Below the pieces are notes generated by a model that saw only the letters and a program-made list of their open reading frames with translations, was not told the origin of the DNA and did not search any database. From an uncultured Methanosarcinaceae archaeon (GTDB taxonomy: Archaea > Halobacteriota > Methanosarcinia > Methanosarcinales > Methanosarcinaceae), in NCBI GenBank assembly GCA_963847185.1, contig CAWJYV010000010.1, forward strand, positions 480,001-544,000: DNA of 64,000 nt, read 5' to 3'. Positions 1-64,000 of this stretch are shown in pieces. Within the stretch, counting starts at the first letter, position 1. The number at the start of each line of letters is the position of its first letter. The position numbers and the translations under genes are program-made.

Positions 1-289
1 TATGACCTATCTCCTTAGTGCAACTTTCCAGAATTCCAGCCTGTTCGGCTTCGATGAGTGCCATAAGTACATTCGTGCGCATATCAGGGTATCGCTTACC
101 GTCTTCGAGCAGAGCAGCGTAAACACTGATAGGCCGAACCCATACATTACCTATTTTATGTAAAAAGAAAAACTTCTCGTAGATATCAATTGCCATTTCT
201 TCCTCAACTATTTGGGATATAGACTCTGCGGGTTCTATTGCATAACCTACAGTATCCATTCTTGCAGATAGTTCTTCTATAATCTCCAT
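1..289 (-). CDS. hypothetical protein, runs off the window edge
   Basis: Manual translation from ATG at 289 gives MEIIEELSARMDTVGYAIEPAESISQIVEEEMAIDIYEKFF...ESCTKEIGH, open to position 1. Confidence 0.6.
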   Translation of the reverse strand, partial: MEIIEELSARMDTVGYAIEPAESISQIVEEEMAIDIYEKFFFLHKIGNVWVRPISVYAALLEDGKRYPDMRTNVLMALIEAEQAGILESCTKEIGH

Positions 290-546
290 ATTGTTTTTCG
301 GACGGGCTAAACGCATAATATCACTTAGTAAAATTATTACGAATATTATTATATAAAATTAATGTTTTTAAGTGTGATAATTAATTATAGAGGCATAATA
401 TGACAGAAAATATTGCAAATCTATATAAAAAATAAAAAATACTCATATAAAAACAAAAGGGAAGAGAGTAAAAATAGAAGTTTGAAATTCCAAAAATCGG
501 AAAGAAATCTCAATCAGTTTTCAGGAATTCTACTTTTTTAGATCAC

Positions 547-708
547 TTATTGCTTTAATTTCATCGGCTCTCCACAGCACGTTATATTGCCAGTACAGCA
601 GGCATCTGTAGAGCAACATGCTTCCCCACATTCGTTTACTACCTTAAGTTCGAATCCGCACCCCTCACAAATAAGAGTTTGACCTTCTTTCAATTCACTA
701 CAGTTCAC
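547..708 (-). CDS. small Cys-rich desulforedoxin-like / metallothionein-like protein (53 aa), missed by the ORF track
   Basis: GAGGTG RBS then GTG start; MNCSELKEGQTLICEGCGFELKVVNECGEACCSTDACCTGNITCCGEPMKLKQ; CxxCG...CCGEPM desulforedoxin signature; 10 Cys. Confidence 0.8.
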   Translation of the reverse strand: MNCSELKEGQTLICEGCGFELKVVNECGEACCSTDACCTGNITCCGEPMKLKQ

Positions 709-942
709 TTATGTCACCTCGATTTGCTTAATAGAAAAAATACGTAATTTAAGTTCAAACTGTTTTTGAAACAATGATTCTGAACATTATTCTTTGGACT
801 TAAGACTGAAAAAGAAGAGGGAAAAAGCAGAGGAAGAAGAAAGAAAGAAAAAGAAAGAAGTTGAAGAAATAGGACTTCTGCCCACAGGACTTCTGCCCTT
901 TTCTTCCTGAATCTCGAATCTCATTTAAATTTCAGTCAAATC

Positions 943-2361
943 TTACTCAAATTCACTTGGAGTTACCGTTTCAGACCCTGCTTTAGCCTTTAAAGAGTCT
1001 TTACGTTCTTTAAAAGTCCTGTATACTCTGAAAAGCAAGAATCCGGAAAGCATGAATGCCAGAAAGTCAGAAAGCGGAAAAGCTGCCCAGATCCCATCCA
1101 GACCGTACAGACGCGGAAGTATGATAATAAGAGGGATCAGGAAAAGGAGCTGCCGGCTAAGGGAAAGAAGAAAAGAAGGTTTCGCTTGCCCCAGAGCCTG
1201 AAATACTATTGTTGCAACAACATTAAAACCTATCAAAGGCAGCCCGAGAACCATAATTACTAAAGCACTTTTTCCAACGGTAAGATATTCAGGATCGGCA
1301 CTGAAAAGCCCGAGAAGTTGTTCTGGAAAGAGAGAAACGACAATGAGACCAAAAAGCCCGAAAGTTGTTGTTACTACGAGAGATAGTTTTACGGCTTCTA
1401 CTATTCTTCCGAACTGCTTTGCTCCATAATTGAACCCGACAATCGGCTGCAGTCCAAATGCCATACCCAGGAGAGGCAGGAAAATGAAGGAATTAATTTT
1501 CATTGCTATGCCAAAAACAGCAATTGCGACATCTCCTCCATAACTGGAAAGGGCATTATACACGAAAATCATCATAACACTTCCCGAAGCCTCCATTACA
1601 AAAGAACCTGCCCCGATAGCCCCTATTTCCTTAAGAACTCCTGGAGATAGTCTCAACGTTTCTGATTTGAAATGTACAGCTCCTTTTCCTTTAAGGTAAT
1701 ACTGAAGAAGCCAGGCTGAACCTACAGCCTGGGAGAGCACGGTTGCAATTGCAGCTCCCTGCACACCCATCCCGAAACCAAAGATAAAAACCGGATCAAG
1801 AAGGATATTAAGGCCTGCACCTAAAAGCATGGCATTCATTGCAAGGCGGGCATTCCCTTCAGCTCTGACAAGACTCTGGACCGAGATCCCAAAAACAAAA
1901 ACAATTCCTCCGGCTACTATAATCTCAAGATAATCTCTGGCGTAAGGGAGAATTCCTGGAGTCGCACCAAAGGCTTTCAGAATAGGCTCAAGAAAAAGAA
2001 GGCAGGGAATTGCAATAAGTACACTGAGAACAAGGTTCAGAGAAAAAACGTTTCCCAGGGTCCTCTCAGCTCTTTCGGAATCTCGCTCTCCAAGGGCACG
2101 CGATATTATGGAAGAGCCCCCTGTCCCGAGAACGATTCCAAAAGCCATAATTATCATCTGGATAGGAAAAGCTATCGAAAGCCCTCCTATAGCCTGGACG
2201 CTCTCTGCCCCATAAGCCCTCCCCACAAAAAAAGTATCTACAACGTTATAAAGAGCTTCCACAACCATTCCGACAATAGCCGGAGTTGAGAGTTTAAACA
2301 GGAGTTTTCTTACATCCTCTTTCCCCAGAAATTCGCTTTTTTCCTGCGTATTTTGTTCCAT
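943..2361 (-). CDS. MATE family efflux transporter (MepA-like)
   Basis: About 12 TM segments; LYNVVDTFFVG, LNILLDPVFIFG and QPIVGFNYGAK MATE motifs. Confidence 0.93.
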   Translation of the reverse strand: MEQNTQEKSEFLGKEDVRKLLFKLSTPAIVGMVVEALYNVVDTFFVGRAYGAESVQAIGGLSIAFPIQMIIMAFGIVLGTGGSSIISRALGERDSERAERTLGNVFSLNLVLSVLIAIPCLLFLEPILKAFGATPGILPYARDYLEIIVAGGIVFVFGISVQSLVRAEGNARLAMNAMLLGAGLNILLDPVFIFGFGMGVQGAAIATVLSQAVGSAWLLQYYLKGKGAVHFKSETLRLSPGVLKEIGAIGAGSFVMEASGSVMMIFVYNALSSYGGDVAIAVFGIAMKINSFIFLPLLGMAFGLQPIVGFNYGAKQFGRIVEAVKLSLVVTTTFGLFGLIVVSLFPEQLLGLFSADPEYLTVGKSALVIMVLGLPLIGFNVVATIVFQALGQAKPSFLLSLSRQLLFLIPLIIILPRLYGLDGIWAAFPLSDFLAFMLSGFLLFRVYRTFKERKDSLKAKAGSETVTPSEFE

Positions 2362-2383
2362 ATTTTAATTCTCCCTGCCGTTT

Positions 2384-2794
2384 TTATTCCATATAATCCG
2401 ACCTGTCTGGACAGGTAGGCTCAAACCCTGGTTCGAAGAGTTTGCGTGCAGCCTTCTGAACAAACTGCCTGAAAATTTCTTTTTCCTCAGGAGTGAAGTC
2501 AGAAAGAAGAGTATCGACAAAGGTAATCAACTTTTCAAGTACCACACCTCTGATTTCCTTTCCTTTTTCAGTAAGGTAAATCCTGTGAGCTCTGAGGTCA
2601 CACTCATCCCTTTGCCTGTAAACATATTCCTCTCTTTCCAGACTCTGAATCGCCCTTGTACTTGTTGCTTTGCTCACTTTCAAGATCTTTGCAAGGGTTT
2701 CCTGAGAGATACCATCTTTATGGTATAAAACCATCAAAAAATCAAACTGTCTGCTTCCGATCCGGTAAGCCTCGAGTTCCTTGGCCATGTACAC
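2384..2794 (-). CDS. MarR family transcriptional regulator (start may lie further upstream)
   Basis: QFDFLMVLY..DGISQETLA...SKATSTRAIQSLE...YVYR..DECDLRA..IYLTEKG MarR wHTH; co-oriented upstream of the MATE gene. Confidence 0.9.
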   Translation of the reverse strand: MYMAKELEAYRIGSRQFDFLMVLYHKDGISQETLAKILKVSKATSTRAIQSLEREEYVYRQRDECDLRAHRIYLTEKGKEIRGVVLEKLITFVDTLLSDFTPEEKEIFRQFVQKAARKLFEPGFEPTCPDRSDYME

Positions 2795-2909
2795 CAGATG
2801 ATCTCGGTATATATGGGCTATTGGGCCGCAGATTTCTCTTGGATCTTCCAGATTTATTTTCCGTTTTATGAAACGAGAAGGCCTTTTTGGAATAATGCCT
2901 AATTAAATA

Positions 2910-2978
2910 TTGTTACATGTGAAACAAATCGAGGATCCTCTAAGAAATTAATGCATATAATAGTTACGAATGAGACCA
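2910..2978. promoter_or_regulatory. two putative MarR operator boxes flanking a TATA-like element
   Basis: Imperfect palindrome TTGTTACATGTGAAACAA (2910-2927) and related TAGTTACGAATGAGACCA (2961-2978); minus-strand TTATATGCAT at 2951-2960. Confidence 0.45.
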
Positions 2979-3249
2979 AATCAAAACAAAATAGACTAAT
3001 TCCTCCATAAAGAAAAGAATTGCGAAATTAATAATTTAAAAAAATGTTTATAGAGCATATTGATATAATTAGCGTATGCTTGACAAAGACCTGATCCAGA
3101 ATTGGCTGGATATAGGCCTATTAATAATGCTCAGGCAGAAAAAATGAAGGAAGACCTTCAGCCTATTAAGGAAAATCCACAGTTAAGAAGTTCATTCCAA
3201 AATTTAATTCAAGCTTTTTAGAATGAGTTTCTTTAGAAAGATCCTCTCT

Positions 3250-4005
3250 TTAAAGCACATATCTCCATCCGTCCTTTTTCAGGCCTTTCCTGTGTACCTC
3301 ATAACCTGGCATGATTTCTCCGACAAGCTTCCAGAACCTTACCGAATGATTTTTCTCTTTCAAATGGCAGAGCTCATGTACCACCACGTATTCAAGCTGC
3401 TCGGGTGGAGCCATAAAAAGCTGAAAATTAATCCTCAGAATATTGTCAGCAGAACAGCTCCCCCAGCGCCTCTTTTGATACTTTACTTTAAAAACCGGAG
3501 GTGCTACCTCCAGCTTCTTTGAATAAACTCCCAAAATCCTCCCAACTCCCTCTTCAGCGCATTCGCTGTAAAAGTTCCAGAGAGCTTTTTTCACCAGAAC
3601 TGGAACCCGATCTTTAGAAGTTTTTGCAGGAATCACAACCGTAAGTTTAGAATCTTTAAAAGAAACCGTAGGTTTTTTGATATTATCCAAAAATATTATT
3701 TTCAGGGGATATTCCGTACCGAGATAAAGATAGATTTCATCCTCAGCATACTGCTTTTTTTGATCAGGCAGCCTGTTTGTCTCAAAAAACTCAAGCTTTT
3801 TACATATCCAGCCAGCCTTCAAGTGAATCATTTTCTTAACAGTTTCAGAATTTAACCCGTGAGGAGCCCGGAACTCAACTTTCATGTCCGGTCGGACAAG
3901 GATGGCTGCCCTCTTTCTCTTTTTACTATACACTATTTCATAATCTATTGTCCTGCCACACGCGATAATGCTGTCGTTTTTCCTCATCCTGGCTTCCTCA
4001 ATCAA
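3250..4005 (-). CDS. YgjP/DUF45 (M48-like) zinc-dependent metallohydrolase
   Basis: RRWGSCS, YVVVHELCHL and NHSVRFW motifs. Confidence 0.9.
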   Translation of the reverse strand: MIEEARMRKNDSIIACGRTIDYEIVYSKKRKRAAILVRPDMKVEFRAPHGLNSETVKKMIHLKAGWICKKLEFFETNRLPDQKKQYAEDEIYLYLGTEYPLKIIFLDNIKKPTVSFKDSKLTVVIPAKTSKDRVPVLVKKALWNFYSECAEEGVGRILGVYSKKLEVAPPVFKVKYQKRRWGSCSADNILRINFQLFMAPPEQLEYVVVHELCHLKEKNHSVRFWKLVGEIMPGYEVHRKGLKKDGWRYVL

Positions 4006-4361
4006 TCCTTCATATTGGACTAACTCTACACCCAGCTTTACCTTAATCTTTTCTTTATTTTCATATCTTTAAAATCTTTATTGATCCGGAAATGCAGTAA
4101 TAGTTCAGAGAGCGGCCTTTTATATTGATTGACTCATGCAATTCCCATGGCACACAAAAAAAAGAATCCAACTTAAAGAATTAGCCCGCTGATAGAAAAG
4201 AGATATAACTTACTTATAAATGAGTCTGCTTGAACGTAGCGAAACGGACAGCAGGCTGTTGAACTGCAGTGCAACTCCCAGGAAATCTCCGATTTCCTGT
4301 GATCCCGAGTCACATAATGGGAAGCGGAATTCGAGTGCCAACTCGGTACCAAGTAGGGATT

Positions 4362-4643
4362 TTATGCATAAGCCGTATTCATATCATATGCCCGTGCGTA
4401 GTGTTCAAAGACCAGGAGAGTAAGGATGTTTGTGGCACTGTCAAAGGTATAGATTAGCACAAAGGATCCTATGTGGATTCTCCATTTTCCCTCGAATTCA
4501 GCTTCAAGGGGAAAACCTATTTCGGGCCTGTATGCCAGAAGACGCAGGTGGTGCTTTACATAATCATATTCTGACCTGTCAAATAAGTATAATTTTTGAA
4601 GGTTTTTGAGAACCAAAGGATGAAAGGATAATTTGTATGTCAT
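4362..4643 (-). CDS. RelE/ParE family type II toxin
   Basis: 93 aa; YKLSFHPLVLKNL...G.PL...EGKWRIHIGSFVLIYTFD RelE-like pattern; ATGA overlap with the upstream gene. Confidence 0.7.
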   Translation of the reverse strand: MTYKLSFHPLVLKNLQKLYLFDRSEYDYVKHHLRLLAYRPEIGFPLEAEFEGKWRIHIGSFVLIYTFDSATNILTLLVFEHYARAYDMNTAYA

Positions 4644-4837
4644 TGCTCCACCTTTTCAAAAAACTCGTCAATTTCAAAAATAGGTAAATTGTGCTTAAAA
4701 CTATCACGTTCAGTTTTTCGAATTTGGGAGGAAAAAGAAGGTTGGAAAGCAGTCTCAGGAGGGTATTTAATTTCATTGAATTTCTTTTCAAATTCCTTTA
4801 GCTGACTCAAAATCTCAGAAAATGCCATACCCACCAA
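4640..4837 (-). CDS. putative antitoxin (65 aa)
   Basis: Small protein with acidic C-terminus (IFEIDEFFEKVEQ), translationally coupled upstream of the RelE-like gene. Confidence 0.55.
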   Translation of the reverse strand: MVGMAFSEILSQLKEFEKKFNEIKYPPETAFQPSFSSQIRKTERDSFKHNLPIFEIDEFFEKVEQ

Positions 4838-5348
4838 CTCGATTAATTATCTAAAATTTCCAGGGATTTTCTTTAAGCTTCAAAGTGCTTTTTATAACTA
4901 TGTTTGAAGATGCATTTTAATTTAATGAATTATATAAATTTTTGGTCGTGCACTATTAGTTGATTGATGTTATTTTCCAAAACACTTTTAGTATCGCATC
5001 ATACCTTTTTTGCAATTTAGTAAGGTGATTCAGTGAGGTTATAGTAGACGTGCTTTGATGCACAAAACATAAGTGTTTCTACCATTGGAAAATTAATCAT
5101 GAAAACATCAACCATATAATGAGGGAAGACCCGATTTTTGGATTTAAATATATGAAAATTAGAACTTAAAAAGAAATTAAGGAAACGTTATTAAGAAAAT
5201 AGGAGTTTTTCTCCAGAGCCTGGAACTAATAACTGAGTAACAGTGACATATTCACAGCATGGAGTTTATGCGATTTTCCGCCATAACAATATACTTATTA
5301 CAGCCGGAATACCTTGAATCTACAACAGCGCATTACTGTATAACACAA

Positions 5349-5741
5349 TTAAAGCTGATCATTAGTTCTTCCTGCACAGCTAATATCTGGTCTCCAGCCT
5401 TCAGCTTCCAATGCTTCCAGTACTGTGTAAACTCTTCGATCTGTAGTTCCGCTTAGTTCTGCGATCTCATCTATGACTGCTTTAGGGATTACTCCATCGT
5501 TCCCTACGTTACGCTGGATCAGCATTGAAGCTATTATGTTAAATGTTTTTTTAGCCCCATTAAATTCGTTGATCTTGCTGTCATCATTTGCTGAGAAATT
5601 TAGAAATTCTCTTGCAAATTGTTTTGATGTGTCGCTAACTGTCACTCCCTTCTCTGGTGTCCATTCCAAAAAATCTAGTTTGCATGATTCCAACTCTGCA
5701 AAATAGACTTCATCATTTTGATCTCCCATAACGTATACCAA
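5349..5741 (-). CDS. hypothetical protein
   Basis: 130-aa ORF with a GGAG RBS-like sequence at its start; possible C-terminal HTH (IDEIAELSGTTDRRVYTVLEAL). Confidence 0.5.
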   Translation of the reverse strand: MVYVMGDQNDEVYFAELESCKLDFLEWTPEKGVTVSDTSKQFAREFLNFSANDDSKINEFNGAKKTFNIIASMLIQRNVGNDGVIPKAVIDEIAELSGTTDRRVYTVLEALEAEGWRPDISCAGRTNDQL

Positions 5742-6196
5742 CTCCCTAAATCAGGATTTCTGTTTCACCGTATTTCCTTTGTACTTATTGGGTGTCTGAG
5801 TAAAAGGACTTTTCGATGGAGGATTCTAGCGAAAATATATTAAAAACGTAGTTTGTGGTTCGATATTCAAATTACGATGGAAGAAACATATTCATTTTCC
5901 AAATTGGGAACCATTGAAATCTATTTCGATATTTTGAGAAATTCAATTTATAATTTCCGGGGCTGTGAAGATCTCTTAGGGCTCTTTTCCTATTCCTGCT
6001 ATGAAGTATTTCATTGTTCGCAGGTAACAACTTTCGTTTTTGGGAGAGGGTATTAAGCATCATCCATTTCATTATAAAAGGTCCTTATTCAATTCGTCAA
6101 AGACCACAAAACTCCCTCAATAGAATATTATGCATATCAATAAAATACTTTTAAATATAATATCTGCCCGGCAATTTTAAACTGATTAACTATTCC

Positions 6197-8158
6197 ATGA
6201 ACCCCAATTCAATAGAAATTGCCAGGAGATATTTAATGCAGTACAGTATGGGTATTGACGCAGGAGGAACATACACCGATTCGATCATCATTCGGGATTC
6301 CGATGGCAAAGTGACGGATTCGAATAAGGCGCTTACTACCTATCCTGACCTTCTTGAGGGAATTCGAAATTCCATAGACGGGCTGGATGGGAAATATTTA
6401 AAAGACGTAAAAATGGTTTCCGTTTCTACAACTCTTGCTACAAATACCATCCTCGAAAAAAATGGCTACCCTGTGGGGCTAATCCTCGTAGGGGATTATG
6501 AAATTCCTGAACAGATGCGTGTTGAATTCCATTCTATAGTGAAGGGAGGACACGATCATCACGGAGCTGAACTCGTTCCGCTTGATATGGACACAGTGGA
6601 AGCTTTTGTCCGGAAGGTAAAGGATAACGTTTCAGCTTTTGCGGTTTCTTCATATTTTAGCATCCGAAACCCTGCCCATGAACTGGCAATCAAAGCTCGA
6701 ATTCAGGAGCTAACAGGGCTGCCTGCTGTTTGCGGACATGAACTATCCCTTGACCTTGGAGCTTACGAGAGGGGGATTACAGCCTACCTGAATGCCCAGC
6801 TTATCCCCATTGCACACCAGTTTATCCTTTCAATAAAAGAAGAAATTTCCAGGCGGGGAATGGACTCAAGGCTGCTCATGCTCAAATGCGACGGTTCGGT
6901 TGTAGGAATTAATGAAGCCCTGGAAAAACCTATAGAATCCATCTTTTCCGGGCCTGCAGCAAGCCTTGTAGGAGCTTCATACCTCTCGGAACTTGAAACC
7001 TGTGCAGTCATTGACGTGGGTGGAACAAGCACTGACGTGTCCATGCTTGAAAGCGGACTTCCTGAACTCTGTGCAGAGGGAGCTGTTGTTGGAGGGTGGC
7101 AGACAAAGGTTAAAGCCATCCAGATGGAAACATCGGCAATGGGAGGAGACAGCCACATCTGGGTCAGAAACATGAAAATAAATATAGGCCCAAGAAGAGT
7201 CATTCCTCTCTGTGTTGCAGCGGTTAAATATCCTGGTTTTCTCGAAGCTCTGAAAAAGGGAAGAATTCCTGCAGCCATGCATCTTGAAGAAAACGTACAG
7301 CCTACTAAGTTTTTCATAAGGACAGGGGCTGAAGCTTCGGACCTTGGAAAAATGGAACAGGAACTCTTTGATAGAATAGGAGATTTCCCTACTTCTTTAA
7401 ACGATATTTTCTGGGAAACTCAGAAAACGATTTATCCTGGCCTGCTGGATCCGCTGATAAGAAAACGCCTGATCCAGGCGATCGGTTTTACTCCTACTGA
7501 TGCCCTGCACGTGCTTGGGGAATATACTTCCTGGGATAGAGAAGCCTCAAAGGTAGGAGCAAAGCTTCTTGAACGCTATACCCAGACAGACCACATAAAA
7601 CTCTGCAAGCAGATAAAACAGGACGTTGCAAGGAATATGGCCTTAAATCTTATGTCCTTTGTCTTGAAAGACGTTCCTTCCCAGGAGATTGAAAAGATCC
7701 TGCTGTCCGACAGGTTCACACAGTTCAGGATGAAAATTCCTGTAGTTCTGATAGGAGGTCCTGTAGTTGCATATACTGAGGAGCTAAAGCAGATTCTTGA
7801 CGCCGACATTATAGTCCCTGAATATGCTGAAGTAGGAAATGCAGTCGGTGCAGTTGTCGGCAAGGGGATAAAAAGAATTGAAATCCTAATTAAAAGCACC
7901 TATACAAAGGACAGAAAAAGGCTTGTTCTTCTGTTTTCACCTCAGGGGAGAGAGACATTCGGAACTTATCCTGAAGCCCTGGAATATGCAGAAACTCTTG
8001 GGAGAAAATTAGTTATGGAATATATGAATGAAGCTGGCCTGGACAAAGGAGATGTCCAGATCGAAGTCACCAAAAAAGATATCTCTCTAAGTGAAGCAGG
8101 AGCAATACCTGTTGAAACAAAGTTAGTTTTTGTTGGAGTTGGAATGCCAAAAGTTTGA
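6197..8158 (+). CDS. hydantoinase/oxoprolinase family protein (ASKHA ATPase)
   Basis: GIDAGGTYTD, STTLATNTILE, ESIFSGPAAS, DVGGTSTDV and GFTPTDALHV motifs. Confidence 0.92.
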   Translation: MNPNSIEIARRYLMQYSMGIDAGGTYTDSIIIRDSDGKVTDSNKALTTYPDLLEGIRNSIDGLDGKYLKDVKMVSVSTTLATNTILEKNGYPVGLILVGDYEIPEQMRVEFHSIVKGGHDHHGAELVPLDMDTVEAFVRKVKDNVSAFAVSSYFSIRNPAHELAIKARIQELTGLPAVCGHELSLDLGAYERGITAYLNAQLIPIAHQFILSIKEEISRRGMDSRLLMLKCDGSVVGINEALEKPIESIFSGPAASLVGASYLSELETCAVIDVGGTSTDVSMLESGLPELCAEGAVVGGWQTKVKAIQMETSAMGGDSHIWVRNMKINIGPRRVIPLCVAAVKYPGFLEALKKGRIPAAMHLEENVQPTKFFIRTGAEASDLGKMEQELFDRIGDFPTSLNDIFWETQKTIYPGLLDPLIRKRLIQAIGFTPTDALHVLGEYTSWDREASKVGAKLLERYTQTDHIKLCKQIKQDVARNMALNLMSFVLKDVPSQEIEKILLSDRFTQFRMKIPVVLIGGPVVAYTEELKQILDADIIVPEYAEVGNAVGAVVGKGIKRIEILIKSTYTKDRKRLVLLFSPQGRETFGTYPEALEYAETLGRKLVMEYMNEAGLDKGDVQIEVTKKDISLSEAGAIPVETKLVFVGVGMPKV

Positions 8159-8469
8159 GTTCCGGAAATCTCCCGGAACATTTATATTTACCCCCAATAG
8201 TGCAAATAATGTAATTGCCGAATTAAAAGTTTGTTCTTAAATCTCGTGCCTTACTTCTGGACAGATATTTGTTTCTAAGATTATAGAGCTCTGATTCTGA
8301 AAAAAGGACTCCAAGGAAGCTGAATATGAGTTAATATCCTGATTTTATTCTCTTGATTCCTGCGATCAGATATCAGTACTTAAGAAAAATGGCGTCAATG
8401 AGAAAGCATTAGAAACAGTGCGATCCAGATAATTCCCAGGCATCGGGAAATATAAATGGAGATATAAAA

Positions 8470-8553
8470 ATGGCATGTAATCCAAAAACGGCATGTAATC
8501 CAAAAATGGCGTATAATCAAGAAGCCGCGAATAATCCAGAAATGGCATATCAT
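8470..8553 (+). repeat. 18-bp tandem repeat (about 4.5 units) at the gene start
   Basis: ATGGCATGTAATCCAAAA / ACGGCATGTAATCCAAAA / ATGGCGTATAATCAAGAA / GCCGCGAATAATCCAGAA / ATGGCATATCAT. Confidence 0.85.
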
Positions 8554-10587
8554 CTTGGCATTGACGCAGGTGGAACTTATACTGATTCGGTTTTAGTCCG
8601 GAAACCGGATGGAAAAGTCATATGCTCAAACAAGGCACTCACAAGTTATCCTGATCCTCTGGAGGGGATAAAGAAATCAATTGACGGACTTGATCAGGAA
8701 AAACTAAAATCCGTGACTGTAGTTTCGGTTTCAACTACTCTTGCCACCAATACCATCCTTGAAAAAACAGGGTATCCTGTTGGGTTAATTTTTATAGGAG
8801 ATTACGAAATCCCTGCGGATTCGGGAATTGAAAATTATATCATGGTAGAGGGAGGACATGACAGCAACGGAGATGAAATAGCTCCTCTTGACATTTCAGG
8901 AATAGAGAAATTCATACTTGGAATTAAAGACAGAGTTTCAGCTTTTGCAGTCTCTTCCTATTTCAGTGTGCGAAACCCGGAGCATGAACTGTGCGTAAAA
9001 ACTCTCATTCAGGAACTTACAGGGATGCCTGTTGTCTGCGGACATGAGCTGGCGCAGTCTCTCGGAGCTTATGAAAGGGGAGTTACAGCTTATCTCAATG
9101 CCCAGCTTCTGCCTGTAGCAGAGGGTTTTTTAAAGACAGTAGTAAGCGAAATAGAAAACATAGGGTTGAGCCCGAGAATTGCTATGCTTCGCTGCGATGG
9201 GTCTGTAGTAAGCATGCATGAAGCCATGAAAAGACCTATCGAATCTGTCTTTTCAGGCCCGGCAGCAAGCCTTCTTGGGGCTGCTTATCTTTCAGGATAT
9301 GAGACCTGCACAGTTATTGACGTTGGAGGGACAAGTACGGATGTATCCTTAATCCAGAATGGGCTTCCTCACCTTAGCGAAACGGGAGCAGTTGTGGGCG
9401 GCTGGCAAACCAAAGTTAGAGCACTGCGAATGGAGACCTCAGCCATGGGAGGAGATAGTCACGTCTGGGTCCAGAACGGAAACACGAACATAGGACCCCG
9501 ACGGGTCATTCCGCTTTGCAGGGCAGCAATTCTCTACCCAGGCTTTATGGACACCCTGAAAAAACGCTGGATTCCGGACAGGCTCAAGTTGAACGAGCAT
9601 ATACAGGCAACAAAATTTTTTGTCCGGACAGAGCAGAAGCCTGTCAATTTGAACCGGGAAGAAAAAGAGCTCCTTGCCCTTATAAAGAATGAGCCTCTTT
9701 CCCTCAAAGATGTTTACTGGGACAAAAATATCCTTCCTTCGAGGAAAGTAATGGACTCTCTAATTCTGAAGCGGCTTGTCCAGGCAATCGGTTTTACCCC
9801 TACTGATGCCCTGCACGTGCTCGGCGAATATTCGGAATGGGATGCCAAGGCCTCGGAAATCGGAGCTACTTTGCTTGCAAACTTTATAGGGACCAATAAA
9901 CACGAGTTCTGTCTAAACGTGAAGAGGCTTTTTGCCAGAAACATGGCCAGAGATCTTCTTGCATTTTTGATGGAAGGTGTGGACAGAGCAGAAATTGAAA
10001 AAATGCTTGAAGGAAATTTCTTTTCCCGCTTTAAAATTGATATTCCTGTTGTCCTGCTTGGAGGCCCTGTAGTCGCATATGTAAATGAACTGAAGAAGCT
10101 GGTAGATGCCGAAATTGTTGTCCCGGAATATTCTGATGTCGGAAACGCGGTCGGATCTCTTGCAGGAAAAGGTAGCAAGCGCGTTGAGATAACAGTTCGC
10201 ACACTTTATAGCGAGTCAAAATATGACCTTAAGACAAAAGGTATTTTTGTATACACGCCTGCAGGAAGGAGGCATTTCGTAATCAGAGATGAAGCGATGA
10301 ATTTTGTTGAGGAGTTCGGAAAGGAGTTAATTCTTGATTACATGGCAGAATCCGGACTTTCCCCAAACCAGGTTATAATTAATGTAGAAAAAAAAGAAAT
10401 AATAACCCATGCTGGTGAAATTCCCATAGAGACCAGACTTATCTTTGAGGGAATTGCAAATTCCGATGTCTATGAAAAAGCCCTATCTGGATCGAATAAA
10501 AACGATGAAGGCTCTAAAAAGTTAACAGAGCAGGCTCATTCTCTGGATTCCAATTCTCATTGGGGAACTTCTGCCTCTGAAAATTAG
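8470..10587 (+). CDS. hydantoinase/oxoprolinase family protein, tandem paralog
   Basis: Same motifs as 6197-8158; N-terminal 6-aa repeat extension. Confidence 0.92.
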   Translation: MACNPKTACNPKMAYNQEAANNPEMAYHLGIDAGGTYTDSVLVRKPDGKVICSNKALTSYPDPLEGIKKSIDGLDQEKLKSVTVVSVSTTLATNTILEKTGYPVGLIFIGDYEIPADSGIENYIMVEGGHDSNGDEIAPLDISGIEKFILGIKDRVSAFAVSSYFSVRNPEHELCVKTLIQELTGMPVVCGHELAQSLGAYERGVTAYLNAQLLPVAEGFLKTVVSEIENIGLSPRIAMLRCDGSVVSMHEAMKRPIESVFSGPAASLLGAAYLSGYETCTVIDVGGTSTDVSLIQNGLPHLSETGAVVGGWQTKVRALRMETSAMGGDSHVWVQNGNTNIGPRRVIPLCRAAILYPGFMDTLKKRWIPDRLKLNEHIQATKFFVRTEQKPVNLNREEKELLALIKNEPLSLKDVYWDKNILPSRKVMDSLILKRLVQAIGFTPTDALHVLGEYSEWDAKASEIGATLLANFIGTNKHEFCLNVKRLFARNMARDLLAFLMEGVDRAEIEKMLEGNFFSRFKIDIPVVLLGGPVVAYVNELKKLVDAEIVVPEYSDVGNAVGSLAGKGSKRVEITVRTLYSESKYDLKTKGIFVYTPAGRRHFVIRDEAMNFVEEFGKELILDYMAESGLSPNQVIINVEKKEIITHAGEIPIETRLIFEGIANSDVYEKALSGSNKNDEGSKKLTEQAHSLDSNSHWGTSASEN

Positions 10588-10753
10588 GAGTGAAAAGGAT
10601 AAAGTTCATAACTTTGCTGTACGTTTCAAACATTGAAGAAGGACTATCAGCTCAATAGTTCAGTTTACTACTGTAGAAAAGTTTTAAATTATTTGCGTGT
10701 ATAGTGCTTGCTCATACAACCCACAGCAAATTATAGTACACTAAGGAGTTAAC

Positions 10754-11305
10754 ATGATCCCAAGAAAAGCATTTTTGACAAAGGGTACCGGGGTACACAA
10801 GGATAGATTAGCATCATTTGAACTTGCACTAAGAGCTGCGAGAATAGAGAAATACAACCTTGTAAGTGTTTCAAGTATTTTACCCCCCAATTGTAAACTC
10901 GTACCCAAAGAAGAAGGACTCATGGAGCTGAAGCCTGGTGCCATTGTCCATTGTGTACTCGCCAGGAATGATACAAACGAACCTCATCGTTTGATGGCTT
11001 CAGCTATAGGAACCGCTGTTCCTGTAAATGAAGAGAACTATGGCTACATTTCTGAACACCACTCTTTCGGAGAAGAAGAAATTATTGCAGGAGAATATGC
11101 CGAGGACCTGGCAGCAACTATGCTTGCAACGACTCTGGGCATAGAGTTTGATGCTGAAATGGCCTGGCATGAGAGAGAGCAGGTATACAAAGCAAGCGGG
11201 CATATTTTTGACAGTTTCCACATCTGTCAGACTGCAAAAGGAGACAAAGACGGTAGATGGACCACTGTTGTAGCTGCTATGGTCTTTGTAACAAAGCCAG
11301 ATTAA
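10754..11305 (+). CDS. pdaD: pyruvoyl-dependent arginine decarboxylase
   Basis: SFELALRAARIEKYNLVSVSSILPP with the Ser-Ser autocleavage site; YGYISEHH; WTTVVAA. Confidence 0.93.
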   Translation: MIPRKAFLTKGTGVHKDRLASFELALRAARIEKYNLVSVSSILPPNCKLVPKEEGLMELKPGAIVHCVLARNDTNEPHRLMASAIGTAVPVNEENYGYISEHHSFGEEEIIAGEYAEDLAATMLATTLGIEFDAEMAWHEREQVYKASGHIFDSFHICQTAKGDKDGRWTTVVAAMVFVTKPD

Positions 11306-11410
11306 TAATGAATAACGAAAAATGTAAAAATTGGATTTATGGTAAATTTAGAGCAATAGATTAAAAATAATGAAAAGAACTGTTTTTAAATTGAAATCAG
11401 GGGAAGAAAA

Positions 11411-12388
11411 TTAGAGCTTCCCCCTCCTCATTGAGATGTAAGGCTGGAAGAATCTGTTCCAGACATCCCGAAAGTATTCTTTTGAATTATTTGGCCACGT
11501 GGGAGTACTGTAGCCGACTATTACAGCTCCTGCAAGAATGAAGATGCAACCTTCTATTGTATTTGACTGGAGAGGTTCTCCAAGAAGCAAACAGCAGAGG
11601 AAGATGCTGCTTACTGGCTCAAGAAGAGAGATAACAGCTGCGGTCTGTGCCTTTATACGCGCTACTCCTCTAAGATACAGAAGCGAGGCAAAAGCAGTTG
11701 CAATAACACCTAAAGGTATGAGAATATTCAGGTTTTCAAGCAGTACTGGCCCGGATACCGAAATCCCGAAAGGCAGGAGAAGAACGAGGCTTACTGATGT
11801 TGACCAGAACATCTGTTCTACGGCTGAATAAAGTTCCTTAAGGTAATTAACTACCATGATCGAACAGCCATACGAAAGCCCCGAAAGTAGCCCAAAAAGA
11901 AGTCCTGTGGAATAACCTCCATTCCCTCCTGAAAAAATAATCTCCATAATATTAGAAGGGCTTACTGCAAGAAGTATACCTGAAACAGAAAGAGTAAGTG
12001 CAAGCATATCTCGAAGGGTTACATGTTCTTTCAAAAGGAAAGGAGAAAAAAAAGTCACATATATAGGGGCTGTGTACATGAGAAGTACGGAGACAGAGAT
12101 GCCAATGTTTTTGATTGCGGAAAAATAAGCAAGCATTGTTATTGTATTTAGAACGCCAAGTAAAAGTACGTAATACTTTTTTTGATTAAGTTTAATATCT
12201 TTAATTCCTTTAAATATTACGAAATACCCCAGAATCACTGCAAAACCGAAGTAAAGCCGGTAAAATAAGATAGAACCTGCCCCCATATCCTTAATTTCCC
12301 TTACAAAAATCCCTATCATCCCGAAGAGGATGCATGAGGCAGTGACTGCAGTAATTGGGTTACTATTTTCTTTTAAGTTTTGAGGCAT
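11411..12388 (-). CDS. EamA/DMT family transporter
   Basis: About 10 TM segments; SVLLMYTAPIYV and AVISLLEPVSS duplicated EamA motifs. Confidence 0.9.
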   Translation of the reverse strand: MPQNLKENSNPITAVTASCILFGMIGIFVREIKDMGAGSILFYRLYFGFAVILGYFVIFKGIKDIKLNQKKYYVLLLGVLNTITMLAYFSAIKNIGISVSVLLMYTAPIYVTFFSPFLLKEHVTLRDMLALTLSVSGILLAVSPSNIMEIIFSGGNGGYSTGLLFGLLSGLSYGCSIMVVNYLKELYSAVEQMFWSTSVSLVLLLPFGISVSGPVLLENLNILIPLGVIATAFASLLYLRGVARIKAQTAAVISLLEPVSSIFLCCLLLGEPLQSNTIEGCIFILAGAVIVGYSTPTWPNNSKEYFRDVWNRFFQPYISMRRGKL

Positions 12389-12567
12389 ACTTGAAGAATG
12401 AATAATCGGGACAGAATATAAAACTATCTAAAATAATTTACAAGATATTTTATACAAAAATTAATATTTAATTTTTAAAAAGTTCTTTATAATGGAAACA
12501 ATTTATGTAAAGATTAAGCTCTACATTTTTCTATGTCGGTGGACTCGAAATTGCTTCAATTACTTAA

Positions 12568-14787
12568 TCAATTTGCGGGCGAATCAATTAACTGAACTTT
12601 TTGAATTGCTATACTCAACTCCCTTGTATCATTACTTTTTATCTCCTGAGAGTCACTTTGTTTTTCTGTGCCTTCAGGTACATGGAAAAGAATGGTATTT
12701 TTTCCCTGTTTTAAGGTGATTGGAATATTTACTGGGCTTAAACTGGTGTTGATAATTTGTTTACTCTGAAGAGTTTTACCATTATAAACCTCCAGTGTTT
12801 TTGGAGAATGGAAGCTGCATGCCTCGAATTTTAATGCTACATCTTCAGTACCACCTGAATAAATCAATATTGTAGCATTATTTGAAATCCTTCTTGCTGT
12901 TGTGCCATTCAAATTCTCCCTATTATTCCATCCATTACCTAAAAGCATAAAGGGACGAACTGTCTGGTCTGGAACACGATAAACAATGAGTCCGTCTTCG
13001 GCATATATTTCCGGTTCAGTTTTAAGTGTCTTTTTCAATAAATCATTCACAAAATCTAACTGAGTACTTGATAACTGATTTTTGTGGATAACAACATACC
13101 TTATATTATTGGCATTTAGAACTGAAGCACCTATATCAGTAACATCTTCTTGTAAAATATCTTTATTTTGTAGAGAATAGTATTTTAATTCTCTAATAAG
13201 TGGGGTTTCTTTTTGAAAATTGTTGACATTAGCTGGATATCTCGCTGCATATCCACCGACAAGAGGTTTATTATGGACTGTTTGATAGTACAAATACTGA
13301 AACTCCATATATCCTGCATTAGCGCTTTGCGGAATTTCAAGCAACGCATAGTTATCAGTATCATTACCAATTTTAGAGTAAAAATCAGGAACATTTACCG
13401 GTGCAGTTGGGTATGGAATACACATGTATTCAAAAATTATCAGAAGACCAACTATTGCAAAGATGAGTTTTTTTCTTTCTGGCTTATACTTAAGTAATTC
13501 CGACAAACCATATCCTGCAAGGACGGAGTAGCCAAGTGCTGCAATAACAAAAAACCTGCCAACTGTCCTGCAATTTTTCAGGAAGGGAACTGTATTGTAT
13601 AGTAGCTGATATGGAAGTGGTATTTTCAGATTTAAGTCAGTGAAGGAATACACTCCATTAAAATGTAATATGGGTCCCAAACTAATTATTGTAAAGAAAA
13701 ATGTAGATACTAACCAGAACTTTATGTCAGGATTTTTCCTTGATTTCAGGAATGAAAGGGCTGAAAGTCCCAGAACGATGTATCCGATAAAGTTTACTTT
13801 TTCAGCAAACCAGCTTGGTATGTTTGAATATAAATCCAGTGTAAATTGGCCAAATAACGGATGCAAATGAGAAGGGAGGAAAAAGCTCATCAAATCATTT
13901 GATAATTTCGGAATCTCGTTAGCACTTGGTTTTAAGAAGTTTTGATTTGAAAGGGCAATAAGTATTTCGTTGATGGTTAAAGGTAATACTCCGAGAAAAG
14001 TGACCCCGCCAAAGAAAAAATATTTTTTAACTATTTCTTTTACAGAATAAGTAAAGTTTTTCTCGGAACTGAGAGTCATGTAAAAGTCATATAAAAATAC
14101 TAATCCTGTAAAGATTCCCATAAAAATCAGATACTGCAGGTCGCTCATAGCTACCAGAATAAAAAATATTCCTGCAAGGATCGGATTTTTTATTCCTCCC
14201 TCTTTAACTGTTTTCATAAGAAACAGAGCACAAAAGGGGATCCACTGAACTGTTCCTGCTCCGAAAAAGTATAGTCCTCTGGAAAAGTGGTATGGTGAAA
14301 ATGCAAATATAATTCCTGCAATGAAGGCAGCATATTTATTATCCGTAAGATATTTTACCAGCAAATACGAACCGATAGCTCCTATTATGAAAGTTAAGAG
14401 CCATAATATCGTGTATATGACATGCAGTTCTAAAAAGGGAGACAGCAGTACGTAAGAGATTTGATTAAATGCGGATGGAAACGGCATTGACTCTATTCCA
14501 TTCGGATAAAAAAGTAGATGATCATGTGTAAAAGCTGCTAAATCTGCTTCCTGTATTGCTGTTTTTGTGTACCATAAGATTCTCATCCATTGATATGAAT
14601 CCGCACCCATTCCGGGAATACTTGTTTTTATCTTGAATAAGACAGGATAAGTAAGAATAGCCGTCAAAAAAGTATATAATATGCTCACTAAAGAATATTC
14701 CTGTAGACTGCTAAAATGCTTATCTATAAAACTTCGGTTTTTTTCTATGTTAGCCGTTTTTTTTATTTTCACGAAGTTGTCTCCCAA
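12568..14787 (-). CDS. multi-TM GT-C-like glycosyltransferase (YfhO-like) with C-terminal extracellular domain
   Basis: Early loop ADSYQ; AGIIFAFSPYH; RTVGRF; YQTVHNKPLVGGY; part of a GT2/flippase cassette. Confidence 0.7.
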   Translation of the reverse strand: MGDNFVKIKKTANIEKNRSFIDKHFSSLQEYSLVSILYTFLTAILTYPVLFKIKTSIPGMGADSYQWMRILWYTKTAIQEADLAAFTHDHLLFYPNGIESMPFPSAFNQISYVLLSPFLELHVIYTILWLLTFIIGAIGSYLLVKYLTDNKYAAFIAGIIFAFSPYHFSRGLYFFGAGTVQWIPFCALFLMKTVKEGGIKNPILAGIFFILVAMSDLQYLIFMGIFTGLVFLYDFYMTLSSEKNFTYSVKEIVKKYFFFGGVTFLGVLPLTINEILIALSNQNFLKPSANEIPKLSNDLMSFFLPSHLHPLFGQFTLDLYSNIPSWFAEKVNFIGYIVLGLSALSFLKSRKNPDIKFWLVSTFFFTIISLGPILHFNGVYSFTDLNLKIPLPYQLLYNTVPFLKNCRTVGRFFVIAALGYSVLAGYGLSELLKYKPERKKLIFAIVGLLIIFEYMCIPYPTAPVNVPDFYSKIGNDTDNYALLEIPQSANAGYMEFQYLYYQTVHNKPLVGGYAARYPANVNNFQKETPLIRELKYYSLQNKDILQEDVTDIGASVLNANNIRYVVIHKNQLSSTQLDFVNDLLKKTLKTEPEIYAEDGLIVYRVPDQTVRPFMLLGNGWNNRENLNGTTARRISNNATILIYSGGTEDVALKFEACSFHSPKTLEVYNGKTLQSKQIINTSLSPVNIPITLKQGKNTILFHVPEGTEKQSDSQEIKSNDTRELSIAIQKVQLIDSPAN

Positions 14788-14805
14788 TTTCCAGAGTATT
14801 TTTAG

Positions 14806-14870
14806 TTTTATTTTATTTTATTTTATTTTATTTTATTGTATTTTATTGTATTTTGTTTTATTTTGTTTTA
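14806..14870. repeat. pentanucleotide microsatellite (TTTTA)n, 13 units, first 6 perfect
   Basis: TTTTA x6 followed by TTGTA/TTTTG variants in the gap between the methyltransferase and GT-C genes. Confidence 0.9.
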
Positions 14871-14893
14871 TTTTTAAAATAAACATTAGCTGC

Positions 14894-15478
14894 TTATTTT
14901 TTGCATAGAACCATAGTCCAGGGAAACGGCTTTCGGACTTCCAGCACCTCGAAATAGGTTTCGATTAAACTCACGAACTTTCCTGAACTCCAGTTCTGAA
15001 CATGTTCAAGATCATTTCCAAAACGTGTCAAATTTTTACCCCGCAAGAAATTCATTGCGCGGAAATAAGGTTCATTAGGCACACTGAGAATACAGTAATT
15101 TTTAGTTATTCGTTTGATTTCCTGAAGGGCTAGATCCGGTTTTTCAAGGTGTTCCAGCACTTCTGTTGCTATAACAAGGTCGAAACTCCTTTCTTTAAAA
15201 GAAATATCATAAATACTCCCTGAGCATAGATTACATCCTGGGTTTTTTTCCTTTGCAACTCTTAGAGCATTCCTTGAGATATCAACGCCTGTGATATGAG
15301 GGAAATCAAGACAGTTAATAACAAACCCTTCTCCACAGCCTATATCAATAACATTATTTATATTTTCTAACGGGGCTACAGTTTCTTTCAGATTTTTCAT
15401 GAAATTAGATATAACTATACCCATAAGCGGATTTTTAGAATTGTATTTTTTGTAATTTCGACTCTGATTCCGGTTCAT
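14894..15478 (-). CDS. class I SAM-dependent methyltransferase
   Basis: VIDIGCGEG motif I; FDLVIATEVLEHL. Confidence 0.9.
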   Translation of the reverse strand: MNRNQSRNYKKYNSKNPLMGIVISNFMKNLKETVAPLENINNVIDIGCGEGFVINCLDFPHITGVDISRNALRVAKEKNPGCNLCSGSIYDISFKERSFDLVIATEVLEHLEKPDLALQEIKRITKNYCILSVPNEPYFRAMNFLRGKNLTRFGNDLEHVQNWSSGKFVSLIETYFEVLEVRKPFPWTMVLCKK

Positions 15479-15535
15479 TTAAGCCCCACCTTTTTATAAC
15501 AGTTATACAACGATTCTACCTGTATTATAGAAATT

Positions 15536-16438
15536 TTAAGGTTTTTTTCTTAAAGTAAGCATGAATCCAAATACTGCCGGCAATAATGAAGTTAAGAGAT
15601 AAAGGATAACAGAGCAGGAAAAGCCGTATGCAGAGCTTTCACCCAATAAATTGAATATTGTAACGCTTACAAATTCTCTGACTCCAAATCCTGATATAGA
15701 AATTGGGAAGTTACCCAAAACTACTATTATCGGAAGGGAAAACGTGAGTAAACTGTTTAATGCAGGATTTAAGGATTTTATAACTATCCAGTACACAAAT
15801 AAGTTCAGCAAATAATATCCAAGAGTGAGTGAAAAAACAGAAAAAATAACTTTTTTATTTCCAGCAATTTCCTTTATTGTCCGAATATAGTTTTCTTTAT
15901 ATTGATTATTTTGCGAAAATATTCCAAAAATAAGAGTTATGATCTTTTCATTTGTGATGACGACCATTCCGGCAATGAATATCGACATTACTGACGCCAT
16001 AAGATAGATTAAATTTCTGTCATTAAAAAAGAAAACTATTGATAAGACACTTAATACCAGAAGACAGATCATATCAATAATCCTATCCATTATTACGGTT
16101 GGTATGCTTCTGGAGTTTTCAGCGTTCAAGTAAAAAGCTCTCGAGACTTCTCCAGCCCTGCCTGGAGTAAGAGCCCCATAGAAAGTACCTATAAGAATTA
16201 TCTCCAGTGACCTGCGAACCGGAACCCTAACATCAATGCAGTTAAGCAAAGCCTGCCACTTTCTTGCTTTTATTAGATACATGAGAACAATAAAAGGAAG
16301 AGAAGAAGAGAGTAGAACTATATCAATTTGAGTAAAGGTTCCGTAAATAGTATTTACATCAAGTTTACTTACAAGGTAAAACATTAATCCCAGGCTGACT
16401 GCAGTCTTACCTACCGTTTTCCAGTTCATAGCTATCAA
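15536..16438 (-). CDS. lysylphosphatidylglycerol synthase TM-domain / UPF0104 flippase-like protein
   Basis: TPGRAGEVSRA and PISISGFGVRE motifs; multi-TM. Confidence 0.85.
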   Translation of the reverse strand: MIAMNWKTVGKTAVSLGLMFYLVSKLDVNTIYGTFTQIDIVLLSSSLPFIVLMYLIKARKWQALLNCIDVRVPVRRSLEIILIGTFYGALTPGRAGEVSRAFYLNAENSRSIPTVIMDRIIDMICLLVLSVLSIVFFFNDRNLIYLMASVMSIFIAGMVVITNEKIITLIFGIFSQNNQYKENYIRTIKEIAGNKKVIFSVFSLTLGYYLLNLFVYWIVIKSLNPALNSLLTFSLPIIVVLGNFPISISGFGVREFVSVTIFNLLGESSAYGFSCSVILYLLTSLLPAVFGFMLTLRKKP

Positions 16439-17348
16439 AATTTATAATATAGTCATCGTTGTTTCTGGAGTTCGTGATCAGTTCTCCTATCAGTCCCAGA
16501 GATACAAACTGAGCTCCCAGTACTGTAAGTAATATTCCCAGCATCAACAGAGGCCTGTCTCCTATCTTTATACCTCTGATCCACAGATAGACCAGGTGCA
16601 GGTTTATTGTTATTGCTGAGAATATGAGTAAGAAGCCGATACCCCCGAATACGTGAAGGGGTCTTTTCTTGTATAGAGTCAAAAATGTGACTGTAATCAG
16701 GTCCAGAAAGCCTTTAAAAAGTCTTTCAACTCCATATTTGGATTTTCCACGGACTCTGGGGTGATGTTCGACTTCTATTTCTCCAACAGTATATCCTTTC
16801 CAGTGAGCTAGAGCAGGAATATAGCGATGGAATTCTCCATATAAATTTACGTTTTTTACGACATAATTTCTATATCCTTTAAATCCGCAGTTGAAGTCAT
16901 GAATTTTGACTCCTGTGATATATCGAGTCAATGCATTAAAGAATCTTGAGGGAATAGTTTTTGAAACAGGGTCCTGCCTTTTACTCTTCCAGCCTGAAAC
17001 CATATCAAATTCTTTTAATTTTTCAAGAAATCTGGGAATCTCTTTCGGATCGTCCTGCAGATCTCCATCCATAGTAATAACAAAATTTCCCTTTGATTTT
17101 TTGAATCCGCAGGAGAGAGCTGCAGATTTCCCATGGTTCGTCTGGAACCTTATGATTCTAACTTCACTATCTTGGATTGCCTGTAATTTTTCAAAAGTAT
17201 TATCTGTAGATCCATCATCTACAAAGATGATCTCAGATGTTTTACCCAATCTGGATAAAATCTCATGTAATTTATTATATAATTCCTCTACGTTTTCTCC
17301 TTCATTACAAACAGGGATTATAATTGAGAGATCTGGTTTATAGGGCAT
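16407..17348 (-). CDS. glycosyltransferase family 2 (DPM1/ArnC-like polyprenol-phosphate sugar synthase)
   Basis: IIIPVCNE, FVDDGSTD, TMDGDLQDDP and HDFNCGFK motifs; two C-terminal TM segments. Confidence 0.93.
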   Translation of the reverse strand: MPYKPDLSIIIPVCNEGENVEELYNKLHEILSRLGKTSEIIFVDDGSTDNTFEKLQAIQDSEVRIIRFQTNHGKSAALSCGFKKSKGNFVITMDGDLQDDPKEIPRFLEKLKEFDMVSGWKSKRQDPVSKTIPSRFFNALTRYITGVKIHDFNCGFKGYRNYVVKNVNLYGEFHRYIPALAHWKGYTVGEIEVEHHPRVRGKSKYGVERLFKGFLDLITVTFLTLYKKRPLHVFGGIGFLLIFSAITINLHLVYLWIRGIKIGDRPLLMLGILLTVLGAQFVSLGLIGELITNSRNNDDYIINFDSYELENGR

Positions 17349-17890
17349 TTACCGTTTTCTCCTAGAGTGGCTCAATATTTACCTGTAAAACTGCAACTCA
17401 AGTAATTTCTGGGACATAAGTTCACGCTCATCAAATTTGAATCTGGATAATAGAGGAAGATTTGACTTGAAAGTGCAACAGGCTGAAACAAAACCTCTTT
17501 TACAATAATAATTTAAGCCATGCCAAAGTTTCTACGAAACTAATTGATATAATCTTTAAATTAATTTTAAATTATATAAGAAGCTCTTTATTCTATAAAA
17601 TAAACCTAAATAAAGATTACCGGCGTAGTAACAATATCCAATGAGTACAGATAACTTATCTACAAAATTATGTAAAAAGCAATTAATTACTCCCTTTAAA
17701 AGCTAAGATCAGGTTATACTTTTATAAAAATGTTTTTAAAATTCATAAATTTCGATTATCAGCCTGAAATCTTATGCTAAATAACTTGAAACATATAAAC
17801 TGATGCAATATGAAAAAAATTAAAAATGAAAAATGGGGATTTTAAAGAAAAAAGTAACTTTTTAGAAAAATATGTTTTTTGAAACTCACA

Positions 17891-20800
17891 TTACTCAACA
17901 AAATAAATCATTTCGTTAGGCATAAGAGTCAGTTCATTATTTTCTATTCCTGCCTGCACAAGCTTTTCAATCTTTTCCTTTGTATTTTTACGCGTAGTCC
18001 TTATTCCAAGTACTCTTGAAGTCTGCACAATCAGATCTTCAAGAGGAGTTGAATACTGGGAATTAAGAACAAAACTTACAGCTTCTTTTATTTCCTCGTC
18101 ACAAACCCACTCAATTTTCGCATATGTATCCCCATCACGCCTGCGCAGGAGACAGGCTGGTTCCGAAACAGGCCAGTAGAACTCACCTTCTACCCTGATT
18201 TTTCCGGATTTTTCGGCAAATGCCGCTGCATCAAATATTCTCTGTTTGACTTTGCCAAGCATGCGAGTAACCCCTGTATTGGATTTTATCCTCTGGACCA
18301 GGGCTTCCGCATGAATAGGACCTTCATACTCTACAATACTTATTACTGTCTCCTCAAGCTGTTTATCTGAAAACTCAGAAAGGTCTCCTGACTGCGGGAG
18401 GCCTGAAGATGGACAGAATCTGTAAAGGGGAACTCCAGCCTCAAGAGAGTTATATTTCTCGGGCAGCTTTTCAGACCCGTTTGCACTTGAAGGCAGCTCT
18501 ACCGTCCTGGCAGTATCATCAGACAGGAATTCAGAACTATCTTCCATATAGGATTCACCCTCATCAGCTGTTAAAGGAGCTAATTTTGAAGAGGTATCAG
18601 ACTCAGTTTCTGCTTTAAGGTCAGAACCAGAATAAGATTTGGCTTTGGAAGCAAATTCAACTCCCTGTTCAATGCCTGGCTCAAGTTCGGATTCTATTTC
18701 TGGTATAATTTCCGGTTCCGACCTCCAGGTATTATCTGCATAGTTATCTTCTTCGGAATAAAGCTCTGGCTCGGAATATTCTCCAGAACCGTAAATATAA
18801 GCGAACTCGTTCAACCTCCTGCTTTTCCTTCTCTTCTCAGTACCTGCACTGAAATCGATCTCAGGATAGGCCTGGAAAAAGCTCATCTTTTCAGGTTCGG
18901 GTTCAGGTACAAGTTTTGAAGGGTCCTGCTCTTCGGAACATGGATCTACCTTGAATTTAAGGATTTTTGATTTCCCTGACCTTCTAACAGGTTTTTTGCG
19001 AGAGTTTTCATCTGCCAGCATAGCCATAGATTCGGCTTTTAAAGCCATTTCTGGCAGGAAATCCGGATTTGAGGGGGCTGTAAGTCCCTCCTCCAGCTTG
19101 AAAGAAGGATAGGAATCTTCGGTTTCGGCCGCAAAGGAAGAATCCGGAAAAGATTTCACTTTAAAGAATTCAGGTCCAGGTTTTTCTCTTGCTTCACTCT
19201 CAAGACCAGAAATAGACAGGACCGGACTTTCAGGAGAGGCAGGGATTGCAGAGGAAGCAGGAACTGCAGGTAATTGAGGGATAACAGGTGAAATAGGAAC
19301 TGTGGATGAAACAGATACTTCAGGTAAACTCGAGGACATTCCTGCAGGACTTTTGCTTGCAGATTCCGCCCAGACACGAGGCTCGTGAATAACCGGAACC
19401 TCAGATTTGGGCTCGGATTTGGCCTGCATTTCAGCCTGCTTTACAGCCCCTTTTACAGCCTCAAGCAGTCTCTCTTTACTTTCTTTCGGGTGTAGATACC
19501 AATCCGTTGACCATACCCTGTAGATCTTCCAGCCCAGCCCTTCGAGCACCTGCTGGCGCAAACGGTCGCGATCCCTTGCAACATGCGAAGTATAGTAACC
19601 TGCTCCATCGCACTCAATTCCGAGCACGTATCTGCCGGAGTGAACCGGATCCGGGACTGCAAGATCAAGCCTGTATCCGGCACAGCCGATCTGCCTGTGG
19701 ACTTCACAGCCACCCTCTGTCAGGAAATTCGAGACTGCTTCTTCGAAATGGGAATTGAAATCTTCCTTACTGCATGCAGGAGAAGGAAGCTTCCCGCTTT
19801 CTGCAAACTCAAGGAAGACTTTCAGGGACTTTAGCCCGAAAGGTGAATTTTCATCAAGATTCAGGTCCCTTGATGTAAAGTTTGCAAAGACCACACATTT
19901 TTCCCTGGCTCGTGTAATAAGAACATTCAGGCGCCTTTCTCCTCCTTCACGGTTAAGGGGGCCAAAGTTCAGGGAGAGCTTCCTGCTGTTATCAAAGCCG
20001 AAACCTACGCTCAGAAGAATAACATCCCTTTCATCACCCTGAATTGTTTCAAGATTCTTTACGAAGAAATGCTCACCTCTGTCATTTCCGGAATTCAGTT
20101 CAAATCCTGGGTTTACTTTGAGAAGAGCCTCAATCTCTTCCTGGATAGCTTCCTGTTGTTTTATGTTAAAAGTCCCGACCCCGAGACTTTTGCCAGGATA
20201 CCTGCTAAAGTGTTCGAAGACAGCCCTTGCAACTGCCCTTGCTTCTACTCTGTTGGCTCCACTCTTGCCTCTATCATACACAGCATCAGGAAGATGTACA
20301 AATTTCAGCCCAAGCTTTTCATCTTTCTGCATGGGAGAGGGATAGACATAGAGGCGGTTATCATAAAACTCCTGATTTGAAATTGCAATCAGGGACTCAT
20401 GCCTGCTCCTGTAATGCCAGCGCAGGGTCTTAACAGGGAAACTGCGCTTGCAGACATTCAGGATGCTTTCCATATCCCCTGCAGAAGCACGGTCATCCGG
20501 CTCGCTTTCAGGAGAATCAAGGACAGTATCGAAGAAATCGGTAGGTGGGAGCTGTTTTGAATCCCCCATCACCACGACCTGCTTTCCGCGCAGGAGGGCC
20601 CCGACAGCATCTTCAGGTCTGACCTGGCTGGCTTCGTCAAAAATAATTACATCAAAACGAGTGCTTCTGGGGTCAAGGTACTGGGCAATGGAAAGCGGGC
20701 TCATTAAGAAACAGGGCTTGATTCTCTGAATCAGGCCTCCTGCCTTTGTCATGAGGGCGCGGATGGGCATATGTCCCCTTTTTCTGTTAAACTCATTGAG

Positions 20801-23542
20801 CAAAATTCCGGCTTCTGATGCCCTTGATGCTCCGAATGTCAGTTTAGGAGCTTCCTCATAAGCAGAACAGATAATTCTTTTTCTGTTTTCCAGAAGAACT
20901 TTTTTGTCAAGCTCCGTGAATTTGTTAATTTTGCCTTCATGCATCTCCCGGATAAAAGTAGAAAGTGCAGGTCTTTCTTTAAAGGCACGGTGCAGGAGGA
21001 GCTCGGCATAATTTCCTTCAAAAACAGGGATCATATCACAGGCTTCTATTTTACCTGTCTCAATATCTTCCATCATTGGAGATGCTTTTGTTTCCAGACA
21101 GGCCTGTCTGTATCCGAGATACTGACTCCAGAATACCAGGGAAGAAGTGTCGGTTTTCCATTTGCTTACACGGGATTTAAACTGGCTTACTTTTATGTTC
21201 TCGAGATTGTTACCAAACATTTTCCCGAAATTTGCCCCTATACGAGCTCCAACTTTTTCAAGGGACGTCAAAAACACCTGCTTTGCGGTATTAACCTCAC
21301 TTATTGCAGATTCGAGTGCAACCTTATCGATCCCGAGTCCTGCAAGTCTGACAATCCTGTCAGTAAATATATTTTCCTTTATGTACTTATTGAAAAGAAT
21401 TATCCACTCCACATACTCTTCCAGAAGGACAGGATCGCTTTCAAAGCCTTTCCAGTAATCCCGGAAGTATTTTTTGCCCTTCGTCTCAGCTCCCTCGAGT
21501 TCCAGTCTGCGGACTTCACATTCGGAAATGCAGGCGAGGTCAAGCAGGATTCTATTATCCTGGGAAGGAACCTCTGAGATGTAACAGGCTGAAATTTCTT
21601 TTTTGAGCTTTCTATATCCGGGATTCAGGATTTTGAGAAACTTGCGGGACAATTCCTCGAATCCTGAAGTATTAAGGTTAAAAATCGAAGGGTGAAAAGT
21701 CCTTTCTACAAAAGTTTTCAGTTCTCTGTACTGCCTGAGTTTCGAAATAAGAGCTTCTGCTTCAGCAATTGAGGAATCGGATTCCCATTCCTGACTCCTG
21801 AGCATTTCTTCAGGCAGAGGTTTTGAGGCTTCGAGAAGTTTTGCGGCATCGATTACAACCTTAATTTCCTCCAGAGTATGGGGCTTTGAGGTTGCAGAAA
21901 GGTCATTGAGAGTTTTTATGGCTGTTTCCAGAGCTTCAAAAGCAGCAGCACATTCATCTGTGAGAGGTTCGATTTCCCCAAGATCCGAAGGCAGTACAAG
22001 CCCCGGCTCACAGCCATACCAGGGATTTTTTCTGGCCGGCCCGAGGATAGGAAGTACCTGTCCAATTTTTTCTAAAACAGATTCCGCTTCAGTCCAGGTT
22101 TCAGGCCCCCAGTTCTCAGGCTCCTGAAATTCATAACGAGGCATTTTCAAGCCCTTTGCCTCAAAATAAGCCCTTGTCTTTTCTCTTACTCCGTAGAGAG
22201 CATATAAGCTGGGATATAGAGTACCTGCAGGTTTTCCAAGAGACACAGCATACTCGTTAAGTTCCTGTTTCAGCTTTTCGAGTTCGTTTAAGTCCCTGTC
22301 AGGGCTTATAGGGGCAGGAGCTGCACGGTTCAAAGTTTTATCCAGTTCTTCAAGTACTGCCTTTTTCCGTGTCTGGTTGCTGTGAATCTCAAGGCAGAGC
22401 TCTCCCAGACCTGCAGTATCCAGCCTGCTCTTTACTACCTGAAGGGCAGCCATTTTTTCGCTCACGAAAAGTACACTTTTGCCCTGGGCCATCAGTTCTG
22501 CAATTGTATTTGCAATTGTCTGAGATTTTCCTGTTCCTGGAGGCCCCTCGACAACAAGATCTTTTCCGGCCTTTACATCTTCAATGACCGCTATCTGGGA
22601 GGAGTCGGCATCCATTATATGATATGTATCTTTTGCTGACAGCTTCAGATCAACTTCTTCTTCCAGAAAACCTGAGACCTCACACTCTGGATCCTGGGGA
22701 TTAAAGATTCTCTGGATTAGAGGATGCTCTGCTGGAGACATATCCTCAGGCCAGGTTGCAGGATCAAGGTCCTTGTACATGACAAACTTTCTAAAATTGA
22801 AAAGGTCAAGGCAAACTTCAGGAAGAAGTTGCCAGTCCTTTTTTTCATGGACTGCCGTGGAGACAGCATTGAGATAGTCCTCAATTCCTGCCGCTTCTTC
22901 AGGCATCTCAAACTCCTGGATCTGGATCCCGAATTCTTTCATTTTTGCCTGCAGGGTAATTGAGGTGAATACCTCATCTCCTGTCCACTGAATACTGAAG
23001 TTTCTGCCTTTTCCTATCCTTTTGAGCTCAACAGGAACCAGGAGAAGAGGAGCCTTGGGATTTTTTACGGAAGATTTACTTTCACTCCATTGCAGAAAAC
23101 CCATTGCAAGATAGAGTACAGGGTACCCCTGTTCTTCAAAGATAGAATTAGCCTGGTTAAAAACATAAAAAAGTTTTCTATCAAGGGTATCACTGTCATC
23201 AGGAGTATCCAGAAAAGTTTCAGATCGGGAACTTTGAGGTTTAGCATCTTCTTCGGAAAGCAGAATTTTCCCTATAGTTTTCAAAAGCCTGCTTTCATTT
23301 TCTGCTTCATTCTCTTCTTCCTCCCCATTTTCGGCTTTTCTGCCTTTTTTGGGCTTTGCTTTTGCCCTGAACCTCATTGATTTTTCCTGGAGAACAAAAA
23401 ACTCATAAACTTCCTCAGGAGTTCTTCCTGCAATTGAGATTGTTCTTTTCTGGGAAGGACGATAATTAAGAAGGTTATTTCGAAGAGACAGATCAAGCAA
23501 ATTCTGTCTCAGTGCTTCTAAGTCCCTGACTACATCTACCAT
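17891..23542 (-). CDS. DUF4011 - SF1 helicase - Vsr/MTES_1575-like nuclease - DUF3320 protein (Hhe-like candidate defence protein)
   Basis: LLDLSLRNNLLN N-terminus; EGPPGTGKSQTI Walker A; FDEASQ; GDSKQLPPT; HYRSRHE; IQGDERD; RRLNVLITRAR; GIECDG..Y...ARDRDRLRQQVLEGLGW.IYRVWS; IVEYEGPIH. Confidence 0.88.
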   Translation of the reverse strand: MVDVVRDLEALRQNLLDLSLRNNLLNYRPSQKRTISIAGRTPEEVYEFFVLQEKSMRFRAKAKPKKGRKAENGEEEENEAENESRLLKTIGKILLSEEDAKPQSSRSETFLDTPDDSDTLDRKLFYVFNQANSIFEEQGYPVLYLAMGFLQWSESKSSVKNPKAPLLLVPVELKRIGKGRNFSIQWTGDEVFTSITLQAKMKEFGIQIQEFEMPEEAAGIEDYLNAVSTAVHEKKDWQLLPEVCLDLFNFRKFVMYKDLDPATWPEDMSPAEHPLIQRIFNPQDPECEVSGFLEEEVDLKLSAKDTYHIMDADSSQIAVIEDVKAGKDLVVEGPPGTGKSQTIANTIAELMAQGKSVLFVSEKMAALQVVKSRLDTAGLGELCLEIHSNQTRKKAVLEELDKTLNRAAPAPISPDRDLNELEKLKQELNEYAVSLGKPAGTLYPSLYALYGVREKTRAYFEAKGLKMPRYEFQEPENWGPETWTEAESVLEKIGQVLPILGPARKNPWYGCEPGLVLPSDLGEIEPLTDECAAAFEALETAIKTLNDLSATSKPHTLEEIKVVIDAAKLLEASKPLPEEMLRSQEWESDSSIAEAEALISKLRQYRELKTFVERTFHPSIFNLNTSGFEELSRKFLKILNPGYRKLKKEISACYISEVPSQDNRILLDLACISECEVRRLELEGAETKGKKYFRDYWKGFESDPVLLEEYVEWIILFNKYIKENIFTDRIVRLAGLGIDKVALESAISEVNTAKQVFLTSLEKVGARIGANFGKMFGNNLENIKVSQFKSRVSKWKTDTSSLVFWSQYLGYRQACLETKASPMMEDIETGKIEACDMIPVFEGNYAELLLHRAFKERPALSTFIREMHEGKINKFTELDKKVLLENRKRIICSAYEEAPKLTFGASRASEAGILLNEFNRKRGHMPIRALMTKAGGLIQRIKPCFLMSPLSIAQYLDPRSTRFDVIIFDEASQVRPEDAVGALLRGKQVVVMGDSKQLPPTDFFDTVLDSPESEPDDRASAGDMESILNVCKRSFPVKTLRWHYRSRHESLIAISNQEFYDNRLYVYPSPMQKDEKLGLKFVHLPDAVYDRGKSGANRVEARAVARAVFEHFSRYPGKSLGVGTFNIKQQEAIQEEIEALLKVNPGFELNSGNDRGEHFFVKNLETIQGDERDVILLSVGFGFDNSRKLSLNFGPLNREGGERRLNVLITRAREKCVVFANFTSRDLNLDENSPFGLKSLKVFLEFAESGKLPSPACSKEDFNSHFEEAVSNFLTEGGCEVHRQIGCAGYRLDLAVPDPVHSGRYVLGIECDGAGYYTSHVARDRDRLRQQVLEGLGWKIYRVWSTDWYLHPKESKERLLEAVKGAVKQAEMQAKSEPKSEVPVIHEPRVWAESASKSPAGMSSSLPEVSVSSTVPISPVIPQLPAVPASSAIPASPESPVLSISGLESEAREKPGPEFFKVKSFPDSSFAAETEDSYPSFKLEEGLTAPSNPDFLPEMALKAESMAMLADENSRKKPVRRSGKSKILKFKVDPCSEEQDPSKLVPEPEPEKMSFFQAYPEIDFSAGTEKRRKSRRLNEFAYIYGSGEYSEPELYSEEDNYADNTWRSEPEIIPEIESELEPGIEQGVEFASKAKSYSGSDLKAETESDTSSKLAPLTADEGESYMEDSSEFLSDDTARTVELPSSANGSEKLPEKYNSLEAGVPLYRFCPSSGLPQSGDLSEFSDKQLEETVISIVEYEGPIHAEALVQRIKSNTGVTRMLGKVKQRIFDAAAFAEKSGKIRVEGEFYWPVSEPACLLRRRDGDTYAKIEWVCDEEIKEAVSFVLNSQYSTPLEDLIVQTSRVLGIRTTRKNTKEKIEKLVQAGIENNELTLMPNEMIYFVE

Positions 23543-23606
23543 AAAAATACCAGGCCCTTTAAAATAATGAATACTTCAAACAGTGAATAATTTCAATAAC
23601 AATTAT

Positions 23607-23685
23607 TTTCAAATGATGAAACTTTCAAATGATGAATACTTTCAATACCATAATTTTCAAATGATGAATACTTTCAAATAATGAA
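23607..23685. repeat. direct repeats TTTCAAATGATGAA x4 upstream of the helicase gene
   Basis: Copies at 23607, 23623, 23655 and 23672 (last has 1 mismatch). Confidence 0.8.
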
Positions 23686-23946
23686 TAAATATATTATGAT
23701 TGATAAGAATGCAGGATATTTAAATAAATTTTGATATGTTCTGCCGGAAACAAAATTTTGAATATAAAAGAAATATACGTCGGATGGTTAAGAAAACCTC
23801 AGAAAATAATGCATTTTAGGACAATACATTCAAGAATAATTTCTTCTTATACTTGAGAACTTTCTTGCTTATTAGACTTAACGGTTTATTACATTTTTAT
23901 CTATACCATCTTTCCAGTTTTTCCCTTGCAGAGAGTATCTTCACGT

Positions 23947-24828
23947 TTAGCTCTCCTCTCCAAGGCTCACAAGAAAAGAGCTGGAAAGAATAAGAAGGCA
24001 ACCAATCAGAGTTTCGACAGAAATAGGGTCTTTCAAAATAAGAGATGCGAAAAAGATTGTACTTACCGGCTCAAGGAGGGAAATTATACTTGCATTCTGG
24101 GCTCTGACATGAACAAGCCCTGTAAAGTAAAGAATTGAACCCAGGGAGGTGATCATTATCCCCAGAAACAGCAGAACAGGCAGGTTTTCAATGAGGGAAG
24201 CTATAGATGCCTGCCATACAAAAGGGATTAAAAACACAAGCGTTACCCCGGTTGAGATAAAAAGCTGCTCAAGGCCTGAATATTCGTCCCTGAGATAGCG
24301 AGAAGTCATGATAATACAGGCGTAAAAGAAACCTGCAAAAAGTCCCATCAAAACCCCGAAAAGGTATCCTGATTCAAGACCTGTCTGGCTGAAATCAAGG
24401 TTTTCCGGACCTACAACGATCACTATACCCAGAAGTGAAATAATAAGAGCAGCAAGGCTTTTTCCACCGGGTTTTTCTTTCAACAGGACAGGGGCAATAA
24501 GTAAAATGTAAAGCGGAGCGGTATAAAGCAGGAGCACCGACATAGAGACATTTGTGAAGCTCACGGCTGTATAATAAGAGATCATTACACCTGCATGCCA
24601 GATCCCAAGAAGAATAAGGGCTTTTCTTTTTCCTCGAAGCCGAATTCCTGAGAACTTTCCTGTTGCTGCCATATAAGCCGCAAGGGCAAGAAAACCAAAC
24701 AGTAACTGGTAAAAAACCACAGGCCCTTCAGCCATATTATTTATGAAAAGGAAAAAAATTCCCGCAAATCCGTAAATAACGGATGCAGCAACTACCTGGA
24801 CATTTGCTCTTATGTACTCCGGCTCCAT
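23947..24828 (-). CDS. EamA/DMT family transporter
   Basis: SVLLLYTAPLY and ASIISLLEPVS motifs; about 10 TM segments. Confidence 0.9.
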   Translation of the reverse strand: MEPEYIRANVQVVAASVIYGFAGIFFLFINNMAEGPVVFYQLLFGFLALAAYMAATGKFSGIRLRGKRKALILLGIWHAGVMISYYTAVSFTNVSMSVLLLYTAPLYILLIAPVLLKEKPGGKSLAALIISLLGIVIVVGPENLDFSQTGLESGYLFGVLMGLFAGFFYACIIMTSRYLRDEYSGLEQLFISTGVTLVFLIPFVWQASIASLIENLPVLLFLGIMITSLGSILYFTGLVHVRAQNASIISLLEPVSTIFFASLILKDPISVETLIGCLLILSSSFLVSLGEES

Positions 24829-24895
24829 GACCCCTGCAAATAAGAGTTTCTGTTAAATAAGGCTTTCTTGGGCTGAATACGGATTACTTCTTTTC

Positions 24896-25657
24896 TCATG
24901 AAAGGGATGAGTCAGGCTTTGAAAGCTTATTTTTCACTCCAAGTATCCTTACAATCACCAGGCTGATCTCAAAAAAGATTACCATTGGCACGGTAACCAT
25001 GAGCAGGCTAAAAACATCAGTGCCGGGTGTAACTGCAGCTGCAATAAACATTACAATGATATATATGTGCTTGCGGTAGGTCACAAGAGTATCATATTTA
25101 ACAAATCCGTTTCGGGTCAGGAAAGTGAGCACTATCGGAAGCTCAAAGACCAGCCCGAAAATAGCTGTGGTTGTTGCTATAAATGAAATAAACTTAAAGA
25201 TTGAATAAGTAGCAGTTACCCCAGAACTTTCTGCATCCATATAGAGGAACTTAAGAAAGAGAGGCAACATTAAGAAGTAAGAATATGCAGCCCCAAGAGC
25301 AAACATAATTATAACTGCTATGCTGAGGAAAATAAACTGGCCTTTTCCAATGGATATTGGAATTTTAATTGAATACCTTCTCGAAATGGCCCTATAAGTA
25401 TAGAATGCAATAATAGGCAGGGTAAAGAGGAGCCCTATTATGATAGAGAGTTTTAACTCCAGCATCATTACTTCGAGAGGAGATACATAAACCAGTTTTG
25501 CACCTTCCGGCAGGAGGTCAGTTTTCATTCTCCCGATCAGAGGACCAGTAAATTGGAAAGAGACAATAACGCCTGTGAGAAGAACCGCAGCTATCACAAG
25601 CAATTTATTTCGCAGGGTCACTAAGATTGCACTTAAATTTTCAATAGCTTCAGACAT
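24896..25657 (-). CDS. tatC: twin-arginine translocase subunit TatC
   Basis: LVYVSPLEV, FGLVFELP and AAVTPGTD..S motifs. Confidence 0.88.
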   Translation of the reverse strand: MSEAIENLSAILVTLRNKLLVIAAVLLTGVIVSFQFTGPLIGRMKTDLLPEGAKLVYVSPLEVMMLELKLSIIIGLLFTLPIIAFYTYRAISRRYSIKIPISIGKGQFIFLSIAVIIMFALGAAYSYFLMLPLFLKFLYMDAESSGVTATYSIFKFISFIATTTAIFGLVFELPIVLTFLTRNGFVKYDTLVTYRKHIYIIVMFIAAAVTPGTDVFSLLMVTVPMVIFFEISLVIVRILGVKNKLSKPDSSLS

Positions 25658-26247
25658 ATAGAGTACCTATCCGGAAAGCAAAAGGAAATTCGTTATCCTA
25701 TTTCAAGGAGCTCTTATCCATTGCAGGAATTTATATCATCAACTTTCCTTTTCCTATTTTGTTTTTTCCTTTCAGTTTTGTCCAGTTTCTTCAATTTCAA
25801 TTATTTCAACTTTTTTTCTAAAATTGCCAGTATTCGGAAGAGCACTTATCAACCAATCAGGTTATATTAAAAATCATACTATTATCTTAATTAGATTATA
25901 TTATATATTTATTATCTTAATTAGGTTATATTAAGCATATTACTATCTTAACTGAATCATACTATAATGATTTAAATAGCATAAATATTCAGGTATGTAA
26001 CGTAACTATCAGGCATTATACGTATATAGTGGATATGTATTGTTGAAGAGAGAATTCAAGACAATTGTGAGTAAGCTAGATTGCGAGATAAGCTAGATTG
26101 CAAGGTGCTGCACAAAATATGTATGTACAAGATATTGGAATATCTTCAGAGGTTTTGGAATATTTTCAAAGGAGCTTCCAGGTTCAGAATCAATAATATA
26201 TTCCGATATTAATATATTTAGGTACGTGTAAGTAAGAGCGGAAAAAA

Positions 26248-27024
26248 ATGGACTCACAACAAACAGGTAATATAACCCCTTCAGGAAATGTGTCTGAAAA
26301 GAATTCATTCGCATCCGGTGTCCCTGGAGATATGGAAGAACCCGTTATGGCCCACCTGTTCGAGCTCAGGAACCGGCTGGCAATCGTTTTAATCTGGCTC
26401 TTTATAGGGATAGTTGTTGCCTTTCCATTTTCGGCAAAAGGAATGTTACTTATCTGGAAGGAATTCATAGGTCCTGGCCTGATAATGACATCATACTCCC
26501 CTCTTGAATGGACCTTTGCCCGCATCAAGCTCTCCCTGGTCTTTGCCCTTGCAATTTCGATTCCATTGTCCTTTTATCAGCTTTACAGATTTGCAGCTAA
26601 AGGGCTATATCCGAATGAAAGGCGCTTTTTCCTTAAAGTTATTCCTGCATCTTTCTTGCTTTTCATCTTAGGAACTGCAATAGGTTACTTCCTTGTCCTG
26701 CCTGCGATGTTCAAATACATTCTCTTCTACTCGGGAGATGTGGCTACAGCCCAGCTTTCAGTCCAAGATACCCTATCAGCCGTGACCACAATTCTGATAG
26801 GCTTCGGGGTTGTTTTCCAGCTTCCCCTTCTTGTAGTCTTTGCAGTGAAAATGGGACTTGTACAGTATCAGACCCTCAAAAAACAGAGGATTCTTATCTA
26901 CAGCGCAATTATGGCGTTCTCCCTTTTCCTTACCCCTGACCCGACTTTTATTGCCCAGCTTGTTGTAGCGCTTTTGCTGGCAGTCCTCTTTGAGTTCAGC
27001 TTGTTACTGATCCGGCTATTTTAA
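26248..27024 (+). CDS. tatC: twin-arginine translocase subunit TatC
   Basis: HLFELRNRL, GLYPNERR, FGVVFQLP and LTPDP motifs. Confidence 0.92.
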   Translation: MDSQQTGNITPSGNVSEKNSFASGVPGDMEEPVMAHLFELRNRLAIVLIWLFIGIVVAFPFSAKGMLLIWKEFIGPGLIMTSYSPLEWTFARIKLSLVFALAISIPLSFYQLYRFAAKGLYPNERRFFLKVIPASFLLFILGTAIGYFLVLPAMFKYILFYSGDVATAQLSVQDTLSAVTTILIGFGVVFQLPLLVVFAVKMGLVQYQTLKKQRILIYSAIMAFSLFLTPDPTFIAQLVVALLLAVLFEFSLLLIRLF

Positions 27025-27155
27025 TTCCAATTTTGAGAATTTTGCGGAATAAGTTTCATCAAAAGAACCTTCTTTTTTAAGAAATTTCCACTTAAAGCCT
27101 GTCTACGTACTGTTTTAAAAGAATTTTTATATTTGGTTGCTGATAATAGCCAGCA

Positions 27156-27518
27156 ATGATAGGTTCCACTGAACTACTCGTAATCGCAATCGCTGCCCTC
27201 TTCCTCTTTGGACCTCAGAAGCTCCCTGAGCTTGCACGGTCTCTCGGGAGTGCAGTAGGGGAGTTTAAAAAAGCTCAGCGTGCCGCTGAGCTGGAACTTA
27301 CGGAATTTGATGCCTACACCCGAAAAACTGGAAATAAAGCCAGTGAAAAAGAGGAAGAAAAGGAAAAACTTGAAGTTAGCCCCACAGAAAATGGGAACGA
27401 AAAAAAAGATAGTGAAAACAAAAATAGGGAAGTAAAGGCCAATCCGCTGAGTGCGCTGGAATGTAGATCCTCTATTCCTGAGCAGGAAAAAACTCCTGAC
27501 AATCAAATACCGAAATGA
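27156..27518 (+). CDS. tatA: TatA/E family subunit
   Basis: MIGSTELLVI..ALFLFGPQKLPELARSLG.AVGEFKKA. Confidence 0.92.
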   Translation: MIGSTELLVIAIAALFLFGPQKLPELARSLGSAVGEFKKAQRAAELELTEFDAYTRKTGNKASEKEEEKEKLEVSPTENGNEKKDSENKNREVKANPLSALECRSSIPEQEKTPDNQIPK

Positions 27519-27746
27519 AATAAATATAAACTCTGAAAAAGCAGAATAAAAAAACTTAAATAATATAAAATACTCCAGATAATAGTGCAAAATAGAAACT
27601 TTATATAATATGAAAAAGCTTAGCCTAAATTAAAGATATTCAGGTTATTCATTTAAATAGTCAGATATTTTTGCATCATTTACATAGCAATTATTATCGC
27701 TAAAAGTTCAACGTCATTAAGAAAACGAAAAGCTTGAGGTCCAGCC

Positions 27747-28058
27747 ATGATAGGCACACAAGAACTTGCAATAATTTTTGGAATAGCTGTACTTCTTTTT
27801 GGGGCAAGCAAACTTCCGGAACTGGCCCGTTCCATGGGAAGCTCTGTAGGAGAATTCAAAAAAGCCCAGAAAGAATCCGAAAAAAGTCTTAAAGAATTTG
27901 AGAAAACGCTAACTGAGCCGACGCCAGCCCCAAAGAAAACCAAGGTGCAGGAAACAGCTGAAAAACTTGGAATTGATATAAAAGGCAAGACCGACGAGCA
28001 GCTTCTTGAAGAAATCCAGAGGCATGCCGAGAGGCCAAAAGAAGTTTCAGAACCATGA
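27747..28058 (+). CDS. tatA: TatA/E family subunit
   Basis: MIGTQELAII..VLLFGASKLPELARSMG..VGEFKKA. Confidence 0.92.
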   Translation: MIGTQELAIIFGIAVLLFGASKLPELARSMGSSVGEFKKAQKESEKSLKEFEKTLTEPTPAPKKTKVQETAEKLGIDIKGKTDEQLLEEIQRHAERPKEVSEP

Positions 28059-28268
28059 AAAAAGCCTGAAGGATAAGCTTTTCTTTTCGCTAGATTTTGC
28101 TCAATTATCTATTGGAATTTTTCATAGTTTGATCGTATATTTTATATTTTATATTTTCTCATTTTCTCATTTTCGGTTTTCAGATTTGTTTTAACCGAAA
28201 ACTTTTTTGAGTTTAATTTTAAATAAATTGAAAAAGCCAGCTTAATAAGGAGGCCTTTTCTGGTAGAA

Positions 28269-28781
28269 ATGATCATCGAAGTTGACAAAAACGATAATTT
28301 TCTTGGTTTGCGTGCACGGGAGGAGTTTTATTCGGGGAATCACATCCACAGGGCTTCCCAGTTAATCCTGCTGAATCCTGAAAACAAAATGCTTATCCAG
28401 AAAAGGACACCTCAAAAGAAATGGTATCCGAACCGTTACACATACTCGGTAAGCGGCACTGTGGCGAATGAATCTTATGAAACCTGCATCGAGAGAGAAA
28501 TGCTTGAAGAAATAGGGATTTCAGTTCCGTTCAAAAAATTGTTTAAGATTTCCTGCATCTTCGAAAACGGAGGAGCTTTTCACACTGTATTCTCGGGTAG
28601 ATGCTCTGAAGAGACTTCAAGTCTAATAAGGTTTGATCCTGAAGAAGCAGTTAATATAGAGTGGATAGAACTTGAAGAACTGCACAGAGCTGTTCAAGCC
28701 GAACCTGAAAAGTATACACCTTCCCTTAAAGCAGGAATTTTAAAAATCTTTAGAGAAGGATATGAAAAAGATATTTTTTAA
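28269..28781 (+). CDS. NUDIX hydrolase (IDI type 1-like)
   Basis: HRASQL, IQKR...K..YP, SGTV..ESYE....REMLEEIGI Nudix box. Confidence 0.85.
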   Translation: MIIEVDKNDNFLGLRAREEFYSGNHIHRASQLILLNPENKMLIQKRTPQKKWYPNRYTYSVSGTVANESYETCIEREMLEEIGISVPFKKLFKISCIFENGGAFHTVFSGRCSEETSSLIRFDPEEAVNIEWIELEELHRAVQAEPEKYTPSLKAGILKIFREGYEKDIF

Positions 28782-28836
28782 AGTTTAATATGTTTATAAA
28801 ATTTCATTAAATTTTTACTATTCAATTTCCCTCATA

Positions 28837-29895
28837 TTAGTCTTCATAAAAATCCTGTTTTACGTCAGTATACTCTCCTACAATAGGAATGCTCTCTCCG
28901 CACTTCGGACAGGTTTTCTCAGGTGTGACATCGTATTTTTCGATCTGCATATATCCCCGGGAAATTAACATTTTTCCACAGTTCGGGCAAAAAGTATTAT
29001 TGCGCTCGCTCCCTGGAACATTGCCCATATAGACATACTTTACTCCTTCCTCAGTTGCGATCTTACAGGCGTCTTGCATCGTTTTTACAGGAGTTGGGGA
29101 GAGGTTTTGCATCTGGTACTGGGGATGAAAGCGTGTAAAATGGAGAGGAGTTTCAGGCCCCAGATTATTATACACCCACTTTGAAAGTTCCCTTAGTTCG
29201 TCAGGGGAATCATTGACTCCAGGGATAATGAGAGTTGTAATTTCCACATGTATCCCCAGTGCTTTTGCAAGAGCAGAAGCCTCGAGTACAGGAGCCAGTT
29301 TTGCACTTGCAACATCGTGATAGAACTTTTCATTGAAAGCCTTGATATCTATATTAGCGGCATCTAAGTATGGTGCTATGTGTCGAAGGGCTTCAGGAGT
29401 CATGTATCCGTTTGTCACATAAACTGTTCCAAGCCCGGCATCTTTTGCCAGTTTTGCACACTCATATGTATATTCATGCCAGATTGTAGGCTCGTTATAT
29501 GTCCAGGCAATTGATCTAGAACGAGAGAGAAGCGCCCTTTCCACAAGTTCTTCAGGAAGTATATCCATTGTATAAGATTCTTCCAGGCAGGCCTGAGAAA
29601 TTGACCAGTTCTGGCAGTGTTTGCAGCGGAAGTTGCATCCTATTGACCCTACAGAATAAACATAAGAGCCAGGGTAAAAATGATACAATGGTTTTTTTTC
29701 TACAGGATCAACTGCCTCACTGGAAACAGTGCCGTATATGAGAGTGTACAGGTTCCCTTCCCTGTTTTCTCTGACCCCACAAAAACCTCTTTTACCTTGA
29801 GCAATTTTGCAACTCTGAGCACAGAGACTGCAGTGTACTCTATTGTTTTCAAGTTTCTCGTAAAACATCGCTTCTCTTATCACATCAATCCCCAT
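28837..29895 (-). CDS. amrS: AmmeMemoRadiSam system radical SAM enzyme
   Basis: DPVEKKPLYHF; GCNFRCKHCQN (CxxxCxxC); AWTYNEPTIW; C-terminal CPNC/CPKC. Confidence 0.9.
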   Translation of the reverse strand: MGIDVIREAMFYEKLENNRVHCSLCAQSCKIAQGKRGFCGVRENREGNLYTLIYGTVSSEAVDPVEKKPLYHFYPGSYVYSVGSIGCNFRCKHCQNWSISQACLEESYTMDILPEELVERALLSRSRSIAWTYNEPTIWHEYTYECAKLAKDAGLGTVYVTNGYMTPEALRHIAPYLDAANIDIKAFNEKFYHDVASAKLAPVLEASALAKALGIHVEITTLIIPGVNDSPDELRELSKWVYNNLGPETPLHFTRFHPQYQMQNLSPTPVKTMQDACKIATEEGVKYVYMGNVPGSERNNTFCPNCGKMLISRGYMQIEKYDVTPEKTCPKCGESIPIVGEYTDVKQDFYED

Positions 29896-29970
29896 TAAGA
29901 GATTGTTTTTCAGGGTAATAACGGTTGCTGTTTTAGATTTATCGAGTCTGATAAGAAAAAGGTATTCAAA

Positions 29971-30047
29971 GTAAGTAGAGTAATTATGCAGTAAGTAAGT
30001 AGAGTAATTATGCAGTAAGTAAGGAGGGTAATTATGCAGTAAGTAAG
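29971..30047. repeat. 24-bp tandem repeat x3
   Basis: GTAAGTAGAGTAATTATGCAGTAA at 29971 and 29995, variant at 30019. Confidence 0.9.
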
Positions 30048-30156
30048 AGAAAAGTAACTCAGAGCAAAAAGATGCTATTCAAGATATAAGAAAAGGAAAG
30101 AGAAAACTCCTTCCCTTTTGAGATTGGCTTTTTAAAGAATTTCTTCCTTTTTAGAA

Positions 30157-30813
30157 TTAGCTGAATAGAGATTTTAAAGCATTAATTAGTTTTTCAAAGA
30201 AACCGGAATTCTCTGATGTTTCTTTAATGTTCTCTTCCGTGAAATTACCTTTTTCGTTCATATCTTCAGGGCCTTTTTCGGGAATCTCACTCATGTTCAT
30301 TGTTGCATTTCCATCTCTGGGTGGCTGACTCCTGTTAGTCGTCATTTCAGGGCGTCTATCTGACCCATTTTCAAAGCCCTGGGAGAGGTTTTCAGTTCCA
30401 TTCTGCATACCCGACCCCTGAGTACCTGGCCCTGGACCCATAGCCTGAGGGAGAATATTTTTAATTTCTTCTGGGGCTGTAGCAAATAGATTATCAAGTT
30501 CCTTTTTTATCGTGAGAAGGTCTTCTTGACTTTCGACATCTGAGATCTCTTCTTTTATTGATTCAAGATCAGTTATAAGCTGCTCGGCGTCTTCCAGAGA
30601 TTCATCATCAAGGTCTTCTTTTGAGTTTTCCAGGGTTTCTATAGTTTCATTGACCATTTTTGTCATTTGAGTCTTCATTTGATCAAAGGATTCCTCCGAC
30701 GCAGGTGAAGGAGGTACTTTTTGATCTTCAGCAAATGCACAGTAGGGAATTATACTGAATAATGTTAATAAAGTAAGAAAAATAGGAATTATTTTTTTAG
30801 TGAAAATTTCCAT
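30157..30813 (-). CDS. secreted acidic helical protein
   Basis: Signal peptide (AFA/ED); acidic helical domain; MGPGPG linker; amphipathic C-terminus GFFEKLINALKSLFS. Confidence 0.8.
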   Translation of the reverse strand: MEIFTKKIIPIFLTLLTLFSIIPYCAFAEDQKVPPSPASEESFDQMKTQMTKMVNETIETLENSKEDLDDESLEDAEQLITDLESIKEEISDVESQEDLLTIKKELDNLFATAPEEIKNILPQAMGPGPGTQGSGMQNGTENLSQGFENGSDRRPEMTTNRSQPPRDGNATMNMSEIPEKGPEDMNEKGNFTEENIKETSENSGFFEKLINALKSLFS

Positions 30814-30991
30814 GTTACTTCACCCTTCTAAATAGAAAATTCAGATAAAAGTTTAATCTGATAAGGTATTTGTCAATAAATTTATATTGAAAAGAGATGG
30901 GAAAAATATTTCATTGATATCATCCCCTTTTCTCTCCCACCTCATTCTAATCCAGCGTTTAAATATTTTAAGAGTTCCTCAATACTGCTAT

Positions 30992-31921
30992 TTACTCAGT
31001 ACTGTTATCGGAACTACCATCCTGCACTCTGCCAGGGCCGCAGGGACAGTCAAATCCCCCACGTCCTCCATGATGCATCGGATTTTGTCTGTCCATACAA
31101 GAACCCATGTCAGGACCCATCCCAGGCGTTCCCTGTGAAGAGGACATAATCTCTTTGAGATCTGCCAGAGATTCGGCTCCATTGATTTCTTCGATCAGAG
31201 TGTTAAGTTCTGTAATTCTGTCGTTGAGTTCTGTGACATTCTCATTGGTATCATCAGTCGCGTTTTCACTCTCACTTACTTTAGCCTCAAGATGTTCAAT
31301 TTTATTTTCAATTGAATCAACAGCCTGAGCCTGCATGTAGGTAATCACAATTTCTTGCAGCTCTGCTGCACTGGAAGCTTCACTCACATTGGTGGATAAG
31401 CCTTCAAGCTCAGTTATTTGTTCATTGAGCATTTCAGTCATGTTTTCATCAGTTGTGTTTTCCAGCTGTCCGTTAAGCATTTCAGTAATATTCCCAATGG
31501 AACTAACTATTTCTGTCTGGACATCTGTGTAATTGTCATCAGTTACATTTTCAACCTGATCGAGGCAGAATAACCCATGCATCCCGGCATGGCCCATATT
31601 CTTCTCGCCTGGGCCCATGTTCATTCCACGGGGGCCCATGCACTCATTTGCAGGTTTTTGACTGGACAAAACCTCCTGGAGGTCGGAAGCATTGGACGCT
31701 TCGCTTACATTATTATAGAAGCTTTGAAGTTCAGCAATTCTCTCACTGATAGAATCGAGTATATTTGTTTGAACATCAATGAAATTTTCTTCAGTTATGT
31801 TGCATGCAGGAGCAATTTTTGGATTGTTTTCTGCAGCAAAAGCTCCTGAAGGAAAGATGCATAAAACCATCAACACTACCGCAAAACGGGAAAATGATTT
31901 TAGTGACTTTATTCTCATCAT
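30992..31921 (-). CDS. secreted acidic repeat protein with Met/His/Cys-rich linkers
   Basis: GGAGG RBS; signal peptide (GAFA/AE); internal helical repeats; MGPRGMNMGPGEKNMGHAGMHG and MHHGGRGGFDCPC segments. Confidence 0.82.
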   Translation of the reverse strand: MMRIKSLKSFSRFAVVLMVLCIFPSGAFAAENNPKIAPACNITEENFIDVQTNILDSISERIAELQSFYNNVSEASNASDLQEVLSSQKPANECMGPRGMNMGPGEKNMGHAGMHGLFCLDQVENVTDDNYTDVQTEIVSSIGNITEMLNGQLENTTDENMTEMLNEQITELEGLSTNVSEASSAAELQEIVITYMQAQAVDSIENKIEHLEAKVSESENATDDTNENVTELNDRITELNTLIEEINGAESLADLKEIMSSSQGTPGMGPDMGSCMDRQNPMHHGGRGGFDCPCGPGRVQDGSSDNSTE

Positions 31922-32738
31922 GTACCTCCGTTATTACTGTACATTGTTATTTTTGCCTTGCAGGCCATTCACCTGCTGACAGTCTTGAATTGTGCTGGCT
32001 TAAATATAAGCTTACTTTCCTAAATAAAGAAGCTAAATCAATTAGATTTCAAAAATAAACTTTTTTCACGATTTATTGTGATAATAAACCTTAAATAAGA
32101 CAATTAATGCTTATTAGAACCATTAAATCCCATATTTTAAAACAGAAGAGACGTGTCCATTTATTATCGCAGAATCTCAGGATGAGGCAACTTAAAATTC
32201 AGCAAGCTATATTTAATATTTTAATATATTTATTAAGTTTCGTTAAGGTACTACTTAAACTCCCTCAGAGTGGCTTTTAAATTACTAAAGATATTCCAAG
32301 TCCTTACATAGTCTCCAAAATTCTTTCAATTCAAGACAATCGAAAGTAAGTAAAAGACATCTAAAGTTAATAAAAATTAGTTAATAAAAAGTTGAAACTG
32401 AGACACTAGTTCCCGGTATGTGATTTTAGAGGAGAACAGGATGTTAAAAATAAGAATTTAAGGGTCATAAAGGATTAAATCTGGAAAAAATCCCTATTAA
32501 AGCATGAATAAGAAATTTAATCCTTCTATCCAACTGAAAAAGTAAGTATACTTTTATCTTTAAATTCCGATACAGAATCTTCAGTCAGGAATACATTGCT
32601 AGTCCATCCACCAAAATAAAACTTTAAACAGTGCGGTCTCGTACCGTAATATGTAAAGACAGCAATAGATAGTAAAAATATTGAAGAAATCGCATCATAC
32701 AAAGGCCTGCATATCAGTTCGATGTATTCCTGACTATC

Positions 32739-32847
32739 TTCATCTCTAGAATTCAGCTATAGAATTCATCTTTAGAGTTCAGCTATAGAATTCATCTTTA
32801 GAGTTCAGCTATAGAATTCATTTTTAGAGTTCAGCTATAGAATTCAG
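32739..32847. repeat. 26-bp tandem repeat x4 (a dimer of related 13-mers)
   Basis: TTCATCTTTAGAGTTCAGCTATAGAA at 32739, 32765, 32791 and 32817; no spacers. Confidence 0.92.
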
Positions 32848-32910
32848 TTTAAGAGATATGAAATACATATCTAAAAGTACAAATATCTAAAAATTATGAA
32901 AGGGATAAAA

Positions 32911-33302
32911 ATGCCTGATAACCGGAGGAAAAACTGCTGATCCTCCAGCTTTCCGAAGATTCCAGGAAAATTGCCCGGTTACTTTCAAATGAGACCTCAA
33001 TCAAAATTCTCAAACTGCTTGGAAAGAGGCCGATGTCCGCAGGAGATCTTGCAGACGAGCTTGAAACACGCCTGAATACTCTCAAATACAATCTTGACTC
33101 ACTTCTCGAAACTGGACTTATTAAAGTGAGGCAGGTAAAATGGAGTAGAAAAGGCAGGGAAATAAAGATTTACGAGGCAGTGGAAAAGGTGATTATTCTT
33201 CTTCCAGGGAAGAAGGATACGGAAACTTCTTTTATGTTAATGAAGTTGTGGCAGAATAGCCCTGAGAGTTTAGAAGGGCAAACAATTCCGGAATTGTCGT
33301 GA
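32911..33302 (+). CDS. ArsR-like winged-HTH regulator; apparent 1-nt deletion near codon 4
   Basis: ATG CCT GAT AA- CCG GAG GAA AAA CTG continues as EEKLLILQLSEDSRKIARLLSNETSIKILKLLGKRPMSAGDLADEL..LNTLKYNLDSLLETGLIKV..WSRKGRE. Confidence 0.8.
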
Positions 33303-33456
33303 AATTTATCACAAATCAAAATTTTTGCGACAATTTTATCACTTTAGAGTATCATTAGAGTATCATTTTAGAGAAAGCAATTCAAAATTCACCAAATATT
33401 AAATACATGAATCCAGAGAAAATGTACAGTCCAGAATTAAACTCTTTGAATAGGAT

Positions 33457-34578
33457 GTGGCCCGTATGAAAATCAAGTTTTTGTCCCTGCTCCTCATATT
33501 TGCAGGAATTATCCTGATCTCAGGCTGTGTTGATAGGGAAGCTCAGCTCTCTGATTACAAAGCTTCAGGCGATCCTTACATACACAATCTAGAAAGGATC
33601 ATCTTTTATCCCTATTCTGGACTTTTGAATTGTGAAGGCCCTGAGTTGCCGGATCATCCTCACGACCTACTTCAAGGAGGGCCTGATCAGGACCCTGAGG
33701 GTACCCAGAATCTGATAGCTGCAAAGTCCCTTCTGGACAGGAATATAGATAAAGCGGAAAACATTTCTACGCGGCTTGAAGAAGGAATTCAGAATTTAAA
33801 AGCAGAGGGAGAGGACGTTAGCAGACTTGAAGCCTTATTTGAAGAATACGAACTTCATATAGATGAAGCAAAGAAATATAGAGCTCTCGCAGATACAGCT
33901 GCTGAAGAAAAGAATAACATCTCAGTCGCAGATTCAGAATACACTTTATGTGAAAACACAGAAAGGGAGTATTTAATCGAATCTCAGAAAAGTATGATTC
34001 AAGCTGACCATGTCCTGAAAAAAATTTTCTACGAGTTCCAGAGTACGATGTCTGGAAGCGAAGAGCTCAACAATACATCCCAACTAAACGCTTCAGGTGA
34101 AGGAAGAGCCCTTCTCACTGGCGAGTTTGCCCTTAGTATTCACCTTGAAAATGGAGTAATAATTATACCCGAGATTTCTCCTGATTCCGAGATAGATATA
34201 AAAGGAGACTATACGTTTAAGGAAGAGAAAACAGAAATGCAGGATGAAGTGCTCGTGTACAATATACAATCTGCTGACGTAAAAATCTCTGGATCCCATA
34301 AAACGGTAATGATAGGTGGTAATAACATTACTGTTACTGCAGATGGAGCAGGATATTTGAACTTCATAGGGAATGGCACATATAGTATTGAGGATGCAGG
34401 GGAAACAATAAAAGAAGGAAAAAAATGGGGAATCTCTTTATTTGATGAAAAGGGTCCCGAAAAACACGGAATTGATGGAAAGGATCATGAAACGGAAACC
34501 GGACACAAAACAGGGATTAATATTGCTGGAGAGAATAGAGTTGGTCCGGACACAGGGAACAAAAGAAGTTTTATTTGA
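33457..34578 (+). CDS. putative lipoprotein (coiled-coil plus beta-rich domain)
   Basis: Lipobox-like ILISG/C after a hydrophobic signal; helical then Gly-rich beta segments. Confidence 0.75.
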   Translation: MARMKIKFLSLLLIFAGIILISGCVDREAQLSDYKASGDPYIHNLERIIFYPYSGLLNCEGPELPDHPHDLLQGGPDQDPEGTQNLIAAKSLLDRNIDKAENISTRLEEGIQNLKAEGEDVSRLEALFEEYELHIDEAKKYRALADTAAEEKNNISVADSEYTLCENTEREYLIESQKSMIQADHVLKKIFYEFQSTMSGSEELNNTSQLNASGEGRALLTGEFALSIHLENGVIIIPEISPDSEIDIKGDYTFKEEKTEMQDEVLVYNIQSADVKISGSHKTVMIGGNNITVTADGAGYLNFIGNGTYSIEDAGETIKEGKKWGISLFDEKGPEKHGIDGKDHETETGHKTGINIAGENRVGPDTGNKRSFI

Positions 34579-34668
34579 GATAAACTATAAACTTTCACGA
34601 AAAAAATAATAAGAATATAAATTCCCTGGAAGAATAGCATACTTCAAACTGCAACTCTGGATTTACTG

Positions 34669-35861
34669 ATGAAAATGAATCTGAGGTTATACATTATTTG
34701 CATTGCTACTGTACTCGCCTTAGTTACACCTTCTCTAGCAGACAGCAACTACACTGCTACAGTTCACGGGGGAGTTTACGAAAGTGATACATTCAAACCC
34801 CTGGAAAACGCCATAGTTGAGGTAAACTCCACACCTTCCCAATCAATGGTGGCGAAAATTGGCGTGTATTCCTTTGAACTGGCACCCGGAGACTACTCAA
34901 TTACAGCCAAGTATTCCCAGAATGGTACTCTCCTTTATTCGGGAGGAGAAATTGTCAACATTAAAGAAGAAGGAAGTTATGTGAAAGATCTCCTGCTCTT
35001 TCCCATTTATTCCGAGACTCTAATGGACAGTTCTGCAGTTAATGCTTCCGAAAGCATAACAGATACAATGAATAACTCCGATAGTGCCAGTAAAACTGAA
35101 GGAAGCGAAATCGATTCTTCGACCGTAAATTTCCTTTTAATAGCCTTCGCACTTATGATCCTGCTTACAGGTGGCTACCAGTTTTCCAGAAAGCACAAAA
35201 AAGAGGAAAAAGGTACATCTCAGGAATCAAAAGCCGGGTATTTAACCGGATCTTCCTCAAGCCCTGTAAGATACCCGAACTAGACCCGAAATTTCGGAGA
35301 GAGTCCCGAATAAAAGCATTGAGCCTGAAACGTGGCAGATCCCCCAGACAAATCCCGAAGAATCAGTATCCGTAAAAAAGCCAGTAGCAGAACTTGATTC
35401 ACGAACTGTGGTAACAGGGCAGGTAGCAGAACCGGAGTCCAAAATATCCGTAAAAGAGATAGAAGCACGAACCAAAAATCCCGGAGAAAAGAGCGCCTGC
35501 GGAAAGGGAAGAGGAATATCTGGCGCAGGATGAAGAACTTGCAGGACCTGAAACAGAAGATAACGAAATAATTGTTCTTGAAAAAGCTGAAGATAATCCG
35601 GAGATTAAAATTCCTGTTCAGGAAATCGAAGTTCCTGCAGCTCCCAAAAAGAAACTCCCTCTTCCTTCAGACCTTCAGGAAGTCATGGATATAATCCGGG
35701 GCCAGGGAGGCCGGATTACCCAGAAAGACCTTCGAAGCAAGCTGCGGTATTCTGAAGGAAAAGTCAGCCTCATGCTTGCAGATCTCGAAAGGAGAGAACT
35801 TATCGAGAAGTTTAAGCGGGGACGTGGAAACGTTATAATTGTGAAAGATGAGGAACGCTAA
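34669..35861 (+). CDS. membrane-anchored regulator: extracellular carboxypeptidase-regulatory-like domain, TM, acidic linker, C-terminal winged HTH; split by two +1 frameshifts
   Basis: Signal peptide; ATVHG..PLENAIVEV..YSFELAPGDYSITA; TM FLLIAFALMILLTGG; after shifts near 35265 and 35490 reads LPSDLQEVMDIIRGQGGRITQKDLRSKLRYSEGKVSLMLADLERRELIEKFKRGRGNVIIVKDEER* (TAA 35859-35861). Confidence 0.78.
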
Positions 35862-36051
35862 CTCAGGAGCTGGCACTCCTTATCTTTTCTCATCTTATTT
35901 TTTCAGATTTACATATACTTATAACTCTGAATTATTGATAACTGTGCAATAGCCGGATAATTTACCAATGTACTTGATAACTCTGATCTTTATTTACCCG
36001 ATGCTCTAATTTTCCTGTTTCCAGGATCTCATCCATAGACTATTAGTTGTC

Positions 36052-36330
36052 TTAGAGAACTTCACACTCTTTCATTTCCTCATCTTTTTTGAAGAAGTTC
36101 TTTGTGGTACATACTATCCATCTCCAGTGAAGTGCGATGTGGATAATAAAGAAGACCACCATAAGGAGTCCAACCTTATCATGAATCAATCTCAATAAGT
36201 AGCCTGCAGCACGGTGGTTGAAATACATTACAAGACCCGAATAACCAACCAGGATAAATTGAATGAAAAGTGCCAGGTCTACGAGATAGTTCAGTTTTAT
36301 TCTTTTCATTTTTTCACTCCATTTTAACAT
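36052..36330 (-). CDS. DUF4405-like small two-TM protein with His residues (cytochrome b-like)
   Basis: LNYLVDLALF...YSGL; IHDKVGLL...HIALHWRW. Confidence 0.8.
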   Translation of the reverse strand: MLKWSEKMKRIKLNYLVDLALFIQFILVGYSGLVMYFNHRAAGYLLRLIHDKVGLLMVVFFIIHIALHWRWIVCTTKNFFKKDEEMKECEVL

Positions 36331-36680
36331 TTACACCCTTATTTTCGTAAGATTATCAATTTTAGTTCATTAGATTGAGCTTCATTTTATTGATTTTCTT
36401 TATAAGAGATCTACATCCGCGGTAGATCTACATTCGCGGTTATACTGCTTTCAATATTACCGCTGTACAAATCTTAATTACCGCTGTACAACTCTTAATT
36501 GCCAGAGAAAGAAATAAAGATACTTGCAAAAAAATAGTGGCCAAAATAGACTTATTTTAAATTTGAAGCTTAATTAATCCATTTGATTTAAAATAAAACT
36601 TAAAAGTAGAGTTTAATTCTTAATCTAATTATTTTTTACCTTTATTCATCCAATTGCCTCAAAGATAAGAGCCATATAAG

Positions 36681-36839
36681 CGGATTTATACGGAAAGGTC
36701 TCCGCAGCAGGCTAAAAGCCCTCAAAAAACCATTCAAATAAAAGGATAACCTCACGATTGTTTACCTTTAGAGAAGAAGAATAAAGGAGAGGTTGAATGG
36801 GGATAGAATGTTCTGATCCTGAAAGATGAGGGGAGCTAA
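36681..36839 (+). pseudogene. degenerate copy of the wHTH-coding 3' end of gene 34669-35861
   Basis: cggaaaggtctccgcagcaggct resembles cagaaagaccttcgaagcaagct; ends NVLILKDEGS* versus NVIIVKDEER*. Confidence 0.6.
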
Positions 36840-36953
36840 TTCAGAACTTTCCATCCCTCATTTTTTGTCAATTTGTAGATCCTGGTAATTCTGCACGTCC
36901 TGATAATTTAAAATATACACAAGAACTATGAATTTTCCTGATTTCTACTGATC

Positions 36954-37235
36954 TTAATCCACAGGCATATAGTTCGCTTCTATAACTTCACCCTTTTTCA
37001 TTTCTCTTCCGCCTCTGAGGAGGTTCTTTGTAGTATATACCATCCATCTCCAGTGGAGTACAACATGAGCAACAAAGAAGACCAACATCAAGATCCCAAG
37101 CTGCTCATGGATTAACTTCCAGAATTGGGATACACCGTGACCATTGAAAAGCAATAAAATACCTGAATAACCAACCAGGGCGAATTGAACGAAGAGCGCA
37201 AGGTCAACAAAATAGTTGAGTTTTAATTTATTCAT
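36954..37235 (-). CDS. DUF4405-like small two-TM protein, paralog of 36052-36330
   Basis: LKLNYFVDLALFVQFALVGYSG; IHEQLG...HVVLHWRW. Confidence 0.8.
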   Translation of the reverse strand: MNKLKLNYFVDLALFVQFALVGYSGILLLFNGHGVSQFWKLIHEQLGILMLVFFVAHVVLHWRWMVYTTKNLLRGGREMKKGEVIEANYMPVD

Positions 37236-37557
37236 TTCTTCACTCCATTGTAACTTTTACATCTTGTAGAATCATTATTTCAGTTAAGTTTTGAATTGTA
37301 TTTGATTGATTTTTACTTCATAAGCCATTACCGTCGCGGCTATGCTGCTTTCAAATTTACCGCCGTACATGCCCTTAATTGCCAGAAAAAGAGATAAATA
37401 TGCTTACAAAAAATAATGGGTTAAAGAGATTTATTTTAAATTTAAGGACATATTAAAGCATATTTAGAAATATAATCTTTTATTACAGGATTTAACACTT
37501 AACCTGCTTATTTTTAACCTTTATTTGGCCAAGTACTAACAAAATCGTAGTTTGTAG

Positions 37558-37680
37558 CGTGATTTCCAGAAAAGATCTGCACAGCAGGCCGGAGCGCTCC
37601 AGGGAGAAGAAATTTAGTGCCTATAGACCTTGTAGAAAAAGAAAGCTAAAAAAGAAGTTTAAAAGTGATGCGGAAATGTG
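37558..37680 (+). pseudogene. third, more decayed copy of the wHTH-coding tail
   Basis: gatttccagaaaagatctgcacagcaggc and agaagtttaa...ggaaatgt align with 35714-35835. Confidence 0.45.
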
Positions 37681-38459
37681 TCGTCACCTGATTCTCCACT
37701 GAAGGCTGAGATTTCCTTTCCGTATTAAGATCCAAACATCAAGCGCGTTGTCATCTGAAGATGAAAAGGTAATAATTTCCATCAGAAGTGATAAAAGCAA
37801 AATGGACCGAACTGAAATGACCATCTAAAGTGTACAACGGTGATCCACGAGGATGTATCAAAATAGCGTTTAAAGGCAGAATTTTCATACACTTTTGCAC
37901 GTATATGTTTCAACATTAATTGAATTTCAGTTTCAGAAAAATAATCATGTGACGATAGATATAGTAAAGGGGTCAGTAAAGAAGGACATATAGAGAGCCT
38001 TGGAACGTGAATTAGAAAATGGATTTATGAGTCGGAAAACTGCGGACTTTATACAGGATTGCGCCAGACTATTTTTCTTACTTCCTCATTCCTATTAAAC
38101 TTTTACAAATAAATCGTGATAAGTAATTCCAGCTTATAAGTATCTCCTGCTGTTTTTGTTATGAGTTCTGGAAAAAAATCTTGCCCCTTAAGTCAAGTTG
38201 ATTACTGAAACTGGACTGAAAGGCTAAAAAATAATATATTAATCCCGGTTTTGTCGATAAAAGAGGCTCTTAATGGAAGTCTGGATGACGTTTTGAAGAA
38301 ACTCTTGGGGAAATAATACTTTATTGAGACCCTATTTGCTGTTTAAAGGGTGATTAAAGAGTAAATTGTATAAATAAAATCTGGAAAAGTTTCCCTGCTA
38401 AATTAATTCCATATATTCCCTGTTTTTAGCTAAGTATGCTTTTATTATTAAATACCAAT

Positions 38460-38815
38460 GAAAGGGTTGACTGCCTCAAGTACCTTTTGAGCAACTGGCA
38501 GAACAGATGCCCCGTTCTGAAGGGTGCCAATTGGCAGATTACAATGGAAAAGGAACATCTGATTATGGAACCTAGCCACAAAACAGGAACCTCGCCATCA
38601 GAAAGATCAGAAGCCTTCACTAATAATCAGGTGTTCGCCATTGTAAAAAAAGGAAGCAGTCAACCAAAAAAACCTACACTCCAGAAAATGAGGCACTACA
38701 CACCTTGTTGGTGCCTCAAACCCATCTAAACCACACAGGTCTAATTGGACCGTAAAAGGTCTGATTAGGCCTAATTATACCCGGAAAGTCAGTTCAGATA
38801 CGACTAACTTTTTAG
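38460..38815 (+). ncRNA. candidate structured ncRNA or long structured 5' leader of the ABC operon
   Basis: Nested helices 38465-74/38656-65 (10 bp perfect), 38475-80/38486-91, 38492-500/38525-33, 38539-47/38638-46 (9 bp perfect) and 38553-66/38623-36 (14 bp, 1 GU); hairpins 38689-96/38711-18, 38737-51/38758-72 (15 bp, 3 GU) and 38785-93/38803-11; TATA-like TTTTATTA near 38440. Confidence 0.65.
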
Positions 38816-38836
38816 AGGCTACTTTAGAGGCTATGT

Positions 38837-39772
38837 ATGACACTCACTGAAATTATAGATACATTTAAAACGAAGCTGAATCCCTCAAAAATTATGAACT
38901 CGCTCGAAAAAGCAGCGAGTTTCTCAGAGGAATCAGAGAATGATGTAGGGGGGAATAATTCAGGGGAAGATCTGAAAAATAATCCATACAGTAATTCAGG
39001 AAGTGACTCTGCTAAAAATTCTAACGTATTAAGGATCTCTCAAAACAATGAGGACCCTCTAATTAAACTTACCAATGTATGGAAAATTTACCAGATGGGA
39101 GAAGTTGAATTTGCAGCCCTTAAGGGAATAAACCTGGAAATCTACGAGGGGGAATTTCTGGTTGTTCTCGGGCCTAGCGGAAGTGGGAAAAGTACGCTTA
39201 TGAACTTGCTGGGCTGCCTGGATATCCCATCAAAAGGCACTGTTAGCCTGAACTCAAAGGATATTTCAGAACTTGACGAATCGGAACTGGCCATTATAAG
39301 AGGACAGATGATTGGCTTCATATTCCAGAGCTTCAACCTCATTCCCACTCTCAGTACGGAAGAAAACGTACTTTTACCTATGGAATTCCAGGAAGAGGAT
39401 AGACAAATAGCCCGAAAAAAAGCAGCGTACCTGCTTGAGATTGTCGGACTTTCAAACAAGAAAAATAACCTTCCTTCTCAGCTCTCAGGCGGACAGAAGC
39501 AAAGAGTTGCAATAGCCCGCTCCCTGGCTGTGAACCCACCCATTATTCTTGCAGATGAACCTACAGGAAACCTGGACACCAAGACTGGTAACTATATCCT
39601 GGAATTCCTCGATGGTTTGCACGAAAGAGAAGGAAAGACCATCATCATTGTAACGCATGACCTTGAACTTGTAAAGTATGCAACAAGAGTTGTGTATATC
39701 AGGGACGGCGAAATTGAAAAAATAGAGAAAATGGACGAAAAACCGAAAAACAGTAAAAACGAACAAAAATGA
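38837..39772 (+). CDS. ABC transporter ATP-binding protein (LolD/MacB/SalX type)
   Basis: [42 protein letters not shown] and VTHD motifs. Confidence 0.95.
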
Positions 39773-39786
39773 TCTGAGGAATTAAA

Positions 39787-41139
39787 ATGAAAAAATTATC
39801 TTTATTATCACTTTTAATGCTGCTTACAGTATTCATAACCCTTGGAGCCGGAACAGCTCTCGGCTCGTCAAATGGGAACATAAATTCTGCATCTGTACAG
39901 GTAAATCTAACCAATCAGAATCCTGATTACGCTCGTCCCGGAGAACCTGTTGAACTCACTGTCAGTGTTCAAAATGTAGGAAATGCTGACTTAAAAGACA
40001 TAGCAATAACAGTTAATTCGGAATATCCTTTCACTAAGGTTTCCGGAGAAAATCTTGTAAAAGAAGTTTCTTATCTGAATGCAAGACAGGACGACGATGA
40101 TGCAGCGGTCCTTAAATTCAGGCTCATGACAGATGCAAACGCATCTGCAGGGACCTATGACATAGATATCACAACTACTGCAAAAGAAAGTGGAGATTCA
40201 TCAAATACAATTACCACTACAAAAACGATCCAGCTTGAGGTAAAGGGCAAAGAATACGCTCAGGTCGTGACTATAAGCAAAGCGAATATTGATATTGCAA
40301 AAGAAGAGCCTCTGGAGTTTATCATAACGAATACCGGAACTTCCCCTATCAAAAATATGGTAATCTCCTGGAAAGATCCAAAAGGTGTAATTTTACCTGT
40401 TTACTCTGACAACACAAAGTACATCAAATATCTGGAAGCCGGAGACTCCGCGACCGTATCTTACTCTGTCATGGCAGATGTAAATGCAGACCCTGGCTTA
40501 TACACTCTAAATGTGGATCTCAGTTATGAAGACTATGAATCCAATGAACAAAGTATCAATACCACAGCAGGAATATTTGTTGGTGGAGAGACTGATTTTG
40601 ATGTCTCCTTTTCAGAAAGTGACGCTGGAGAAATATCTCTTTCCGTTGCAAATGTGGGTAACAACATTGCATACTCAGTGAAAGTATCGGTTCCTGATCA
40701 GGACGGGTACAGGGTATCAGGAAGCTCGTCAACAATTGTAGGAAATCTCGAGAAAGGAGACTATACAATCGCTTCCTTTGACGTCACAAGCACGCAGAGT
40801 GCTGGAGGAGCTGAAGGAGAAAGTCCAGGAGAAAATATACTCTCTGCTTCGACGGAATCCGATCCTCTAAAGGTCCAGATCGAGTATACGGATGCAAAAG
40901 GAGAAAGAATTACCGTTGATAAGGAAGTAGAACTCGAAATGACTTCCGGAAATATGACTGCGGCAGGAGGTCAGGCAGGCCCAGGTAGCAGCGCCGGTAT
41001 GGGTTCATATATATCCTACATTGTAGTACTCGCCCTTGCAGGTGGGATATTCGTTTACCGGAAGAAAATTCAGGAAAAAATCCGGGAAAGGAAAGATAAA
41101 AAGTCCGGATCCAAAAAGCCTGAAGACCAGAAGGTCTGA
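39787..41139 (+). CDS. COG1361 S-layer-family / Ig-like domain protein with C-terminal TM anchor
   Basis: Signal peptide; NQNPD.A.PGEPVELTVSVQNVG and VANVGNNIAYSV Ig-like repeats; TM followed by a basic tail. Confidence 0.85.
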   Translation: MKKLSLLSLLMLLTVFITLGAGTALGSSNGNINSASVQVNLTNQNPDYARPGEPVELTVSVQNVGNADLKDIAITVNSEYPFTKVSGENLVKEVSYLNARQDDDDAAVLKFRLMTDANASAGTYDIDITTTAKESGDSSNTITTTKTIQLEVKGKEYAQVVTISKANIDIAKEEPLEFIITNTGTSPIKNMVISWKDPKGVILPVYSDNTKYIKYLEAGDSATVSYSVMADVNADPGLYTLNVDLSYEDYESNEQSINTTAGIFVGGETDFDVSFSESDAGEISLSVANVGNNIAYSVKVSVPDQDGYRVSGSSSTIVGNLEKGDYTIASFDVTSTQSAGGAEGESPGENILSASTESDPLKVQIEYTDAKGERITVDKEVELEMTSGNMTAAGGQAGPGSSAGMGSYISYIVVLALAGGIFVYRKKIQEKIRERKDKKSGSKKPEDQKV

Positions 41140-41175
41140 GAAGAGCAGCATCAATAGATAACGGAAGGATGCAGG

Positions 41176-42420
41176 ATGAGAAACTCAACCTACCTGAAAA
41201 TGGGCCTGAACATGCTTGTTCACAGCAAGCTGCGAAGCTGGCTGACCATTATCGGGATAGTCATAGGAATCGGATCTGTTGTCGGCATCCTCTCCCTCGG
41301 GGATGCCATGCAGGAACAGGTGCAGAGCAGACTCGCCGAGATGGATCTGACAAAAATTACCATAAGCCCCGGATACACAAAAGCATCGTCAAACATGCAT
41401 GGACCTGGTGGAATGGGAGGAGGAGGTACGACAACAGATGTCGAATTAACAGAAGATGATATTGAGGCACTTCAAGGCATAGATGGCATACAGTACATGG
41501 CCGGTGAAATTTCCGGCAGTGAACCGGTAATTTATGCAGCACAGAATGCGACCCTCTCAATAACGGGTGTGGACCCCCAGGTCTGGAAGTATATGACTAC
41601 ACTGGAGACGCAGTCAGGAAGGCTACTTGAGCCGTCTGACAAGTATGTAGCAGTCATAGGGAGCGGTGTTGCCAGCGGAGTTTTTGATCAGGATATAGGA
41701 GTCAACCAGGTAATAACCATAAACGGCAAAGCAGTGCGTGTTGTCGGCATCCTTGCAGAAGAAGGTGAGGGTGGAGACAGAAGCATTTACATGCCAATAG
41801 ATGGAGCAGTAAACCTCCTTGACGATGCAGAAGAGGATGTTTACGATACTATCACGGTAAAAGCCAAGAGTGAAGATCTGGTGGACAGTGTGATGGAAGA
41901 TATAGTAGACAAGCTCATGGTTTCAAGACATATTATTCAGGAAGAAGACAGGGACTTTTCAGTGACAGCCTCAAAGTCTATGGCTGAGTCCGTTACCGAG
42001 ATGACGAGTTCGATGACTCTCTTCCTTGGAGCTATTGCAGCCGTATCCCTGCTTGTAGGAGCCGTGGGTATTGCAAACACCATGTTTACTTCTGTCCTGG
42101 AGAAGACAAAGGAAATAGGGACTATGAAAGCCATTGGAGCTAAAAACAGGGATATTCTCATGATTTTCCTCTTTAACTCCGCAATGGTAGGTCTTGTTGG
42201 TGGGATCCTTGGAGATTTGCTGGGAGCCTGTGTTTCAACTCTCTTCCCTCTGCTAGGTTTGCAAATGATGGGAGGAGGAAGTGATTCAAGCATATATTTT
42301 GCTCCGGACCTGATGGCTTTAGGGCTCATCCTGGCAGTTATAATAGGTATTGCCTCAGGAGTGGTTCCTGCATACAGGGCTTCGAAATTGAAACCAGTAG
42401 ATGCATTGAGGTACGAATAA
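41176..42420 (+). CDS. ABC transporter permease (FtsX/MacB type)
   Basis: KLRSWLTIIGIVIG; VGAVGIANTMFTSVLEKTKEIGTMKAIGA; PAYRASKLKPVDALRYE. Confidence 0.95.
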   Translation: MRNSTYLKMGLNMLVHSKLRSWLTIIGIVIGIGSVVGILSLGDAMQEQVQSRLAEMDLTKITISPGYTKASSNMHGPGGMGGGGTTTDVELTEDDIEALQGIDGIQYMAGEISGSEPVIYAAQNATLSITGVDPQVWKYMTTLETQSGRLLEPSDKYVAVIGSGVASGVFDQDIGVNQVITINGKAVRVVGILAEEGEGGDRSIYMPIDGAVNLLDDAEEDVYDTITVKAKSEDLVDSVMEDIVDKLMVSRHIIQEEDRDFSVTASKSMAESVTEMTSSMTLFLGAIAAVSLLVGAVGIANTMFTSVLEKTKEIGTMKAIGAKNRDILMIFLFNSAMVGLVGGILGDLLGACVSTLFPLLGLQMMGGGSDSSIYFAPDLMALGLILAVIIGIASGVVPAYRASKLKPVDALRYE

Positions 42421-42489
42421 GTTGAAAAGAAAGGGGTCAGCCCTTTCTTAATTTCCTGCTTCATTGGGAAGAGGTAGAGGTGGGATAAA

Positions 42490-43314
42490 ATGAATTTGAT
42501 TGATATTGCAGTTCTTTCCGAAAGAAGGCGAGATATACTTTTACTTATTGAAGAAAAACCAAGAAGCTTTGAAGAAATCAGAGACTTGCTTGGCCTCAGT
42601 TCCGCTTCTATAAGAATTCATTTAAAAAAACTTGTTAATTCCAGGTTCCTTGTAAAAGAAAAGGGAAAGTATGGGTTATCAGAAATGGCAGCACCCATAA
42701 TAAAAAATTTGAAGGAATTGCTGGACTCATTAACTTTCTTTGAGAAAAATATAGATTATTGGACGAGTCATAGTTTGGTTCCAATACCCACTTTTTTAAG
42801 AAAAAGACTTGGAGAACTTGGTAACCTAGAATTTATTGAACGTGATAATGCACATATGTTTGAAATTCCGGGAATAATTTTGGAAAATATAAGGAAATCA
42901 AAAGAAGTCTTTATTTTTTTCTCCTGCCTGCATCCGGAAATTTCCAATATATATACAGAACTTTCAGAAAGAGAGTTAAAAATCTCGTTATGTGTGACAG
43001 GACCTATAATTGAAAGATTATTCAGAGATAGTCCCATTGAAATAAGAAAGCTGCTGGAAGTAGAAAATTCAAAGTTATTTTACTGCCCCAGAATTGTGAA
43101 TTTACCAGTACTTGTAGTGACAGACAGGTTTATGGCAATTGAATTTTTCCGCAACGACGGAAGTCTGAGCAATCAGGTAATTGTAAACTCAGATAAAGAA
43201 GCTCTAAAATGGGGAAAAGAACTTTACAATTATTTTGAAGAATGTTCTGAGTCTCTAACCTTGAAACTGGGAAATCAAAACTCATTGAGCTATAAACAGG
43301 TAAATTCAGCATGA
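42490..43314 (+). CDS. winged-HTH regulator with DUF1724/FilR1-like C-terminal domain
   Basis: SERRRDILLLI..PRSFEEI..HLKKL; IPTFLRKRLGELG; LVVTDRF; ALKWGKELYNY. Confidence 0.85.
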   Translation: MNLIDIAVLSERRRDILLLIEEKPRSFEEIRDLLGLSSASIRIHLKKLVNSRFLVKEKGKYGLSEMAAPIIKNLKELLDSLTFFEKNIDYWTSHSLVPIPTFLRKRLGELGNLEFIERDNAHMFEIPGIILENIRKSKEVFIFFSCLHPEISNIYTELSERELKISLCVTGPIIERLFRDSPIEIRKLLEVENSKLFYCPRIVNLPVLVVTDRFMAIEFFRNDGSLSNQVIVNSDKEALKWGKELYNYFEECSESLTLKLGNQNSLSYKQVNSA

Positions 43315-43376
43315 GGAAATGAAAAGAAGAAAAAAGACAGTAAAAAAGACAGTAAAAAAGACAGGTAGGTAATCGG

Positions 43377-44393
43377 ATGAAAAAAATCGGTATAATATTG
43401 CTAGCTGTTGCTATGCTCGCGGTATTTTCCTGTGCAAGTGAAAGCATTAAAAACGACAATAGCAAAAATATTTCATGGGACAAATATACTTCCGACACGC
43501 TGTTCATTGAAACCCTGAATCCTGAAGCTCAATATCTGGATTTAATAGACAACATTGAAAGTAAAATAAATCAGGTTCAAAACCGGAATTTGGAATTCAT
43601 ACAGTCTGCAGCAGGGAACTATGGAAATATGCCACAAAACTTCCAGCCCTCTTTCAACAGAGGAAGGCCTGAGCAGCTACCCCCTGATTTTGCCGGGAGA
43701 GAACCTGGAGAAAGAGGATATCCGGAAAAGAGGTTCGACAGTTTCCTGGAAGAACAAACTCTACGGCAACAAAACAAATCATATTACCAGTCTTATGTCA
43801 CTCCATATACAGATGTTGTAAGCTCCTATCTTGAAGAAAATGACCTTGATGATAAATATGAAATCTATGAGGCTGCTCTTTCATGGACCTGGGTCTCGGA
43901 TGAGACGTTGAACGGAGAAGAAGAAAAGTGGCTTACTCCCTCTGAGTTTCTGGAAAATACTTCGACTTACTCCAGTAACCCGGACTACGGAAATCCTGTA
44001 AGTGATTGCGAAGAACAGGCAAATACTCTTGCATCCCTCCTGATCGCATCCGGAGAATACAATGAAAGCACCGTACGTGTAGCTGTAGGAGAAGTTGATT
44101 TCGGAAGCGTAAGTGGTGGACATGCCTGGGTAGAGATTTACGAAGAAGGGGAATGGTGCCCACTGGATCCGACTTATGGACCTTACTATGACGACGAGAG
44201 CGGCGAGCTCGTGTCTGTGGATACATCTGAAGTAGATTATGATGAGTACTTCAGCAGTATATATCCTGCTGTAGAAGTCTGGTATTATTATAACAACGAA
44301 TATTTCATGAACCTGGGAACACAGCAGAATGGAGACGTTCCAGTTTCGTGGAACAAGGAGCCTGAGAGTTATCAGGAACTGAATAGTCAATAA
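43377..44393 (+). CDS. transglutaminase-like (Cys protease fold) exported lipoprotein
   Basis: Signal peptide with VFS/C; catalytic-triad pattern DCEEQA...GHAWVE...PLDPT. Confidence 0.8.
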   Translation: MKKIGIILLAVAMLAVFSCASESIKNDNSKNISWDKYTSDTLFIETLNPEAQYLDLIDNIESKINQVQNRNLEFIQSAAGNYGNMPQNFQPSFNRGRPEQLPPDFAGREPGERGYPEKRFDSFLEEQTLRQQNKSYYQSYVTPYTDVVSSYLEENDLDDKYEIYEAALSWTWVSDETLNGEEEKWLTPSEFLENTSTYSSNPDYGNPVSDCEEQANTLASLLIASGEYNESTVRVAVGEVDFGSVSGGHAWVEIYEEGEWCPLDPTYGPYYDDESGELVSVDTSEVDYDEYFSSIYPAVEVWYYYNNEYFMNLGTQQNGDVPVSWNKEPESYQELNSQ

Positions 44394-44720
44394 GTATTCC
44401 CAATCTACGTAAAATTCATCTCTCAGATGTTTTTGATTAGATAGAGATCTATAAACAGTTAAAGAGGAAGCATCTAAAAATTTCGTTATATCGTGCAAAA
44501 AGAATCGAAATCATAAGGTGCTTTCTTCCACGCCTTCTTTTTTGAACTGGAGCTAATTATTAAAGCATACAGTTTTGTTTTTAGAACAAGGTAAAACTTC
44601 TGTCAACTGAAAAATTTCGAATTTTTAAGAATTCTACACTCTATTCAAATCTTCAAGCTTTTATTTTACTTGAAACCTACTAAAGCGGTCTTAAAATTAA
44701 ATTAGATTCTATAATTGGAA

Positions 44721-44836
44721 CAGGACTTACGCATTTGAAAGGAAAAACGGTACATTAAGCCGTTAAATGCCTAAAATGTAAATTTTAACTATGATGTCTA
44801 ATGTATTTGCTTTTATACATAGAGCGGATAAGTCCG
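44721..44836. mobile_element. Methanosarcina-type MITE-like dispersed repeat (~116 bp), right end degenerate
   Basis: Starts CAGGACTTACGCA and ends GCGGATAAGTCCG (imperfect inverted repeat); no coding capacity. Confidence 0.6.
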
Positions 44837-45232
44837 ACAGAATAATTTACGGTCCGAATTTAAAATTAACAATGTTCACTATCCAAAAGTAGAAACGGTT
44901 TGAATTTTAAGATAATCTCTTAGGGATTCGTTTTATTTTACCTGAAAATTTAATTATGGGTTTCTAATATTTGACAAGTAAAAATTTCACTTCTGGAAAG
45001 TTAAGACATCAGACATATTTTAAGTATTAGATGTTCAGTCTTTCAACACATACTTTGCAAGTTTAACAAAAAATACATCATGTATAGGAAATTTTTTATA
45101 TTAGTCTTTTTTTAAAAGGTTAAAACTGAGCAAAGCCATTTTTTAAAAATTCCAACCTGAATTTATCGACCAGAACTTGACAAAATAAGCGTAGATGAGG
45201 CATACATGTTAATATAACTTAGAAAAAAATAT

Positions 45233-45928
45233 ATGTCATTATATATTTTGGATGGTGAGGTTTTCAGGTTGATATTTAAAAGAATACCCATGTATATTTT
45301 TGAGAACTTTCATAATATGTTTAGTGGAAGTTCTGAAAATACTTTTAAGATATGTCAGGAATGCAGGGGAGCATGCGAACATGATAAAATAGGAACACTG
45401 CTACCCGGAGAAAAAGAATACATGGCAGAGAAAATGGGAATAAGCGTTTCTGATTTTGAAGTTCGCTATCTGGATATTTTGAAAATGAATGATGGAACTA
45501 AATTACATGTATTAAAACTAGGGAAATTATGCCCCTTTTTAAACGAAGATACTGAAAAATGTGAGTGCAGGAATTTCAAACCAATACTTTGTAAAGTATA
45601 TCCTGTTATTTTTACAATTGAAGCTGATAAAATTAATTTTGTAATAGATAACTGGTGTCAATTATCGAGAAAAAAATCATGTAGAACTTATTTTGAAAGT
45701 GTAATGCCTCTTTTATCAAGCCTTCCTCTTTCTATAGAGTGGTTCAGGTATGTGGTCAGCTACGATGGTTTCTCCTTTGACTGCAGTAAACTTGCAAAAA
45801 GCAGGAATATAAAGAAAAGATGTGAGATTTATTTACTCGAAGAACTATTGAGTTTGAAGAAAAATGAGATAGAAACTACCAGCTTGTATATTGATTTTAG
45901 TCAGGAAGCTGAAGAGCCCATTTTTTGA
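45233..45928 (+). CDS. YkgJ-family Cys-cluster (CxxCxxxC) putative Fe-S/Zn protein
   Basis: CQECRGAC; CPFL...C.C..KPILCKVYP. Confidence 0.8.
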   Translation: MSLYILDGEVFRLIFKRIPMYIFENFHNMFSGSSENTFKICQECRGACEHDKIGTLLPGEKEYMAEKMGISVSDFEVRYLDILKMNDGTKLHVLKLGKLCPFLNEDTEKCECRNFKPILCKVYPVIFTIEADKINFVIDNWCQLSRKKSCRTYFESVMPLLSSLPLSIEWFRYVVSYDGFSFDCSKLAKSRNIKKRCEIYLLEELLSLKKNEIETTSLYIDFSQEAEEPIF

Positions 45929-46021
45929 CCTCGTACAGAAGAACCTGTTTGATTAAGAATAAATAGTTCAGTTTTGGGATTGGGCTTTAGTAAATTATAC
46001 TTTCTAACCTAACTCCATACC

Positions 46022-48178
46022 TCATCTATTTTCTTGCTGGCCATTAATAGGAATTGTGAACGCAAAGGTGCTTCCCTCTCCCTGTTTGCTCCTGAACCAG
46101 ATGTATCCACCATGCAGATGCACAATCTGCTTAACTAAAGAGAGACCGAGCCCTGTGCCCTGGAATTTCTTGGAAGAAAATGAATCAACCTGACTAAAAG
46201 GCTTGAATAGTTTATTCTGGTCCTCTGCTGTAATACCAATTCCAGTATCATTGACTGTTATTTCTACCATTTCTCCTTTTTTTCTCACACCTATCTTTAC
46301 AAGACTGTTTTCATAGGAGAACTTAATAGCATTATCTACAAGATTGTACATTATTTGAGAAAATCTGGATTCATCTGCTCGTATCCTTTTTAGCTCTCTA
46401 TCAATAGAGATTTCAATTTGAATATTCTTTCGATCTGCGATAGGAGACAGAAGGTTTCGTATCATATTAAGCTTGCTAGCAAGTTCAAACTCCTTGTAAT
46501 CAAGCTCAAGTCTTCCGGCTTCTATTTTAGAAAGATCCAGAATATCATTGATAAGACCAAGAAGATGCTTCCCGCTTCGAGAAATGTTTCCTACTGCTCT
46601 AAGCTGTCTTCCAGTGAGTTCTCCGTATGCCTGTTCATACAGCAGATCAGAGAATCCTATTATTGAATTAAGTGGGGTTCTCAGTTCATGGCTCATGTTC
46701 GCAAGGAACTCACTCTTGGTACGGTTCGCAACTTCAGCTATTTGTTTCTCCTGAAGAAGCTTTTCTGCTGCTTTCCTTTCAGTAATCTCTCTACAGGTTA
46801 CCATAACTCCTATAATCGTTCCATCCTCTTCGGTCACAGGAATTGCCTGTACATACCAGACTCTACTGTCCTTTGATGTGAACTCTCCTGATTTTTTGTT
46901 ACCTGTTACAAAGATTTGTTCTAGCTGCAAGTACTCAGATAGGGAGCCGCTTATGCCCGAAACAAGTTTTATGAATACGCCAACCGCTTCTTGAAGATCC
47001 ATTTCCATATATTCCAGGGCGGCCTTGTTTGCCCAGATGATATTAAGGTCAGGATTTATGAAAACAACCTGCTCATTCAGGGAATCCAAAAGAACTTTCT
47101 TTTCTCTTTCCTGTGCTTTTAGTTCCTGTTCTACCAGGTGGATTTCATTCAGCATTCCGTTTATTTCCCTTGACAGACGATAAAGCTCATCATTATCTTT
47201 GAGGGACAGCCTTTTGGAAAGATCTTTTTCCGACCTTACTTTTGTAACAAAATCATCAATTCCAATTAATCTTGAGATGAATAATCTGTCAAGTGCATAT
47301 TTAACCCCGACACCCGTCATAAGTCCGGTTAACAAAAGGAAAAAATACATGTAATTAAGGGTTTTCTCGCCATGTTTATAGAGGTCTCTTGGAAAATCAG
47401 CTCTCATTATAATCGCAGGTTTGTCTGAAATGTCCTTTAATTCAAAATAACCGGCCACTCGCTCTTCATTAAGAGGTTCTACTATTGCCTTCCCCGGAAG
47501 CCCGGAAAAATTATTAACTTTTGTCTGGAAATCAGTAGGCATAGGCTCATCGACCCTGTACATCAAAAGAGAAGACCGGGTAGATTCTTTGAAAGAATCA
47601 AGAAGGGGAGGGTCAAAGTATCTCCCAAAAATCAAAGTGCCTTTCGAGGGACCCGTATAATTTGTCGTAAGAATTGGATGGCACGAAATAAACATCGGGC
47701 CTTCATCGAGTAAAACAAAACCTCTTATAGTATCATTGTCAGATTTTGTAATGAGTCTGCCACTTTTGATCAGTTCGCGAAGATCCTCAGGAAGCGGTTT
47801 TTCTTCTGCACTATGAACATCAATAGATTTTGCGTAAACAACAGATCCGGAATTGTTAACAAAAATCATCACATTAACTCTTAGTGTAGCAAGGGTCTGG
47901 TTCTGGATGTTTACGTCTATAAATCTCTGGTTCCTATCTTTAATAAAAATGTAAGTATCATTCCAGCATGCCCAGTCCTGGACTATATAATCAAGGTATC
48001 CCTGTTCAGTAGAAACTGCATTTTGCACCCTTTCTACATTCGCCAATGTGTCCGCCTGTTCAAGCTCCAAAAAATTGGAAAGCTGCATATTGTGGGAAAA
48101 TGTGAATGCAGCAGTAAGGACGGCAAAAATTAATAGGGTTATTACAAGAACTTTTTTACTAATATCTATTGTAGACAC
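46022..48178 (-). CDS. CHASE4-HAMP-PAS sensor histidine kinase
   Basis: DWACWNDTY (CHASE4); [14 protein letters not shown] (HAMP); [13 protein letters not shown]; NLVDNAIKF; DTGIG; GTGLGL. Confidence 0.93.
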
Positions 48179-48378
48179 CCCTAGGTGGCTTAAAAACTAA
48201 GAGGAGCTTGAAAGTAATAATATATAAAAAGAAGAGATAGTATATAAGATTACGCAGACTTACTAAATAAATTCATATGCGAGCTCCCCTTTTATCCCGG
48301 ACTTACTGGCCAATTGAATGAAAAAAACTTTGGATGAATTTAAATGATCATTATTAAAAATTTGGAAAAACTTAAGAA

Positions 48379-49236
48379 TCATTTTTCAGTTACAACATTT
48401 CTGGCAGCAAAGTAAGAATGTTCTGCAACTTCCATATTACCCTTAATGTCAGTAACTTTCATATCAAATTTACAGGCAAATTCCTTAACATTCTCATCAA
48501 ATTCAGACTTATTTGCAAATCCGGTATCAATTTTTGCAGCCCTGCAATAAAGAGAGTTTTTTAAATACTTGTTATTGAAATCCCGACCCTCAGCTTTATT
48601 TTCCAGCCGCTTCCAGCTCGAAGCCCACATAGGAGTCAGATAAATCGTCCCCATACCTCTGAATTCGAGCATGCATCTTGCATACGCCTCATTTCCTCCA
48701 AGAGCTAAACTGATGCAGTCTTCTATCATCTCTCCGTCTTTATCCTTCAGAAAAGAAAGCGGACATCCAAGCCCTGCAAAATCTTCTTCCAGTTTTCCGA
48801 ATGTATGCCCACAGGTGCCGTAAAAAATCAGAATTCTGTCAGAAAAGGGAGACATTTCCTGAATATTTTCATACACTTTTGCCTTCAATTGCTCTAGATC
48901 CGAGTGCAAGCCCAGGCTTAACAGATTTACGATAACTGTTATCTTTTTCTTTTCTATTCTTTCCCTTTTTTCATAAATTTTTTTGAAAATGGAAATTGAG
49001 GAAAGAAATTTAATATGTGTTCTTGAATTGAAGCTATCTTCGTCCTTAAGAAGCATTGGAACCCTATCCAGAAAAGCTGTTCTGGGAACACAATTATTCA
49101 ACTTAAGCTTGCGAAAGAAACCTGAATTATCCCTATTTTCCACAACTATTAGTTGTTTAAGTTCACGGTCTTTTGACAATACATGTACAAGCTCGTCTTC
49201 GAACATTCCACAGGCAATGATACTTAATACAGGCAT
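48379..49236 (-). CDS. DUF1638 domain protein
   Basis: IIACGMFEDE; LSLGLH; IFYGTCG; DCISLALGG; YLTPMW. Confidence 0.8.
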   Translation of the reverse strand: MPVLSIIACGMFEDELVHVLSKDRELKQLIVVENRDNSGFFRKLKLNNCVPRTAFLDRVPMLLKDEDSFNSRTHIKFLSSISIFKKIYEKRERIEKKKITVIVNLLSLGLHSDLEQLKAKVYENIQEMSPFSDRILIFYGTCGHTFGKLEEDFAGLGCPLSFLKDKDGEMIEDCISLALGGNEAYARCMLEFRGMGTIYLTPMWASSWKRLENKAEGRDFNNKYLKNSLYCRAAKIDTGFANKSEFDENVKEFACKFDMKVTDIKGNMEVAEHSYFAARNVVTEK

Positions 49237-49639
49237 ATTTCAGGTATCCTTTCTCTTAAGATGGTCAATTCTCATATCTTTTCCACAATATGACAGAAGC
49301 CCAGGGATTGATAAATTTACCGATAACTGTGATTTATCCTGAACAACATATAATACTTTTCTCTGGTTAAAAATAGATAGCAACAGCTTAGACAGCAACA
49401 GATAAAGCAGAAAGAGAATTGGGGTTAATGGGCTGTAAAAGAGGAGACGTGTTGATAATGAAGGGATCTGAACAAACTGCTCCTCCTCAAATATATTTTT
49501 ATTTATGTCTCCATTACACTGTTGTATATTTTCCAGAATTTTTGGTTCTTACTTTTTATTCAAAGTATATATTTAGATTTAAGATGTTAATTAGCATTAA
49601 TATATAAAAGCTGCATAATATATTAATGCCAATAATTTT

Positions 49640-49897
49640 TTACTTCTTCTTTGAGTTTTTAGGAGTCTTTTTAGGGAGTTTATGATCAGGAGTGACTCCG
49701 TAATATCTTGTCCTTGCCGCCCCCCAAATACAGCCGTTTTTCCCGAAAATTTTCAGTTCAAGGTTCTGAATACTCTTGCAAATTTTATTCCCTTCTCTTG
49801 CACCCTTGCAAACTATGCAGTATTTTTCACAAAAAACGGGGGGGTTACCCTTAGCTTCAGCCATTTCTAACTCACGTCCCTGGATATCATTCTTCAT
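49640..49897 (-). CDS. small Cys-rich hypothetical protein
   Basis: FCEKYCIVCKGAR...C...GCIWG..R..YYGV. Confidence 0.65.
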   Translation of the reverse strand: MKNDIQGRELEMAEAKGNPPVFCEKYCIVCKGAREGNKICKSIQNLELKIFGKNGCIWGAARTRYYGVTPDHKLPKKTPKNSKKK

Positions 49898-49930
49898 ATC
49901 GAATGCTTTCTGGGCGCCTTTCTTGATAAA

Positions 49931-50377
49931 TTATTCCCTAATGATATCAAATGTTATCAGAGCAATTTCTTTCCTGCTACCTGGACCGGGAGCACACTGG
50001 AAGACCTCACTAATCTTGACTTCAATGAGAGTCTTTGCAGGAAGTCCGGGTTTTGCTGCGTGTACGATTGATTTCATTTTTTCAAATTTTTCTCCGGTGC
50101 TAATAACATCCGCTTTACCCTTTATCTGGAAGCAGCCACCTGTATCTGGACCCCATACATAAATTGCAACGTGGGGGTTTTCTTTAAGGTTCTCCAGGGA
50201 TTTAACCATGAAATTGTCTGCAATCCAGATAGTTTCATCGTCCACAAGTTGACAGAATCCCATAGGCACTACATTAGGAATACCATCTTTTGAAGCTGTG
50301 GCCACAGGAAAGATCTTTACTTTTGAAAAAGCAATTTTCATCTCTTCACTTAATTTTACCATAGTAATCACCATCAA
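49931..50377 (-). CDS. pyridoxamine 5'-phosphate oxidase-like FMN-binding protein; likely +1 frameshift near the C-terminus (alternative end 49957)
   Basis: VATASKDGIPNVVP; IADNFM.KSLENLKENP; FQIKG; removing one G gives CAPGPVAGKKLL*. Confidence 0.85.
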   Translation of the reverse strand: MMVITMVKLSEEMKIAFSKVKIFPVATASKDGIPNVVPMGFCQLVDDETIWIADNFMVKSLENLKENPHVAIYVWGPDTGGCFQIKGKADVISTGEKFEKMKSIVHAAKPGLPAKTLIEVKISEVFQCAPGPGSRKEIALITFDIIRE

Positions 50378-50506
50378 GATGGTTGCAATATAGATTTATA
50401 TACTTTAGCGTCAGAGTTGTGTATCTGGACGATTTCTTTGTGCATTTTAATAACCTTTCTGGGCAAAACAGCCAGTTAAAAGATTGATTTCGAAAAAGGA
50501 ATCAGA

Positions 50507-51023
50507 ATGGTAGATATTCGGAAGATCAGAGAATTCGGGTTGGAGATCCTGAAAAAAATTGATTCAAAAAACGAAAAGGTTATTAAGTGGAAGAACTGGC
50601 TGGACGGATACAGGTTTACCTCAGATTGTCCCGACGACCCCTACGCCTGGCTTACTGTCGTGCTGGCTTTAAAATCTGTGGACTCAGGGAACTACGGAGT
50701 AGGAGGCGTTCTTATTAATGAAAGAGCAGAAATAGTTTCCATGGGGCATAATCTTGTATATTCCCCCTATTGAATCATATCCAATGTGCCTTGTCAGGCT
50801 TATTTCCTCAGGAATAAACTCGATAATTCATGTTTCATCTGACCCTTTAGCCGGAATGGCACGCGCAACAAATTTTTTACCCCCTCTCTGGAAAGAACTC
50901 TCCGAACGCCAGACCTTTGCAAAAGCTGCCTGCTCTGAAGAGCTTTCAAAAGCTGCAATTGAAATTATGCTTATTAATGCCGAAGAACTACTTGAGATTC
51001 TGAAAAAACGCAGCGTTTCATAA
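50507..51023 (+). pseudogene. nucleoside/tRNA deaminase-like pseudogene with internal deletion
   Basis: GNYGVGGVLI...GHN joined out of frame to ESYPMCLVRL; HxE Zn-ligand segment absent and PCxxC degenerate. Confidence 0.7.
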
Positions 51024-51137
51024 TCTCAGTGACTTGAAAGAATAAACTAAGAAAGAATAAACTAAATTTGTGAGAAGCTCGAAAAGGAAAATTTGAAAAA
51101 AGGATGACGTTTTTTGTTTGCCTTTAAGTCTCAACTC

Positions 51138-51590
51138 TTAGAAATCAACCTTTTCTCTGTGCCCGAACTCTATTCTGTAATCAAGGTAATAGACAACTTC
51201 AGGCTCTATTTTTATCATAACAATATCCGGATCAGGGGGCATGTCTGCAGCAACAGGGAATTTTGCCACCATTACTTCCCCAACTTCACGAAGTTCTTTC
51301 TCATCGGTAATTATCGATGCCCTGCCTTCCACCTGAAGTGCCTGCATATCAAACCAATCCGGATCATCTTCGTCAACAGTGTACGCAACATATGGATTGT
51401 GCATAATATTCTGGATTTTTCGGGTATTCTTACTCGTTGCCAGATACACAACTGCTTCTTCTGATACATATGCCATTGTATGAGCCATAGGATTACCCTG
51501 AGGACTCACAGTTGCAAGGTTCAGGTAATAATGACTTGCAAGGTATTCATAGATTTTATCTTTGAGCTCTTCTGCCATAATCCCCACCAA
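51138..51590 (-). CDS. pyridoxamine 5'-phosphate oxidase family protein
   Basis: LNLATVSPQGNP; TSKNTRKIQNI..NPYVA; LQVEGRA. Confidence 0.87.
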   Translation of the reverse strand: MVGIMAEELKDKIYEYLASHYYLNLATVSPQGNPMAHTMAYVSEEAVVYLATSKNTRKIQNIMHNPYVAYTVDEDDPDWFDMQALQVEGRASIITDEKELREVGEVMVAKFPVAADMPPDPDIVMIKIEPEVVYYLDYRIEFGHREKVDF

Positions 51591-51905
51591 AACTTGTAAT
51601 TCTAATTAAAACCACTTTTGAAAGGGTTACCTCTTTTGAAAGGGTTTTGCGCTAAATTTATCAGGATACCGGAGATATCCTCAAAATATCTTCCATTACT
51701 ATAGTGAAAAGGAAAAAGCTTCACTAGATTTAATATCTTTTCCCCATACAATTTAGAGTAACAAAATTTACAAATTTTACTTATAATTTTGAAATATGGA
51801 AATAAATCTACTATTCTGCAAAAAAATTGTGAACTTGAATACATACAAATTAAAGGGAGCTCCACAGCTTAGACTCTTTTAATCTACAGGGATATTGATG
51901 CTATG

Positions 51906-52388
51906 TTAATACCAATGCCCAAATATTTTTCCCCACAAAAGATCAGCAAGACAATGTATTTCAATTGAAACAAAAAACCCGAATAGGGCCGATGCCCAGA
52001 TCCAGTAGGGAAGCTTTCCTGCGTCAAGACTTAAGAGGTAAAGCAAAGAATAAAGCAGAAAGGCAGGTGTAAGGGTAAGAACCACAGGCCCAAACACAGG
52101 ATGATGCAAGATTCCCCTATGCCCTAAAAACTGGTAGGGAATCCAGATAATTTTAAATATACCCCAGCGACGAAACGGGGCGCTCCTGGTATCAAGATCC
52201 GGACTTAGGAAAAAAGTACCGAATAAATAAGCCAGCGAAAAAACTATTATTCTCCTGGTTTCCAGGTAACTGGCAGGAAAAGGAAGTACGGGTCTTTTAA
52301 GAAGAGAGAAAAAACTGAACAAAATTACAAACAATATAATCATATTGATTCTATCATGTGTTTTTCCGGAAGGCATTTCTTGTACCAC
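51906..52388 (-). CDS. DUF2227-like metal-binding membrane protein
   Basis: MPSGKTHDR; LSPDLD; RRWG...IW.PY...HRG..H; H..AD. Confidence 0.82.
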   Translation of the reverse strand: MVQEMPSGKTHDRINMIILFVILFSFFSLLKRPVLPFPASYLETRRIIVFSLAYLFGTFFLSPDLDTRSAPFRRWGIFKIIWIPYQFLGHRGILHHPVFGPVVLTLTPAFLLYSLLYLLSLDAGKLPYWIWASALFGFFVSIEIHCLADLLWGKIFGHWY

Positions 52389-52553
52389 TTTTTATTTAAA
52401 TGAAACACGTGTTTTCTGGCTCTTATATTTTATTACATAATTATTCACAAAAAACAAAAGAAGAAAAAGGAAGAAAAAAAATAGAAGAAGAAAAATGGTC
52501 TAAGAGAAAGGAAAAGAAAGGAAAAAAGAGTAAGAAATTATTTAAGAAATTAT

Positions 52554-53548
52554 TTAAGATTTCCGCTTTTTCACACATTCTTTCAGTTTTTCTTCCAGGC
52601 GAATTCTGGAGATAAATACTCCAAACTGTGTTGCAATTGTTTCAATGACTGTCCGCACACTATCCGAAAGCTCGTACTCAACTCTCGAAGCAAGGTAAAA
52701 TGCGGCGATAGTCTTTTTGCCTGATTTTACGGGAATGATCGCCGTAGCCCTCAGATTTTCCTGCCTGAGTGCCTCGTCCCTGGAAGTGAGAAGAAGGTCT
52801 ATGCTTTGTTTGTATACAGGTTGTCCTATCATGACGAGTTTGGCATTTGGAGAATTTGCGCTATAATAAGAGGCATGCTCGACAAAAGTAGGAGAAAGGC
52901 CGCGGTGAATGGCAAGGTTCAGATCTCCGGTTTCCTCATCGATAAGATAGATTCCGCCAGCATTGATTTCATCTATCTGGAGACAGGAATCCAGTAGTTT
53001 TTCAAGAGTTTCTACCAGGCCGCTGGAAGTACTGAGAGCAATGCCCAGATCCCTCTGGATATAAAGCAACTTTTCTTTCCTCTTCCTTTCCGTAATATCC
53101 AGAATAATGCCTTTGAGGTACTTGACAACTCCATTTTCGTCAGCCTCAATAAAAGTTCTTTCTTCAACCCAGCGCACCTCCCCTGCTTTTGTCAGGATAC
53201 GGTACTCCTGAGAAAAATCCATGTAATCCTCCTCGATTCGCCTGGTAAGTTCTCTTTCAACTCTGTTCAGGTCGTCAGGATGGACTATATTGCCATATAG
53301 AAGTTTACCTGATGTAAATTCTTCTACCGTATACCCAAACTGCTTTATGTTTTCGGATACGAAATCTGCAGGCCAGTACTTTTCTGGCCTCCAGAGAAAA
53401 ACAGTTGCAGGGACCTTATTTATTATTGAAATCAGTTCCTTTGCCATCTCAAGAGCATTGCATAAGGCTATTTCGTTTAGATATTTGCAGGATTTTTGCG
53501 TTTTATTGATTTCCGTTCTTAGCCTGAATTCGAAGCCGCTTTAGCCAT
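52554..53548 (-). CDS. PAS + GAF domain protein; probable true start at 53548 with a 1-nt deletion near codon 3
   Basis: FVSENIKQFGYTVEEF, VHPDD and EYRILTKAGEVRWVEE (PAS); GAF AGGIYL...AIIPV; GGAG RBS + ATG GCT AA- AGC GGC joins the 53447 frame. Confidence 0.85.
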
Positions 53549-54162
53549 CTTATTCTCCGACAATGAAAACTTTTACAGGAAACTATGAGAAGATTTCGCC
53601 TATTTAGAGTTTTTGCTCTAGTTACATAGAAATACTCCATAAATTAAAAAGCTTGTGATTTAATACTCTGAAAGTATCAGGGTGCAGTGACTTAGATTTG
53701 GAAGAAACCCTGAAGTAGGATTAAAGGAAGTGAGCAAAAATGAAATAATCAAAGGGAAAAATATATATGTTTATATGAAAATTCCCTGTTTATAGGGACC
53801 GTAGAACTATAATGATCTCTATAATTTGTTAAAATCATACTCCTAAAAAAGTAATTTTATGCTTTGATTTTTTTATAGAATTTCTACCTTAAATATATTC
53901 ACAGAAAGGAATTTCGTTTTTAGAAAAGTTATTTTTAGAAAAGGCAATATTTACTTGCTGAAAGATTGCTTTTGTCCTGGCGCCGCGTTAACCCTCAACG
54001 ATTCAATAGTGATGAATAGTTGCCATCGATTTTATGTGATATTTTGCTGTTGATGTGATACTAGTCCAATTACTAAGGTCAATTTGAGATATCACCATTG
54101 ATATTTTTAAATAGATTTGCTTACAAAGTAATAAAAAGGTAAGAAAAGGGGATTTTGATAAA

Positions 54163-55842
54163 ATGGATGATCTTCAGGGCGTATTAAAAGGACAAAAAAT
54201 TGCTTATTTTTCCATGGAAATAGGACTTCGAAGTGAAATTCCTACCTATGCAGGAGGACTTGGGGTACTTGCAGGAGATACTATTCGTTCGGCTGCGGAC
54301 CTTAATATTCCGCTTGTAGCTGTAACACTGGTGAGTAATAAAGGATATTTCAGGCAAATTCTTGATCCTTCAGGAAACCAGATAGAGCACACTGAAGAGT
54401 GGAATCCTGCGCGTTTAATGACCCTTCTCTGCAGAAAACGTGAGCGTAAAAATTCAGGACAGAGACGTTAAAATCAGGGCCTGGCTTTATAACTGTAAAA
54501 GCCTTACAGGTGGCTGCGTTCCCATAATTTTTCTTGATACTGATGTTGAAGGAAACGAATGGGAAGACCGCAGGATTACGGATTTTCTCTACGGAGGAGA
54601 TCACCTATATAGGCTCAAGCAGGAAATAGTACTTGGGATAGGGGGAGTAAGGATGCTTGAAGCACTGGGATTTAAGGTCAGAAAGTACCATATGAACGAA
54701 GGGCATTCAAGCCTGCTGGCCCTGGAACTTATGACACGCAATGGCACAGACTCAACTAAAGTAAAGGACCTCTGCATTTTTACTACCCATACTCCTGTAG
54801 AGGCAGGGCATGACAAGTTCGATTACGGGCTTGTAGAAGATCTGATCGAGGGATAAAAATGATGTGGATACCCTCAGAAAATTCGGAGGAGCAGATCGTT
54901 TTAATACAAGCCTTTTTGCCCTGAACCTGTCGAACTATGTAAACGGAGTCACAAAACGGCACAGCCGGATCTCAAGTGAACTTTTTCCAGGTTACAAAAT
55001 CCAGGCAATAACAAACGGTGTCCATTCCTATACATGGACTTCTCCTTATTTCAGGCAGCTTTATGACCGCTATCTTCCTGGCTGGGCAAATGAACCTGAA
55101 CTTCTGGTGAGGATAGGAGGAATCCCGGACAACGAGATATGGGAAGCTCACTGGAATGCAAAAAAAGCCCTGATCGATGAGGTAAACAGAAGGACAGGCG
55201 TGGGTATGGACTATGAGACCCTTACAATAGGTTTTGCACGGCGAATGACAGCATATAAGCGCGCAACATTAATCCTCTCCGACCTTGAAAGACTAAGAAA
55301 AGTAAATAAGAGAGGTAAAATTCAACTTATTTTTGCAGGCAAGGCCCATCCCAATGACGAAGCTGGAAAACAGATTATCAGAGAGATTTTCAAAAACATA
55401 GAAACGCTTCAGGAAGAAATTAAAATTGTTTTTCTTGAGAACTATGATATGGATCTGGCCGCAAAAATGGTTTCCGGAGTTGACCTCTGGCTGAATACTC
55501 CCACCCGTCCCTATGAAGCCTCAGGTACAAGCGGAATGAAGGCTGCCCATAATGGAGTTGTTAATTTCAGCGTGCTTGACGGCTGGTGGATTGAAGGGTG
55601 GATTGAAGGCGTAACCGGCTGGGCTATAGGACCTCAGCCCGAAGAAAACCTTTCTGAGGAAGAGGCAAGACTCGCTGAAATTAGATGACCTTTACAACAA
55701 GCTCTACTATATCATCGTCCCTATGTACTACGAACGAAGAGACGAGTGGTTCAAACTAATGAACAACTCCATAGGCATGGTAGCCTATTATTTCAACAGC
55801 CACAGGATGATGCGGCGTTATGTTACACATGCTTATCTTTAA
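54163..55842 (+). CDS. glgP: alpha-glucan phosphorylase, split by three +1 frameshifts (near 54428, 54851 and 55680)
   Basis: [69 protein letters not shown]; tail [16 protein letters not shown]. Confidence 0.88.
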
Positions 55843-55915
55843 TGCAAAAAATCCAGAGTATTCAAAACGAGAGATGCCATTGTCTTTTGCTGGGCTAGAA
55901 CCTATAAAGGGAAAT

Positions 55916-56326
55916 TCACGACAGCTCAATTTTCTCGTTTTGCTTTTTTACCATTTTGTATGCGTCTGCTATTCCAAATATCCAGGCACCAATGAATGTA
56001 AAAAATCCAATAACAAGGACCATCAAACAGAAACTAATCGCCATTGCAGCAATAATTGCAAACCCTCTAAGAAGGTCACCTGCATAGACCTGACCAAGTC
56101 CTGGAATTATAGATAATAATGCGGCAATGACAGGACTTTTTCTTTTATTTTTGGTTTTCTCGGAGCTACAATCAGAGCATATTTCTGCTCTCTGGCTAAT
56201 TTCCGCACTTGCATCGTATTTTTCACAATACGCTTTTTCCATTGCATCTACTCCATTAATAATCATAGATAATTTCTGTTTTTCCAATAAGTCTTCCCCA
56301 GTATATGAACACAGAAGGTCAGGCAC
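55916..56326 (-). CDS. TM2-like small membrane protein
   Basis: KSPVIAALLSIIPGLGQVYAG...RG; WIFGIADAY. Confidence 0.75.
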   Translation of the reverse strand: MPDLLCSYTGEDLLEKQKLSMIINGVDAMEKAYCEKYDASAEISQRAEICSDCSSEKTKNKRKSPVIAALLSIIPGLGQVYAGDLLRGFAIIAAMAISFCLMVLVIGFFTFIGAWIFGIADAYKMVKKQNEKIELS

Positions 56327-56631
56327 ATTTTGTCTTGAAAATGCAGATTTAAGTATTAAGCAAATGTTATTTTGATTCTCAAGATGTGTTACTATAGCGT
56401 GTAAAATTAAGCAAAGTTTAAAATTGAATAAAGTTTAGCTTGATGTTTACGTCGGCACTTGGTGACAATTCTTTTTATCGCCTTAACGCCGGAATTCAGG
56501 ACTGCAAGATAATCTATAATACCCACGTGGATTGACTTTACATTCATAGAGGATTATAGAAGACCATAGAAACAATTCAAGAAGCATAAATACGAAACTG
56601 CATAAAATAATATGCAGTAGATTAACAAAAA

Positions 56632-57354
56632 GTGGTCAAGATGATGTTTACAAAAAGTAACAAATATGATTTTGATTTTGTTAAAGAAAACATGATGGGA
56701 CCAAACTCAATGAAAATTCTTGAGGAACTGTCCGAGTCTTTAAAGCTTGAAAAAGGAATGAGAGTACTTGATCTTGGTTGTGGGAGAGGGCTAACTTCAA
56801 TATTTTTGGCAAAAGAATATGACGTTACTGTTTTTGCTACGGACCTCTGGATCAGTGCAACAGATAACTATGAAAGAATCAAATCAATGGGGCTGGAAGA
56901 CAAAATAATTCCAATACATGCGGAAGCCCACGATTTGCCGTTTGCGAATGAGTTTTTTGATGCTGCTATTAGTATAGATGCCTATCATTATTTTGGGATT
57001 GAAAAAGATTATTTGACAAACCATTTTGCTCCGCTTGTAAAAAAAGGAGGACAAATAGCAGTTGTAGTTCCGGGCTTGAAGCAGGAATTTACAAATGGAG
57101 TTCCGGCAGAATTAGTACCATACTGGTTTGATGATATGAGTTTAACTCTACACTCATGTGATTGGTGGTATAATTTATGGAAAAACTCTGATTTGGTAAT
57201 TATTAAAGAATGCAAAGAATTAAATTGCTTAAAAGAATCCTGGCAAGACTGGCTTTTGTGTGACAACGATTTTGCTCGTAGAGATATTGGAATGATGGAA
57301 GCTGAAGGTGGAAACTACTTTAATCTGGTTTCACTCATAGCTACTAAATTATGA
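56632..57354 (+). CDS. class I SAM-dependent methyltransferase
   Basis: MMGPN; VLDLGCGRG; LPFANEFFDA..SIDAYHY. Confidence 0.9.
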   Translation: MVKMMFTKSNKYDFDFVKENMMGPNSMKILEELSESLKLEKGMRVLDLGCGRGLTSIFLAKEYDVTVFATDLWISATDNYERIKSMGLEDKIIPIHAEAHDLPFANEFFDAAISIDAYHYFGIEKDYLTNHFAPLVKKGGQIAVVVPGLKQEFTNGVPAELVPYWFDDMSLTLHSCDWWYNLWKNSDLVIIKECKELNCLKESWQDWLLCDNDFARRDIGMMEAEGGNYFNLVSLIATKL

Positions 57355-57467
57355 GTTTATATTTTTTTACAGAAGCCCTCAGTAGTTTCTCTGGATAAAT
57401 GTGCATGTTCGCGATATCAAAGACATGACTTGAGATTACAGGAGCTGTCAGCGCAGGAGGATTCATT

Positions 57468-58254
57468 ATGAAAATTTATCAGGTAGATGCATTTGCAGAA
57501 AAGCCATTTTCGGGAAATCCGGCAGGCGTATGTATTCTAAGTGAGAGGCTGGACGAGAAACTGATGCAGAACATAGCCCGTGAGATGAACCTGTCTGAGA
57601 CTGCATTTCTTATTAAAGAAGGTGAAGGAGTATAATCTGAGATGGTTTACCCCAAATGCAGAAGTCGATCTATGCGGACATGCAACACTGGCAAGTGCCC
57701 ATATTTTGTGGGAAAAAGGATATTTAAGGAAAGACCAGGAAGCAAAATTCAGCACAAGAAGCGGTTTATTAACGGCAAAAATGAACAACGGATGGATTGA
57801 ATTAAATTTTCCGGCAGTCCTTGAAGAAAAAACAGAACCTCCGGCAGAGCTACTGGAAGCACTGGGAGTTGAAGCAAGTTATGTTGGGAAGAACAAATTT
57901 GACTACCTGGTAGAAGTCGAATCCGAAGAAATAGTAGCGACAATGAAGCCGGATTTCATGAAACTATTGAAAGTTCCCGCAAGGGGAGTAATTGTTACAA
58001 GCAAAGCCAGAGAGTATGACTTTGTATCAAGATTCTTCGCGCCGGAAGTAGGGATATGGGAAGATCCAGTTACAGGATCGGCTCACTGCTGTTTGGGACC
58101 TTACTGGCAAAAAAAGCTACACAAAGATGAGTTCATTGCATATCAACTATCGGAACGTGGCGGAGTCCTGAAAGTGAAAGTTGTCTGTGAGAGAGTTTTA
58201 ATCTCAGGGAAAGCAGTGACAGTACTGGAAGGAGAATTATTAATTCAAAAATAA
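57468..58254 (+). CDS. PhzF family isomerase/epimerase; +1 frameshift near 57625
   Basis: GGAGG RBS; MKIYQVDAFAEKPFSGNPAGV...EMNLSETAF joins LRWFTPNAEVDLCGHATLAS...EDPVTGSAHC. Confidence 0.88.
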
Positions 58255-58324
58255 GAAGTGTCGCCACCTGTCTATATTATTTACTTGATTTATCTAAACT
58301 ACTCAAATAAAGAAGGTCTTAGAC

Positions 58325-58675
58325 ATGAAAGATTTTCCGGAGTTCATGAAAAGTAAGAGTAATTGTATCAGCAGTAAGGAGCAAAATACTGAAGATATTG
58401 ATGGCTATTTTTACGAAGGTGCAGACGGCAGTCAGATGGCTTTCTGGACCTGTTATTCTGACAGGGTTTCCAAGAAACATATTCATGAGTTTGATGAATA
58501 CATGGTTTGCGTTAGTGGGCAGTATACAGCAGTGCTAAATGATGAGGAGTTTGTTCTCAATCCCGGGGATGAATTATTCATCCCAAAGGGAACAGAACAG
58601 TGGGGAAAATGCATTGCAGGAACAAGAACTGTCCATGCATTTGGTGGAAAACGGATTCATAGAGCTGAAGAGTAA
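58325..58675 (+). CDS. cupin domain protein
   Basis: HIHEFDEYMVCVSG...LNPGDELFIPKG. Confidence 0.85.
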   Translation: MKDFPEFMKSKSNCISSKEQNTEDIDGYFYEGADGSQMAFWTCYSDRVSKKHIHEFDEYMVCVSGQYTAVLNDEEFVLNPGDELFIPKGTEQWGKCIAGTRTVHAFGGKRIHRAEE

Positions 58676-58841
58676 GAATTCGTAAAATTTGTGGCTGGAA
58701 GAGCGCCTTACATGAGAAAAAGCAGAATTCCCCCATAGAATTCGACCATGCCCAAATAGTTTTTAGAGCCTACAACGGTTTACCTCAAAACACTGAGTGA
58801 CTAGCACACCAGAGAAAAGAGCTCTGGAGCACTGTTACTAG

Positions 58842-59468
58842 GTGGGTAAGATGCATCCTGAAAGCGATAATATTCAAGATTACCTCAAAAAAAATGAGGT
58901 TATAAACTATGATCATGAGCTGATCGTTGACAAATGCCGTGAATTGGAAAAAGGCACGGAAGACGAAATCAGCTTGATCAAAAAAATCTATGAGTTTGTT
59001 AGAGATGATATTCATCATTCTGGGGATATAGGGGAAATGACAGTCACCTGTAAGGCATCAGAGGTTTTGGAGTCCGGTCACGGGATATGTTGTGCTAAAG
59101 CTCATTTGTTTGCAGCAATGCTAAGATTTTTCGGGATACCGGCCGGATTCTGTTATCAGAAACTTTGCTCAGGTCAGGAGGGAATTGACAGAAAAGTCCT
59201 GCATGGCTTGAACGCCGCATATTTAAAAGATTTAAATAAATGGGTAAGATTGGATGCAAGAGGGAATAAACCAGGTGTAGACGCTCAGTTTTCCATATAT
59301 GAGGAAAAAATCGCCTGGCCAGTTAACAAAGAGCTTGGGGAAGAAGATAACCCAATAATATTCAAAGAGCCTAATGTGACTGTTGTTGAAGTATTAAAGA
59401 AAAGTAATGACAGGAAAGAGTTATGGATGCAATGGGATCATGGGCTGAAAGACTTATTTCAAACTTAA
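58842..59468 (+). CDS. transglutaminase-like domain protein
   Basis: FVRDDIHHS; ASEVL..G.GICCAKAHL..A.LR..GIPAG; HGLNA; W.RLDARG. Confidence 0.85.
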   Translation: MGKMHPESDNIQDYLKKNEVINYDHELIVDKCRELEKGTEDEISLIKKIYEFVRDDIHHSGDIGEMTVTCKASEVLESGHGICCAKAHLFAAMLRFFGIPAGFCYQKLCSGQEGIDRKVLHGLNAAYLKDLNKWVRLDARGNKPGVDAQFSIYEEKIAWPVNKELGEEDNPIIFKEPNVTVVEVLKKSNDRKELWMQWDHGLKDLFQT

Positions 59469-59542
59469 GGGTTAATTAGGGGGTTTTTGGGAAGCTTTGA
59501 GGGTTTTAGGGAACTTTAGGGAACTGCTACCTGTAAAGGTTT

Positions 59543-60226
59543 TTAAATCCAGCCGTTGGATTCAAGAAATTCAATAGCTTCTACGGCTCCGTCTCCAAAA
59601 GAGGCTTCTGTTACGTAATTAGCAGCTTCTTTTATTCTTTCGTCTCCATTTGCGACGGCAATTCCAAAACCTGAAACTTCAAACATTTCTACGTCGTTTG
59701 CTGAATCACCTATTGCTACAAAATCTTCAACTTCAAGGCCCATCAGGCTTGCGAGTTTCTGGAGACCCACGCCTTTGTTGATTCTGGTGCTTTTTATATG
59801 GATCGCATATTTTGTATCAACCATTTCTACATCGAAGTTTTGAGTTTCCAGAAGAGCTCTGGCTTTGTTAAGGTTAAAATCTCTCCTTAGGGCAATTTCG
59901 GTTTGCCGGTAGAAAGGGTCAAGTTTTGTGAGCTTGAAATGTTCGGAAAGAAAAGAATAGGCTTTTTCGCATTCTTCCAGGCTTTCTTCGAAGGTGCCTT
60001 GCAGATCGTAACGAACAGTAATAGCCCCTCCGTTTTCAGCGATTACAGCCCCATCCAGGCCGATAAGCCTCGATGTAGTTCTTGCATAGCATAGAATATT
60101 TCCTGTGGCAAGAACGACAGGGACTTTAAGAGAACGGATTTTTTTAATGGCCCCCAAGTGAAGTTCCCTGTTCTCGCAGGTGATTGTCCCGTCAATGTCA
60201 ACAACGATAGCTTTGAATTTCATCAA
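59543..60226 (-). CDS. phosphoglycolate phosphatase (archaeal HAD, subclass IIB)
   Basis: VDIDGTIT, LATGN, AENGG, NKG and IGDSANDVEMF motifs. Confidence 0.9.
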   Translation of the reverse strand: MMKFKAIVVDIDGTITCENRELHLGAIKKIRSLKVPVVLATGNILCYARTTSRLIGLDGAVIAENGGAITVRYDLQGTFEESLEECEKAYSFLSEHFKLTKLDPFYRQTEIALRRDFNLNKARALLETQNFDVEMVDTKYAIHIKSTRINKGVGLQKLASLMGLEVEDFVAIGDSANDVEMFEVSGFGIAVANGDERIKEAANYVTEASFGDGAVEAIEFLESNGWI

Positions 60227-60410
60227 AAAAGATTGGGAATGGATAGATAAAATGTTTACCCATCCATTAAAGGATTAAATGTTTACTTGTTTATTTTTAT
60301 TCGTCTTTATTCATTCTTATTATTTTTACACGTTCAAGTTTAATTTTCGATTATTTTCAAATTTTCATTGGGTTATTTCATGGGTTATGGCTGTTTTGAT
60401 ATCCTTATCG

Positions 60411-62972
60411 TCAACTGGATGTCGATATACTCATGTTTATTCTGCTCTTGAGTAATCTCATCCATACAATGCTTAGAGTTCCCACAATAAACACAACCAA
60501 CAGGTCGTCACCGTGTAGCAGTGAGAAGCGGAACAGACTTCTTAAGGCAGGCACATACAGGACCAGAAAAAGACCTGAAATAGCTCCTAAAAGCACATAC
60601 CTTAATGCTTTGTTTTCTGATTTCAGGGTTTTTATCATACTCTGGGACCAGGAAAGATTTGCCACAATTAGAGTAAGATTGGAAATTACCAGGGTGGCGA
60701 ATGTAAGTGTACGTGCATCTACTTCACCCTTGCCCACATATAATGAATACAAAAGAACGGCAATAACTCCTGCAAGCATGCTTATACCCTGCACCAGGCT
60801 CAAAGCCAGGTTTTTCCTTCCGAACATTCTTTCCTGCAAGTTTCTAGGCGGTCTGTTCATTATATTTTTCTCTTCAGGCTCAGCCTCAAAGACGGTCGAG
60901 CAGGCAGGATCGATTATCAATTCAAGAAATGCAATGTGTGCAGGCAAAAGGACAAGAGGCAAATTAAATAATATGGGAAACACAGCAAGCCCTGCAATAG
61001 GCATGTGAACTGAAAATATGTAACTTATTGCTTTCTTGAGGTTATCAAAAATTCTTCTCCCAAGTCTGACGGCTGCAACTATGGAAAAGAAATCATCATT
61101 CAGAAGGACAATCGATGCAGATTCGCGGGCCACATCCGTACCTCTTTCTCCCATTGCAATCCCGATATGAGCAGACTTCAGGGCAGGAGCATCGTTGACG
61201 CCATCTCCTGTCATTGCAACAACTTCTCCGTTTAACTTCAGGGCGTTTACAATTGCCAGTTTTTGTTCGGGCACAACGCGGGCAAAAATGTTTGTTTCTT
61301 TGATTTTTTCTGCCAGCTCGTCCTCACTCATTTTGGAAAGCTCTGGACCTGTAATGTATTTGTCAGTATCTTTTAAACCGATCTGTCTTGCGATATGCTG
61401 GGCTGTACCAGGATAGTCTCCTGTAATCATGATGACTCTTATTCCAGCTGCATAACATTCCTTTACTGATTGAGCAACTGATGGTCGGACAGGATCAACA
61501 AAACCAAGCAATCCTATAAACTCAAATTCGAATTCATGCTGTTTTTCAGGTAAAGCGTCCTCCTGGAAGCTGGCTTTAGCCACACCGAGAAGTCTCAAGC
61601 CCCTGTTTGCCATCTCCTGGACATGGGACAACAATTCTTCTCTCTCAGCTTCACTGAGATGGCACAAATCAAATATTGCTTCAGGAGCTCCTTTTGCAGC
61701 TATAACGTATTTACGGGAGTCGTTGCATTCCCATACATTTGAGAGGGCAAGTAAATTTTTAGAAAGAGGATATTCCCTGGAAATTTTCCATTCACGGTGT
61801 ATATCTCCATGATCCGGAAGGAATTTTTCAGTATTTTTTTTGATCTCTTTTTCAAGAGGGTCAAAGGGATCCTGCTGGCTTGCCAGAAAGCTGAACTCCA
61901 GCAATTCATGGAACTTCTCAAGCAGGCATTCGTTTTTATCAGTCTCACAATACTCATTTCCTGCATACAGAGTGCTCAAAAGCATCCTGTTCTGTGTCAA
62001 AGTCCCTGTTTTATCAACACAGAGCACTGTGGAGGAACCAAGAGTCTCAATTGCAGGCATGCGTCTTACTAGAACATTTCTCTTGGACAGGCGCCAGGCC
62101 CCCATACTCAAGAATACAAGCAACACTACTGAGAACTCTTCAGGCAGCAAGGCCATGCTTAAACTCAGACCTGCCAGCAAACCATGTAGCCAGTCACCTC
62201 TGGTTAAGCCATAGACAACTACTATAAGGATACAGAGTATTCCTCCGAAAATAGCAAAATTCTTTATAATTAAGGCAGTCTCTTTTTTTAGCAGGGAGTC
62301 TTCCTCGGCAATAGTCCCCAGAGCTTTTCCGATTTTTCCCATCTCGGTATTTATTCCTATTGAGCTTACCCTGGCTATACCATGGCCCTGGACTATAAGT
62401 GTCCCGGAATAGACGAATGGCAGATCATCTCCTCCTGGCTGTCCGGGCTGCAAGGACTGGGCTAAGCCGGAAGATTCGGATTTTCTGACTGCGAGAGATT
62501 CGCCTGTGAGCAGAGATTCGTCTACCAGAAGATTTGTACAGGAAAGCACAACCCCATCGGCAGGAACACGGTCTCCCTCTCTTAAAATAATGAAATCGCC
62601 TTTAACGACTTCCCGCCCTGGAATTCTCTTCTGCTTCCCATCTCTTATGACAAGAGCCCTTGGGCTTGAGAGGTTTTTTAAAGCCTCAAGTGCTCTTTCG
62701 GTCTTTCTCTCCTGGTTAAATGTTATACCCACGACCACAAAAACAAACAAAAGCAGTATTAGAGCGTCTTTTACCTCTCCAAGTAACAGATAAATTGTAC
62801 CTGCACCTAAAAGAAGAAGCAGCATAGGCTCTTTAAGAACACTGATTAAGATGGATAAAAGGCTCTGTTTCTTTTGGGATGGCAACTCGTTATACCCTTC
62901 TTTTTTGAGTAATTCAGAGGCCTCTTCTTCTGAAAGTCCAGTTACATTTTCCGGATCAAAAGTTGTTTCCAT
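60411..62972 (-). CDS. cation-translocating P-type ATPase (Ca2+/type II-like)
   Basis: LTGES, LPEE, DKTGTLT, KGAPE, MITGD and TGDGVNDAPAL motifs. Confidence 0.95.
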   Translation of the reverse strand: METTFDPENVTGLSEEEASELLKKEGYNELPSQKKQSLLSILISVLKEPMLLLLLGAGTIYLLLGEVKDALILLLFVFVVVGITFNQERKTERALEALKNLSSPRALVIRDGKQKRIPGREVVKGDFIILREGDRVPADGVVLSCTNLLVDESLLTGESLAVRKSESSGLAQSLQPGQPGGDDLPFVYSGTLIVQGHGIARVSSIGINTEMGKIGKALGTIAEEDSLLKKETALIIKNFAIFGGILCILIVVVYGLTRGDWLHGLLAGLSLSMALLPEEFSVVLLVFLSMGAWRLSKRNVLVRRMPAIETLGSSTVLCVDKTGTLTQNRMLLSTLYAGNEYCETDKNECLLEKFHELLEFSFLASQQDPFDPLEKEIKKNTEKFLPDHGDIHREWKISREYPLSKNLLALSNVWECNDSRKYVIAAKGAPEAIFDLCHLSEAEREELLSHVQEMANRGLRLLGVAKASFQEDALPEKQHEFEFEFIGLLGFVDPVRPSVAQSVKECYAAGIRVIMITGDYPGTAQHIARQIGLKDTDKYITGPELSKMSEDELAEKIKETNIFARVVPEQKLAIVNALKLNGEVVAMTGDGVNDAPALKSAHIGIAMGERGTDVARESASIVLLNDDFFSIVAAVRLGRRIFDNLKKAISYIFSVHMPIAGLAVFPILFNLPLVLLPAHIAFLELIIDPACSTVFEAEPEEKNIMNRPPRNLQERMFGRKNLALSLVQGISMLAGVIAVLLYSLYVGKGEVDARTLTFATLVISNLTLIVANLSWSQSMIKTLKSENKALRYVLLGAISGLFLVLYVPALRSLFRFSLLHGDDLLVVFIVGTLSIVWMRLLKSRINMSISTSS

Positions 62973-63527
62973 TTTTTATACCTGCTGTAATATCCCTTCT
63001 AGTTGTCTTGGTTTAAAATTTGGAACTCTATATTTTCAAAACAATAAATTGCGCTAGTAAAAATTTAAAACACTTTCTCTTTGATCGTTTTTCCATATAA
63101 AGTCTACGTAATTTTGATCTGGAATAAGTTTAGAAGAATAACGAATCCCCGATTAAGCGAGGAATTATGATAGACTTCGCTCTTTCGGCTTCACTTTTTC
63201 AACTGGGATATCATCCCTGATTCACGTAAAATAGTAAAGAGTTAGATATATTGAAAAACGGGAAAATCAGAAAGAAAAAGCAGCATGTCATTAAATAAAA
63301 ATGCTTGATTTTTAATGAATTCATTAAAAATATGAATTCATTGTTTGAGAGCGTTTTCAGGGAGTGCTGGCACGAACATCTTTGTTCTCTAAAATGGGCG
63401 TGCCAGCGCAACTTTTATTTGAAGTATATTGGGATGTATCCTGATTCAGGAACAAAAAATTCCAGATTTTAAAGCTGGATGAGTATATTTATTGTCTACT
63501 GATCTTCATTTCTACTGATCTGCATTC

Positions 63528-64000
63528 TTACTGATCGGTGAGTCCGGCTGTAGTGACTGCGATAACAGCTTCTCCTTCGGGAAGGTTGGGAGAGTCAACA
63601 AGACGGACAATTCTTTTCTCTCCTTTGGATTTTCTCAGGTAGAGCCTGAAGGTTGCCGTGTGTCCCACGATATGCCCTCCAACAGGCCTTGTGGGGTCGC
63701 CAAAGAAGGCATCGGGTTTTGACATGACCTGATTTGTTACAACTACGCAGGCATTAAACAGGTCCCCAAAACGGAGCAGGCCGTGCATATGTTTATTGAG
63801 TTTCTGCTGCCTGTCTGCAAGAGTTCCCCTGCCAACATATTCAGCCCTGAAATGAGCCATAAGCGAGTCAACGATAAGGAGGCGAACAGGTTTGCCCATT
63901 TCCCTTAGTTCGTTTGCCAGATCTGTTGCGGAATCTACGAGAAGTATCTGGTGATTAGAATTGTATGCTCTGGCAACATGAATATTCTGGAGAAACTCTT
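63528..64000 (-). CDS. radA: DNA repair and recombination protein RadA (3' part; runs off the window)
   Basis: [11 protein letters not shown]; [31 protein letters not shown]; VVVTNQV; GGHIVGH. Confidence 0.95.

Follow-up and report, generated by a model that had tools for sequence, protein, structure and literature searches.

The locus analysed here raises the question of whether a large structured RNA, encoded directly ahead of an ABC transporter operon, acts as the regulatory leader of this operon or represents an RNA gene in its own right. It is located in a window of 64,000 nt (the window being the whole stretch of DNA that was analysed) from an uncultured Methanosarcinaceae archaeon. The original prediction, made from the sequence alone, had described a densely structured plus-strand element and had proposed that it controls the downstream MacB/COG1361/FtsX operon. 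The element is a genuine new RNA family, structured on the plus strand, approximately 250-350 bases long and linked to Methanosarcina.

Upon folding with RNAfold, the plus strand of region 38460-38836 reached a minimum free energy of -116.3 kcal/mol, while 100 dinucleotide-shuffled versions reached -85.3 +/- 6.0 kcal/mol. None of these shuffles folded as well, and the z-score of -5.21 is far better than the controls. Reading of the window and a repeat finder agree on the closing helix P1, a stem of 10 bp formed by GGTTGACTGC (38465-74) and GCAGTCAACC (38656-65), which the repeat finder extended to 13 nt (92%). The 5′ strand of P1 (38465-38477, plus strand) contains the conserved core GACUGC (38469-74) followed by CUC, while the 3′ strand GGAAGCAGUCAACC (38652-38665) is supported by the repeat finder and by an alignment of 40 copies. 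P1 encloses the P2 region with two or three small hairpins (38479-38536, from RNAfold and the paired cells of the 40-copy alignment) and a long arm (38539-38646), which consists of P3, P3b and an inner region and is again backed by the repeat finder and the 40-copy alignment. P3 is formed by TTACAATGG/CCATTGTAA (38539-47/38638-46) and P3b, with a length of 14 nt, by GAACATCTGATTAT/ATAATCAGGTGTTC (38553-66/38623-36); both were found by window reading and repeat finder. The inner part of the arm carries the loop motif ACCUCGCCA (38589-97), which is conserved in relatives.

Downstream of P1 there is an A/C-rich single-stranded linker (38666-38688) with CCUACACUCCAGAA at 38673-86, followed by hairpin P4, UGAGGCAC...GUGCCUCA (38689-38718), which is found in a MAFFT alignment and in the 40-copy alignment. 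The next hairpin, P5 (38737-38772, from the window and a MAFFT alignment of 22 copies), has a stem of 15 bp (38737-51/38758-72) in which each of the three non-Watson-Crick positions is a G-U pair on the plus strand. The closing helix, both helices of the long arm and the 15-bp stem thus occur exactly where the original prediction had placed them. Its first arm stood only in part: the repeats CTCAAG/TTTGAG and CAACTGGCA/TGCCAATTG lie in their proposed place, but the minimum free energy structure pairs this region differently and it is comparatively the weakest part of the element. CCUC motifs are exposed at 38474-77, 38590-93 and 38712-15. According to the repeat finder and inspection by eye, the 5′ segment UGCCUCA (38472-78) could also pair with the 5′ strand of P4, UGAGGCA, both being near-invariant. 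A bulge-helix-bulge motif is absent from P1 upon inspection by eye, as the 10-bp helix is continuous and has no 3-nt bulges.

Related DNA was detected by BLAST in 19 of the 24 other genomes of the genus that were compared. All model searches were performed with a covariance model, R1, built from three close sequences. R1 has matches in 28 of the 34 Methanosarcina genomes and in 2 of the 6 from its sister genus, and no match in 110 genomes from 14 other genera of the family or in 87 genomes from five other families of the order. As R1 derives from three close sequences, absence from these genomes means not found with R1, and distant copies may be missed. With filters switched off, weak and diverged versions also turned up in G146, a further member of the genus, and in two more genomes of the sister genus. 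Ten stretches came up when named genomes were scanned for an exact pattern; nine of them are titled Methanosarcina, Methanosarcinaceae or Methanosarcinales, while the title of the tenth names a metagenome assembly only. Carrier genomes have one or two copies, and the 4.04-Mb genome from which the window is taken has a single one. Compensatory changes are seen among the copies.

The comparative evidence for the fold rests mainly on a covariance-model alignment of 40 copies, and its figures have to be read in the light of the fact that such an alignment is fitted to the model and that related sequences share inherited changes. Standard pairs occupy 86.2% of 2001 cells in this alignment. Shuffling of columns lowers this value to 75.5%, and sliding the 3′ partner by 1-3 columns lowers it to 36.9-42.0%. 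Changes on both sides occur in 50 of 64 pairs, and none of 500 shuffles attains any of five measures. An earlier set of 19 copies had given similar values (87.9% paired, 43 of 64 pairs changed on both sides). The individual helices are paired in 92.8% (P1), 93.9% (P3, with all 7 pairs changed on both sides), 88.6% (P3b, 12 of 14 pairs) and 88.8% (P4) of the cells in the 40 copies. The least supported part is the P2 region with 73-80% for the pairing of the model; P2 is deleted, absent or replaced in several relatives.

For P1 some caution is required. The model alignment shifted its register in 6 of the 40 rows, so the counts of compensatory changes in this helix are inflated. The closing helix is present as 10 bp in the window, but only its inner six pairs (GACUGC/GCAGUC), together with a CUC/GGA extension, are conserved among relatives, while the outer pairs GGUU/AACC are gapped or unpaired in many of them. 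A MAFFT alignment of 19 loci, made without regard to structure, was passed to RNAalifold, which retained P4 and the P1 core GACUGC/GCAGUC, with changes on both sides in 6 of 15 pairs. The unfitted MAFFT alignment of 22 copies shows P5 with 13 pairs and many alternations between G-U, G-C and A-U; in one clade, a different hairpin occurs at this place. Homologues fold better than their shuffles in 16 of 16 cases (z from -2.29 to -6.70), and for 15 of the 16 none of 40 shuffles was as good. Folded singly, they share a common plan: P1 and a first arm that varies are followed by a long arm in two parts, an A-rich linker, P4 and one more hairpin. G-U occurs in 98 cells and A-C in 43, and this excess points to an RNA of the plus strand; a minus-strand RNA is also disfavoured by its z-score for the same region (-3.24 as compared to -5.21).

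Two species (G107 and G144) carry a 103-nt version which consists of P1 as a simple hairpin, the linker and P4. They lack the whole multibranch interior while promoter and operon are retained, and the interior is thus inessential. A similar small form occurs in the sister genus. The interior covaries where it is present and contains the conserved loop motif described above. The linker motif is the most conserved sequence of the RNA, being kept in the 103-nt forms and diverged in the sister genus. Because the minimal forms keep these parts without the interior, the invariant core consists of the promoter block TAAGTATGCTTTTATTATTAAAT, P1 (GACUGCC...GGAGCAGUC), the linker AAAAAACCUACACUCCAGAA and P4 (GAGGCAC/GUGCCUC).

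In the A/C-rich spacer after P4, differing short tandem repeats are found in five copies (L033, L031, L044, L050 and L058), for example ATTAAACCAC in four units in L033 and GATAAACCACCAATTCAC in L058. Two further copies, L040 and L041, have a duplicated P4.

The family has no counterpart in Rfam. In the whole window there is no Rfam 15 match at gathering thresholds. In lenient mode, the best score for 38300-38900 was 19.2 bits, compared to gathering scores of 39-105, and all E-values were at least 0.55. A search with 12 homologous loci returned one chance match elsewhere and none on the element. This agrees with the original prediction, which had not recognised a tRNA, SRP RNA, RNase P RNA or known riboswitch in the element. 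No description was found in the full-text literature either, which agrees with the proposal of an undescribed archaeal RNA. According to PMC5867862, Jager et al. 2009 listed 199 candidate intergenic sRNAs for M. mazei, and an unnamed entry among these could correspond to the element.

Evidence for transcription comes from four metatranscriptomes of four studies, being those runs on record as RNA that had the largest shares among 18 listed; the small word shares of the other 14 runs do not enter into the evidence. Each of the four runs yielded a single short contig (156-196 nt) on 38480-38677, which aligns from end to end with 1-3 differences. Zero depth was seen over 38200-38478, which covers the promoter, and over 38727-39100, which covers P5 and the start of the ATPase gene. 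As contamination by DNA would also cover the flanks, the signal represents RNA, and this RNA is far more abundant in the libraries than the message of the ABC genes. One run additionally contained a 324-nt contig of a diverged homologue with a depth of 383, which extends 156 nt beyond the linker. Contigs reveal neither strand nor transcript ends. Their termini (approximately 38480 and 38672-77) are not taken as ends of the RNA because they fall on blocks common to several species, at which assembly graphs branch. Joints that would reflect back-joined reads of a circular RNA were absent from the contigs of the four runs, contigs being weak evidence in this respect. Covariation in 40 copies, the G-U excess and these RNA contigs together support the claim that selection acts on an RNA and not on a DNA palindrome.

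Upstream of the RNA, conservation is even higher. The 150 bp upstream of 38465 are better conserved than the interior of the RNA. A near-invariant block, TAAGTATGCTTTTATTATTAAAT (38431-38453, plus strand), is found in 19 of 19 loci and includes the TATA-like sequence TTTTATTATTAAAT at 38440-53, which confirms the TATA-like box that had been seen ahead of the element. From the archaeal TATA-to-start spacing, we infer a transcription start at about 38469-75; the unconserved outer pairs of P1 fit such a start. Further upstream, the plus strand of 38315-38430 carries three blocks of columns conserved across 19 loci, AATACTTTAT (38315-24), TTAAAGAGTAAAT (38354-66) and GAAAAGTTTCCCTG (38384-97). From their conservation, these are probably transcription-factor sites, and the promoter that drives the RNA is probably factor-controlled. 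A gene for a transcription regulator with HTH_5 and FilR1_middle domains (Pfam) is located at 42490-43314 on the plus strand, and this FilR1-type regulator may be a candidate for binding the conserved promoter blocks.

A paralogous copy of the promoter architecture occurs in the same window at 32444-32593 and, within the genus, is conserved in 26 of 36 genomes, among them G000. In region 32444-32900, TAAGTATACTTTTATCTTTAAAT is found at 32543, and the boxes ahead of it are similar as well. Next comes a long-range helix of 16 bp (approximately 32583-98/32720-35) around ~120 nt, with an overall fold z-score of only -1.6, and then four tandem repeats of ~31 nt (TTTAGAGTTCAGCTATAGAATTCATC), an HTH_20 gene and two more ORFs. 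Conservation in this region is confined to the promoter part and does not include the transcribed part; in many genomes, the promoter part is found 4-5 kb ahead of the RNA. The ORF-poor stretch between the two conserved promoters holds two small paralogous DUF4405 (cytochrome-b-like) genes on the minus strand (36052-36330 and 36954-37235), and the ~1.2 kb upstream of the element (37236-38425) is devoid of ORFs of at least 50 aa on either strand.

Downstream of the RNA, the ABC operon spans 38837-42420 on the plus strand. It codes for a MacB/LolD-type ABC ATPase with a conserved N-terminal extension of ~70 aa (38837-39772), a NEW3/CARDB-domain protein (39787-41139) and a MacB_PCD+FtsX permease (41176-42420). 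The ATPase gene is found downstream on the same strand in 29 of 30 fetched loci, and in 38 of 41 R1 matches the operon follows the RNA at the expected distance and in the same orientation. The remaining three are two orphan copies, which lack a downstream ABC gene, and a copy on contig C7 of G017 (10789-12719), which abuts a NEW3/CARDB gene with internal stops: the RNA is ~320 nt from this gene, which has two internal TAA codons. There is no room for the ATPase gene, and this locus looks like a decaying operon copy. Other irregularities were noticed in NEW3/CARDB homologues. In six-frame matches, those from genus g20 (G094, G142, G134, G128, G101) and from G099 (g14) contain one in-frame TGA each; its recurrence in several genomes possibly reflects recoding or a conserved split.

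Between RNA and operon, the window has a gap of only 65 nt from P5 to the ATG, with no T-run before 38809. A conserved module precedes the start codon (38784-38836, plus strand), composed of a weak hairpin AGUU/AACU (38792-95/38806-09), a U5 tract (38809-13; U4-5 among relatives) and the Shine-Dalgarno sequence. The AGAGG of the latter is duplicated in the window, TTTAGAGGCTA occurring at 38811-21 and 38823-33, and this 12-nt tandem duplication is peculiar to this genome among 22 aligned loci, in all of which TTTTAGAGG is invariant. RNAalifold found no consensus pairs in this module, the Shine-Dalgarno sequence included, across the 22 loci. The Shine-Dalgarno sequence has a predicted unpaired probability below 0.35 in 22 of 30 leaders, a figure which comes without a control and to which different partners contribute in different loci. 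A mini-ORF ahead of the Shine-Dalgarno sequence (AUG ACU AAC UUU UAG) was considered and rejected, as it is in frame in some clades only and the window has ACG in place of its start codon. A scan for bacterial-type terminators and promoters found none, but such a scan does not apply to archaea.

We consider a cis-acting leader of the ABC operon to be the most likely reading of the element, with a probability of about 0.5. The linkage in 38 of 41 matches argues for it, as does the conserved module of U-tract and Shine-Dalgarno sequence ahead of the ATG, and the short gap after P5 leaves no room for a separate unit in this genome. The linkage behind the proposed riboregulatory control of the MacB/COG1361/FtsX operon is strong, but other observations count against such control. 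The orphan copies remain structured without an operon, and the interior has been deleted in two species. A paralogous operon lacks the RNA: a second operon in the same genome (contig C8, 956700-959132), with an ATPase 89.6% identical, has a spacer of ~120 nt in which no such RNA was found, and its homology to the window starts only at the Shine-Dalgarno sequence. (The NEW3/CARDB gene of this paralogous operon has one internal TAA in a six-frame match.) The operon was found in 98 of 151 genomes and in 11 of 16 genera, which is far wider than the distribution of the RNA. Neither a conserved helix that would hide the ribosome-binding site nor a bacterial-type terminator was found. In most relatives, P5 and the start codon are separated by a further 200-330 bases which are AT-rich and poorly conserved, and this stretch could contain a separate promoter. 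Finally, neither transcript ends nor strand can be read from the contigs.

If the RNA is a leader, transcription would begin near 38469-75, at the conserved GACUGCC, and the leader would fold during synthesis. Most transcripts would then end or be cut ahead of the coding region, leaving a stable leader RNA; the best candidate for the end site is the weak hairpin with its U4-5 tract beside the Shine-Dalgarno sequence (38792-38813). A signal, which might be a protein, an ion or a metabolite, would be bound by the core of P1, linker and P4 together with the ACCUCGCCA loop of the long arm, and the bound signal would set read-through into, or translation of, the ATPase gene. The leader RNA may also act in trans.

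The reading that comes next, and which we hold only tentatively, is that of an independent gene for a stable trans-acting small RNA of ~250-450 nt which is sited upstream of the operon. The linker motif and/or the CCUC motifs would then pair with ribosome-binding sites or bind a protein, while the hairpins would stabilise the molecule. The two orphans, L007 (G012) and L045 (G178), fit this well, as they have kept their own promoter, P1, P3, P3b, P4 and P5 without an operon. Their helices are largely intact (P1 11/11 and P3b 13/14 in L007, P4 11/12 in L045) and their folds have z-scores of -3.2 and -4.5. However, the orphans are also the longest terminal branches (0.40 and 0.46, compared to a median of 0.073), and this may reflect relaxed constraint. 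The linker is the best conserved part of the RNA and is present even in the minimal versions, and stable hairpins split by a G-poor linker are also a feature of M. mazei sRNA162 as described (PMC3510493). RNA contigs were found on the element and none on the ABC gene, and the close paralogous operon works without the RNA. Against a separate gene stand the 38 of 41 copies which are co-oriented with and adjacent to the ATPase gene, and the fact that, in the window, the gap from P5 to the ATG has no T-rich terminator. Complements of the linker occur at 33 genome sites with up to 2 mismatches, but none of eight inspected sites lies convincingly at a start codon.

A bolder proposal, which we regard as rather improbable, places the element in a new class of large archaeal sensor or ribonucleoprotein RNAs. 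The core of P1, linker and P4 and the ACCUCGCCA loop of the long arm would bind a metabolite, a metal or a dedicated protein and would gate the MacB-type exporter through controlled termination or processing at the U-tract beside the Shine-Dalgarno sequence, with the released leader also serving as an abundant RNA that acts in trans.

It is very unlikely that conservation acts at the DNA level only, through overlapping factor sites or palindromes of a complex promoter whose folds are incidental. The upstream 150 bp do outrank the RNA interior in conservation and the architecture recurs at the second promoter. Both strands of P1 are near-invariant, which is also the reason why P1 offers few independent compensatory events. 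However, P3, P3b, P4 and P5 vary in sequence and yet remain paired, G-U cells outnumber A-C cells, and the RNA contigs map to the element and not to the promoter DNA.

Still less credible are a protein-coding region or a multicopy mobile element: a 97-aa ORF (38436-38729, plus strand) and a 64-aa ORF (38426-38620, minus strand) do exist in the window, but the 97-aa frame ranges from 8 to 106 codons from the same ATG over 19 loci, is already broken in a 95%-identical relative and begins inside the invariant block of the promoter, ahead of the inferred transcription start, while tblastn with both ORFs gave only short, weak, frame-split matches and neither has a Pfam match, and a MITE or dispersed repeat does not fit an element which is present once in its own genome and once or twice in each relative, without any change of context.

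Few structured regulatory RNAs backed by sequence comparison are known from archaea, methanogens included. The element described here combines covariation in 40 copies with a defined promoter, a gene partner and a high abundance of its RNA in environmental samples. Natural variants are available in the form of the 103-nt versions, the orphans and the RNA-free paralogous operon, and as Methanosarcina is genetically tractable, both the distinction between action in cis and in trans and the nature of the signal are open to direct test. If the RNA senses a ligand, it would provide a pointer to the substrate of a widespread archaeal family of MacB/FtsX exporters, and as a sensor it would be among very few riboswitch-like regulators native to methanogens.

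Several known systems resemble the element in part. Among those described, the small RNAs sRNA162/171 of M. mazei come nearest; they are restricted to Methanosarcina, have a length of ~190 nt and form several conserved stem-loops with compensatory changes (PMC3510493). In the same source, sRNA162 is described as having a single-stranded linker between hairpins, as being processed into stable fragments and as being located near a gene for an ArsR-type regulator, between MM2441 and MM2442, divergent from MM2442 and antisense to its leader (PMC3510493). As far as this description goes, genus restriction, covarying stem-loops, a single-stranded linker and a nearby ArsR-type regulator gene are shared with our element. 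Compared by description only, the linker is the most variable part of sRNA162 whereas it is the most conserved part of the present RNA, which also differs from the published account in being co-oriented with an ABC ATPase gene and in being closed by a long-range helix. The genomic place differs as well, since the upstream neighbours of our element are the small DUF4405 genes on the opposite strand.

OLE-type RNAs are large, abundant, lineage-restricted non-coding RNAs which are encoded beside genes for membrane proteins. The ornate fold, narrow range, high abundance and linkage to a membrane-protein gene are common to OLE and the present element, but the latter is shorter and has no similarity in sequence or model, Rfam including OLE without a match being found.

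Bacterial riboswitch and attenuator leaders typically consist of a P1-closed domain, a linker and a hairpin, with a U-tract by the ribosome-binding site, and the leader outnumbers the coding region. The arrangement ahead of our exporter operon is similar, with a P1-closed domain, linker, hairpin and a U-tract near the ribosome-binding site, and a covariation-supported fold is found in leader position, upstream of the ATPase gene in 38 of 41 matches. However, an aptamer core common to all members is missing, as the would-be aptamer interior has been deleted in two species and P2 is variable. Other differences from bacterial riboswitches are the lack of an Rfam match and that no covarying alternative pairing was found. 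Termination-type riboswitches are barely documented in archaea.

The mRNA leaders of the genus offer a further parallel. The cdh operon of Methanosarcina has a long regulatory 5′ leader. On average, 5′ leaders of Methanosarcina mRNAs have ~150 nt according to PMC3510493. Like such leaders, the element is an untranslated RNA of several hundred bases that lies close to the promoter and precedes an operon. It differs from them by having a covariation-supported fold of its own, by occurring once or twice in a carrier genome and by being found, in some cases, free of the operon.
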